64,000 bases of DNA from the human T2T-CHM13v2.0 reference genome, Homo sapiens. Location: assembly GCF_009914755.1 (NCBI RefSeq), contig NC_060927.1; one strand, 5' to 3'. The notes beneath the pieces are model-generated. The model did no database searches. It was given only the letters and a program-made list of their open reading frames with translations, and was not told where the DNA came from. A program made the translations under genes and the position numbers. This document shows positions 1-64,000 of the stretch, piece by piece (the first letter of the stretch is position 1; each line of letters starts with the position of its first letter).

Positions 1-258
1 CACATACTTTTTTTCATTCTGCCTGCCTCATAAAATTAGATAATAAGATTACAATTTATTAAATGAATAACGTGATTCTTATTTTCTTGATCATTAAAAA
101 AATAAGTTAACTTCAGGTGAAATAATGTTGACCAAATTACAATTCTTAGTTCACTTGGTAACATAGTTGCTGACTCACTGACTCCTTCTGTGCTATAAAC
201 ACAACCTGAGTCCTTCTGAGAATAATAGCTTGAAACTTAAATTTAAAATTAGACAGGG

Positions 259-465
259 CAGCCTGGGCAACATAGCAAGATTTCATCTTTACACAAAAAT
301 GAAATATTAGCTGGGTGTGGTGACACACATTTGTGGCCACATTTACTCAGGAGGCTAAGCTGTGAGGATCACTTGAGCCAGGGAGGTCGAGGCCGCAGTT
401 GGTTGTGATTGGGCCACTGCACTCCAGCCTGGGTGACAGAGTGAGACCCTGTCTCAAAAGAAAAG
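259..465 (+). mobile_element. 5'-truncated old Alu (AluJ-like)
   Basis: cagcctgggcaacatagcaaga...ggatcacttgagccagggaggtcgaggccgcag...gagaccctgtctc followed by an A-rich tail; J-type diagnostics. Confidence 0.9.
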
Positions 466-1509
466 TAAAATTAAACAGGAAAAATGTTTTAAAATGCATA
501 TTGATTGGATGAATCAAAATATTAAAAAAGTAGATCCTAGAAAATAGTTTTTGGCATTTCTATCTTTAAAAAAGGGGATTTTAGGTAAAATGACTACTTT
601 TATTTCAGAGACAAAAAAAAAATCAAGCTCAATTTGGATCACTCCACTCCTTAGGCTAAATAGCTATCGGCCTCTCCACAGCATGTGACAAAATGCCCAA
701 ATTCTTACCTGCACATTCAATAAATTGTCCCATTGTTTCTACTGTCCATAACTTTGTTCCATTGTTTCTTCTACTACATTTTCCACACATCATTTATATA
801 TACCAATGTGTCATTCAAAATGAGCTTCTCATTTCACACATGTCATAATCGAAGACCTCTGTGGATGCAATCACTGTGTTTAGAGTATTTTAGAATCTCC
901 TTTACCATTCTCATGCCATCTACACATATTAATCACATAAATTCCTAAAATGTCAGTGCAAATAACATGTTCTCCTCAAATCCATTCCAAATTTACATTC
1001 CTTCTCTGAAATCTTAGAGAAATTCTTCCTCTCTCTCTCTCAATGGATTATGATGGGAGATTTTATCTCTTTTTGTTGTATTACATTTGCTTATTTGTGT
1101 CTTTCTACTACATTATAAAATCTTAATAGCAGAAACCATGTAATTCATCTCTATCTGAATAGGCAGGAGTGTAAAGTTGAAAGGTGCAGATCTTAGAGAA
1201 AGACCTTCCCAGCTTGGACACACATTTCATTGACTACTGTGTGGCATTGAACAAATTACATCTGCTCTCTTAGCCTTACCTTCTTTGCATAAAAATTCAT
1301 ACAGTTAAAAAAAAACGAGTGAATGTACACTTTCCTAATTTAGAAGCAGTGAAGGTAAGGGAAAAAAACCCAATTGTTCTGCAAGATTTGAAATTGTTCA
1401 ATGGTTAAAAACAAACAAACAACAAACAAAAAACTATCAAAGAGCTATTTCTTATTTCCAGATTGTTTACCAAAGCTGCTTTTCAGAAAACCGAAGGGAA
1501 AAGTTGAAA

Positions 1510-1690
1510 ACGGCATGGAAAAGGGCAAAGAGCTTTGGAGTGACAGACAAGAAATCTTAGCAAATGTGGCCCTGATTCTACTACTTGACGGCTGTGTAAT
1601 CTCAGGCAAAACCTTCACCAATCGAAACTTCACCTTCCACCTCCCCAATATGAAGTGAGGGTATGAGAGGTATTAAGTTCTTACAGATTT
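1510..1690 (+). mobile_element. MIR/MIR3 SINE fragment
   Basis: gagctttggagtgacagac...ggctgtgtaatctcaggcaaa resembles the MIR core; highly diverged. Confidence 0.5.
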
Positions 1691-1814
1691 TTCCCCCTGT
1701 GGTAGTAACAGTTGTCCAGTTCAAACTAGAGGCAAATAATAAGAACCAAGGAGCAAGTAGAAATGCCCAACTCCCACTTCGAGGTCAGAAGACCGCAGTG
1801 TAAGCCATTCCAGA

Positions 1815-2105
1815 AGCTCAGATGTCATTTCCACAACAAAGCCTTCCTTAAAGCTACTATCTAGCCCAAGGCAGAGTACTCCTTCTGCTATGAACCAATT
1901 TTTGTTTGTACTTTTTCGCTATCACTAATCACCTTGTATTTTCTTATCTACCTAGTATGTCTGTTTCCTCTCACAATCTATGGATTTCTTGAGGATATGG
2001 ATCATATGTTTTATTATGTTCATTACCCCATGCAGCTTGTAGCTCAATGAATGTTTCATTATGAATGGGTGAATCAATGAATGAATGAATAAGTGAATAA
2101 ATAAA
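1815..2105 (+). mobile_element. L2 LINE 3' end
   Basis: ctcagatgtcatttcc...aagccttcct...gctcaatgaatgtttc ending in the (TGAA)n tail typical of L2. Confidence 0.7.
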
Positions 2106-2674
2106 AACTTAGAAGAAACAAAAGTTATTAAAGACCCCCAAAATGGAATTTTATATATATGTCAACTAAGGTATATTAAAAGTAGTTGCAATATGTATAT
2201 ATAATTTTGGCAATTTTTACCTGGTTGCTTCACACCTCAATATGTATCTTTCTATTCTATTTGAATGGTATAATTTGCTAAGTTTGAACTACTTTAGTTG
2301 TGCGTTTTCTTGTTTTGTTAGGCAGCTGTAAGATAAAGGAAGAAATCGGCACCAGCTTCTGCTGTATCATTGACTTGCTCTTTCCAAGTCATGAATATCA
2401 ACCATAGGCTAATTTTGCTATCTTGCTTTCTGACAATTTTATTTTTAGGCTTTTATAACAATGAACACTGATCTTTCCGTTTAAGAAAATGTTTCGTACA
2501 TCACACCATTTAAAAAACCTAGTTAATGACTTCTCATCAGTATAAATTACAAACTATTTTCCAACAACAACGGGAAGGAACTGTCTCAGTATATTTACAT
2601 AGGAAGGTGACAGCTGCTTAAGTGTAAGTGACTTACTATCAAATACCAAAATAAATTCACTTAAAAAAAATGTG

Positions 2675-3027
<353 letters not shown>

Positions 3028-3268
3028 TTAGTAGATGATGTTCATTAAAAGTTTTCTCTCCATGACATCACTCACTTTAATGAACTGATGTCTACTATTA
3101 TCAGCTAACATTTCTTCAAAGTAGTTACAAAAGAAATTACCCTTGGAAACCAAAGATTAAAGATAAACAGAACTTTATTTACCTAGTAATTTTGACGTGA
3201 AAACAGTTCTTACAGAGGGCTTAACAGCTGCTGTCAAAAATAAACTTTCCAAAAGAATTCTAATCTTC

Positions 3269-3432
3269 TTTTTTTTTTTTTGAAATGGAGTCTCGCTCTG
3301 TCACCCAGGCTGGAGTGCGGTGGCGCAGTTTTGGCTCAGTGTAACCTCCACCTCCTGGGTTCAAGCAATTCTCCTCCCTCAGCCTCCTGAGTAGCTGGGA
3401 TTACAGGTGCGTGCCACCACGCCCGGCTAATT
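3269..3432 (-). mobile_element. AluS right monomer only
   Basis: poly-T then gaaatggagtctcgctctgtcacccaggctggagtgc...cacgcccggctaatt; stops at the linker. Confidence 0.92.
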
Positions 3433-3515
3433 GTTTATTCATGCACTACCATATGGCCATATACCTACAGCACACAGCCCTTCTTCTCACATTCCTATCA
3501 AATCCTGCTATAAGG

Positions 3516-3653
3516 TTTTATTTTATTTTATTTTATTTTATTTTTTTGAAATGAGGTTTCCCTCTATCGGCTAGAGTGCAGTGATGTGAGTAGCTGGGGC
3601 TATAGGTATGTGCCATAACACCAGGCTAATTAAAAAAAAATATGTATATACAC

Positions 3654-3691
<38 letters not shown>

Positions 3692-3824
3692 TCACACACA
3701 CACACACACACACACAGTGTAGACATGAGACCCAGGCTGGTCTTAAACTCCTGTACTCAAGCGATCCTCCCACCTTGGTCTCCAAAAGTGTTGGGAGTAC
3801 AGGTGTAAGCCACCGTGCCCAGCT
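3516..3824 (-). mobile_element. Internally deleted AluJ with a (CA)n array in its linker
   Basis: (TTTTA)n tail, partial right arm, CA repeat, left arm ending caccgtgcccagct. Confidence 0.85.
3650..3716. repeat. (CA)n microsatellite, interrupted
   Basis: Seen directly. Confidence 0.95.
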
Positions 3825-5149
3825 CTAAGATTCTTGATTTGTACTGAAACCATTCTGTAGGGGGCATCCTCCCAGGGTATTTGCATTCTCAAGAGGAAGA
3901 AAAGATACTTGGATATATCAGTTTAGTTTTAAATGCTAACAAAAATGATAAGCAAAAGCATCCAGGATTGTCCATGGATGAGGAACATTTCCAGGGTTCC
4001 TGAAGTCATATGCACTACCTGGCCTCTTGTGCCTTGGCATTCAGTTGAATTAGCACCTCAGCCATCACTGTGTCATACTCCATAGGAACAATATTATAAT
4101 TAAAGACATAATCTTTTAGTGATAGATTATTATGATAATAATAAGCTACATTGCTCATGTGTTTGGTTTATTGGTAGATGCCTTTGTCTAACCAGCAAGT
4201 GGATACATGAGAACAGGACATGTGGTATATGTAAAGATGATTCCTGACCCAGAGGACACACAAATAACAAGAGCTTCTGCTGTGGGATGAACACAGTGCA
4301 GACTCCATACCTGGCATTTTTTTCTCAAAACAACACAAAACCCCAAGGGTTTAATTAGTTTACCTAAGAAACCACAGCTAGTTTTTAAAGGCATTTAAAG
4401 AGACCTCTACCTCTAATACCTATGGGAACCAACGCTCCTTGATGTCTTTCTCAAACTAAATCTCCTATGCTTGATACATACTAAGCTATAGTCATCCTGG
4501 TGACTTAAAAAGCATGATTAGTATAACCTGGATATATTTAGTAAGTTACATAATATTATGCAACTCTATTTGTGCCTGAAAAAACAATGAAAATGTTTCC
4601 TCTGCTGACATCAAATACTTCACTTGTTCCATTTCACTTTGGTAGTGCTTTCAAAGCCTCTTGAAATTTGGGTCACTCGCTTGAAAAATTATTTGATTAT
4701 GGGATATACAGTTAATTGGTTTTTGCATTTGAATTTATTGCATAAACGTTCAAATATTTTTTAAAAAGGATTGTATGTAGTAAAAAACTGTTGCCATGGG
4801 AGCTATCTCAATCTTTAATATGAACAATAGTATTGTATTTCTAAGGAGGTTTTCCTTCCTTCAAAACCTTTGGATCTGCAAGCCTGTGACGAATTCTGCT
4901 TCTTAGAATGGCTCTCAGCCAGGTAAACCTGTATCACGTGTTCTGTGGCACAAGCCTCTTTATAGATTCATTGATTGCAATCATTAGTAGTCTGCTGAAA
5001 ACTGGAATGAAATAGCTATGAAATAACAGATGCTTGTTTATCTTTCCTCAAGCAGACAACATCGCAGCTACAACTCTCTTTGAAATAACTATGGCATCAT
5101 GCTCTAATCACAGTTTATGCAAACACCATACAGTTGTAGAGTGCTCCTC

Positions 5150-5310
5150 AAGACATTTTTATACAAATTAATTTATTCAATTTTTGAGAATAACACATGG
5201 GTTTTTAAACATAGAAAGAATTATAATATTCATTTTGCAGATGAAGAAACTGTGGTCTCTGGATGCAGAACAACTTGCTTATGACCACAAAACTAGTAAA
5301 TGGCAAAATT
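5150..5310 (-). mobile_element. MIR fragment
   Basis: cattttgcagatgaagaaactgtgg...aacttgcttatgaccacaaaactagtaaatggca, the antisense MIR core. Confidence 0.65.
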
Positions 5311-6766
5311 TTGCTTTCGTATAATAGGCTGTGGACATAGGCATAGGACGGTCACAGTTTTAAGTATTCACAGGCCCTCAACAAGGAACATGATTTGTAC
5401 AAATTTATACAATTTTTGGTCACAACTATGAAAAATACTGTGTCTACTAAGACTGATGCTCAGATGTAAGTTGGTTACTAGTGAGTGGACCTAGCTACTG
5501 CCCAGAAGCTGCATATCAACTTAATTTTATTTTTATTACTTACCACTATTTTCATAAATCACATGCATATTGTGAGTTATTCATTTGTTCATCCAAAAGA
5601 AATACCTAATAATCAATTCTGTGAGGAGTGCTAAAATGGTGCTGACTTGATCCATGAATTCAAGAAGCCTGCAGCTATGGAACAGCTATTAAGCAAGAAA
5701 TTAGTAACAAGCTATGACGATAATTCTAAGATTAGATGATTTTTATAAGACTTTGATATCTAAACTAGGCATTGGCCAGAAATTTCTCCATGGAAAAGGT
5801 GAGATATGAAGAATAAATAGGAATTCCACAGTTTAAAGAGAGGACAAAATAAAGAATATTTATTTTATTTTTTGTTTTACTTTACTGCCTTTTGTGCAAG
5901 AAAATATATTTAATAATAATAATGTTTACAAATTTAGGGATTTGCCACAGTCTCAGGGTGTACCATGGTGACTGTCAAGGGTGTATTCTATCCTGAGTTT
6001 TCCTTTACCTACTTAACCGTGTTGGTTAGAACATGATGCACTTAGAAAGTCATGAATTTGATTGCATTCCTAAATGATGATGTTTTTCCTTGTCCCAAGC
6101 ATGCAATCTGTGGTCATAACTCTGTCATAAGAAAGAGTGCCTAAGAGAATGTGGATGGAGTAGTGAAATTTAATTACTAGTGTTCGAAAAAAAAATTGAA
6201 GTACAGATGCTACTGACATCATACACTTTTCTGTTTACCTTAAAGACATCAGCTTATTATACAGTTTATACACATACTATAAAAACAGTCAGAGTCTTAT
6301 ATTTCTTTCTGTAGTGGTTGGAACAAAGAATTCATGTTAATTTGTATTGCTTCTTATAAACATTCTAATTTTTTTCAAAGTGTCACTAAGAATTTTGCAA
6401 GATTTGCACTATATGTGCTTGAATATTCAGTAGTTATAGTACTATATTTTACATAACATCTGTTGGAAATATCATTATGTAGCATTGTGTGGTTCTAATT
6501 GATAGCATATTTTAAAAAGTCAAATCTAAATTTAAAATTTCTTTTTTGCATAATGGACAACCCCAGCTCCACACCAAGATTATGTTCAGGGAAAGTAGAG
6601 TACAATTAACACAAAATACAAATAATGTGTATAAAATGAAATATATTTTAAAATATACCATGAAAGAGTGATATTATTCAGGTTATTTCATTTATGAGGT
6701 CTTATAATGGAACTTTAGAATATTAACCAATTTATAGAAAACACGGAATGTCAAAATTGATGTAAC

Positions 6767-7060
<294 letters not shown>

Positions 7061-7509
7061 CTGAGGTAACATTTTAAGGACAACTCTTTTATAAATGAGA
7101 AAATTCATTTAGTCAAGTGTAGTCATAATGCTAGTTAGTAGTAATGCTGGAAAAACTCAAATATCTTCACTCAAAGTCTAGTTCTCCATGGGCTTCACCA
7201 TGCTACCAACTTTCTATTTCATAGAAAGTTCAAAATATTTTCAAACGTTTCACTTTCAAATGATTCTTTAACCATTTCGAATGCATATCTGTGTATAGTA
7301 CGTACATAAAAACAGAATTGAACCTATAACTCAAGAAAAATCTAATCATGTCGTTCGTTGCTTTTGACCTTTGTGGATACTAGGATGATTACTAAATAGT
7401 TTAAGAATCGTTGCAAAGATATCTTCTGACACAACAGTGAAGAACAGGAAATTAACAGAACTGATAGGAAGTCAGAGATATCAACATCTTTGATTATACC
7501 TTTCTGTAT

Positions 7510-7660
7510 AGCTAGTTATCATCTACATATCATCTATCTAGCCATCCATCTATCTAAAAAAACAACCCATTTTTCTATGTATTTATATAAGACATATGTT
7601 TATATGTATGTATGCATCTATCTGTCTACCTATCTGCTGTCTATCTACCTTGCTATCTGC
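7510..7660. repeat. Degenerate (TCTA/TGTA)n low-complexity repeat
   Basis: Repeated atct/atgt units. Confidence 0.7.
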
Positions 7661-7958
7661 AAAGAAGCTGAAATTACTGTATTGCCATGAATGAAGAGGC
7701 AGTCATAATATTCTATACTGAGTAGTTAAGTCATTTCTTTTCATGGTCATAATTAAAACCAGAGGATAAAAACTCTCCTCCTCCCTCTACCCCCTTCTCT
7801 CCCCTTCTTTTAGCCATATCACATTTCAATGAGCTATGTAACTTATTCATAACTGCTGGATAGAGGGGGTGGAGGCAACTCCAAATCAAACTAGGAAGAA
7901 GACACTGAATCTGTCCTAAATATTGACTTGTGTGTATATATATATATGTATATATATA

Positions 7959-8295
7959 TAGTCATGTGTCATGTAACAACAAAAGTGTGCTTTGAGAAAT
8001 GTATCATTAGGCAATTTTGTCATTGCACAAATATCACAAAGTGTATTTACACAAACTCAGATGGTATAGCCTATGACACACCTATGTTATATGACACAAA
8101 TGCTCCTAGGCTATAAACATGTACAGTATGTTACTATGCTGAATACCATAAGTAATTTTAACATGATATTTGTTTTTCTAACCATATTTAAGCACAGAAA
8201 AGGTACACTAAAAGCACGGTATTATGATCTTACAGTATCACTGTTGTACATGTGGTATGTCATTGACCAAAACGTCATTATGTGGCACTTAATTG
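7959..8295. mobile_element. Tigger3a (MER7A)-like non-autonomous TcMar DNA transposon
   Basis: Ends tagtcatgtgtc...tatgtggcacttaattg flanked by TA; internal gatggtatagcctatgacacaccta...gctcctaggctataaac; (TA)n expansion at the left target TA. Confidence 0.85.
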
Positions 8296-9533
8296 TAATT
8301 GTTTATAATTGTTATTAGACAAAGTTCAGCCTGAAAGTTGACATGCAAAATTAAACAACAAAGAACTCAAGATAAAATTGCAAGATTCCTGATATGTGAA
8401 GAATCAATGGACACTAGGCTGGCAACACTGTTCTTAGAAGACCATTTGGGTGGGCGGGCAGAGTGCTTCTATTGTGATAAGCATGCAGCAGAAATTCAGC
8501 CATCTGGATGAGGAAGGGCAGTGCTCACATTTGGGACAGAGGCCTTTATGTACATCTAGTAGAATGAACATCTGGAAGGTATAGAACAAGGCCTCAGATA
8601 ATGAGCTAGGAGACAAAAACTCCAGTTACTAGAACTGCAGTACAAGAATAAGAATGAAAGGGGAGGTGAATTGAGATTTAAACCAACAGGAGTGTTCCTG
8701 GCAATAGAACTGCCTAAGCCCCAGGGCCCAAAGCAAAATATAAACTCAGATACAAGGGACTTAACTTGCTGTAGTCTTACAACTTTGAGTCTAAATCATA
8801 CCACCAAATGATGCTGCCTCATCCTAAATCCATCTCCATTTTCTATCAAGTAAGTAATGTGGATGCATGTCTGTATGTATATTCTCACTTGGGATTGTCT
8901 TTCATTTAATCTTGATTTCTGTAAGTTTTTCTTTAGATTTTTATGGATTCCCTTTCTGTTTCATATCAGATTACAGTCATTATCTAAAAACACCAATGTG
9001 AAAATTCATTGAAAATTTATCCTGTAATTTACTTTGTGATTGGGTTTTTTTTTTTTTACCTCTACTAGTTATTTGGCAAATTAAATATGGTAACTGTGCT
9101 GATATATAAAATGGCTGAATTCAAGATGAATGTTGTATAATGTCCACTGACCACAATCTCGACAAATACCTCAATGACATGTGCCTTTGAGTAGATACTT
9201 AATTGTAGTATTCTTTTCTTAACATTGGAGACAGAAACAAAAACACAGGAAATAGGAAAACAAGTTTCTGAGTCATATCTTAATATGACTACAATATATT
9301 TTAAATTTGTATGCTAGGTCAAGAATACTAAATTGAAGAAGCAATTCCTATAGCAATTGGTCAGATAAAGTCATAATAAGACATTTCTCCAAAGGATTCA
9401 AAGCATTTTTTACACTGAATGTAACTAACCCCTTTTGAGGTATGTAGAAAGTGATTATAAACATTTTCATTATGTAAATAAAAAGAAGAAACACACAAAG
9501 TGTTCATATAGTAAGAATTCTAAATTTAGATGA

Positions 9534-9892
<359 letters not shown>

Positions 9893-10136
9893 TCATATTA
9901 CATTTTGAATATTTTATATAAGCAACAGAAAAAAAATGTTGCCTAGATTAAACCAAAAGATATCATGCCTAGGGAGGAGAAGGAGGAAACATAGAAGGGC
10001 AGCTGATGAATCAGACTCAAAAGACAGTTTTGAGGATCCAACAAGTAGGAGCTAACTGTCAGCTTCATCTGTTTACCATCACATGACTTATTCTTTTTTT
10101 TTTTTTCGAAGTGTCAAGAGAAAATTGGATTGCTTT

Positions 10137-10440
10137 TGATACAGGCAAGTTCTTGACTTCATCCTGGAAGGAATTCAAGAACTGGCTGGTGGTAAAAGAA
10201 AACAGCTTTATTGAGGCAATGGCAGGGTTAGAGCACTGTGACTGCTCCTGCTTAAGGAGCAGGCTTTTCAGGATTAGCTAGAAAATGGGCGGTAACTTTT
10301 GGGCATTGCAATGGCAATGGTAAACTATCATGGTGCTGGTAGACATGTCTTATGGAGCCATGCTTTCAGGGTCTCTTCCCAGTTCTGGGGAGTCTATAGT
10401 CTGGTCCGGAGTCTAGTCCCACCTACTGAGTCTAGTCTCA
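10137..10440 (-). mobile_element. ERV1-class solo LTR (MER66-like)
   Basis: TG...CA termini; perfect 4-bp TSD cttt (10133-36 and 10441-44); antisense AATAAA at about 10207; gggcggtaact...atggcaatggtaaact motif recalled from the MER66 group. Confidence 0.8.
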
Positions 10441-11619
10441 CTTTAGTTTGGATCAAGTGTTTGCCATTTGGCTAGAAAAAGTTTATAAGTAGTTCTGTCA
10501 ATCTAGTATGTATTCTGAGTAAAATATATATAAACATATATATATAATTTTTTAACCAAAAGACAAGAAAAAAATAACAAAATATTAAGGTAATTAATAT
10601 GATAGTAATTATTTTTTCTTATGTTTTTCTGTTTTCCAAGTTTTATACATTAAGAATTGTTTTGTGTTCAGAAAAGTAACATTTACTTAAAAAAATGGTT
10701 CATGAAACACAGCAAAGATAATTTACTTGAAGAAGAATTGAGTTTTTTATCTTATTTTCCTTAAACTCACCTATTGATCATATCCCAAGGATGTGGAGAC
10801 CAGTGCTATGAATATTCTTCTGTCTAAAAATTGGTACTACATAAAATGCCTCACCTACACGTTTTTCTTTCTTTTCATATGTTCCCACGCTGCTCTTTTT
10901 CCTTTCGTTTTTAATGTACAGTTGAAAATGGGATGTTTTATTTTGCAACCAGTATGTTAACCTTTCCTTTAACATTTTCCCTACTAAGTTTAGATACATT
11001 AAGGCACGGCTTTTTTTCATCTTTCAAGTGTATATTTTGTTAATATCAATTGATTACTAAAATATTTTGTTGAAAATAATTTTATTTTTAATCAACTGTG
11101 GGTAGCCTTTAAAATAGTAACAGAATAATTTCCATTTTAACTTTCGAATTGATAATTTATGCTACATTTGCTTTTTCCATTAAACACAGAACAGAGCAGT
11201 CAACTCAAAAACAAATTCCAAAGGAATTTGACAGGATATAAAAACGATTTTTGAAGTTTATTGGAAAGGAATCTCTTAAGCTAGGATCACAGCCTTAGGT
11301 GATTGTGAGGAAGATGACTAGCCCAGAAGGAGCCCAGCCAGGGAAGTAATGAAAGGGTTGTTTTTCTATCTTTTGAAAGACTGTAGTGGAAGAATGAAAA
11401 ATATTTACCAGAGACAAATAATTGGGATAGATCTACCTGGAACATATTTAGAATCTACTTTTAATCTTTCAGGCCTATGGAATTTGCTCAAATTTGTGGA
11501 GTAGTAATGGCTATCACTTAAAACATTTTTGAAATTGTATTATAGTTCTTATGCATTCATAATCATAATTATAAATGATGATTTTTAAACATGAAGTTTT
11601 TTCATATTAGGCAAGTATT

Positions 11620-11900
11620 ATGTTGGTATGGTAGAAATACCACAGGTCAGAAGTACAAAAATTTTATATTTTCCTTCTGCCATATTCTGGCTTGATGACC
11701 TTGGATTTTTTACTTAATGTAAGTACAATTTGCTCTACTGAAGAAAAAGATTTAGGACCAGCTGCTGCCATTCACAGCTGATAGGGTCATTATGTTGATT
11801 ATCATTATGTGAATTCAATGAAATATATTTTTGAAATGCTTGAAAAAACTATAAATTTTCATAGAAATATAAGGTGGAAATACTGTTGTTATTATTATCA
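11620..11900 (+). mobile_element. MIR fragment
   Basis: ttctgccatattctggcttgatgaccttgg...attatgtgaattcaatgaaatat...gaaatgcttg. Confidence 0.6.
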
Positions 11901-12528
11901 TTGTAAGCATAAAATGAGAGACTTGAGTTTCTAAATCACTTTTGATTTCTAAACTATTGATATGTATCATTATTAACTAGCATTTCAAAACAGAAGTAAT
12001 GTAAGCATCGATAATAGTTTCTTGATCAATGAAAAAGAATATTATGTAAATCCCATGAGTTTTGATGTATATACATTATTTTGAAAAATTGATTTAAAAG
12101 CTTTCTTTGAAAATGGATGACATTTACAGCAGCTTCCTATGAATTCTTCATGATTTTAGTACTCTTGAAAGTGACAGATTGACAGCACCAGTTACTGTTT
12201 ATCTCTAGGAAAAGGCATCAGCAATTAAAACTTCTAAAGGTCTTGGTGAAGTGCCACCTCACAACACAAAAGGATGGTGGTTTGGTCTCCACAGGCTGTT
12301 TAATTCTGCAGGGACTCCCAGAAAGGGCCTCATTTGCACTAGTGGTTTTCATGTCACAATCCATTAAGAGTTGAAATGGAGTCTGCTGATTTGCTTTATG
12401 GGCTGTGGAACAATACTGTAGAGCAAGTGAGAGCAGAAAGAAGCCCTGGAATGGGAAGGCTTATATCAAGTCAGGCTGGATGAGTGGGGGTCAGCCATGT
12501 GACCTCTACAAGAGACTATTATACAGAC

Positions 12529-12623
12529 CAGGGGGGTGGAACACTTTTTCTATAAAGTGCCAACTCATAGGTATTTTCAGCTTTGTAGGTGACATACAGC
12601 CTCTGTCTCATATTATGGGGGGG

Positions 12624-12656
<33 letters not shown>

Positions 12657-12765
12657 TGTGTGTTTTACAACCCTTTAAAAATCTAAAAATTATTTTTAAT
12701 GAGGGGGCCCTAAAAATCATGTCATGGGTTGAATTTGGTCCACTGGCTTAGCTTGTGGACCCCTG
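12529..12765. mobile_element. MER58C-like hAT-Charlie MITE with internal (TG)n
   Basis: Terminal inverted repeats cagggg...cccctg; ttttacaaccctttaaaaat signature. Confidence 0.85.
12625..12662. repeat. (TG)n microsatellite
   Basis: Seen directly. Confidence 0.95.
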
Positions 12766-12969
12766 TTATATACAAACAAAGACATTTGTCTATGTCGGTC
12801 ATGTCAGTGACTCTCAGAATATGCTCTACCTTACTCCAGCCTCTTCAAACTTTCGGAAAGTTTTGCTCATAGTTCCATATAATTTAATAATTAGGCCTTT
12901 ATACCTCTGGCTTAAATTTCCCTTTCTAAAAATGAACATTACATACCAGTGAAAAAATTAAAACCTAAT

Positions 12970-13529
12970 TGTGATGGTTAATATTGAGTGTCAACTTGAT
13001 TGGATTGAAGGATGCAAAGTATTGTTCCTGGGTGGGTCTGTGAGGGTGTTGTCAAAGGAGATTAACATTTGAGTCAGCGGACTGGGAGAGGCAGACTCAC
13101 CCTCAGTCTAGGTGGGTGCCATCTAATCAGCTGCCAGTAAGGCTAGAATAAAGCAGGCAGAAGTAAGTAGAATGGGCAGACTTGCTGAGTCTTCCGGCCT
13201 TTGTCTTTCTCCCATGTTGGATGCTTCCTGCCCTTGAACATCAGACTCCAAGTTCTTCAGCTTTTGGACTCTTGGGCTTACACCAGTGGTTTGCCAGGGC
13301 CTCTCAGGCCTTTGGCCACAGACTGAAGGCTGCACTGTCAACTTCCCTACTTTTGAGGTTTTGGGACTCAGACTGATCCACCACTGGCTTCCTTGCTCCT
13401 CGACTTGTAGACGGCTTACTGTAGGACTTTACCTTGCGATTGTGTGAGTCAATTCTCCCTAATAAACTCCCTTTCATATATACATATTTCCTATTATTTC
13501 TGTCCCACTAGAGAATCCTGACTAATACA
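12970..13529 (+). mobile_element. Complete ERVL solo LTR, MLT2A (MLT2A2-length)
   Basis: tgtgatggttaatattgagtgtcaacttgattggattgaagg...gactaataca; AATAAA at 13461; perfect 5-bp TSD ctaat (12965-69 and 13530-34). Confidence 0.92.
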
Positions 13530-13630
13530 CTAATGTTTGCCGGTTATTTAAATGTATCCATTCTATTCTTTTTATTCCTCATTCTGTCCCTGTCCTGTGC
13601 ATCAGGTGAGGCATAAAAGCCAAACAAGTC

Positions 13631-13918
13631 CACGCCTGTAATCCCAGCACTTTGGGAGGCCAAGGCAGATAGATTGCTTGAGTCCAGGAGTTTGAGAACA
13701 GCCCGTGCAATGTGATAAAACCCCATCTCTACAAAAACTACCAAAAAATTAGCCAGGTGTGATGGTGCATCCCTGTGGTCCTAGATATTCGGTAGTCTGA
13801 GGTGGGAGGATCACCTGGCCCCAAGTAGCAGAGGTTGTAGTGAGCCAGCCGAGATGGCAACACTGGCCTCCAGCCTGGACAACAGAGTGAGAACTTATCT
13901 CAAAAATAAATAAATAAA
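13631..13918 (+). mobile_element. AluJ, slightly 5'-truncated
   Basis: 18-bp TSD ataaaagc(c/a)aaacaagtc at 13613-30 and 13919-36. Confidence 0.93.
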
Positions 13919-14834
13919 ATAAAAGCAAAACAAGTCAGATGCAACTGTGAATATTCCAGGCACTCCTCCAGAGCCCTTTCCCTTTGCTCTCCACTGGATC
14001 CTGGAGTGTGCCTCCTTTCCACAAGCCCTGAATCCTGAAACATTGCTTTCTATACCTGAAGCTCCTTTGTCTCTCATGTTTTGGCTTTTGGCCCCTGTGC
14101 CTTGGGCTGTCCTCCTGTGACTTATTTGACTTCCTTGGATTTCACATGCCCTGAAGTTTTAAATGAGACCCAAATTATAGAATCCATTTTACTGAGAGAT
14201 ACGAGAATTAAGTGAGATAATCCAAGTAAGGGGTCTAGCATATGAGTATTGAAACTCAGTATTTATCAATAGACAGAACAGTAAAGGGAAAGAACTTCTG
14301 GGTTCTAAATGTATGGCAAAAGAGTGGTAGAGAAGTTGGGGGCTTTTCTACATTTGTTCCTCCTTTCTCGGGGTACAAGACCAGAGGAAGACAGAAAAAT
14401 GATTATTTTCATAATTATTCAGAGAGCGAATCCAACCTCTAGCTCTATTATTCATATTAGCAACAACAGGTTCTAGACAAAGAGTAGAAAAAGCTTTGCT
14501 TTGTTATCTAAGGAGTATAAATTCGGACTTTTAAAGCAGTCAGGGAGCAGCAGCTGTACTGTACTTCTGTTTAAAAGGTTTTGTTCTTTCTCAGACTGTC
14601 TGTCATAAAGACTTTTTCTTCTTTACCCAGCCCAAACTCCTTAGAATGGCACAAAACAACCTCACCACCTATTCCTTGCCACTTTCCTGTCCTACCCTTC
14701 TTTCCATATGGACCCTCTAGTCTCCTAATGCCTGTTGCCACTCTATAATCCTTTATGCTTCTTGCATGTTCTCATTTTCACATGCATTTTCTCTTGCACA
14801 TTCTCATTTTCACGTGAAACACTTTTCTTTGTTA

Positions 14835-15115
14835 AGTAATGGTGTTTATCACCAACGCTGTGAAGCCTTACCTACCACCCCTTCCGACTCCAGACTGAGT
14901 TGGTTGTTCTTCCCTCTATGTTCAAAAAAACCTTTTGTGCAAATCTCTATGAACATTTTATTCACTGTTCTGAAATTATCTGTTAAGCATATTTGTCTCT
15001 CCTTCTAGATTGACAGCATATCCTGGACAGAAGTCTTGTTTTATGCATCAGAAATCTCTGGCATTCAGTAGGGTGTCTGTTGAACTCAGTAGTCTGTTGA
15101 ATAGACTAATGAGTT
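14835..15115 (+). mobile_element. L2 3' fragment
   Basis: gtgaagccttacc...ctagattgacagc...cctggacagaagtcttg...ctcagtagtctgttgaatagactaatga. Confidence 0.65.
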
Positions 15116-16625
15116 CTCCATGAATTGTTTAGAATTTTCTGGCAATGTTTTTGCAATTTTTGTTAACCTCATGTCTAACTATAGATGTGAATTTATGTGA
15201 GTTCTGGGATTCTATGTCTGTAATCATGTTTATAATGCTCTTTCTGGTCAGAGCAGTAGGTTCTTTGTATTGAGTATTCTGATAGAAACAACACAACTTA
15301 AAAGATCTGGATTTATAGAATTCTGATGTGCTAACACCATTAAACTATTTAGAAAACATTTGTTGTGAATCAAATATGTGGTAAATGCTAGAGCTAGAGA
15401 CAAAATAATGTGTTTTTTGCCCCCAGGAAGCTCTCAGGGGAGAGAAAGAGTCAGACAAGGCAAAAATCCAGTGTGATCAAAGCCATCATGCATGCAAGCA
15501 CAGGTGCTATCGTAACAAACGGAGAGGACACATAAGCCAAACTAAATAAATAAATCATGGGAAGATATTGTCCCTTCTGACATGACACATAAAGTTAGCT
15601 GCTTTTCTGTGGTTCTAGAAAGTCATGGGAAAACCTTCCAAGAGAAGTCATCAAATGGGTTCTCTAGCTGGCTTTCTCCCTTTCCCACTAGAAAGGTGAC
15701 AAGAGACCACCCCTTCAAAAATCTTTGGACAGGATCCTGTTGCTCACTCCTCAGTGGTCCTTCATGAAAAATGTGGCCAATTAGTTCTTTAATGTGTACA
15801 GGTCATCTTATAACAATTCAGGAAAACTTGGAAAATAAGCTGTATGCAAATTATCTGTTCTATGTACCCAGAGGTCTAGGTTTTACAATCATGTTAACTT
15901 CCCTTTTTATTTTCCACTATTGCTTATTCAAGGGCTATTATTTTCAGCAATTGTAGTCTCTAGCAAAGCAAAATTTATTCTTTATTTGTTGGTTAGAGAT
16001 GCTTCTCTTAAAGCCAACTGATCCGAATGTCACTGGTAGCATTTTGGGTTCCGCTTGTGAAACCGCCCTCTACTTGGCTTTGCCCTGTCTGGGTAAGTGT
16101 CTGCTCTCTGAACAGGTTTCTCCAGATGACTTGACTTCAAAGATTTTCTTCCACTTAATCCATCTTTGTCTGTGACCCAGGACTATATTTTCTCCTAATC
16201 TAAAATGTTCTTCTGAATCTCTATTTGTCATTCTCTTTTATTTTTTTTCTAATAGATCCAAGCTCCTTCATTCATAGCTTACCCTTCAGGGCTTTTCATT
16301 TCTATGAAAAGCTACAATGTATATTATTTTCAGATTAAAATGATGCTTCTATATCTTTATTAATAAGGAATTTTCCTACCCTCACTTGATGACTCTGAAT
16401 CTTAGGTCCAGGCCCCACAAACTCCTTTTGAATAATCTACTTAAACATGACTATTCTTCTTATTCTTCTTATCTCTTCTGACACCTATATGTGTATAACC
16501 ATTAGTGCAACTGTTACTTTGTTTTATTAGGTTATATCAAGCCCAGGTGAATGGGAGTTAGGGGCATTTGCTCATTAGGTGGATATAAGCATTCTTCTAG
16601 ATCTAACTCTTAAAGTGGCAGACAT

Positions 16626-16920
16626 GACTGGGTGCAGTGGCTCATGCCTGTAATCCCAGCAATTTGGGAGGCCGAGGCTGGTGGATCACGAGGTCAGGAG
16701 ATCAAGACCATCCTGGCTAACACGGTGAAACCCCGTCTCTACTAAAAATACAAAAAAAATTAGCCAGGCATGGTGGCGGGTGGCTGAGTCCCAGCTACTC
16801 GGGGGGCTGAGGCAGGAAAGTGGCGTGAACCCAGGAGGCAGAGCTTGCAGTGAGCCAAGATCGCACCACTGCCCTCCAGCCTGGGCGACAGAGCGAGACT
16901 CCATCTCAAAAAAAAAAAAA
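16626..16920 (+). mobile_element. AluY
   Basis: Y diagnostics gatcacgagg, catcctggctaacacgg, ggcgtgaaccc, gagcttgcag; 14-bp TSD aaagtggcaga(c/t)at (16612-25 and 16921-34). Confidence 0.93.
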
Positions 16921-16923
16921 AAA

Positions 16924-17481
16924 GTGGCAGATATAACCTAAATAACCCCCAATATGCATGCTGTTATATAATCCCTCCCCAAAGTGCAGGAAAAATCTGT
17001 GACTCTCATCTACTTGATGAAATACGACAAAGGTGAAAGGACAGTCACTCCCATAGTTGTGTTACAATATATACAACTCCATCTTAGTAGACTGGAGGGA
17101 TCCTCTTCCTGGCTTGGAAGAAGTAAGCTGAGGTGTTGTGGAAGAGCCTGTGAGAGGCTCATGTGGTGGGAAACTGTGGGCAGACTTAGAAGTTGAGAGT
17201 GGCTTCCAGCTGACCACCAGCTAGGAAAGGCGAACTTCAGTACTACACCCACAAGGAACTGAATCCTGCCAACAACCACATGAGCTAGGAAGAGGACCCC
17301 AAACTTCTGAAAGGAGCAAAGCCTGGCTGACACATTGCCTATAGCCTTGTGAGACCCCAAACAGAAGACCCAATTAAGCCATGTGTGATTCCTGGCCCAT
17401 GGAAACTGAGAGATAATATATCTATGTTGTTTTAAGTCTTTAAGTTGGTGGTAATTTGCTATGCAAGATAGAAACTAGTAC
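16924..17481 (+). mobile_element. MaLR solo LTR (MLT1E-like)
   Basis: cacaaggaactgaatcctgccaacaaccacatgagct...gccttgtgagaccc...tgttgttttaag...gtggtaatttgctatgca...aactagtaca. Confidence 0.85.
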
Positions 17482-18264
17482 ATTTAATTGGTTTTGCACA
17501 ACTCAGCCTCACACTCATTTGAGCCTATCTGACAACCTAATACATAATTCCCAAAATGTTCTGTCAAAATCATACTGATAACTTTGAAACAGCATACTTC
17601 CTATGTGCCTCATTAGATATTACAGGGAATAGAAGATGAAGTGAACGTACTGATATATATTTAGCTTACAGTCATAAAGTGAAGAAGTATCCAAAAACAG
17701 CAACAAAAGAAAATTGATTCTATGGTACATGTTAAAGTCATCTAGAATGCCAGAAAAGGAAAGGATTCGAGGATTTTACAGAGCAGAACACCAACTCCAA
17801 TTTCCAAGTAGACGGATAACACCACTTTGAAAAGTCTCCATCCTCAATACCAACAATAAGGAGAAAAAGATATATAATATGTGGTCTTTAAAAATTTATA
17901 AGATTATAAGATCAGTATAATACCTAACCATACTGAGCTATTATAAATACACAGAAATGAGATAATATGTGAAAATCCCTAGCATAGTAACTGACATAGT
18001 ATGTAGAATCAAAATAAGCTGAATGAAATGAAGCCCTAATTTATATTTATAATGTTACAACCCTCTGCAAGTACCAGAAGGCTACCCAAACAGCCTCTCC
18101 AATATCTAGGCCTTGGAGACTAATGAATCCCAAAGAGAATTACATAATGTAATGGTATCTTGATAGCTGTCTCATGTCTTTCATCCCAAAAAGCTGATCA
18201 TAGATACTCTCCAAGCCCTCTATGGCTCCATACAACTTGCAGTAATACACAAAATTGAATACCC

Positions 18265-18356
18265 TCATAGTGAATGGCAGCTCCTCAGCAAGCTCACATT
18301 TTCTCCTTTCTGTTGAAGGAAATGTGGCCCTGCTGAGGAGCAGCAATTCAACATGA
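18265..18356. other. Ungapped imperfect palindrome / stem-loop (42-bp arms, 8-nt loop)
   Basis: 33 of 42 positions Watson-Crick, including gctcctcagca/tgctgaggagc (11 bp) and cacattt/aaatgtg (7 bp). Confidence 0.9.
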
Positions 18357-18719
18357 AGAGGTTTCTCATGATTCCAGCCAGCATTTGGAAGTACAGGGGG
18401 CAAGCATGATTGATCCAGAGCAATTCTAGATTATTAAGGGGAATGGGCCCTCAAGAGCCACTATCTTTTTTCTCCACTCATTTGAAAAGCCGAGTAGACT
18501 TGTGTTCCAGAGTACTTCCAAAAGAGAAGCCCTTCCTGCAAGAGATATTAATTTGTGATCAATAAAGCTAAAAGGGCCTCTTATAGAATGTCTAAGTGGG
18601 TCTCAATAGGTAAATCTATGCGCCACTTTCATTTCCTGTCAGTAAATAGTGTAGTAAAGCCAAAACGTTCAGTACACGTGCTACACGCTATGCAAAGAAA
18701 ATGTTCCATTTCTCATCCT

Positions 18720-19000
18720 TTTTTCTTTACTTGGCAAATGGCCTCTTTAAAGTCTCAATTTAAATGCCTCCAATGTCTAAGAAATCTTTTCTGACTCCTC
18801 AAGGCAATAATTACCTTATTTACATTCATACAATACCCTGCTTATATCTCATCTTGTATTTCACTTATCACTAAATGTTTATCCTAATATTATAAAGTCC
18901 TTTGTGATAGAGACAACATGAGTGATATAGATTTTATATTTATGTCCTAACCTAGGACGTGAATCATTATAGAAATTCAACATATGTTTGGCCAACAAAC
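18720..19000 (+). mobile_element. L2 3' fragment
   Basis: ctttaaagtctcaatttaaatgcc...ttctgactcc...taaagtcctttgtgatagagac...aattcaacatatgtttg. Confidence 0.6.
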
Positions 19001-19454
19001 AAAATAATCTATACAAAATATATGCAAATAGAGGAAGAATTCCCCAAATGTCAGAGATTCAGTCGGCATCACAGAAGTAGTAAACCTCAAAGATAATTAG
19101 TTTGCTTTCAAAACTTAGCATTGACCAGCAATCCTCTACCCCAACCACCAGTTGTCATAGAAAAAACCTAGCACATTTCATAATAAAATAGTTCTTTTGA
19201 GGCATGTTTATTATATAATGGAATCTCTACAAATATGATGGTTTAGAATTGTGTTCTCATAAAATAAAATAGGACAAGAAATAAAGAACTGCAGTATTTC
19301 AACAACCCAAGTTAATGGCCCAGACTCCTTTTATTACTACACATACAGAGAATCATCACTCTGTGAGTGCTGTGGAAAGAGAACCTCAGGAGATCTGATG
19401 CCAAAACAGGTCAGGTGGCCAATGTTTCAGCTTCAATGTAGAGAGGGTCTAATA

Positions 19455-19690
19455 ATACAAGTTATTTAGCACTCAGTGTGTCCAAAAGCTCTTTACAACA
19501 CTAAATAATCCATCATCTCCAAACTCCCTGCGAGATCGGTAAGAATTATCATTCAGTCTTTACAGATGGAATATTTGAAATGTAAAATAGCATATACAAG
19601 GCCAGACAGGAACTCAGCACCATGATTAAATAAAAACTCTGAGTTCCCAACATCCAAGCCTTGGCAAAGGAATTTGTCACATTGCCTTTT
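19455..19690 (-). mobile_element. MIR fragment
   Basis: tatttagcactc...ccctgcgagatcggtaagaattatc...tttacagatgga. Confidence 0.6.
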
Positions 19691-22600
19691 TATATATAGA
19701 GCACGGAAACCCAGGGGGGATGCATAAGAAAGAACTCTGAATTTTAAAGCAATATGGAAATATTTAATTCAGGCTGAAGTTAATAGGTAATCAGCTCAAT
19801 TCCTCCCCCTCTTGCCTGTGAGTAGCTAGCTGTCAGACTGGCAATTTAGGTGACTTGGAAAAACCTACACAAGCTGAATACTGACAGAGGTGGGAACGAG
19901 AAAAATTAAGGGACAACGAAGACTTACATGCTGTCATCTATGCCTTCAGGGAACTTAAAAAAGAAGTATTAGCCCTAGCAATGCATTCACCTATTTGGGT
20001 TATTCTCTACACAGAATAGAGTTTCATGACCCATGGCAGAATTTTATAACCGATTTAAGGAAGTTGTTCATCCCAAGAGGTCTTCTTTGCTTTGGGCTCC
20101 TTGATTCACATTTCTTGTAGCATGTGCTTACATCATCCTGGCTCGATTTAATAACCAATCAATGAAAAACTAGGCATGTCCCACAGATCAGCACTAGCAA
20201 GGATTTGCATCTTGCCTGCTTCACAGAAGTCAAAGTTCAGTTTATAAATTCATCATATAGGAATCTGAGTCCTGACAGCCAAGACAGAGTATAACCCCAG
20301 GAAGTAATTTATCTCCCCATCCCCACAGAGATGCTGTAGCTTCAATAACTGATAACAGAGCTGTGGGATAAGCAAGGCATTGGTCATAAATGGAATGTTC
20401 TAGTCTGGTGTTCCTCATTTAGGTGCTTTTTGACCTTTGGTGGCTTCTGACATCATGAAATGAGATACAGTCGCTACCTGCTAAGGGACAGAGTGAAGAG
20501 GGATGAGAGGAAGTCTCAGTGATTCTCTGCTCAGGTGATTTGCAATACCAGAAGCCAGAAACTGAACTTTCCCAGGAATCTCTCTCTCACCTGCCTGTTT
20601 GCTTGATACACCATTACAGCTGCTCCATTACAGTTGCTCAAGAAGAAATGGCTGAAATGGAGCTGTTGCCTCTAGCTGACCAGAATTGGAATGCTCATGT
20701 GACCATCTGACCTTTTCTGACAGATAAGACACAGTAATAAAAATAAGAATATGCTTCTCATGTCTGAGTGCGATATAATTTGCATAGCATTTTCAGACAC
20801 ATTTCTGAAGGAGATCCTCCCTGTAGCCCTGGGTGGGAATTGGAATTCGGATGAGGTTTTTCTTTTCCATTTATTTATTTTATTTTATTTTTAGATGACA
20901 GAACTTAAGCCCATTGTGCTTCTGCAATTTTCCCAGATTAACACAGGTATTAAGTGGTTGAGTCATTTCCAAGCATTTTTGCACAATTAGCTATTTGTCC
21001 TGTCCCTGTCTCCCTGTCCCCAAACCAAAGCAACTTATGTTTATTCAAATGAGGTAGAGATCTAGATGACCTTCCAGGACCCTTCCAATGACACGTATCA
21101 GTCACCATATTAATAGCAATATATCTCTCAGAACTAGCCCAAGGATTTAGTAGATTTCCAGATTACTTTGGAAGGAGCAATAATTATAGTCTTTTAGTTG
21201 GAACCAGAGAATCACACTCCAAGAAGATTATAAATGGTCATAACTTATATATTTATTTCACTCTGTTGTGCCAAGAGCTAGCAGCTTACAATCCAATAGG
21301 GAAGATAGATATTAAATGAAGAAGTACACAATGCCTTAATTCCTACAGTGCTATTTAAAGGATGACAATACTCCCCTGGATACCAGCTAATATATGTCAA
21401 ACTTCTTATCAATAAACAAATCACAGATTGTTAAGAGAAAATCATGGCAGAAAATAAAGCCAGTTTTGTAGATCATGATTTTCTCTATTGTGGAGTTGAT
21501 AGAAAAAAAAAAGAGAGTCTGTAAACTACAGAAAAAAAAATATAGCTGAAAAAGTAACCCTGTGGTCTTCTTGCTAGTCACCACTTAAGGAAGTAGAGAT
21601 TTTTCCAGACCTTTCTGTCACTCTGGGCAGGTGACTGACTTATAACTCAGGTGTGCATTTGCCTGCTTAAATCTGCCACAGTTCCAAACAGCTTGCCATG
21701 CTCTATATATAGAGATGACTTCACCCTCTGTTGGAATGCAGCAGCTGTTCAGCAGTGCACACTGATATGCTTCAGAGACTTAGGCCATATCTAATTGAGC
21801 ACTTCAATACTGCAGAGATAGGCACCTTGGAAATATTTAGATAAAATACCTTTGGCCAGATGGAAGCCGGCCAGGATACCAGCATAAAATCTTCATCTCA
21901 CAGGACTGCTAGTGAGCCTTGGCGGGGGGCTCCATGGAGGGAGGTGGCATCAGGAGAGATGCCAGTCTGTCCTATCCACCCCCTGCACTGTAAACATGAC
22001 ACAAAGAATAGTAGGAAATAGGAGAAATCAGAATTTTGCTGCTTCCTCCTTCTCCCCTTGGCAGACCAAACACAGCCTACCCTCTGTGAAAACAATCTGA
22101 ATGTTAATGGTGCCTCCATGTCAGGAAGCTTCCCAGTTGTAATATTCCCCCACAGGACAGTCCCTTCCCCTAGAGGCCAGATTGCCAGCCCTGGAAATTG
22201 GTTGGCAGGTATAGAATCAATGGTACTTTTTAAACATTTATTTGCCTAGGATTCATTGCTAATCTTGCTAGGAGAAGCAACCAGCTATCACAGTTGGCTG
22301 GGAACTGGCCAGAAAGCACTTCTGGCTTTGCTACCCATGGTCCACATGACTCCAGCAAGCCTGTGTTGTGCTGGATCTCACTTTTCCCATCTGTAAACTT
22401 TAGAGATTGGCAGATTTAACTTCAATTTCTCTTCCAGCTCTAAAAGAACCTGTGTGTGTCTTTCACGACACAACTCCTTCTCCCATTCTTTTTTCTTAGA
22501 AGAAAAAGAAAAAAAAAGAAAAAACATTAGCAGATGATAATGAAAACATCTTGCATTTGCATGTAATCTATTGTTTAGATAAATATATCCACCTTTAAGC

Positions 22601-22849
22601 CAAAGTAAGTGCTATTATTTTCATTTAGAAGAATCAACAGAAACACAGAGAAAATGAGTGGTTTGCCCAAATCAAGCAATTAGAAAGTACATTTGAACTG
22701 GGTCTCTGTCTTATCAATGATGAAGGGATCATTTACACAGTAATGCAATTGCCTATCTGGATGTGTCATTTATATGGACTCAGAAAAAATATCGAGGTTA
22801 GGAATAATAAGTATCTAGCTTTGGGTCTTATCTATGCTTGGATTTAGGG

Positions 22850-23460
22850 GTTTGGAAATAAAACACACAGTCTGGCCCTCCAGGTTCACAGTGCAGTAGG
22901 GGCACTGGCCTAGTTAACCAATGCTTGCCTGCCATACAATGTGGTAAAACACTGAATAGGACATCAAATTTATACTTGGAGCTTTAGAGGGCTGAAGTCA
23001 GGGGAGGCTTTGCAGAAATGTGTATGTGCTACCCAGGCAGAAAAGGATAGTGGAGCAGGGGGCAGACAGTGAAGAAAGTGCTAGGGAGGTTCTACAAACA
23101 AATAGTGTGTGAGTGACTGGAGTTTAGAATGCTTGTCATAAATACTGGGCCTTTCACATAGCAAGATACACAACAATCGAATATTTGAACATCCAGGTGG
23201 AAAAGTTTATTGGCAGCTGGATATGAGAGTCTGATGCTCAGGGTTGAGGATGAGGTGTAAATACAAAAGCCATTGAGCCTCAATTTTTTATTGCATTTTT
23301 CTCTCTCCATTTCGAATATTTTAGTTTCTCTGAAGTGACTGAAAACACAGCAGTGCAAATGACAACCATTTCTAGACAGAGTCACTAGGGTGTCTGCAGT
23401 TTGAAGAAAGAAAGCTTTGTGAAATGTTGTATCTTTGAGCTAGGAGTTTGTCTATCTGCA
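22850..23460 (-). mobile_element. L2 fragments
   Basis: acacagtctggccctccaggttcacagtgcagtagggg...tttgaacatccaggtgga...tggatatgagagtctgatgctcagg. Confidence 0.5.
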
Positions 23461-24204
23461 ATTATTGCTTTAAGGACATAAGTATAAGTTAGACAATTAT
23501 GATCTAGAGGAAGGAGGATAGGGAAGAGAGTAAGAAACAAGGGAAACAAAGTTAAGGTGGAGCAAAGCCCACCTAGTGAGTGCTCAATAAGTTTTACAGA
23601 AATGCAGAAGTGAATGTAATCGTTTGTTCCTAATAAGTAGTGCCCAACAAGTTTCACAGAAGCTCAGAAGAGACTCAGGGGTCAGGTGTTGCTGTTCCAT
23701 TGTTTTTAAATGAAGTGTTTGCTCAAGGTACTTCTAGAAATTTATTTTTAAGGCTTAACACTATCAGAAAACATTTCAAAAAGTGGTAAAAATTACAATT
23801 ACTTTTTTAAATATAAGAAAAAACCTTTCAAAGTAGAGAAAATATTACGGTTGACCATTCCACTGCTCTAAACCAAAAATGAAGTTATAAAGCTTCTCAG
23901 TAACCTGTGTTTCACATCCCACACATCACCCAGTAAACTATTTTCTGAAGAAACAGGAGAATATTACAGAATAAAAAACCTTAGAAATGTGAAATAACTA
24001 TGTGTGAATGTTGAGGGACACTCAGAAGAGCAAAACCCAGTGGATGTTAAAGAAAACATAATGGGTTTAATTATATTTAAAAGGCCTATTCTATTGCTAT
24101 ATACACTAGAGGAGCGTGAATATTTATTCTCTCCACTAGATATTACCATAATTTTAGGTAAGACAAAAATAACTCAGATATGGATTTTTCTATTATTGGA
24201 AATA

Positions 24205-24385
24205 TATTGTGTTGGCATATCCTCACGTATTATCTTTAAATCCTCACCAAACACTGTGTAGTGGATATTATCAGTTCCATTTTAAAGTCCAGGAAAAACT
24301 CAGAAAGGTGAATTGTTTTATCAAAGTCCTAGCATATGTTAGAGTCCAGATTTGATTCCAGGCCACTGACTCAATATCCACCTGG
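24205..24385 (-). mobile_element. MIR fragment
   Basis: tattatctttaaatcctcacc...ccattttaaag...gtccagatttgattccagg. Confidence 0.7.
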
Positions 24386-24407
24386 TTACTGCCTACTTGT
24401 GTACAAC

Positions 24408-24610
24408 CTGCAAGCCTATGAATTATGAATTCTTTTTCTATACAGTTAAAGAATTCAAAAGAGGAATAAATTTTGCAACATATTGAAATTATATAAAATT
24501 CAAATTTCGGTGTTCATAAATAAAGTTTTTTAGAACACAGCTACTCTCATTTTTTATATATTGTCAATACCTGCTTTTGCACAAGGGCAGAGTTGAGTAG
24601 TTGTGACAGA
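24408..24610. mobile_element. MER58B-like hAT MITE fragment
   Basis: aaattcaaatttcggtgttcataaataaagtt...gaacacagc...ggcagagttgagtagttgtgacaga. Confidence 0.8.
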
Positions 24611-24823
24611 TAACAAACAATACACAAAAGAAACAATGTAAATAACCATTTCAAGGCTCAACCAAATGTAAGGCTCAATAAATGCAACATTGTTAGTCTT
24701 TTATTTTTCAAGAAAATACTTGGACTATCATGATAATGACAAAAAAGAGATTCCACACCCAAAACTTAGTCATATGTTGTTATAGGAGGTAAGTACCTCC
24801 CAAAAGACCCATAGACAAAAATA

Positions 24824-24827
<4 letters not shown>

Positions 24828-24859
<32 letters not shown>

Positions 24860-25136
24860 AGACGGAGTCTCGCTCTGTCACCCAAGCTGGAGTGCAGTGG
24901 GTGATCTCTGCTCACTGCAACCTCCACTCCCAGGTTCAAGCGATTCTCCTGCCTCAGCCTCCTGAGTAGCTGCGATTACAGGCACCCACCACCACGCCCG
25001 GCTAATTTTTGTACTTTTAGTAGAGATGGGGTTTCATTATGTTGGTCAGGCTGGTCTCGAACCCCTGATCTCGTGATCTGCCTGCCTTGGCTTCCCAAAG
25101 TGCTGGGATTACAGGTGTGAGCCACCACGCCCTGCC
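24828..25136 (-). mobile_element. AluSg-like with a 31-nt pure poly(A) tail
   Basis: ctcgtgatc 2-bp-deletion diagnostic; TSD aaaaata(t/c)agc (24817-27 and 25137-47). Confidence 0.93.
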
Positions 25137-25399
25137 AAAAATACAGCATTTCTTATATTAAGAGAGTAGACTAGACTGATTCACTATAGCTATATTTTAT
25201 GACATTATACCAATCAAACATTCAGAGTCTTAATTTCTCCAAGAAAAAAACTGTGATGCCTGGTCCAAACTTGAATAAGCACACGGAAACATAAAGACTC
25301 AGATTAGTTGCAAACATTAAAATCTTAGAACTCTTTTTATTTACTGCTATATATATATATAATATATTAGTTTTACAAACATTTATAATTTTATGCTCA

Positions 25400-26330
25400 A
25401 GTATTGCTTTAGGCAAGGTGCCAGTTTATGGAATGCCTGCTGTCCCATGCTAAGGAGTTTGGTTTTATCTGATGGTGATGGGGAGCTACTGAAGACTTTC
25501 AAATATAAGATCAATATGTGGGTTATCATAAATAAAGTGTCAGGTGATGAACAGTAGTCCAAGAAGACTACCAGTGTATAGACAGAAGGAGAATAAAATG
25601 ACACCAAAGAAAGGGGATTAGGAAGTTCAAGATAAATGATTTAATTGCCGTGGCAAGTGCAACGAAAAGTCCTATAAATCAAGGATTTAAAAATATCCAT
25701 GGATTGGTCATTTAGAAGGTTATCGGTGACTCAGCAAGGCAAGGTTCAGAGGAGTGGTAAGGCCAAACATTAGACTGAAATAAACTGAAGAGTGAATTAG
25801 AAGAAATTATAGACTGTTCTTGTCAGAGATTTGGAGGAACAGAGCAGAGAGATCGAACAGTTGCTTAATCAAGACGCAAACACAGTATTTGTTTGTTTGT
25901 TTGTTTCTTTTCCCTTTTTGGGGTAAGAAATGTTCAAACATGTTTATTGGCTGAGGAGAATGAACGGGTGGGGAGGTGAGGGTGGATTGGCTGAGGAGAA
26001 TGAACAGGGGTGGGGAGGTGAGAATGGGGGAAAATGAAAGATATTAGTTGAAGAAGCAGAATATCTAATGGAGCAAATCTTGGCAGGAGTGAGAGGAGAT
26101 GTGGCCTCAGACATGGTCAGGGTTTGGATTTAAACAAAAAGTGAGGCATCCTTTCTTCTGGTACTGAGAGGAAGGCAATGAATTTGATGGCAGATATAAA
26201 CTAGCTTGTGGAGTTACATGTAAGAAAGATTTGGAGGATATTATAGCTATGACCTTGGTTTTCTAGATGAAAGAGGCAAGGTAATTAGCTAAGCATGAAA
26301 AGGTAGGGGTTGAATATGGATTTTAATAGA
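25400..26330 (-). mobile_element. L2 internal fragments
   Basis: catgctaaggagtttggttttatctg...ggggagctactgaag...ggaagttcaagataaatga...agaggagtggtaaggcc. Confidence 0.55.
25946..26022. repeat. Local tandem duplication, period about 40 bp
   Basis: attggctgaggagaatgaac(ag)gggtggggaggtgag twice, spacer ggtgg. Confidence 0.95.
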
Positions 26331-29124
26331 CCAGTGATTTTTTATAAAGTGTAGATACCCCAAATGTAGAGACAGGTATTTCCTTTCTTTATTTTCCTAT
26401 CACTGTCATTTAAGCATGATAGAAGCACTTCTAGAATCTGCATATAAATATTTGTTCCCACTCTATCTGATACTTCATGATGGCTTTCTTTTGTTTTGCA
26501 TTTTTCTTGTATTATTTCCAACATTCTACTGGTTATATATTGTTGTTCCCCAGATTAGATAACTTTGAAGAAATATTTTGTGCCCCTAATTCATCTACCA
26601 ACCTCAATCATTGTTTAATTCTCCCTGGACTTTCTGTTTTGGATTATCTTCATTTTACAAGTACTTTTCTGTGGTTAGAGATTTCTTTTTTTCTGTTTTA
26701 TGTGAGATTTGTTTTAAGGACTTTGTTTTTAAGATCTTATCATGGAAGAAAAAAGATTTTCATTTTTAACGTTATACTGGCCTCTAGAGTAGAAAATGTT
26801 GAATATCACCAACAAAGGAAAACAGCATGATAACTGGCATGGAAAAGATTTGTTTTTAAAACTCCATTCATTCTCATTAGGGGAGTACTCATTTAGAGGA
26901 GCATTCTTTTACTTGAATACATAATTAAAATAAATAATTGTATTTTCATATACGGCATCACGGGAAAAAATGTGAAGAGACTATATAGTCTTAGCCACAG
27001 TATAATATTTTTGGAACAAGATGGGCTGAGAAGGCATAACATTCTATTTCACATTTACATCATGATCTTTCTCTAAAGGAAGTCAAGGTCTTAAATAAAA
27101 CACAGAAGAAAAATTGTCCAATTTTTTTTTAGACATATCAAGAAAGGTAGAAAGGTGGGGAGTTATGAAGGTCAAAAGGCATCAAGATTGAATAAGAAAG
27201 AGAGTCAGGGAGTGACAAATTAGATAGGAGAACATTTTTTTGCCACCATTCCTCCCTATTCCACAGCTTATTAGTAAACAATTAAAGATCCAGAAGGCTG
27301 TCTATAATTTGCAACTTGAATTTCCTGAATTCCAGTTCAGCATCTTCATTGCATAATATAGCTTCTCCTACTAGGAAGATAAGTGATAGAAGAACCACCA
27401 AGTTTCTCACTGACCATGAGTGGTGGTCCTAATCACAAGGAAAAGGGACACCAGACATGGAACTTGAGCTTCATGGTGCTCTGTGAAAACATCACTTTAA
27501 GGTACTAGCACCAGTCACAAGCTTTCTGAATTCAGCTGCCAGATAAAGACCCCTTTCCTAGAAAGCCACCAGGTCATAAAGAGATTATAGAAGTGTCTGA
27601 TAGAGTACTTCTATACCAGATGCCTCTGGAATAGAGCAGAAAATTCCAAGTATATTTAGCTGACAGGGTCAGAACATGTCATCTTAGTATACCAAGCACG
27701 TTCACATACTCTTCTAATTTAGGTTTCTCAACCATCCAGGAAAAAAAGCATAGATATCCCTTTTTTTAAACAAATAAATGTTCAGGGGAGTTAAATAATA
27801 TAGGCTTCACACTGATGTGAAATAGCAAAACTGGCATCTGAACTCATGTTGTCTCATTTTAAGCCCTATTTCCCACCCTTCCTTCAGCACTGAGTATTCC
27901 TCATTGACTTCACCTCTTCACTACTTGGGCAAGGCTTATGATTAATGATGGTTTGTATGGTAGGAAGTTTTTCTTTCATAAACAACTTTCATATTTACTG
28001 GGTTTGAAACTAGCCTTTAGAAGAACTCCTAAACCACTGGGTTATAAATTGGTCTTGATGAGATAAAGGAATGATTACCAGTATTAAGTCATTTCCCATA
28101 GGTATACCCCAAGGCTGTTCCAGAAGCTTGGCAGTAGGCAGCTAACCTTTGAAAATGATGTCAGACTCAAAATGAGGCGTAATTTTGAAGTATATTTCAC
28201 TTAAATAGAACCCTAGACTGAGCGTCCTCTTTCTGTCTCTCCAACCATAAAATGCCATGCCATTCATATCCATGCACCGAGGTTGTTGTCTATCATACAT
28301 ACATGTATATTTTGGAATCATTTATTTGCATCTTCAGATTAGGCAGCTATGGATGCAGGACCATATCAGGCATGACCAGAAGTGGGTGATGTGTTTATTT
28401 TGACTCTCCATTTATACTTTCTATCCTTTTCTTTCATATTAATACCACCTAAGTTCTTAATAATAAACAATGCATTCTAATCTTGACCTCCAAAAGATAA
28501 TCTCACAGAAGTTTCAATTTACAGTAAAATGTAAATGGCAGACAAAAACATCAGCTTCTACTCACTCCAGAAGAATATATATTTTACAAGTATCAAGTCT
28601 TTTACACAAAATAGGAAAAAATCCATCGTAGTGATTGTGGATTTTCCTACAAAGATGACAAATCTTATTGCCATCTTCTACAATGTAGCCTCTTTCCCAT
28701 TATCCCAACAAGGAGCAAAAACTCTATTCCCAAAAAAATGTCCAGAAGGAGAAAAAGTTTGTTTACTAAACTAAGAGTTAGAAGGAAGAGAAAGATAAGA
28801 AACCTCCATTCATCCCCTATGACTTTAGGAAAAAAAGAGAGCAACTTCATGTGTATTGAGTTTCCATTACATATTATTCACTATAATAACTCTCTTTTAT
28901 GTACTATCTGATTTATTTCATATCACTCAAGAGTTTCTTAAAACTCATGATAGAGGTAATTCATTACCACTGTAATTTTTAAGAAACACGCAGTTTTGAA
29001 TGTCAGAGTTGAAAGTGGAACTCAAGATTTTTAAGCCAACTGCATTTTCACCAGCGCCACCTGTATATGAACTAGTAGGTATTTCTGTTGATACTCTTGG
29101 ATCTAAAAAACTTTCTCAGCACTA

Positions 29125-29360
29125 CCTCCCAGTGTACTGTCTCTAGATTCAAACTGCGTGGGCTCAATCTCAGCTATACCATTAACTAGCAGTGTGACTG
29201 TAGTCCAGCTATTTAACTCTGCTGAGCTCAATTTCCTTATTTGCCAGAAAGATATGATAATAGTACCTACATTGTTAGGATTATTGTGAAGATTAATTGA
29301 ACTAAACTACATGAAATGCCTAGCACAGCGGCTCAATAGCTGTTCAGATATTATTGCCAT
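29125..29360 (+). mobile_element. MIRb-like SINE
   Basis: gggctcaatctcagctatacc...actagcagtgtgac...gataatagtacctac...ggattattgtgaagattaa. Confidence 0.85.
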
Positions 29361-30580
29361 TACTGACTAGGTCAGAGGTGGTCATTTTTGCTTCTTGCAT
29401 GTCAGCTCTGATTGAGCATTTCGGGAACATTGTGCTGAGAAGAATTCAGAGAAGACCTCTGTAGAGAGAGTACTGTGCCTGATTTGTCCCTAAGAGCAGG
29501 ATGGGCCTAAGGGAACCAAGTGTGCAGCAAATAGGCTATTCTGGACCTAGGTGAAAGCCAACTCGCCTATGGGCCTTGCACAAAATGGTGCTTTAAAAAA
29601 TGAATGAATGTTTAATGAAGTAAATAAATATGTGAATTAAGGAATCAACTTAAGGCCTACCCAGTGTGGGTCTATATATTAGCTGAATTTAGTGTCAAAT
29701 TTTGAGTCCACTTTCTCAGCTTTTTAGTCATCGCTCAAAATAGGTGCTTTCTTTAAAACTTCAGGGGATCTCAGAGGAAAGACATTAAAAGGCATTGAAA
29801 ATATGCAGCATCTTTCTTGGTAGATAATGTAATAAGACAAAAGGACTTCTATCTCTAAGAGCCTATGACTCTAGGATTGGAGTATGTCCCAGTTGGAGTT
29901 GTCCAAGTTTGTGGCATGTTGGATATGACATTGAACAAAGAAGCAGAGACATGTAGTTCAAATTTAGAACCAGTAAACATATGGTTGTCCACAGTAAGTT
30001 CAGGTTGGAGTACTGAGTTTTCAATATAAAAATGAAAACTATCTTTCCCGGCTTTTGAGCTCTGTCCTTCACCTCTGAAATGTTGCCAGGTTAGTTTCAG
30101 AAGCAGGCATACATTTCTAAAAAGAGAAAAAAGATCTTTACCACAAAAATAAATAACTTTCAGACTTATGATGTAAAGACCTTAGATGAAGTGACTTGAG
30201 AAAATAAGGGAAGTTAGAAAAGTCTCATGAACAACTTTGGAGAAAAAATAGACTGCAGCTTTAGTTGCTCTTTTTACTTCTTCTTCTGAGACTAGGAAAT
30301 ACCAAATTATTTCATCTTTATTATTATTCCTTGTACTGTATCTATATACCTTGAAAAGAGGTGCCATGGTACAGGCTGAGGCTCAAGAGAAAAATGCAAA
30401 AAAATAAAGGGGGATGGGAATGACCTGTCTTGAAAAAGACTACACTTATACTGTTGAAATTGAACCCAAATACAAAGGATTAAATAATGCCTTTTGTATT
30501 ATTACGAGCCTCTTAAAACAGAAAATTATGAGCCATATTTTATTATTAATTGAGAAGAGCGTCTAGCAGGGCTCAATGAC

Positions 30581-30958
30581 TATCTTCTTTCATTTGTGAT
30601 GCTATAATAAAGCACCACAGACTGGGTAATTTATAAACAATAGAAATTCTCACAGTTCTGGAGGCTGGAAAGTTCAAGACCACAGAGTCTGTATCTGGTG
30701 AGAGCCCTCTTGCTGAGTCCTTGTGTGGCAGGTGGTGGAAAAGCAAGAGAGGATAAACACTGTGTCCTCACATGGCAGAAGGGCAGAGGAGAGAGATGCC
30801 ACTCGCACAACCCCTTTTAATAAAGGCATTAATCAGTTCATAAGAGAAGAATCCTCATGACCTAAACACTTTCTGAAGGACCCCACCTTCCAACATTGTT
30901 GCTTTGGAAATTAAGTTTCCAACACATGAATTTTGGACAACACATTAGGACTGTAGCA
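30581..30958 (-). mobile_element. MaLR solo LTR (MSTB/MSTC-like)
   Basis: cacagactgggtaatttataaac...ctcacagttctggaggctggaaagttcaag...cctcacatggcagaagg...gtttccaacacatgaatttt...tagca. Confidence 0.85.
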
Positions 30959-31099
30959 AAGAGTACCTTGGAGCCAAAAAGATCCAAAACTCATTTTTCA
31001 GAGAATATATATGGCACAAGTTATCTGTAGAGCATACTTTGGGAACTACTGGCATATTGCTGCATGGCTATGACGTTAAATGTTTAATGATATATGAGT

Positions 31100-31335
31100 A
31101 TAAGACAACCACTTGTACACATTTTTATGGCTTACAATGCAATATTATGTGTTTTTATGCATTTAACTCTCCAAATTACCCTGTGAGGTCAGTATAACAA
31201 TATTCACTTCAAAGATGTAGAAAGAAAAACCCACAGAGGTGAAATAACTTTCCCAAAGTCTCATAAGTAATTACAGGCAAAACCAGGACTCAGGGTTAGA
31301 GCTTTGGCTTTAAGTCTTATGCTGTTTCCAGTAGT
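31100..31335 (-). mobile_element. MIR (MIRc-like)
   Basis: ccctgtgaggt...cagaggtgaaataactttcccaaagtc...ccaggactc. Confidence 0.75.
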
Positions 31336-33114
31336 AACAGCAGTAAACTAAACTGGAAAAGGTTTTGGCATATATATCAACTTTTCTTAGGAATATAACT
31401 ATGTTATGGGCCCAGACTCATTAATCTCTCAATATTTCAGAGAAGTCGATAAGAAATTGTTGTATTCCCATTTTGCAGCAGTTGTTTTTCTGTTTCCCTT
31501 CAAACAGACTCCAAACAATATTTGCTATTCCTTAAATAATGCAGTCTACAGAACCAATTAAATGGAGCAATCCTTTTGCTCACTGCTGTGGATTAAGCTG
31601 AAAGCCTCTGAGTGCCTGAAACAAGCAGTGTCCACATTGCTGCCTTACATTGAAGTTATCAACATTTACCTACTGAAGGGATGCAGCTCTGGCCTGCTTT
31701 AATTGCTTTAAGTCAAATCCTGCCTCTGTTGTCATAGTTCTCCGGGAGAATACAGATCCTTAGGCTAAGGTTTAAATGATTTTAATAAGAACAACAACTG
31801 CAAACCTTTAAAGATCAACAACAAGGTGAAGATTTTTAGGAAAGTAAACCCAAACAAAATTGGTCCAAAAATATTTGAGAAGTCTGCAACTGATGACTAT
31901 GGGTGTAACAAAAACTGGTCAGATTGATTTTTTGTGTATATTTGGGCAAGCTGCTTCACATCTTTGGACCTAGTTTATCCTTCTTAAAAAGAAGGCTATT
32001 GAATATATATTTAAAACAAAGTTTCTAATATCATCTTGCCGAACTATAAGTGTAAGGGAAAGCATTTTTTGTGCCTAATAAATGTCAGGGCCTTCTTTTA
32101 TGCATTTCTTAATACTTGGGCTAATCATTTAAGGCTTTTGACACTGAATTTGAGCCTCTGTTTTAATATGCATATGGGTTTTGTCCCCATCAGAAACTGG
32201 ATGTACTAAAACACTGCACATTGACTGGGGGGCGGGTACAGTTTTCAGAGGTGGTGATGATACCTTTTTCATTCTTATTTTCAAAATAGAGACTGTAGCC
32301 TTCAAAAATATTTTGTAATCCCTCAGTGCTTTCCTTCTAAGATTCTTTGGGTCTCTGAAAGCCATGAGTGTTTGTATCTAAATAAGAATCTGGAGCTAGC
32401 CTAGAGATTCTGAAGCTTAAGGAATCAGTTTTCTTCTTTTGGGACTGTAAGGGAACAGGGAGACCAGCAAACCTTTTGCAGAATGTTCTCTTCCCCTGAT
32501 AGTGGAAAAAAAGAAAAAAAAAGGGCAGAAAAATCAGCAACATGATAATGAAATCTCAACAATGACCTTTAGGAAATGTTAAAGGGATAGTGGCAGTGAC
32601 TGTGGAAAGGATTAGTTTTGAACAGGGTTAATTTTCCCTCCAAATCATACTTTGAAACATGAAGTGAAAGCAGTAAGTTTTGTGATCACAAAATAAAAAT
32701 TGCCAAGAGCATATCATTCAAGGCTAAAAGTGCTGAGAACAGGAGAAAGTTTGAAATAGAATTATGTGTTTCTCAGATGTCAAGTACATAAGCTTCCATA
32801 TGATCACAGACACAGTGCCATTTCAAAATGCTCCTAAAATGGATTCTATATTATTTTCCAAATTTAGAATTTGATATTTTTGCTAATTAAACAATGAGGT
32901 TGTATGTGAAAATTAAAAAAAAAAGACAGCTATGATTACAGGTCTTGCTGTGGCACTTTAAGTATATTTAATTCACTTTTCTTACAACAATTTAATAAAT
33001 TAGGAAATATTTCAAAATGTAAATATAGGTTTTATCAATTTGCAAAGTGATTGCTTTGGTGGTGATAGATTCTTCTTAAACATCAAGTCATGACATCTAT
33101 CTCATTCCTGACTG

Positions 33115-33275
33115 AAGTTCCTGGTCTATTTTGGTGAATGTACTATGTGTATTTAGGGTGGAAAAGTATATTCTGGAGTTGTTGGATTCTTGTTCTACAA
33201 ATGCCAACTAGATCAAGATGGCAAATAGTGTTGTTTAGATCCTATAATGTTTACTAATATATTTTTGTAGTTGTT
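33115..33275 (-). mobile_element. Old L1M ORF2 (endonuclease region) fragment, left part
   Basis: ggtctattttggtgaatgt...gtatattctggagttgttgg...gttctacaaatgccaactagatcaag; appears to resume at about 36695. Confidence 0.7.
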
Positions 33276-33481
33276 TGAAAATATTATTTTTATTACTCAA
33301 AAAGATCCCGTAAGATGAAAACAAAAATACCATGATATTAAAAGTCTTCACTGAAACCACATTTGGCAAAATGTCTACTTAAATTACATAGATTTACATA
33401 ATTTTAATAATAATCATCAAAGAGTTTAACACTGAATTCACTTTACTCATTTTTCCTACAAATATATTTTGTATAGTTTCT

Positions 33482-36400
33482 TTTTTTTTCTTTTTGTAAC
33501 TTTCATTTTAGGTTCAGAGGTACATGCACAGGCTTATTATAGGTAAATTGCATGTTACAGGGATTTGCTGCACAGATTATTTTTTCACCAAGGTAATAAG
33601 CATAGTGCTCAATAGATAGTTTTTCAATCCTCACTCTCCTCCCATTCTCAAGTAGGCCTCAGGGTCTGTTATTTTCTTCTTTGTGTCCATGTGTATTCAA
33701 TGTTTAGCTTCCACTTATAAGTGACAACATGCAGTATTTGGTTTTCTGTCCTGATTAGTTTGCTCAGGATTATGACCTCCAGCACCAACCATGTCACCAC
33801 AAAGGACATGAATACATTCTTTTTTATGGTTGTGTGTTTCTCGTTTGCTTGGTTGATTTTCTCTATCTCTTTATTTTGAGCCTATCCATGTTGTTTCATG
33901 TGAGATGGATCTCTTGAAGACAGCACACAAATGAATTTTGCTTCTTTATCCAGCTTGCGATGTTGTGCCTTTTAATTGATGCATTTAGCCCATTGCCATT
34001 TAAGGTTAATATTGATAGTGCAGATTTAATCCTGTCATCATGTTTTTAGCTGGTATTATACATACTTGATGTGTAGTTGCTTTATAGTATCAATGGTCTA
34101 TGTACTTAAGTGTGTTTTTGTGGTTGCTGATAATGATCTTTCCTTTCCATGTTTTGTACTCCCTTCACAACCTCATGTAAGGCATATCTGATGGTAATTC
34201 TTTCAGTATTTGCTTATCTGAAAAGGATCTTATTTCTCCTTTGCTTATGAAGCTTAGTTTGGCTGAATACAAAATTCTTATTTGGATTTTATTTTCTTTA
34301 AAAATACTGAATCTAAGCCCCCAGTCTCTTCTGGCTTGTAGGATTTCTGCTGAAAGGTCTGCTGTTAGCTTGATGGGGTTGCCTTTGTAAGCAACCTGTC
34401 CCTTCTCTTTAGCTGCCTTTAACATTTTTTCTTTCATTTCAACCTCAGAGAATCAGGTGACTCTGTGTCTTAGGAATGATCATCTTGTATAATATCTTGC
34501 AGGCGTTCTCTTCATTTCCTGGATTTGAATATTGGACTCTCTAGCGAGGTTGGGGAATTTTTCATTGACAATATCTTGAAATATGTTTTCTAAGTTGCGT
34601 GCTTTCTCTCCCTCATTTTCAAGGATGCCAATGCATCAGAAATTTGATCTCTTTACATAATCTCATGTTTCTTGGAGGTTTTGTTTATTCTTTTTATATC
34701 CTTTTTTCTTTATTTTTGTCTGACCAAGTTAACTTTGGAGAACTGGTCTTCAAGATCTGAGAGTCCTTCGTCAGCATGGTCTACTCTGCTGTTAATACTT
34801 GCAATTGTATTGTGAAATTCTCAAAGTGAGTTTTTCAGCTCTGTCACTCTATCACATCAGTTTGGTTCTTTCTTAAAATGGCCATTTCATCTTTCAGCTC
34901 CTGTATTGCATTATTGTATTCCTTAGCTTCCTAGGATTGGGTTTCAATCTTCTCCCAAATCTTGATCATCTTTCCTATCCATATTCTGAAGTCTATATCT
35001 GTCATTTCTGTCTTTTCAGCCTAGTTAAGAACCACCACTGAGGAAATGGAGTGATCGTTTGGAGGTAAAAAGACACTCTGGCTTTTTGAATTGCCAGAGT
35101 TTTTTGCACTGGTTCTTTCTCATCTTTGATATTACTGTCCTTTGGATGGGGATTTTGGCTTTTATCTTCTTTGATGCCCTGGGAGTTAGATTGTGGCATA
35201 TGATGGGTTCAGTCAACTGGCTTCATTTATTTCTGGAAGATTTTAGAAAGCCAAGGCTCAGCTCTACACTGCTGGGCTGCATGTTTTAACTCTGGGAGGC
35301 TGGTACTGGGCCCCCAGCCTTGTTCTCTGGCCCCTCAAGGTTAGGAAGCTGCTGCACTGGAGAGACTGAGGTGTTCTTGTCCACTGGCCACCACACTCTG
35401 ATGGGGAGGGGTGCTGGTCAAAGCATGTCACTGGAGTAGTGGCAGTGGGATCCATGCTGGCTCATGCATACCAGCAGCCACAGCAATGTGGCAAGGTGCA
35501 CACATGTTGGCTTGCACAGAGCAACTGTGGGAGCAGGGAGGTGGTGTTCCTGCACATGTTTATGCCAGTGATGACAGCACAGCAAGGGCAGTACACTAGC
35601 AGAGATGGAGTTGCTGGTGTCCATGTATGCATTCACACCGGCAGCATTGGTGGCGGTGGTAGCAGGGGTTGGGGGGAGAACAGTGTTGCCAGCATCTGTG
35701 CACACATTAGTGCTGGCACAGGAGTGAACCTGCATGTTAATGGCAGGGGGAAGCAACAAGGTGGACTCATACAAGCACAGCGATGGAGAATGGCCATGAG
35801 CAAATGCATGTCAGTAAAGCATTACGGGAGGGCTGTGATAGGGTGAAGCTGTGCGTGGGCTGGTTCATGTAAGTGGGGCCTGGTCTGCTGGAGTTCTCTG
35901 ATAATCAGGCACAGTCTGCCATTGAAGGAGCTAAGTCTGCCATTGAAGGAGCTATGATGAGGGTTCCTAGAAGCACCCCTGTTGGGTATCCAAGGCTGCA
36001 CTTCAAGCAAGCACGACCAGACTGGCTCCCCAAGAGAGGCCAGCAGGTAACAGAGCATCAGATCAGGCATCAGGCCGCATCCCACGAGCAAGACTGCCCT
36101 GCTTTGTCTAGCTCTAACAGTCATATTGAGGCTAAAGTATCCTGGAGAAGCACAGTGAGCCTTGGAGGATGGCCGTCCCTGGATGTGCTTCACTGCAGCT
36201 GTTCTCCCACCACTCTGGGCTCTGCATAGGCTGGAGTCCTGCCCATATGACCTCTCTGAGCAGCTTTTCCTACCATCTCAGATGCCCATAGAGGTTGAGG
36301 GACCTACCAGAATGGGTCCATGGTGAGAGCAGGCCACTCCTCACCTGTAAACTCACCCTTCCCCCAGGAGTCTCTGAGGGCCAGGTACAAGTCCTGAGGC

Positions 36401-36592
36401 TCAGCCACACTATGCAGGGTTTCCAGCTTCCTCTCTCTTCAGCCCAGCATCTGCATCCTCTCTGCATCCACTCTTAATGCCTTCCATCAGAAGATCTACT
36501 CAGAGGTGTGTTATAGTCTTTCCAATGTCCCAGTCTCTCAGTGGGAGATATTTCTCCTGGCCACATCTAGTCAGCAATCTTGGCAATTCTCC
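33482..36592 (-). mobile_element. L1PA15/16-like element with both ends but most of ORF2 missing
   Basis: 3'UTR 33482-33835 joined directly to the ORF2 N-terminus; ORF1 relics MKEKMLKAAKEKGQVAYKGNPIKLTADLS (34165-34437) and MRKNQ; 5' end ccaagattgctgactagatgtggccagg; weak TSD atagtttct/atggttct. Confidence 0.9.
35913..35954. repeat. Perfect 21-bp tandem duplication
   Basis: agtctgccattgaaggagcta twice. Confidence 0.97.
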
Positions 36593-36619
36593 ATGGTTCT
36601 ACTGACAAAACAAACAAAC

Positions 36620-36628
<9 letters not shown>

Positions 36629-36678
<50 letters not shown>

Positions 36679-36698
36679 TATATATATATATATGTATA
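36629..36698. repeat. (TA)n microsatellite preceded by (CAAA/CAA)n
   Basis: Seen directly. Confidence 0.95.
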
Positions 36699-39600
36699 TT
36701 AGTTTCTAAGGGAGAGATTTTAAAATGATTGTCCAATTATTTATTTCTTCCTTTAATCCTGTTTTTGCTTTATATGTTTTAAGGTTTGTTATTAGGTGTA
36801 TACATATTCATGATTATCATATGTTCCAAATCGATTAGCCTATTAACATTATAAAATAATGTTCTTTATATTATTAATGCTTATGTTAGTAATACTTTGT
36901 CTTCAAGTCTATTTTATCTGATATTAATATAGTTTCACTAGTCTTCTTATACTCACATTTTCTTATTGCATGATATATCTTTTTCTATCAATTACTTTTA
37001 ACTTGTTTCTTTATATTAATGTGCTTCTCTTTGTGATAGAATAGTTTCATCTTCCTTTATTTCTAATAATCTCTGCCTTTTAATCAGAGTGTTTTTAATC
37101 AATATTTAATGGCATTATTGATTAGGTTAAATTTAGGTCTACCATTTTATTATTTGTTCACTGTGTATAACATTTCTCCCTCTTTCCCCATTCTTGTCTT
37201 CTTTTATTTGTAGTGTTTTAGAATTTAGCTTTTTAACTATGTCTATTTGCATTTTTTCTTTTTAAGCGGTTGCTCTAGGGATTACTATGTGCACCCTATT
37301 TTTCTCAGTCTACTTAGAGTATTAATATTTAGAAACCTTGCAAAATAGTGAGTTCATTTATCCACACACTTTCCACTATGCTTTATGTAATTTTAACATC
37401 TGGGTTATCTCTAATTTGTCATCTGTTGTTTGCCTTTTTCTTTGCAATAAAGCCACATTTTTCTCACACACACATATGAGTAATTTTAGATTGTCTCCCG
37501 GAAGTTGTGAATGTTATGTTGTATAGACTCTATTGTATTATATTGTTTTAAGGAGTATTGTTTTGTTTCAGCAGGCAATTCACTTAGAATCATATTGTCA
37601 ATTCTCATGCCTGTGGTGGGTGGTAGCTCAGATATCAGATCAATTCTTAAATTTTTAGATGTACGCAATTTTCAGTTTGTGTCATAAACAACAGGTTCAA
37701 GAGTCAGCCAGTGACAGGCTGAGTTAAACCAGGAGACTTGGGGTTCACCTTCTCTGTGCCTCAGCTTTCTGAGTACCTTCCTTTATTCTCTGGTAGCCTT
37801 GGCTGTTTGATCTCCCTTGATGGCCAGAAGGACCGGGTTCTCTATCACAGATTTGCATTTGTTTTTGCTTTCAAGGCAATGCCTATGGCCACTGTCAGAG
37901 AAAAGTCACAAAATCCAGGGAACTCATTTTATGCCAGTCACTTGCTACAAGTTTCTACTCCAATCCCAAATCTACCACCACTGTTCAACCCCTAGAGTCC
38001 TCTGTTAGATTCTATTGTTGCAGATTTGTTTTTCAAATTTTATAGCTGTTATTTATAGAAGAAATTGGCCTTTTAGGCACCCACTCTTCCAAGCCAGAAG
38101 GCCAAATTCTCATTAATTTCTTTGTTTCCCTTCCTCTTGAAGGAAGGGCCTGAGAATCATTTAACTCCAGTTATCCACTTCCAAAAGCATACGCTGCTAA
38201 GTCTTACATTTTAATTATCTTGATGTTTTAAACTCCACATTACATCATTCTTATTGTGTTATGCTTTCAATATTAATTCAGCTCCACAATACATCTTTCT
38301 TATTGTTTTATACTTTCAATATTAGTTCACCTTTACTTTTCTATGTACTTTTCTTGATTCACTACACTTCTTTCTATATTTCTGAGCTCTATCTTAGCTT
38401 ATTTTCTTCTGCCTGAAAAAAAATTATTAGCATTTTCTTCAGTGATGGTACACTGAAAAATTTTCTCATTTTGTTTGTCAGAAAGTGTCTTTATTTTACT
38501 CTCACTCTTCAAGAATATTTTCAATAAATTATAGTTACAGGTTTGCAATTATTTCATTTCCCCATTTTGACAATACCATTTATTTTCCTTCCTGTCTTTA
38601 TTATTTCTGTTGAAAATTTGGCTTTCATTCTAATTGTTGTTCCCTGAAAATAATTTATTCATATAATCTATATTAATATTTTTTCTTCAAATTTAGCTTC
38701 AATACTGCTATGATCATAAGCCTGCATGTGACTTTCTTTTAAATGTTTCTACTTGGGATTTGTAGGATTTGTAGGCTTCTAAGCTTGATGCTTTTCCTCA
38801 ATTAAAAACAAATTATTTATCATTACATTCTCTAATATCATTTCTGTCCTATCCTCTCTTCCTTTTTATTTTGGGATTAGATTATATATAAGCAGACCTA
38901 TACACTGTCTCTCTTTTTTTCTCTTTATATTTTCTAGACTTATATATAATTTGTTTTGGTATTCGAAATTTATTTCTAATCTGTAATCTAGTTCACAAAT
39001 TCTCTCTTGTCTGCCGTTAATTCCACTATTTGAGTTTTTCACTTTGGTGTTTAAGTTTCTCAATTACAGAATTTCAATGTGGTTCTTCCCAGTTTCAAGC
39101 TTAAATTATTTTATTCCTGCCCTTAACTTCTTAATTTAGTGAGCATACTTATTTTAAAACCTGGAATTGACAACTTCCCCCAGTGGTTCTGTTTCTGTTA
39201 TTATCATTATTGATATTACTTTCCAGTCATGTTATTTTTACAACTTATATAACTAGCATTTTGATTTCATGTTTTAAATATTGTATTTTCATTTTTAAAA
39301 TGTCAGCCTTAATTTTAGATACAGGGGTACATGTACATATTTGTTACATGGGAATATTGCCTGATGCTGAGATTTGGAGTATGGATCCTGTCATCCTGGT
39401 ACTAAGTATAGTACTCAATGGGTATTTTTTGTAACCCAGCCCCTCTCCCTCCATCCTCTAGTAGTCTGTAATGTTTATTGTTTCCATACTTATGTCATGT
39501 GTGCTAGTATTTTCAAAACTTTGTAGATAGTTTGAGTAATAGAAACATTTTGTTTTTCCCGAAAGTATTTAAATTTTTATATTCAGAGTACCTAGCCATC

Positions 39601-40040
39601 TGGGATTACTCAAAGCTGAGATGCCCACAAAGCTGAACTGCAGTCCCTGCAGAAGCCATCTTCTTCTGTATCACAGTTACTCTCTAGTGAGGCTTTTTAG
39701 AGTTCCATCTCAGTGTAAGGAAGATGCATCAGGACTTTTACTGGTGTGCCTTGTACCCAGAGGTTTTTACTCTAGCCTTGAGGCTATCAAATGAGCCATC
39801 CATCCTTTTATTCTTTCAGCTCCCTCATAGATTTTTTTACTTACTCCCAGGTGAAATATAACTCAAATTCCTCTGATTTTCAACCTTTCCACACATCCCA
39901 GACTGATAATTCCTCACTATTATGCTATCTCCCTATTACTTTCAAGCAAAATTTTTTATATATCGACAAGATTTTCAATTGACTTCTAGGGGATAGTTGG
40001 ACCAAGTTACCCAATCTGCCATTATAGGAAGCAGAAATGT
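36695..40040 (-). mobile_element. Ancient L1M (L1MC/ME-like) fragments: ORF2 start, ORF1 and 5' regions
   Basis: T-rich antisense L1 texture (tgttattaggtgtatacatatt, ttcaagtctattttatctgatattaatatag); ORF1-like coiled-coil relic at 38866-39063; boundaries approximate. Confidence 0.65.
39292..39506 (-). mobile_element. Short 5'-truncated L1PB-like 3' end
   Basis: ttttagatacaggggtacatg...tttgttacatggg...gatgctgagatttgg; TSD gtattttca (39283-91 and 39507-15). Confidence 0.85.
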
Positions 40041-40911
40041 AAAGTTAAACATTTTTTTAAAAATTTATACTATAAGAAGACAACTATTATTTAACTATAA
40101 TAATATTATTTGATGGGGTAATTACAGCAAGTTAGGGAAATAATCAAATACCACCTGCGATAGTCAAAATAATCAAATCTATGCACTTTATCAAAATTTT
40201 TAAATTAGCATAATTTACTGTTTTTATAAGAAAGGATTTTTTTCAAAGCATTATTTATACACACTACAGAGTATTCTTTATTTAGACATATCATGACTTA
40301 CCCTACTGTATCCCTCTTTCACAATAAATATCATTCTGCACAAATCATTATATTTGCTAGCAGTTTGGGTTATTAGTTTTTCCTTTCATTTAGAAAAATG
40401 GCTGTTGTATTTATTTAATATAACCAGCAAATATTCATTGCTTAGTTCTATTTTACTAATTTCTTTTATAAATATTATTATTCTGTTTTTCCATAAGTTT
40501 GACCTTTTTTTCTGACTTTCTATCTTAAATGCTCAGGTCACATATTTCTACTGGCTTTCATTTTAAAAAAATGTGTTTAAGGCCACAGCTATGTCATGGT
40601 TACACTGTTATGTTGTTCATTTCTAATATAATTCATTATGTTATATCCTGTTTATTATGTTTTGTTGTTAAATTTCTATATATTTTACAACTATCATTAT
40701 TTTACTCTTTTACCTGAGGGTACTTTACAATGACTAATTTTTCACACGACTCAAAAAAGTTTATAATTCTGACACTCCTGACCTATGACCACAGACAATG
40801 GGCATGAGATTTAAAATTATATTATATAACAAAAATGTGTCATTTTGATTTGATAGTAAATGTTTAATTTAACCTTTTCACCCTTAAACCCTATTTTATT
40901 TTGCTCTATTG

Positions 40912-41191
40912 TATTGCTCACTCCAAAGAAAGCGGTTGCCATGTTGTGTGGATTTGCAACCTACCAACAGTAAAATGAGAGGGCTTGGAAGCAGATTCCC
41001 CTGCAACTGAGCTTGAGATGACTCCAGACCTGGCCAGTACCTCGATTACAACCTTGTCAGTGACCCTGAGACAGAACCATTCAGCTAAACCACCCCAGGT
41101 GGTTATAGTCTGTGAGAAAAACAAATGTTTGTTGCTTCAAGCCACTAAGTTTTGGAGTAATGTATTACACAAGAAAGAGATAACTAGTATA
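40912..41191 (+). mobile_element. MaLR LTR fragment (MLT1F-like)
   Basis: gcttggaagcagattccc...gaccctgagacagaaccattcagctaa...ttcaagccactaagttttggagtaat...gataactagtata. Confidence 0.8.
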
Positions 41192-42404
41192 CATCTCATT
41201 TCTTTTCTACCAATATTAAATAATTAATAAAATTTCAAGTGACAAGGTAACACATAGGAAAAAGAGGGTATGGCTAAACCAAGATGTTTAAAACAAAATT
41301 ACGGTCAAGTCTCAATTGTGTATAAGTAAGGAAATAGAAAGTACTAATCTCTCCAGATATGATGATAAGAAACCTGGATATCTGTCCATGGGGTCAGGAA
41401 ATAAAAATCCAATGTTGAGAACCAAAGAAGATGAATGGAGTTAAATGAATAGTTTATGACTTCCCAAATGCAGTTCACCTGAACCAAGTTCATGGCCACG
41501 GCCCAACCTTCACCACCTTATACCTTATTGAGTTGTATCACAGAAGTGTCGTTGGCTTACTTGCAGACTGCTGATTGAAATCTGCTCTGCCGTCAAGCTT
41601 CAGGTTCATGGCAGTGCACTGTATTCCAATCTCTTTTGTCCTTACATGTATTTAACACGAGGAATTATGGTTTAAATTGAACCTAAAAGCTAAAATTTCT
41701 GTGACAGATATTTATTTAAAGCCAAATAAGAAATGCTATGCTCTGTCAAATCCTTTGGGAAGAATCTTCAAGAGAATTACATTTCCTGCTGTGTGTTTTA
41801 TCTCTTTCACAATACAAAAGATGGGACTTTTCCTTTTGGGGTGTTTTAAGATCTCTGACATCTGGTTTAGAAAGTGATGAACGTGCAACTTCAGTAATAT
41901 CTTGCTTTTGTCACAGGAAACATCAATAGACAGAACTATGCCTGTGACGTTCATACTAGTGCACTCTATCATAACAACATTTTTGTTAAAATTTGGACTT
42001 GGTCCTGTCACTTGACTTGTGGAGAATGGGTTATCTTGTTTCAAAAATCTTTGCCAACTATCAGTCATCATTAGTGAAAACATCTTTTTTCTGCCCCATA
42101 CTAATAATTCAATATACATACTTTCTCAATCACATCTTTGTTGTCTTGTTCCCCCTCATCCTCCTTTGCTCCAATTTTTCATTTTAGTATAGCTGTTCCA
42201 ATTTCTGGTGCCTTTTGAAAAATTGTCATAAAGCTTCCTGTCTCTCTGTTTTTATTCTCTGACCTTGGCTAACTGGAAGTCCTGAAACCTAAAACAGATA
42301 TTTTTACTTCTACTTGTAAAAAGACCACCTATGAATAACTATAAATGTATGATTATAAACAAGAGAGGCATTTGGGGAGACATTCCTTAGCAGACTCCTC
42401 TTAT

Positions 42405-42650
42405 AAAGCAGTGCAACATATTGCATAAGGGCTCAGGCTTTGGACACAGGTGGATATGGGCTTACGTTCTAGTTTTGCTATTTAACTGTGTGACCATGGG
42501 GAGAGTTCTGTATGTTCTCCAGGTATCAGGTTCCTTATATATTAAATGGTATTTGCCTAGAATATTACTTTGGGTTTTAGATATAATGATGTATGTAAAG
42601 TGTTTTTAAAAAGAGCTTGGAATATAATAAATGCTCAGAAATTATCAGCC
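42405..42650 (+). mobile_element. MIRb-like SINE
   Basis: aagggctcaggctttgga...actgtgtgaccatggg...gtatgtaaagtg...taaatgctcag. Confidence 0.8.
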
Positions 42651-42881
42651 CTACCTCTCCCAGGAAAGGCTGGTTTTGGTTATGCTATCATATCATAGGT
42701 TTTTCTACAATAATGAGATAGATAACTTTTTCTTTTATTGGATATAGAATGAAGAAATTTAGCCCACAAGACAAGCATATTAAGGGAATTATGTGGCCTT
42801 TTTAACAGGGTTTACTTCAGGTCCACAGCAGTATATGTGAACACACTGTTGACTGATAAGGGATGTAAAAACTACCTCTTA

Positions 42882-43190
42882 GGCCCGGTGCGGTTGCTCA
42901 CACATGTAATCCTAGCCCTTTGGGAGGCCAAGGCAGGTGGGTCACTTGAGGTCAGTAGTTCAAGACCAGCCTGGCCAACAAGGTGAAACGCCATCTCTAC
43001 TAAAAACACAAAAAATTAGCCAGGCGTGGTGGTTCCTGCCTGTAATCCCAGCTACTCAGAAGGCTGAAGCAGGAGAATCACGTGAACCCAGGGGGAGAGG
43101 TTGCAGTGAGCTGAGATCACGCCATTGCACTCCAGCCTGGAGGAAAAGAGTGAAACTCCATCCAAAAACAAAAAAACGAATAACAACAAC
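42882..43190 (+). mobile_element. Full-length AluS
   Basis: Both monomers; TSD ending acctctta on both sides. Confidence 0.93.
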
Positions 43191-43244
43191 AAAAAACACC
43201 TCTTATTAAGTTCCTGATCTATGTGAAGAAATGTATGATAGCCA

Positions 43245-43290
43245 TTAGATAGAAAGATAGATGATGATGATAGATGATAGATGGATAGAA
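43245..43290. repeat. Degenerate (GATA)n
   Basis: Seen directly. Confidence 0.8.
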
Positions 43291-43299
43291 AGAAATGGA

Positions 43300-43450
43300 G
43301 TCATGAGATCACAGAATTTGAAAAGTTAAGAAAGCTTAAATAATTGGTAATGCAACCCCTAATTTTACAGATGAAAGGAAAGATACGATGCTGAATTTGC
43401 AAGAACACAATTGTCTCAGATTCCTTTCTCATGTTATTTCCACTACACCA
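43300..43450 (-). mobile_element. MIR3-like fragment
   Basis: atcacagaattt...caacccctaattttacagatga...ttccactacacca. Confidence 0.6.
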
Positions 43451-43929
43451 AAATGTTGACTGCAGACATTTCCACAGAATCTTGCAAACAGCACCAAAGA
43501 ATTCATTTGCAACTATTTGTACAATGCAAAATATTTCAAGAATTTGAAATCGAAAGACCTCTTACAGAAGTTTATTGAAGATTGTTACTTTTTGATAAAG
43601 CAAAATATTTTGCCTAAACTAGATATACACCTGCATTTGAATCTATTTCATTGTCCTACCAGACAATAAATGGCCTTTGAAGGTAAAAATGGATTTACTA
43701 CTTAAAATCATTCAAGCATATGCAGTCAGAACTGTGGAAAGCAGTAAGTGCAGTTATCAAGTAAAATTCCCAAAGTGTATAACCTTCTCTCATCCAGCAT
43801 GTTAAGCCTTTTGGCAAAGTTTATTAGCATTTTAAAAACACTAAAATGAAAAATAAAGTCTCCCTACTTTTAGAATAAACTAAAATATACTGAATACCAA
43901 TGCTTCAGGAACTTTAAGAAACACTTTCA

Positions 43930-46382
43930 AAGGGGGAGGACACAGCCACGTGGAACAGCTCCCACACAGGGCCTGAGACAGTTGGCGTGCTTTTAACAGA
44001 TCTTCAGAGGGACGGTATTGAGAATGGACAGAGGGAAGACCCAGAAGCTAGACTGAAGGGGGAGAAAGCTGGAAACTCTGCACAAGGCTACTGTGCACCA
44101 GAACTCATTTTTGGACCATAACAGCACTAGGGGAATGGGTGAGTTGAATTGGTAAGGAGCAACCCACTCTTGCCACAGGCCTCTGGAACCCCAGCATGAG
44201 GAGACCCCTTGACTACCACTGACACATGAGTTGGCAGAGAGACCTGCTTAGAGAATTTGAAAAATTAAGAAACCTTAGAGAAGCGGTAGGGGCAGAAGCC
44301 AGCTGATGGGGAAATCAGAGGGTTTGGTGTGAGAACATCTGCAGCAGAGCATGTCCAGGGACAGTCATCTTCTTAGGCCCAAGTTGCTCCCACTGAGACT
44401 TCAGCCCTCGGGGAGCTGTTGGACCTGATCTCTGCAGGGTGGTCTTGCCCATCAGATGGGGCTGGTCAAATCTAAACATCCTTTGGTCTGCTGTCCTCTC
44501 CTGAGACCCCAGCCTGGCCATGGCTGCTTGCAGGGCAGTCTTGGGTACCCTTGGGGCCTGAACAATAGCTTCTGTGCTGGTTGACCATGACCAGTGGAGA
44601 ACTCCAGAGAGGCGGCCCCTATGGTGGTACATCAGCCAACCTGCTCCCTCCCCGTACTGCAGTTTCCCCTGTGACCGTGGTAACTCCCTACATTGCTTTG
44701 CTGGCACCTGTCTGCATAGGCAGGTTTGCTTTCCTTATCCCACCCAGGCAAAGGAGTTCAGTCTGCCCGCCCTTCCCTTACTGCCCTGCCATTGTAGACA
44801 AAGCCTTGGTGGGCACAGAGCCAGCAAGGCTCACCACCTTCCTTGTAATAACATTGCACAGAGAACAGCAGATCCTCCTCCACCCTGAGCAATCACTCCT
44901 GCTTGTGGGGTACAGAGAAAGCACCCAGACCTGAACTTGCCAGCACCTCACCCCGAAGCCAACACCACCTACAGCACAACCATGTGCAGTCTCCAGCATG
45001 GGCCCCTGCCAACCCAGCTGCATTGCCTCCACCACTGTGGTACATGCCTGCAGGGAGGCAGGCACTCTGGCACCCACTAGCACTCTACCATAGCTGCTGC
45101 ACCTCAGCTCCCTCAGTGCAATGAATTCCAAACCTCAAGGATCCAGATCCAAAGAACAAACTCAAGGCCCAAGTCCCCCAGATTTAGAGCACACAGTCCA
45201 GGAGTTGGGAGCTAAGGAATGACCACCTAAAGTCTCTCAGAAAGAAAGCCAGATGGCTGAATCCACCTTCTACTACAATCAAACCCTCAAGGTCACCAAA
45301 CAGGATAAAAGAAATAAAACCCATTTGAAGGTCAACAACCTCCAAGATTGAAGGTAGATAAGCTCTCAAAGATAAAAAAGAATCAGCAAGATAACTCTGA
45401 AAACTCAAAATGCTGGAGTGCCTTCTTTCCTCCAAATGACTGCATCACCTCTCCAGCAAGGGTTTTGAACTGAGCTGAGATGGCTGAAATGACAGTAATA
45501 GAAATCAGAATATGAATAAGAAAAAAGGTCATTGAGCTACAGGAGTATGTTGAAACCTAATGCAAGGAAAGTAAAAATTACGATAAAACAATGCAGGAAC
45601 TGACAGACAAAATACCCAGTATAGAAAAGAATATAACAGACCCAGCAGAGCTGAAAAACAGTACAAAAGTTTCATAATGTAATCACAAGTATTAATAGCA
45701 GAATAGAACAAGCAGAGAAAAGAATCCCAGAGCTTGAATACTGGCTTTCTGAAATAAGACAGCCTGACAAAAATAAATAAAAAAGGATGAAAAGGAACCA
45801 ACAAAACCTCCAAGAAATATGAGATTATGTAAAGAGACCAAATCTTCAACTCATTGGTGTCCCTGAAAGAGATGGGGGAGAATGCCAACTTGGAAAACAT
45901 ATTTCAGGATATCATCCATGAGAACTTCCCCAGCCTAGCTAGAGAGGCCAATATTCAACTTCAGGAAATACAGAGAACTCCAGTAAGTTACTTCACAAGA
46001 AGATCATCCCAAGACACATAATTATCAGAGTTAAAATGAAAGAAACATCAGCTGGCTTCTGCCCCTACCGCTTCTCTAAGGTTAGTCAAATGTTAAAGGC
46101 AGCTAGAGAGAAAGGTCAGCTCACCTACAAAGAAATTTCATGTTCATGGGTAGGAAGAATCAGTATCATTAAAATGGTCCTACTGCCCAAAGCAATTTAT
46201 AGATTCAATGCTGTTCCTATTAAACTACCATTGAGAGGAGGAAGGAGAGGATCAGAAAAAAATAACTAATGGATACTAGACTTAATACCTGGGTGATGAA
46301 ATAACCTGTATAACAAACTCCCATGACACAAGTTTACCTGTATAACAAACACACACATACCCCTTAACTTAAAAGTTAAATA
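43930..46382 (+). mobile_element. L1PA13-15-like element, both termini present, collapsed and rearranged
   Basis: 5'UTR and ORF1 to 46132, ORF2 sliver 46133-46234 ([31 protein letters not shown]), 3'UTR 46235-46382; 14-bp TSD aaga(a/c)acactttca at 43916-29 and 46383-96. Confidence 0.92.
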
Positions 46383-47222
46383 AAGACACACTTTCACATA
46401 CATCATCTTAATCTCATGACTCTAAAAAGCTAGTGGAAATCTTTATTTAACTGATGATGAATTTAAGGTTCACAAAATTAAGTTACTGATCTACAATCAC
46501 ATAAATATAAATGATAAATATAAATATAAATCACATAAAAATAAAAATATAAATAAGAGAGCCAGGTCTCCAACCTGAGTCTCAATTCCAAATGCCATAC
46601 ATTTGACTATAATTATTTCAGAAAGCCTCTTGAATTTTTGGTTTATGTGTTTGTTTTACCACAGAAAGTCAATATTAGAGAATGTTCAGCAAAATGGAAA
46701 CAAATTTAATATGATCCTATTACCTGGAATAACTTTTCTATTTTTCATGTGTTCCCCAATGATATTTATCCAAAAGCATTCATAATTTTACACAGCTCTA
46801 ATCCCAGTGTGTGTTAATTTTTATTAAGATTTTGACTTACTTAACATGCTACCATGATTTTACATATGCTTTTTGCTATTTTCATGATTGTATAATATTT
46901 AATTACTTCATTGGACAGTGATTCATTCTAGTTTCCACTAATATTGGATAATTAATACAGTAAAAAACAATTTTGTACATATAGCTTTCTACTTTTGTTT
47001 CAATATTTCTTTATGCTACATTTCCAAGAAATTAAGACTCCTGAATTAAGAGCAGATTTTTAAATGTCTTTTTATAGTATCGACAGCTTGCTTTCCAAAT
47101 GCATTATATAAATTTACAGTGTATTATTGCATTTGGTGTTCATAACACCCCACAATCACAAAGTTCTAGTGAACCCACGATTTTTGGGAATTTAGCGAGA
47201 TTCACAGTAAGTACAAGGTAAG

Positions 47223-47582
47223 TGTATTAATCTGTTTTGTGTTGCTGTAACAGAACACCACGCACTGGGTAATCAATAAAGAACAGAAATTTATTAGCTT
47301 ACCAGTCTGTAGGCTGGAAAGTCCAAAGTCAAAAGGCCAGTATCTAGTGAAGGCCCTATTGGTAAGTCCACCCCATGGTGGAAGGCAGAAGAGCAAAAGG
47401 GGGCAAGAGAGAGAGCAATAGGGAGTAAATCCACTTTCATGATAAGGAACACAATCCTGTGATAATGGCATGGTCTATTCATGATCTAATCACCTCTTAT
47501 AGGTCCTACCTCTTCATACGGTTACAATGACAATTAAATTTCAATGTGGGTTTTGGAGGGGACAAACATTCAAATTATCACA
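47223..47582 (-). mobile_element. MaLR solo LTR (MSTC/MSTD-like)
   Basis: tgtattaatctgttttgtgttgctgtaacagaacaccac...aggctggaaagtccaa...gatctaatcacctctta...ttttggaggggacaaacattcaaattatcaca. Confidence 0.87.
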
Positions 47583-47829
47583 GTTACCTTATTAAGCTTC
47601 TAACTAAATGAGGGTACCAACAATCTTCAGAGGCCACACTTTTCAATCAAACCAGAACTTGTTTCCAATGTAGAAAGAATGCAGTACATTCTGAGAAAGA
47701 TGGATCGACAGGTAACTCTGTCATATTCTTTCTTACTGGTGTTCCTTTCCTATAATAGCCAACAATGATGAGAGTAAGAAAAGGAAAAACAGGGCAACTT
47801 ATAGTTCCTTTTTTTTTCAGTCCTTCCTT

Positions 47830-48080
47830 ACTCATAAGTAAGCTAAAGATAGTGTTGACAGAATGTGCAAGTGTCAAGAAATGAAATAAAAACAGCTAAT
47901 TAAGGTTGTGCATGATTTCCACTCTTTGGGTGAGAATAAAAAAAGTTCATGTATGAACTATGAAATACAGACTGTTCAAATTTGTGATTCTGCATATAAA
48001 CGAAATGTTTTTATATTTGCATATAAAACTGGCATTTTGCAATTTAAACAGTAAAGTTCACGCTAATAATATAAAAATTT

Positions 48081-48116
<36 letters not shown>

Positions 48117-48293
48117 TAGAGCAACATTAAATAGCAAACGTGAAACACCACGGCAAGTCAAGAGACAGACCATGGAATGGAAAAAAAAGCTTTATATTTT
48201 AGTACTTTAGTGGCACCTTTTTCCTGCTTTTTGAACAAGGAGCTCCACATTTTCATTTTGCACCGAGCCCTGCAAATGATGTAGCTGGCCGTG
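47830..48293. mobile_element. hAT-Tip100 relic (MER45B/Zaphod-like)
   Basis: Terminus tttttgaacaagg...cattttcattttgcac...gcaaatgatgtagctggcc; left boundary uncertain. Confidence 0.75.
48083..48113. repeat. Pure T31 homopolymer
   Basis: Seen directly. Confidence 0.97.
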
Positions 48294-48301
48294 TCTTTAA
48301 G

Positions 48302-48963
48302 TATTGAGAAGCTGTCAAGTTTATAGTGGTGGATACACATTTTCAAACTTCTGATTTTAACTGAAAAGCTCAAATTTTATCATTGGCCACAAATACTGTC
48401 AGTTTTGTTCCTTGAAGTGACAAGCTCACTTCACCCTTTTTTGAGAAAATGTCTGCCAAATTCCCTAGTCTGAATAACCAGTTTCCTTCAAGAAAAAAAA
48501 TAACATTTCATGAAAAAAAGGGGCCAGTTCAGCTCTCAACAATGCCACAGCCATACAACTACCCTTTCAATGTAGCAGAAATGCTTTATGCATACTTCCT
48601 ACTTACACATAATATTAAAAAGACATGTAACCAAAGATCAAGATTTAATAAAAATTCATAATTTTAATGCTTCTTCCAATACATTTGTAAGTAAAACTTG
48701 CTTTTTTTTTTTCTGTATGTGCTTGGCAACAAAGAATACAATGTCTACCAGTATCGTTTTTTTTTTCCACATTGCCTTGATTCATGCTATATATCTAGCA
48801 GTTTTCCCTATGATGGTATATGCATTATCTGTGCAAATGTCAACACAGCAAAAAATATAAATAATTTTTAGTATTATTATGAAAATAATTTTGATTTCAT
48901 AGACCTCCAAAAAGGTTCTCAGAGGCCTCCAGATGTCCATAGGTCATACTTTGAGAATCACTA
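48302..48963. mobile_element. Charlie1(a)-like hAT DNA transposon fragment
   Basis: gtgcaaatgtcaacacag...tagtattattatgaaaata...catactttgagaatcact terminus. Confidence 0.8.
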
Positions 48964-50028
48964 CATTAGCTAATTCATTGTAACAGGGAGAATAAAATAA
49001 ACCAAAGAAAAGTAATTTGTATTTAAAACAAAATTTTAAATTATGCTTTACTAATATGTAATATACAAATGGACACTGGCATCATCATTTTTGCATGTCA
49101 AATGCCTATTAATCATATATAATAGATAAAATATCCCAGGGGAAGAATAAGATTTCCTCAACCCCAAAATGTTGACAGATTACTCATTTGTTCTTTCATA
49201 TTTTGATTTATCATGTCAAGTGGATTGCCAAAATTATGCATTTCTGCTAATCCTCACAAAAGTGGTCACATGATTTTCAAATATTTATGCAAGAAAACAA
49301 GGGGCTACAAATAATAGAGCACAAGAAAATAAAAATAAAATGGCAAAACCAGCACTTCTACTCCTGAAGTGAGCTCTTTGTCGGTCACATTCTTAGGTAA
49401 GAATCAGTGATGAACTCATCAGCGATAACAAGAAGCCAGTCAAAAGTGTTGAAAATTATCAAAAAGATGATTTGATAATAAATGATCAATCTAACCCTAA
49501 AAAGTGTACAGTGTAACTTGTACACACTTAAGACAGTAACACATATATACATAAATAATTATTAAAAAATAAAATTATGTAAATAAAATGAAAAGTACTG
49601 TCAATTATGACTCCACTAGAAACTAAAGTTATTATTAATCTAGTTATACACACATGAGATTGATAAAGAAGAAAGATGTGAGGGTGAAATTTATGTGTCA
49701 ACTTGACAGGGCTGAGGACACCCAGATATCTGGTATAATGTTATTTCTGAGTGTGTCTGTGAGAGTATTTTTGGAAGAGATTTGCATTTGAGTCAGTAAA
49801 CTGAGTAAAAAAGATGCACCCTCACCAATGTAAGTGGGTATCATCCAATCCATTGAGGGCCCAAGTAGAACAACAATGCAGAGGCAGAGGAAATTCTTTC
49901 ACTCTCTTTTTGAGCTGGGAGCTCTTCTCAAGCCGTCTTCTCTCAGCCTTAGACATCATAGTTCCTGGATCTCCACCCTTCAGACTTTAGAATTTATACC
50001 ATCAGTTCTACTGCTTCTCTGGCCTTGG

Positions 50029-50772
50029 TGTGTCCAGAATTGGTTCCTTCCAGTGGGTTCTTGGTCTCGCTGACTTCAAGAATGAAGCCGCGGACCCTCG
50101 TGGTGAGTGTTACAGTTCTTAAAGATGGTGTGTCTGGAGTCTGTTCCTTCAGATGATCAGAGTTTCTTCCTTCTGGTGGGTTCGTGGTCTTGCTGACTTC
50201 AGGAGTGAAGCCACAGGCCTTTACAGTGAGTGTTACAGCTCTTAAAGGTGTCACATCCAGAGTTGTTTGTTCCTCTCAGTGGGTTCGTTGTCTCGCTGAC
50301 TTCAGGAATGAAGCCGCAGACCCTCGTGGTGAGTGTTACAGCTCATAAAGGTAGTGTGTACCCAAAGACTGAGCAGCAGCAAGATTTATTGTGAAGAGTG
50401 AAGGAACAAAGCTTCCACAGAGTGGAAGGGGACCCAAGCGGGTTGCTGCTACTAGCTTGGGTGGCCAGTTTTTATTCCCTTATTTGGCCCCACCCACATC
50501 CTGCCGATTGGTCCATTTTACAGGGTGCTGATTGGTCCATTTTACAGAGTGTTGATTGATGCATTTACAAACCTTTAGCTAGACACAGAGTGCTGATTGG
50601 TGCGTTTTTACCGAGTGCTGATTGGTGCATTTAAAATCCTTTAGCTAGACACAGAGTGCTGATTGGTGCATTTTTACAGAGTGCTGATTGGTGCATTTAC
50701 AATCCTCTAGCTAGACAGAAAAGTTATCCAAGTCCCCACTGGACCCAGAAGCCCAGCTGGCCTCACCTCTCA
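50029..50772 (-). mobile_element. LTR12-family (HERV9) solo LTR
   Basis: Minus strand starts tgagaggtgaggccagctggg and ends accaattctggacaca; six CCAAT boxes, three U5 repeats; 4-bp TSD ttgg/ctgg. Confidence 0.93.
50465..50700 (-). promoter_or_regulatory. LTR12 U3 promoter: CCAAT (NF-Y) array plus AATAAA TATA-like box
   Basis: ATTGG at 50507, 50531, 50596, 50621, 50662, 50687; tttatt at 50471; activity not shown by sequence. Confidence 0.55.
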
Positions 50773-50949
50773 CTGGGACTCAGACTGAATTATACCACTG
50801 GCCTTTTTTCATCTCCAGCTTGCAGGTGGCATGCTGTGAGATTTCTTGGCCTCAATAATCACATGAGCCAATTATCATAATAAATCTCCTCTTAAATATC
50901 TATATACATCCTATTGGTTCTGTCTTTCTGGAGAACACTAGCTAATACA

Positions 50950-51330
50950 GTAAAGTACTCTAACTGAAAACTAACCAAAGGAAAACAAAAGACTGGTAAA
51001 ATAATACTAATATTAGACAAAATAGATTTAAGAAAAATTATTAAAAATACAGAATAGCATAAAATTATAATAAAAAGCCCACAAGGAATATATAGTAATC
51101 ATAGATGTGTACCATTGAAGATATATTCTTGAAATGTATGAAGCAAAATTAACATTATGGAGAAATAGACAAGTCCACAAGTAAAAAATAAATTAGATTT
51201 TCAGATTCTCTTTCTGAAATTTGTAGATAAATCAGCTAAAAATAATTAAGGACATAGAAAAAGTGACCTACACTATTAGTAAGAAAGTGTTTATAAATTT
51301 TACAATATCCAATAAAGTTAGATACATTTT
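50950..51330 (+). mobile_element. Ancient L1M ORF2 fragment (probable host of the MLT2)
   Basis: actaaccaaagg...atactaatattagacaaaatagattt...atgaagcaaaatt...ggagaaatagacaagtccaca. Confidence 0.65.
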
Positions 51331-54300
51331 TATTTTTCTGCCCCAGAATTACCAATTATGAGCATTCATTTAAATGTTATAATACAGAAAAAATGGAAAC
51401 AAACTAAAGGTTGGCTAAAAGGGAACATAATAACATGTATGCAATTATTAAAAATAGACATGTCATTACAATATTTTTAAGCAAAGAAAAAAGACAGTAC
51501 AATGCATATAATTTAATATGTGAATGTAAAAAAATACACAGGTACATATCAACAAAACATGTTTTAAAATAAATTTACAAAACACTCACTATAAACTGTT
51601 GAGAGTAGTAGCCCTTGAAAAAGAGTGAAGGAGAAATTTGAATTTTACTAACATACATGTATATTGTTTGAATTTTTTGAAGGCAAGAAAGTATTTAAAT
51701 ATTAACTATATAATAGAGATACAGAGAGACCAAGGGAGAAAACGTGGACAGATCCCTAACTAACTTCAGGCTGCTGCAACAAGAACAGATAAGAAGCTCT
51801 GTACTGGCAAGAAAATGGGAAAATAGGTGTTTCTATAAACTGTGAAAGTGTAAATTAATATAATAGAAGGAAATTTGTCATGACTATTGATCTCTGATTT
51901 ATAATGTAAATGTTTTCTGGTCAGTGGCTGCATGGCAAGCTATGATAAATCAAACTCGATTATTATAGAAACAAAAGTGGAAGTCAATTCATACAATACC
52001 AAAATTAATGTAATTTAAAGAAAATGTGTGCAAGTATTAGGCATATATAAGTTAAATTATAAATGCATTTTGAGTGGGTAGGCTGGGAAACCGTTATCCC
52101 AAGGAATGGAATGCCTCAGACATAAAATATAAATCTGATGAAACTGGACTGATCATGCTTTTTGCCCCAGTAAATCTTCCTTTAGCAATGATTACTCATT
52201 GCTGTGAAGAAATCCAAACAAATTCTAAGAAATGGGATTTTATTCTCAGTTGATTAGATGTACATGAATAACTTTGAGTTTAAATAGTGTAGGAAGAGAT
52301 AATTATTCATGGAAGCATTTTCAACAAATGTTTACTAGGCAAACGGCAAATGTCTCTAATAAGAGTGGCAAAGAATGGCTGGCACTAAACTTAAAATTTT
52401 CTTGTGAAGAAATACATTTTCCCCTGCAAAACACAACATGAAAACGTTATCAGGAGTACAGCCACAGTGAGCCAGAGAAGAGAAAATTGTGCTATCACAA
52501 CAATGTTTACTTGGCCTCAATACAGTATACTCTGGATTTAAAATGTAATAAAATGGCTGTAAAGAGCTAGGGAATGGGTCAGTCATTATTAGACCAAAAT
52601 AATTGTGTAAGTTTATATTTAAAGACTATCTAGAGAATAATATTTTAAAAAGGAAGAATTTTGCAAAAAGGATTGAAGAGGATGAGAAAATGAAATAATT
52701 GTTTGTCTTTACATACAGGTCAGAAAAAAAGATTAATGAAAGCAAGGCCTGAAAAAAAAAGGAAGAAGAAAATGAGATTTTGTACCCTTGCATAAGCAAA
52801 AGACAAATAAGCCCAAATTTTAAAACACATTTATACACAAATTATTAGCACCAGTAAGTACAGTAAAACATTATGACAACTAACCTGTAAAAAATACTTT
52901 TTTCTAAGTAGAAACAATGTCAATTTAATCTTAATACACAGTTTAGAAAACAAAAATTGTGAGCTCTTAAAATGAAGATATTAAAAATAAAAAGTAATTA
53001 TTAGAAAATGCATTTTATATTATCAACAAGATATGCTACAGAACTCCATTTCAACGAAATAAACAGATTCTGATTTCATACATGAACGCTTCGGAAAAAT
53101 CAGCCAATCACAAATCGTAATTTGACTAAATTGGTCCTTTCTTAAAACCAAAGTAAGTGAATCAACTCAATAAAAGTAATCAAACTTTTTTCCTGCCATA
53201 AAAGAGGGCTACAATTAATGAATAAATAAGTGGTAAATTGATGAACGAATGGATGAGGGTAAACATATTTCAATTAACATTAAATACAGATGCAGTCACT
53301 AAAAATATTTTTTAAAAATGTGAAATAATAAGGAATAATAAAAACAAAACTAACGTTCTATAAAAATAACCCTCAAATAACAACCAAAATATAATTTGAA
53401 ACACATGGAAAGTACAGAACATTGAGAAGGGAAGCAAATAAATAGAGAAAAACAAATAATATTTTTTTCAATACAAGGGGAAAGTATAGGGTATCACACA
53501 CTAAAAAGAGAACCAAGTGTTTAGTTAACCCTGGCCCATTTCTTCTTAAGTTCATTCAAACTAACTGAGAGGTACAGCTGCTGATGCAGTAATTGATGAA
53601 CACAGATCAAACAGGATTTTTAAGTCATGGGGCAGGTGCTGACAGCCCAGGATGATGGCTGAATATGACAGAAATGTCAAGGGAAAAATATCAAATTTCT
53701 TGCATCTCTATACACTGAAATAGTTGGATGTTTCCTTCTCAGCATGAGGATGTTCAAATTGAGAATTTATTTCACAGATTGAAACATTACTCCTGTTTTA
53801 TTCTGTCTGCATTACATTAGGAAGAATCTCTCATATAAAGCCAATTTTATTTTTTTAAATCTCAAGGCAATAAGCCTTAATTATTCCCTGTAGATTGACA
53901 ATTTTAGAACAAATGTCGTACGATAGTGTGTGACAGTGAGCTAGAAGCTGGTTAAGTTAATGGGCAGCTGGCCTATTATCAAGGCAAGGAAATTCTTTGG
54001 CTGTGCGTCATTAGACTTTACCCTGCTCCCTCCTTAGACCCTGTTGTTAAAAAAAAATCACAGAAGCATGGAAGCTATGCAGCATATGCAGGGGAAATAG
54101 TTGTGATAAAGTGTTGTCTTTTAAATTCCACAGGAAAAAAGCATAAACACTATGATTACTGGCATGCAAAACACATACACATTTTTAAAAAGATTAAAAG
54201 AGAATATTTAAATATTAACAGATGGGTTGTATAAAATTTTTTCAGAATTTGCTAAATTTTTAGTTGATTATATAGTCATTAAGTTTTAAAAATCACGTGT

Positions 54301-54589
54301 AAACACATTTAGATCTAAGATCATTTAGACTGAAGACTACTTGGGCTTCATAAAAAAAACTGTATAACTTGAATTCTTGCCAAAGGCTTCAAATTTAAAA
54401 GAGAAAAAAAAACTAAGTACATGTTTCTAATTATCTAATGATGTAGAATACCCTTACCAAATTATCACTTTACTTGCCTTAAATTTCTACCTTCAAATTG
54501 CCTATATTAGTCTAAATTTTAATATAAAATTAGTATATAAAATGCCTCTAATAAAATTTAGTCAATAAATTATAGTTGTTTTGTTTTGG

Positions 54590-54628
54590 TTTTGGCTTTA
54601 CTCTTTTTTTTTTTTTGGCTTTACTCTT
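54590..54628 (-). mobile_element. Poly(A)-only insertion flanked by a 16-bp direct repeat
   Basis: ttttggctttactctt + T7 + ttttggctttactctt. Confidence 0.6.
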
Positions 54629-55199
54629 ACAGTGAAACTAGATATGCTAGCCAAGATGACAGGCATCATAGCTTCTATTCATATGGAGGCAATTAAAAGA
54701 ATACAATTTATAAAATACTAGGAAACCACATGAATGCTAAACCATACAATACCATAAGAGAATAAGACAGTATCAAAGCTTTTTTCACAAACCCTCTCCC
54801 CATAAACTTCCATAGAGAGGAACAAAGCTAAGTGCCAGGGAGATTGTGTCCATCACCAACAGACATCTATTCAGTTGTATATTAACATTTTCATCCCTCT
54901 GTTTACATAATGGCCTGCCTGCTAGCTATGTTTGTGCTTATTTTTCTGAGATGTGTAATAAACATTATTAACTTTCTTACATATAGCAAGTTTTAAAAGG
55001 CAGTAAAAATACTGTCAGTTGTAGGAGGCAGTAGAGTATGATTACTGATACTGTTATTTTGATTTAGTAAACTGATTTCTGAATAGCCTATTTATAATAG
55101 AAGGGCCCAATTGTATAATAGGGTTACTAAATGCAAGCACAGTTAGAGAAAGGTAATATTTTTTAAAAAATGAGAGAAAGGTAAGATATAGTTTTGGAG

Positions 55200-55960
55200 A
55201 ACTGGAAGATATAAAAGAAAAAATATAGCTAGGAGGCAACTATATTCACACAAGAGTTGTGAAGTCTTCCTGTGGGAAGGAAAATTGAAGAAGGCAATAA
55301 AAACAGACAGGGAAACCTATAAGAAAATATACTGGGCTTTGTCATGAATTACAAGCATTTGAACTTTGAGGAGTACTAGTGGCCCAACTTAAAAGGAGGA
55401 TGAGGACAAAAGGGACATTTTTAAGGATAAAAATGAGAAGTTTGGCTATAGTCACACTAAATTTGTACTTTTTAGGAAATTTCAAGAAAAGTTTTCTTGT
55501 AGGTAGTTTGAACTAAAAGGCTGTAGCCTGATGGAAAGATTTGGCAAAGGATTAGGATTTGGGAACAATTGATTTATAGATGAAGATTTAAGACAGAAAT
55601 AGAGGATAGCAGCTTCTACAAAATAAAGTTTGAGAATAGAGGGTCAAGAAATAAAGTTTGGATATTTCTCACGGTTGAGAGACGGAAGAAGAAAGGAGAC
55701 CTGGTGATGGAGGGAAGATAAACCACAAAGAGATGAACCAAAAAGAGAAATTGGAATCATCTATATCAGTGAGAGTAAGAGGAAGGAAAAGTTTGGAAAG
55801 CAGTTGAAATTGCCAACAGAATCAGAATAGCACTGAGATGTCAAAAAGTAAGAGGACTAAGGAGAAGCTTTTAAATCTGACTGTAAGAACATCATAACAA
55901 CATTGTAAATACTGGGCTTAATTCAATGGTAGAGGCAGAAGCAAGAGGAATGGGTGGTCA
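55200..55960 (-). mobile_element. L2 internal fragments
   Basis: Purine-rich antisense L2 texture (gagaagtttggctatagtcacactaaattt, gagatgtcaaaaagtaagaggact). Confidence 0.5.
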
Positions 55961-57169
55961 AAATGGATTTGTGTTGCTAAAAAAGAATGATACAAAGTAT
56001 ATCAACGCTACAAAGTACAATAAAATCTGTGAAAAGTCTGTATTTATTTAGATGAAAAGAATTAGATTTTTAATATATAAACATTGAGAGCAAGAAAAAG
56101 CAAAATAAAAATTGGTGCTTCTAAACAGAGGAAGATAAGTATGAGCATAATGTCCTTCAGAGGGGAATATGGGATCAGTACGAAGATTATGACAAGAATG
56201 GTTAGCTTCAGAGGGAAAGGGTCATTGAGACATAAAAACAAGGACGTATAACGGGGCTTAGAAAAAGACTATGCTTTCAAAAACAAAACAAAACAAAACA
56301 AAAAGGCCAGAGAGTTGTCCAATGTCAATAACGACAAAGATAGAATTGAGGGATAAAGAAGCGTACCCACCAAAAAGAGTGTAAAAAATCTGTCATGTAG
56401 CACTAATGAAATGCAAGTGCATTGACTGTTCAAGGACCAAATTCACATCTTGTTTCAGCTAGGAAAACAAGGAAAAGTATGATGGGGGATGAATATGTGC
56501 AAAGACAAAGGGAGAAGTATAACAGGGCCTGAATTCAGAGTATGATAAGAAATTCAGTGTGGTAGGAGCATAAGCGAGTGTCAGAACATGATGTATTCAG
56601 GGAAGAAACAAATGATAACTTCATTAAGAATGATTCTAGGATAACAGTGAAAATCACTTTTGTTACTTGCCCTAAAAAAGAACACCTTTGAGAGCTAAGT
56701 CACCTTATATGCCTTGAGATATAATTCCCACATTTCTTCACAAGGGAACCCCTTCAACTCCACCTCACACACTTGATGTGTACATTGACAATAATTTAAT
56801 GAAATTGAATCCTGGCAAAGCTGGTCAGGTGTCAAAGTACTTTCCATTATGCAGACGTTTCCTTGTCAGTGTTTACCATCCAATGTAAATTGAAAACCTG
56901 GTTAAGTACTTATATAATAAGTAGAGTCAACCAACATAATTATGAGTCTTTTTCATTTCACAATTAAGAAATGGCCTTATTATAATTATTTGAAGAAGTG
57001 GTGTCCTTTACACTTTCTTTTTAAATATATAATGAAGCACCAAAGAGCCTTCTTCTGTGAGCAAAATCAATGCTTTTAATTCTAACATACTAAAAGTAAA
57101 GTTGTTTTATTTTCTGTGACTATATCTGAAATTACTGACTGAAATTTTTTTGTGTGCAAAGTCTTTTGC

Positions 57170-57435
57170 CAATTTATTTATACATTCCTTCAACAACATT
57201 TTATTATGTACTTAAGTACCAGGAACCATGCTATGTGCCCAAGATTGTGGTGAAGGAAAACAAGCAATTCCTAGTCTCATAGAGCTCAGAGTTAAATAAT
57301 AACACAAATAGATACAGAGGTAAGAAAAATATAAGTGTTCTACAGAAAAGAAAAATGTGATCCTATAAGAGTGTAACAATAATAACAAAAAACTTAATCT
57401 AGTCTGGAGCTTTGTGAAGGATTCCTGAGAAAAAG
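57170..57435 (-). mobile_element. L2 3' end
   Basis: cattccttcaacaacattt...gtaccaggaaccatgctatgtgc...tctcatagagctcagag. Confidence 0.75.
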
Positions 57436-57449
57436 CAAACACCACCATA

Positions 57450-60400
57450 GAAGACTCAACTGTATGCTGCCAACAAGAAACTCACATTACCTTAAATGAC
57501 ACTCATAGACTGAAAGTGAATAGATGAAAAAAGATATTTCATGCAAATGCAGACCAAAAGAGAGGAGAGGTAACTATATTTATTTCAGACAAAATAGACT
57601 TTAGGCCAAAAACGTAAAAATAACACAAAGAATGTCATTATATAGTGATAAATGGATCATTTCATCAAGAGAATATGAGAATTGTAAATATATATGCACC
57701 CAACATCAGAGCACCTAAATATACAATGCCAACACTAAAAGATCTGAAGAGAGGCAGGATACAACACAATAATTATATGGAATTTTAATACCCCACATTT
57801 AATACCCCACATTAGTCAGAAGAAAATATTGAACTTGAACTACATTTTAGACCAAATGGATCAGAGAGATATATACAAAACATTGCTCTCAACAGCAACA
57901 GAATACACATTCTTCTCAAGTGTACTTAGAACCTTTCATAGGATAGATTACATGTTAGGCCATAAATTTAAGAAGGTCAAAATCATATCAACTATCTTTG
58001 CCAACCATAATAGTATGAAACTAGAAATCAATAACAGAAAGAATCATGGAAGATTATCAAATATTAGAAATTAAATAATATGCTTCTGAACAATTATGGG
58101 ATAAAAGAATAAACTAAAAGGAAAATTTAAAAACAGGTTGAGACAAACAAATATGAACATACAGCATATTAAAACTTATGGTATATAGCAAAAGCAGACT
58201 TAAGGGGAAAGTTTACAGCAATAACACCTACATCCAAAAAAAAATCAAATAAACAACTTCATGTTACACCTTAAGAAACCAGATAAAGAAGAACAAACTA
58301 AACCCAAAGATATCAGAAGAAAGGAAATAACGACGTTGGGAGCAGAAAGAACTGAAGTAAGAGACTAGAAAAACAATATATAACATCAATGAAATCAAAA
58401 GTTGTTTCTTGAAAAGCTAAACAAACTTGACAAACAGCTAGACAAAAAAAGAAGCAAGACTCAAGTAGATAAAATCACAAATGAAAAAGAAGACATTACA
58501 ACTGATAAAAAAATACAAAGGGTAATAAGCAACTACTATGAACAACTATATGCCAAAAATCAGACAATCTATAAGTGGACAAACTCCTAGAAATATATAA
58601 CCTATTAAGACTTATTTATAAAGAAATCCAAAATCTGAACAGATCAATAGCAGTAAGAATATTGAATCTGTAATAAAAACTCTTTCATCAAAGAAAAGCC
58701 CAAGACCAGATGGCTTCATGACTGAATTGTAACAAATATTTAAAGAACAAGTACTAATCCTTCTTAACCTCTTCCAAAACATTGCAGAAGAGAAAGTACT
58801 TCCAAACTTATTTTGCAAATCATTATTACCCTGACACTTAACTCAGAAAAGAATACAAAAAATAAAAATAAAAACTACAAGCCGATATCCTTGATGAAGA
58901 TAGATGCAAAAAACCACAAGATCATCTCAATAGATGCAGAAAGAATAATTTGACAAAATTCAACATTTTATTATAAAAACTCTCAATAAATTAGGTATAG
59001 AAAAATTCCTCTCAACACAATAAAGGCTATATATGACAAATCCACATCTAACATCACACTCAATGTTGAAAAGTTGAAGATTTCTTCTCTGAGATCATGA
59101 ATAAGAAACAAACACCCACTTCCACCGCTTCTATTCAATATAGTATTAGAAGTCCTAATCAGAGCAATTGGCCAAGAAAATAAATTACGTCTACATAGGA
59201 AGAAATGAAATTGTCTCTGTTTGTTGATGACATGATCTTATATAGAGAAAATTCTAATGATTCTACAAAAAAACTGAGAGAACTGATAAAGGAATTTGGT
59301 AAAGTTGCAGGATATGAAATCAACCTATAAAAATAAGTAGCTTTTCTATACAAACAGACTGTCTGAAAAAGAAATTAAGAAAACAATCTCATTTACAATA
59401 CATTTACAATAGCATCAAGAATAAAATACTTAGGAGTAAGTATTTTAAAGAGGTGGAAAATTCATATACAGAAAACTATAAAACATTGATAAAAGAAATT
59501 GAAAAAGATACAAATAAATGGAAAGATATTCTATGTTCATAGATTGAAAGAATTAATATTGTTAAAATAGTCATACTGCCATAAGCAGTGTATACATCCA
59601 ATGCAATCCCTGTCAAAATTTTAATGTCATTCTTCACAGAAATAGAAAAAACAATCCTAAAACTCATATGGAACCAAAAAATTCCTGAATAGCAAAGCCA
59701 TCTTAAGCTAAAAGAAGAAAGTTGGAGTCATCAGACTACTGGATTTCAAAATATATTACAAAGCTGTAGTAACCAAAAAGCATGGCACTGGCATAAAAAC
59801 AGACACATGGATCAATGGAATGCAACAGAGAGCCCAGAAAAAAAATTCCACTGAATATCCACATAACAGAAGAATAAATACAGACCCTTATCTCACTGCT
59901 TAAAAAAAAAATAGACTCAAAATCACTTAAACATAAGCACTGAAATAGTTAAACTACTAGGAGAAAACATAGGGGAAAAGCTCTATGACATTGGTCTGGG
60001 CTGCAATTTCTTGGTGATGTTCCCCAAAACACAGGCAACAAAAGCAAAAATAAACTAGTAGGATTGCATCAAATTTAAAAACTTCTGCGTACCAAAGCAA
60101 ACAATTAACAGAGTAAAGGGATAATCCACAGACTGAGAGAAATATTTGTAAGTCATACATTGGATTAAGGGCTGATATCCAAAATGTACAAAGAACTCAG
60201 AGTACTCAGCAACAAGAAAATAATAACCATATTAAAAAATGTGCAAAGTACTTGAAAAGACATTTCTCAAAAGAAGACATGAAAATGTCCAACAGATATA
60301 TAACAAAATGCTCAACAAGTCTAATCAGAGAAATGCAAATTGAAATCACAATAATATATCACCGCATAACTGTTTTCATGCTAGGGTCAGGGGAGTGGAT

Positions 60401-60708
60401 GTTGAGTAGGAAAATAGATGTTAATAATCAAAGGGTACAAAGTTTCAGCTAGGCAGGGAGGAATAAGTTCTGGTGACCTATTGGACAGCATGGTAAGTGC
60501 AGTTAATAGTAATGTATTGTATATTTCAAAATAGCTAAAAGAATTTTAAATGTTCTCACCACAAAGCAATGATCAATATTTGTGGTAATGAATATGTTAA
60601 TTATCCTGATTTGATTATTCCACAATGTATATATACTTGTATTAAAACATCACATTGTATCCCCTAAATATATACAATTATTATATGTCAATAGAAAACA
60701 AAATAAAA
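57450..60708 (+). mobile_element. L1MA-type (about L1MA6-8) ORF2 and 3'UTR, decayed with internal deletions
   Basis: ORF2 relics (YTFFSS..RIDYMLGHK, IISTIFANHNSMKLEINN, NYYEQLYA); 3' end caaagggtacaaagtttcag...aaacatcacattgtatccc...tgtcaat. Confidence 0.92.
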
Positions 60709-60729
60709 CTTTTTCTTAAAAGAAGTGTT

Positions 60730-61088
<359 letters not shown>

Positions 61089-61997
61089 TTACTTCCTGCC
61101 AGCAGACTCAGGGAAAGTTATCTTTATTTAAAAGATACTGTAGCCACACTTTGTTGACTTTGTTCCCTCCAGGTTTTCATTCTTAATCAAGGAATGAATC
61201 TGTCCTCAAAATAAGCCCAGAAAATATCTCCCACCAGGACATAAAAAGCAGGAAGAGGTTTTTTTGGAGGATGTTATAGTGTTAGTAAGGGGTCATATCA
61301 AATCATTGGTTTTAAACATTTTCTAAAAGCATCTTGGCCTAGAGTAAATAAGAATGAGGCAGTGTAAGGCAGAAAAACACATAACTTTCTCAGGCTTATA
61401 AATAAGGGCTCAGAGCAAGAGAAGTTATTAAGAACTGAAAGAAGCTGTCTAGGCTTTTCTTTAAAAAAAAAACAAACGTCAATTCTGGCACAAGGAAACA
61501 TATTATCCTTTCATTCAGAGAATGACATAGAATGATATTTCCTGTCTATGTATTGAATTTATTTTGCTTTCTTAATGTAGGGTCTCTCAGTACGTGGTTT
61601 CACATTTGTTTATGCTTATGTAGCCAACTGTGCATTGCTACAAAAAGGAATCCTAGGTCTTAGAAAAAAAAGAAGCAATTTTGTTCCTCCAAAATGTAAA
61701 TTCCTAAACAATTTACTATTCCCTAAAATATAAAATTTGAATGAAAATATTTCTTTTAAGATTTTGTAAAAGGCTTGTAATAGTTATCACACAAGCAGCT
61801 AAACAAAATGGAGCTCTGTTTACAGAGCACAATCACTGTAACAAGCTGAGCAGCAGAAATGTCAGAAATCGCTATCCTTTCATCTCCAGTCCTGTTTTGA
61901 TGAGTTTAAAAAAAAAATAGCAAATCAAACTAGTATCCAAAGTCTCATAAAAAAAATCAAATGTGGTAGCCAAAATGATATTATAGAATCCATTTTT

Positions 61998-64000
61998 GGA
62001 TTCCTGGGCAAGATGGCCGAATAGGAACAGCTGCAGTCTGCAGCTCTCAGTAAGATCAATGCAGAAGGTGGGTGATTTCTGCATTTCCAACTAAAGTACC
62101 TGGTTCATCTCACTGGGACTGGTTAGACAGTGGGTTCAGCCCATGGAGGGCAAGCAGAAGCATGGTGGGGCATTGCCTCACCTGGGAAGCACAAGGGATC
62201 AGGGAACTCCCTCCCCTAGTCAAGGGAAGCCTTGAGGGACCCTGCCATAAGGGACATGGCTATCTGGCCCAGATACTATGCTTTTCCCATGGTCTTTGCA
62301 ACCCACAGACCAGACGATTCCGTTGGGTGCCTACACCACATGGGCCCTGGGTTTCAAGCACAAAACTGGGTGGCCATTTGGGCAGACACTAAGCTAGTGC
62401 AGGAGTTTTTTTGGACCCCAGTGGCACCTGGAATGCCAGCAAGACAGAACCCTTCACTCCCTGGAAAGGGGACTGAAGTCAGGGAGCCAAGAGGTCTTGC
62501 TCAGTGGATCCCACCCCCATGGAGCCCAGCAAGCTAAGATCCACAGGCTTGAAATTCTCGCTGCCAGCACATCAGTCTGAAGTCGATGTGGGATGCTCGA
62601 CCTTGGTGGGGAGATGGGTGTCTGCCATTACTGAGGCTTGAGTAGGTTGTTTCCCCTCAGGGTGCAAAGAAAGCTGCCAGGAAGTTTGGATTGGGCAGAG
62701 CCCACTGCAGCACCACAAAGCCTCTGTAGCTAGACTGCCTCTCTAGAGTCCTCCTCTCTGGGAAGGCCATCTCTGAAAGAAAGGCAGCAGCCCCAGCCAG
62801 GTTATTTATAGATAAAACTCCCATCTCCCTCAGACAGAGCACCTGAGGAAAGGGGCAGCTGTGGGTGCAGCTTCAGCAGACTTAAATGTTCCTGCCTGCT
62901 GGCTCTGAACAGAGCAGCAGATCTCCCAGCATAGTGTTCGAGCTCTGCTAAGGGACAGACTGCCTCCTCAAGTGGGTCTCTGACCCCCGTGCCTCCTGAC
63001 TGTGAGACACCTCCCAGCAGGGATCGACAGACACCTCATACAGGAGAGCTCCAGCTGGCATCTGGTGGGTGCCCCTCTGGGACAAAGCTTCCAGAGGAAG
63101 GAGCAGGCAGCAATCTTTGCTGTTCAGCAGCCTCTGCTGGTGATACTCAGGCAAACAGGGTCTGGAGTGTACCTCCAGCAAATTTCAGCAGACCTGCAGA
63201 AGAGAGGCCTGACTGTTAAAAGGAAAACTAAAAAGGAGAAAGCATTAGCATCAACATCAACAAAAAGGACGACCATGCAAAAACTCCATCTGAAGGTCGC
63301 CAACAGCAAAGACAAAAGGTAGATAAATCCATGAAGATGAGGAAAAACCAGCTCAAAAAGGGTGAAAATTCCAAAAACCAGCATGACTCTTCTCCTCCAA
63401 AGGATCACAACTTCTCACCAGCAAGGAAACAAAAGTGGACAGAGAATGAGTTTGATGAATTGACAGAAGTAGGCTTCAGAAGGTGGGTAATAAGAAACTT
63501 CTCTGAGCTAAAGGAGCATGTTGTAACCCAATGCAAGGAAGCCAAGAACATTGAAAAAAGGTTAGAGAAATTGCTAACTAGAATAACTAGTTTAGAAAAG
63601 AACATAAATTACACAATGGAGCTGAAAAACACAACATGAGAATTTTATGAAGCATACACAAGTATCAGTAGCTGAACTGATCAAGCAGAAGAAAGGATAT
63701 CAGAGGTTGAAGATCAACTTAATGAAATAAAGCATGAAGACAAGATTAGAGAAAAAAAGAATGAAAAGGAATGAACAAAGCCTCCAAGAAATATGGGACT
63801 ATGTGAAAAGACCAAACCTACATTTGATTGGTGTACCTGAAAGTGACAGAGAGAATGGAATCAAGTTGGAAAACACTATTCAGGATATAATCCAGGAGAA
63901 CTTCCCCAACCTAGCAAGACAGGCCAACATTCAAATTCAGGAAATACAGAGAACATCACAAAGATACTCCATGAGAAGAGCAACCCCAAGGCACACAATG
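61998..64000 (+). mobile_element. L1PA7/8-like element: complete 5'UTR and ORF1, continues beyond the window
   Basis: caagatggccgaataggaacagct 5' end; ORF1 MRKNQ...WTENEFDELTEVGFRRWVI from 63337; premature stop at 63637. Confidence 0.93.

What the first reader, a model, noticed from the sequence alone, without database searches (positions are those of the whole stretch)
44271..46087. Perfect 38-nt inverted self-copy linking two rearranged sites 1.75 kb apart
46046-46083 (catcagctggcttctgcccctaccgcttctctaaggtt) is the exact reverse complement of 44271-44308 in the same L1's 5'UTR. It is inserted, with agtc, into ORF1. The paralogous L1 in this window (34412-34453, minus strand) shows the native context attctctgaggttgaaatgaaagaaaaaatgttaaagg. 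So this site also lost a 9-mer of the form ttctcNNag just upstream, approximately the reverse complement of the cttagagaa duplicated at the donor site. The donor therefore overlaps the other templated insertion, and the two sites share a 9-12-nt inverted microhomology. The DNA between them is not inverted. My inference is one multi-switch repair event among three templates, or serial events guided by a foldback. Perfect identity, including a CpG, against a TSD with a mismatch suggests it postdates L1 insertion or is kept homogeneous by conversion. In RNA it would form a 38-bp perfect long-range duplex.
Basis: partly seen in the sequence, partly recalled or inferred. Interest (0 to 1): 0.8.

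Follow-up and report, generated by a model that had tools for sequence, protein, structure and literature searches.

The report
Templated repair scar in dead L1
An old, broken L1 retrotransposon carries a 38-base inverted copy of its own leader pasted into its first gene, which is the footprint of a DNA-copying enzyme that switched templates during replication or repair; it is a clear example of a known kind of mutation, with no sign of function.

Summary
Window 46046-46083 is the exact reverse complement of 44271-44308. With a 4-nt filler it forms a 42-nt insertion in ORF1 that 34 of 34 related L1 copies lack. A 9-mer present in those 34 copies is missing 16 nt upstream. The donor spans the junction of a second locus-specific insertion, a 27-nt block in the 5'UTR that all 26 aligned relatives lack (31 of 31 by pairwise comparison). 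The new part of that block matches single-copy flank 939 bp upstream.

The copy reproduces three private features of this 5'UTR, so it was made here. It is much younger than the element: the L1's own branch is about 0.10-0.15 substitutions per site, against at most 0.039 since copying.

The last 12 nt of the tract match (11/12) the native ORF1 sequence that contains the missing 9-mer. The deletion and the insertion are therefore linked.

This is a post-insertional, microhomology-guided template-switch scar of the MMBIR/FoSTeS or SD-MMEJ class, which is known and common in human germlines. Two things are unusual: the template distances (0.9 and 1.7 kb) and a block order that no simple path reproduces. 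Whether there was one episode or two cannot be settled without primate orthologues. I see no evidence of function. Interest is low to moderate.

The parts
43313..43338 (+). Single-copy upstream flank; the likely template for the new part of the 5'UTR block (AGAA microhomology, 18 nt copied at 16/18, then CTTA microhomology)
   Evidence: 24/26 match, with 0 of 100 shuffles giving a second match in the window; one of only 2 non-self genome matches at 2 mismatches or fewer, lying 939 bp away; the segment is single-copy.
43921..43931 (+). Left target-site duplication of the L1
   Evidence: 10/11 identical to 46388-46398.
43932..46385 (+). One L1 insertion (5'UTR, most of ORF1, a 108-nt ORF2 piece and the 3' end) with two large internal deletions
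   Evidence: collinear blocks against chrX relative L087; family relatives.
44256..44282 (+). 27-nt locus-specific block in the 5'UTR: 18 new nt (44256-44273) plus a second copy of the native 9-mer (44274-44282; first copy at 44247-44255)
   Evidence: absent in 26 of 26 relatives; absent in 31 of 31.
44271..44308 (+). Donor arm. It spans the right junction of the 27-nt block and carries three private features (AAC, C at 44284, one base missing after 44295)
   Evidence: column tallies (0/26, 0/26, 25/26 have the base)..
46029..46030 (+). Point where a native 9-mer (TTCTCCAAG in most relatives) is missing
   Evidence: the 9-mer is present in 34 of 34 relatives; 22 of 26.
46030..46045 (+). 16-nt native ORF1 block retained, now to the left of the inserted tract
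46046..46083 (+). Inverted copy of 44271-44308. Its first 6 nt contain ATCAG, repeating 46024-46028. Its last 12 nt match the native ORF1 12-mer at 11/12
46084..46087 (+). 4-nt filler (AGTC) before ORF1 resumes with no loss in its A6 run
   Evidence: an 11-mer spanning it is inverted at 46599-46609, but P=0.08.
46599..46609 (-). Possible fourth template for the filler (a lead only, not significant)
   Evidence: P(11 or more)=0.079 in 1000 Markov shuffles.
46129..46132 (+). Junction of the first large internal L1 deletion (about 2.7 kb in relative L087 coordinates). Whether it belongs to the same event is unknown
46236..46237 (+). Junction of the second large internal L1 deletion. Whether it belongs to the same event is unknown

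Best explanation
This is a neutral mutational scar in a dead L1. Long after the element inserted, a replication or repair polymerase left its template in ORF1 and copied 38 nt of the opposite-sense strand of the element's own 5'UTR, 1.74 kb away. It then returned to ORF1 after adding 4 nt of filler, and a 9-mer 16 nt upstream was lost in the same process. What brought the two sites together was an inverted microhomology. The L1 family natively has CTTAGAGAA in the 5'UTR and TTCTCCAAG in ORF1. In this copy the match is lengthened to 11/12 by the last 3 nt of an earlier or simultaneous 27-nt templated insertion in the 5'UTR, which was itself copied from flank 939 bp upstream using 4-nt microhomologies at both ends. 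The class is microhomology-mediated template switching (FoSTeS/MMBIR at a stalled or broken fork, or multi-round synthesis-dependent end joining on a resected break). Shown: the copy, its donor, its locus specificity, its youth relative to the L1, and the non-random microhomology. Inferred: the enzymology, the order of the switches, and whether the 5'UTR and ORF1 changes arose in one episode (my estimate is about 0.5). The element has no function that I can see.
For: The identity is exact and both junctions are unique. The insertion is absent from 34 of 34 relatives and the 5'UTR block from 26 of 26. The copy shares three private donor features, so the donor is this 5'UTR. The L1 branch is about 0.10 (ORF1) and 0.15 (5'UTR) substitutions per site, so 38/38 identity at the element's age has a probability near e^-9.5; the 95% bound since copying is 0.039 per lineage. 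The 12-mer at the exit end of the tract matches native ORF1 within 30 nt of the site, with a chance probability of about 1e-4. ATCAG at the entry end repeats the ORF1 bases just left of the missing 9-mer, P about 0.015. The flank template for the 5'UTR block is shown. Apart from the 42-nt ORF1 insert itself (the pairwise alignments break off there), the 27-nt block is the only other window-specific insertion of 5 nt or more across the 5'UTR and ORF1, and the donor overlaps it, with a chance probability of about 0.016-0.026. Zero of 53 relatives have any inverted self-match of 20 nt or more. From the literature, passages read: inverted templated insertions from foldback or template switching, with capture by end joining (PMC11724301); about 100 germline MMBIR-type templated insertions of 25 bp or more per person, some with up to five templates (PMC8421209); the four-point template-switch model in great apes (PMC7954356); and snap-back synthesis that creates new microhomology (PMC5728401).
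Against: The actual junctions of the tract show no microhomology: 46045/46046 has 0 nt, and 46083/46088 is separated by 4 nt of filler. The simple product predicted from the two microhomologies is not what is seen, because the 16-nt block 46030-46045 lies on the wrong side of the tract. Every path I tried needs three or more junctions in ORF1 (note). The template distances of 939 and 1737 nt are well beyond the ranges in which such events have been catalogued: within 100 bp in PMC8421209, tens to hundreds of nt in PMC7954356, and fewer than about 25-30 bp for SD-MMEJ primers in PMC5728401. There are no orthologue, population or read data, so neither the age nor the single-episode idea is directly tested. 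The two mismatches between flank and 5'UTR block against none in the 38-mer lean weakly towards two ages.
Confidence: 0.85

Rival explanations
1. Two or more independent events occurred at different times. First came the 27-nt templated insertion in the 5'UTR. Later, a separate template-switch or end-joining event in ORF1 chose this donor because the first event had lengthened the inverted microhomology from 8/9 to 11/12.
For: There are two mismatches in the 26-nt flank match against none in 38 nt. By my own rough calculation, not a tool call, the Bayes factor is only about 1.8 in favour of two ages. The C at 44273 differs from the flank template yet is reproduced in the ORF1 copy, which fits a substitution occurring between the two events. 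A lengthened microhomology gives a mechanistic reason for the donor overlap.
Against: The first event would have had to strike exactly at the 9-mer that is the native inverted partner of the ORF1 site, which is a coincidence of about 0.005-0.01 in a 2.46-kb element (my estimate). The conditional test does not reject a single age (P=0.13-0.17). Error-prone repair synthesis, or later changes in the flank, could explain the two mismatches.
Confidence: 0.4
2. The arrangement was made during retrotransposition, by twin priming or a reverse-transcriptase template jump, and so is as old as the element.
For: L1 insertions often carry 5' inversions: 18-22% in PMC12016303 (passages read). The whole element lies inside one target-site duplication. 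It also has two internal deletions that could be template jumps.
Against: The element is collinear apart from a 38-nt duplicated tract, whereas twin priming inverts the 5' part of the element. Perfect identity at the element's age has a probability near 1e-4. The copy includes AAC from a block templated by flanking genomic DNA, which cannot have been in the L1 RNA. An inverted copy of the 5'UTR would need a minus-sense template that does not yet exist when the cDNA reaches ORF1 (inference).
Confidence: 0.02
3. Assembly or polishing artefact in this genome.
For: None from my calls. Reads could not be examined.
Against: The insert is a clean 42-nt unit with two unique junctions in non-repetitive context, and the ORF1 frame resumes exactly. 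From my own knowledge, not from a call: long reads span both arms with ease, and assembly errors rarely produce a microhomology-structured inverted copy.
Confidence: 0.02
4. A functional element: a selected long-range 38-bp RNA or DNA duplex, for example in the intron of the minus-strand lncRNA or flanking the annotated enhancer at 44854-45353.
For: The predicted duplex energy is -79.8 kcal/mol in either sense. Both arms lie in one intron of LOC105374235, and they bracket the RefSeq enhancer interval (annotation supplied with the finding).
Against: Perfect identity is what a recent copy gives without any selection. The origin is fully explained as a repair scar. No conservation data could be obtained. 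From my own knowledge, introns hold far longer inverted Alu pairs, so a 38-bp stem with a 1.7-kb loop is unremarkable.
Confidence: 0.02

Closest known systems
MMBIR/FoSTeS templated insertions (MMB-TI; PMC8421209, passages read)
   Same: An inserted tract that is an inverted copy of nearby sequence. Microhomology is involved. Complex forms use several templates (up to five reported). Present as germline variants, at about 100 of 25 bp or more per person.
   Different: The catalogued events were sought only within 100 bp of the insertion. Here the templates lie 939 and 1737 nt away. The literal junctions here are blunt or carry filler, and the microhomology instead relates to a neighbouring 9-nt deletion point.
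Short-range template switching, four-point model (PMC7954356, passages read)
   Same: The ORF1 insert fits the 3-2-1-4 point order, which creates a perfect inverted repeat. The tract length of 38 nt is within the reported range (median 12, maximum 128).
   Different: That model covers one excursion within tens to hundreds of nt. This allele also needs a 9-nt loss, 4 nt of filler and a reordered 16-nt block, so a single excursion does not describe it.
Foldback or snap-back synthesis at resected breaks with end-joining capture (PMC11724301; SD-MMEJ, PMC5728401)
   Same: The orientation is what a resected 3' tail copying its own upstream sequence would give. The newly made 3' end carries a 12-nt match to the ORF1 side, as in synthesis that creates new microhomology. 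Filler and a small flanking deletion are typical.
   Different: Reported loops are tens of nt (41 nt in the yeast system; primer repeats under about 25-30 bp apart in SD-MMEJ) and most tracts are under 35 nt. Here the loop would be 1.7 kb, and no primer microhomology exists at the start of synthesis.
L1 twin priming (5' inversion) (PMC12016303; the original Ostertag and Kazazian 2001 paper was seen only as a citation)
   Same: Inverted L1 sequence inside an L1 that is flanked by a target-site duplication.
   Different: Twin priming inverts the 5' part of the element at the time of insertion. Here a short tract is duplicated, the element is otherwise collinear, and the copy is far younger than the element and contains flank-derived bases.

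Membership tests
Template-switch / MMBIR-type templated insertion | The inserted tract is an exact or near-exact copy (often inverted) of sequence elsewhere on the same molecule | tested here: met
   38/38 inverted identity. The 5'UTR block matches the flank at 24/26 in direct orientation.
Template-switch / MMBIR-type templated insertion | The tract is absent from the pre-event sequence | tested here: met
   Paralogues serve as a proxy: 34 of 34 and 26 of 26 lack the inserts. True orthologues were not available.
Template-switch / MMBIR-type templated insertion | Microhomology at the switch points | tested here: inconclusive
   The 5'UTR block has 4 nt at each end. For the ORF1 tract, 11/12 and 5 nt of microhomology relate to the flanks of the missing 9-mer, but the literal junctions have 0 nt and a 4-nt filler.
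Template-switch / MMBIR-type templated insertion | The template lies close by (operationally within 100 bp in MMBSearch; tens to hundreds of nt in the four-point scans) | tested here: not met
   The distances are 939 nt and 1737 nt.
Pol-theta end joining / SD-MMEJ snap-back insertion | A short primer repeat next to the break primes synthesis on the same resected strand | tested here: not met
   There is no complementarity between the 3' end at 46045 and the bases beyond 44308.
Pol-theta end joining / SD-MMEJ snap-back insertion | Dependence on Pol theta, or on Pol delta plus end-joining factors | not testable with these tools
   This needs genetics or biochemistry.
L1 twin priming | The 5' portion of the element is inverted relative to the 3' portion, formed at insertion | tested here: not met
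   The element is collinear with relative L087 in one orientation. The tract is duplicated, not moved. It is younger than the element.
Gene conversion / NAHR between inverted repeats | A pre-existing homologous tract at the recipient site | tested here: not met
   Native ORF1 has only a 9-12-nt match to the donor, and 34 of 34 relatives have no homologue of the 26-nt core.

The most novel reading that the evidence does not exclude
All the rearrangements in this element may be the fossil of one break-induced, error-prone replication episode in the germline, with five or more template switches across about 3.3 kb (43313 to 46609). That covers the 27-nt 5'UTR block, the 42-nt ORF1 insert with its 9-nt loss and filler, and perhaps the two large deletions whose junctions lie 45 and 150 bp further on. 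In that reading, the second excursion copied the junction that the first had just created. The template would then have been the freshly made, still single-stranded nascent strand folding back on itself over 1.7 kb. That would be a natural record of nascent-strand foldback at kilobase range, and a micro-scale counterpart of chromoanasynthesis that current templated-insertion callers would miss, because they search within 100 bp or a few hundred.
Probability: 0.3. Interest if true: 0.45.

Novelty: new member of a known kind. Interest (0 to 1): 0.25.

Why it matters
The finding has no functional consequence that I can see; the value is methodological. It is a clean, neutral, fully resolved example in which templated patches draw on templates 0.9 and 1.7 kb away. 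That lies outside the search radius of the tools used to catalogue germline template switching, so such catalogues may undercount longer-range events. The donor tract spans a junction made by another templated insertion. Dating the two changes on the primate tree would therefore show whether germline repair can chain several switches and re-use its own nascent product as a template.

Tried and rejected
1. Recurrent feature of the L1 family or an inherited arrangement: rejected. No other copy has the junctions, 34 of 34 relatives have no insert, and 0 of 53 have an inverted self-match of 20 nt or more.

2. The 24/26 match to the left junction on another chromosome (L070): this is unrelated non-L1 sequence and I treat it as chance.

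3. The 5'UTR block copied from a dispersed repeat: rejected. 43313-43349 is single-copy and only the neighbouring Alu tail recurs. Genome-wide, the AT-rich 26-mer has 4 non-self matches at 3 mismatches or fewer against 5 for the reversed control, so the word itself is not rare. The argument rests on one of the two best matches lying 939 bp away.

4. Extension of the inverted repeat to 52 nt (I1): the extra 14 nt match at 8/14 in AT-rich sequence, which I judge to be chance.

5. A template for the AGTC filler: an 11-mer spanning it is inverted at 46599-46609, but P=0.08. I keep it as a lead only.

6. Simple paths for ORF1: I worked through by hand a single excursion with return by the 12-mer, snap-back from either side of a break at the 9-mer, and extension of both ends followed by blunt joining. 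None gives the observed block order (note).

8. No search was possible in primate genomes, human variation or raw reads.

Full report
**What is there.** Window 43932-46385 is one L1 insertion. It is flanked by an 11-nt target-site duplication with one mismatch, at 43921-43931 and 46388-46398. Against a near-full-length relative on another chromosome (L087) it is collinear and in one orientation. It lacks about 2.7 kb between ORF1 and late ORF2 (junction 46129-46132) and a further stretch before the 3' end (junction 46236/46237).

Inside this element, 44271-44308 and 46046-46083 are exact reverse complements over 38 nt. The DNA between them is not inverted.

**Native state of both sites.** I collected related L1 copies from the same genome and aligned short stretches around each site.

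At the 5'UTR site, 26 of 26 relatives lack a 27-nt block. A pairwise-gap method gives 31 of 31. The block is 18 new nt (44256-44273) followed by a second copy of the native 9-mer CTTAGAGAA (44274-44282; the first copy is at 44247-44255).

At the ORF1 site, 34 of 34 relatives read ATCAGA, then a 9-mer (TTCTCCAAG in most), then a 16-nt block, then AAATGTT. Thirty-six relatives were tried and 2 were dropped for partial coverage. The window reads differently:
- ATCAGA, ending at 46029;
- no 9-mer;
- the 16-nt block (46030-46045);
- the 38-nt inverted tract (46046-46083);
- AGTC (46084-46087);
- then AAATGTT, with the A-run neither shortened nor lengthened.

Across the whole 5'UTR-ORF1 stretch, flags only one window-specific insertion of 5 nt or more, the 27-nt block. 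The pairwise alignments break off at the ORF1 insert, so that second insertion rests.

**Where the pieces came from.** The 38-nt tract reproduces three features private to this 5'UTR:
- AAC from the 27-nt block (0 of 26 relatives);
- C at 44284 (0 of 26; 25 have T);
- a missing base after 44295 (25 of 26 have a base).

Its 9-mer is the 5'UTR type, which only 1 of 34 relatives has natively in ORF1. The donor is therefore this very 5'UTR, after or together with the 27-nt insertion. Both junctions of the ORF1 insert occur once in the 3.1-Gb genome. A 24/26 match on another chromosome lies in unrelated sequence.

The new part of the 5'UTR block matches 43313-43338, 939 bp upstream and in direct orientation, at 24 of 26 positions: AGAA, then 18 nt at 16/18, then CTTA. 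A second match never arose in 100 shuffles of the window. Genome-wide the AT-rich word is not rare, with 4 non-self matches at 3 mismatches or fewer against 5 for a reversed control. However, one of the two best matches lies 939 bp away, and that flank is single-copy. A switch out at AGAA and back at CTTA explains both the 18 new bases and the duplicated 9-mer.

**Age.** Pairwise distances under a star tree, with no consensus built, put this element's own branch at about 0.10 substitutions per site in ORF1 (25 relatives) and 0.15 in the 5'UTR (24 relatives). If the copy were as old as the element, 38/38 identity would have a probability near e^-9.5. The 95% upper bound on divergence since copying is 0.039 per lineage, and the median is 0.009. 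By my own reckoning from commonly quoted primate divergences, which I did not test here, that places the event within catarrhine primates and possibly much later.

The two mismatches in the 26-nt flank match against none in 38 nt do not reject a common age (P=0.13-0.17).

**Non-random structure.** The last 12 nt of the tract match at 11/12 the native ORF1 12-mer that contains the missing 9-mer and lies 16 nt upstream of the insertion point. The chance of such a match within 30 nt either side is about 1e-4. The start of the tract contains ATCAG, which repeats the ORF1 bases just left of the missing 9-mer (P about 0.015).

The 9-nt loss and the insertion are therefore parts of one process, organised by an inverted microhomology that the L1 family carries natively (8/9). 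In this copy it is lengthened to 11/12 by the AAC of the 27-nt block. The donor overlapping the only other insertion in the element has a chance probability of about 0.016-0.026.

**What does not fit.** The product expected from those two microhomologies would place the tract between ATCAGA and the 9-mer and leave the 16-nt block in place. In the window, the 16-nt block lies left of the tract, and four filler bases stand where its last 13 nt used to be. The literal junctions have no microhomology.

I worked through one-excursion, snap-back and two-ended extension paths by hand. Each needs three or more junctions in ORF1 (note). An 11-mer spanning the filler occurs inverted at 46599-46609, but that is not significant (P=0.08).

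**Mechanism and comparison.** The orientation is what results when a nascent or resected 3' end copies the same-sense strand upstream. Yeast work shows short inverted templated insertions made by foldback at inverted microhomology, with the product captured by end joining, and multi-step switching akin to MMBIR (PMC11724301, passages). Human germlines hold about 100 MMBIR-type templated insertions of 25 bp or more per person, some drawn from up to five templates, but these were sought only within 100 bp (PMC8421209, passages). Great-ape scans with the four-point model find copied tracts with a median of 12 nt and a maximum of 128 nt, and they search the near vicinity (PMC7954356, passages). 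SD-MMEJ describes snap-back synthesis that creates new microhomology for the other end, with primer repeats usually under 25-30 bp apart (PMC5728401, passages).

This locus belongs to that class. It differs in its template distances (0.9 and 1.7 kb) and in its block order.

Twin priming (PMC12016303, passages) is excluded because the element is collinear, the tract is duplicated rather than inverted, the copy is young, and it contains flank-derived bases. Gene conversion is excluded because the recipient site had no homologue.

**Function.** The arms would pair at -79.8 kcal/mol as RNA in either sense. According to the annotation supplied with the finding, they lie in one intron of a minus-strand lncRNA and bracket a RefSeq enhancer interval. 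Nothing suggests selection, since perfect identity is simply what a recent copy gives.

**Verdict.** This is a new instance of a known mutational process in neutral DNA. I score interest at 0.25. The boldest reading still open is a single multi-switch germline episode that re-used its own nascent product as a template and perhaps also made the nearby large deletions. I put that at about 0.3, and primate orthologues would test it.

Noticed in passing
window 46029-46237: Four rearrangement junctions fall within about 210 bp of one TSD-flanked L1: the 9-nt loss, the 42-nt insert, and the junctions of two large internal deletions at 46129-46132 and 46236/46237. The deletions could be template jumps during retrotransposition or part of the later repair episode. 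They are not dated.
   Followed up: partly
window 46599-46609 (minus strand): An 11-mer spanning the AGTC filler and the resumed ORF1 bases occurs inverted about 515 bp downstream. It could be a fourth template, but the match is at chance level (P=0.08).
   Followed up: yes
L070 (another chromosome), locus positions about 1501-1526: A 24/26 match to the left junction of the ORF1 insert lies in unrelated, non-L1 sequence. By my own estimate this is rarer than expected for 2 mismatches or fewer, but I found no biological link.
   Followed up: partly
window 34383-36497 (minus) and 63280-63999 (plus): Two further L1 pieces covering ORF1, about 69-71% identical to the element studied. The first overlaps an exon of the lncRNA in the supplied annotation.
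   Followed up: no
window 50040-50359: Three copies of a 94-nt unit at spacings of 123 and 103 nt (76-88% identity), probably the internal repeats of a known interspersed repeat. I did not identify it.
   Followed up: no
window 44838 and 45128: Two window-specific deletions of uncertain length (5-19 nt) relative to most relatives, in the variable part of the 5'UTR. The alignments there are ambiguous.
   Followed up: no
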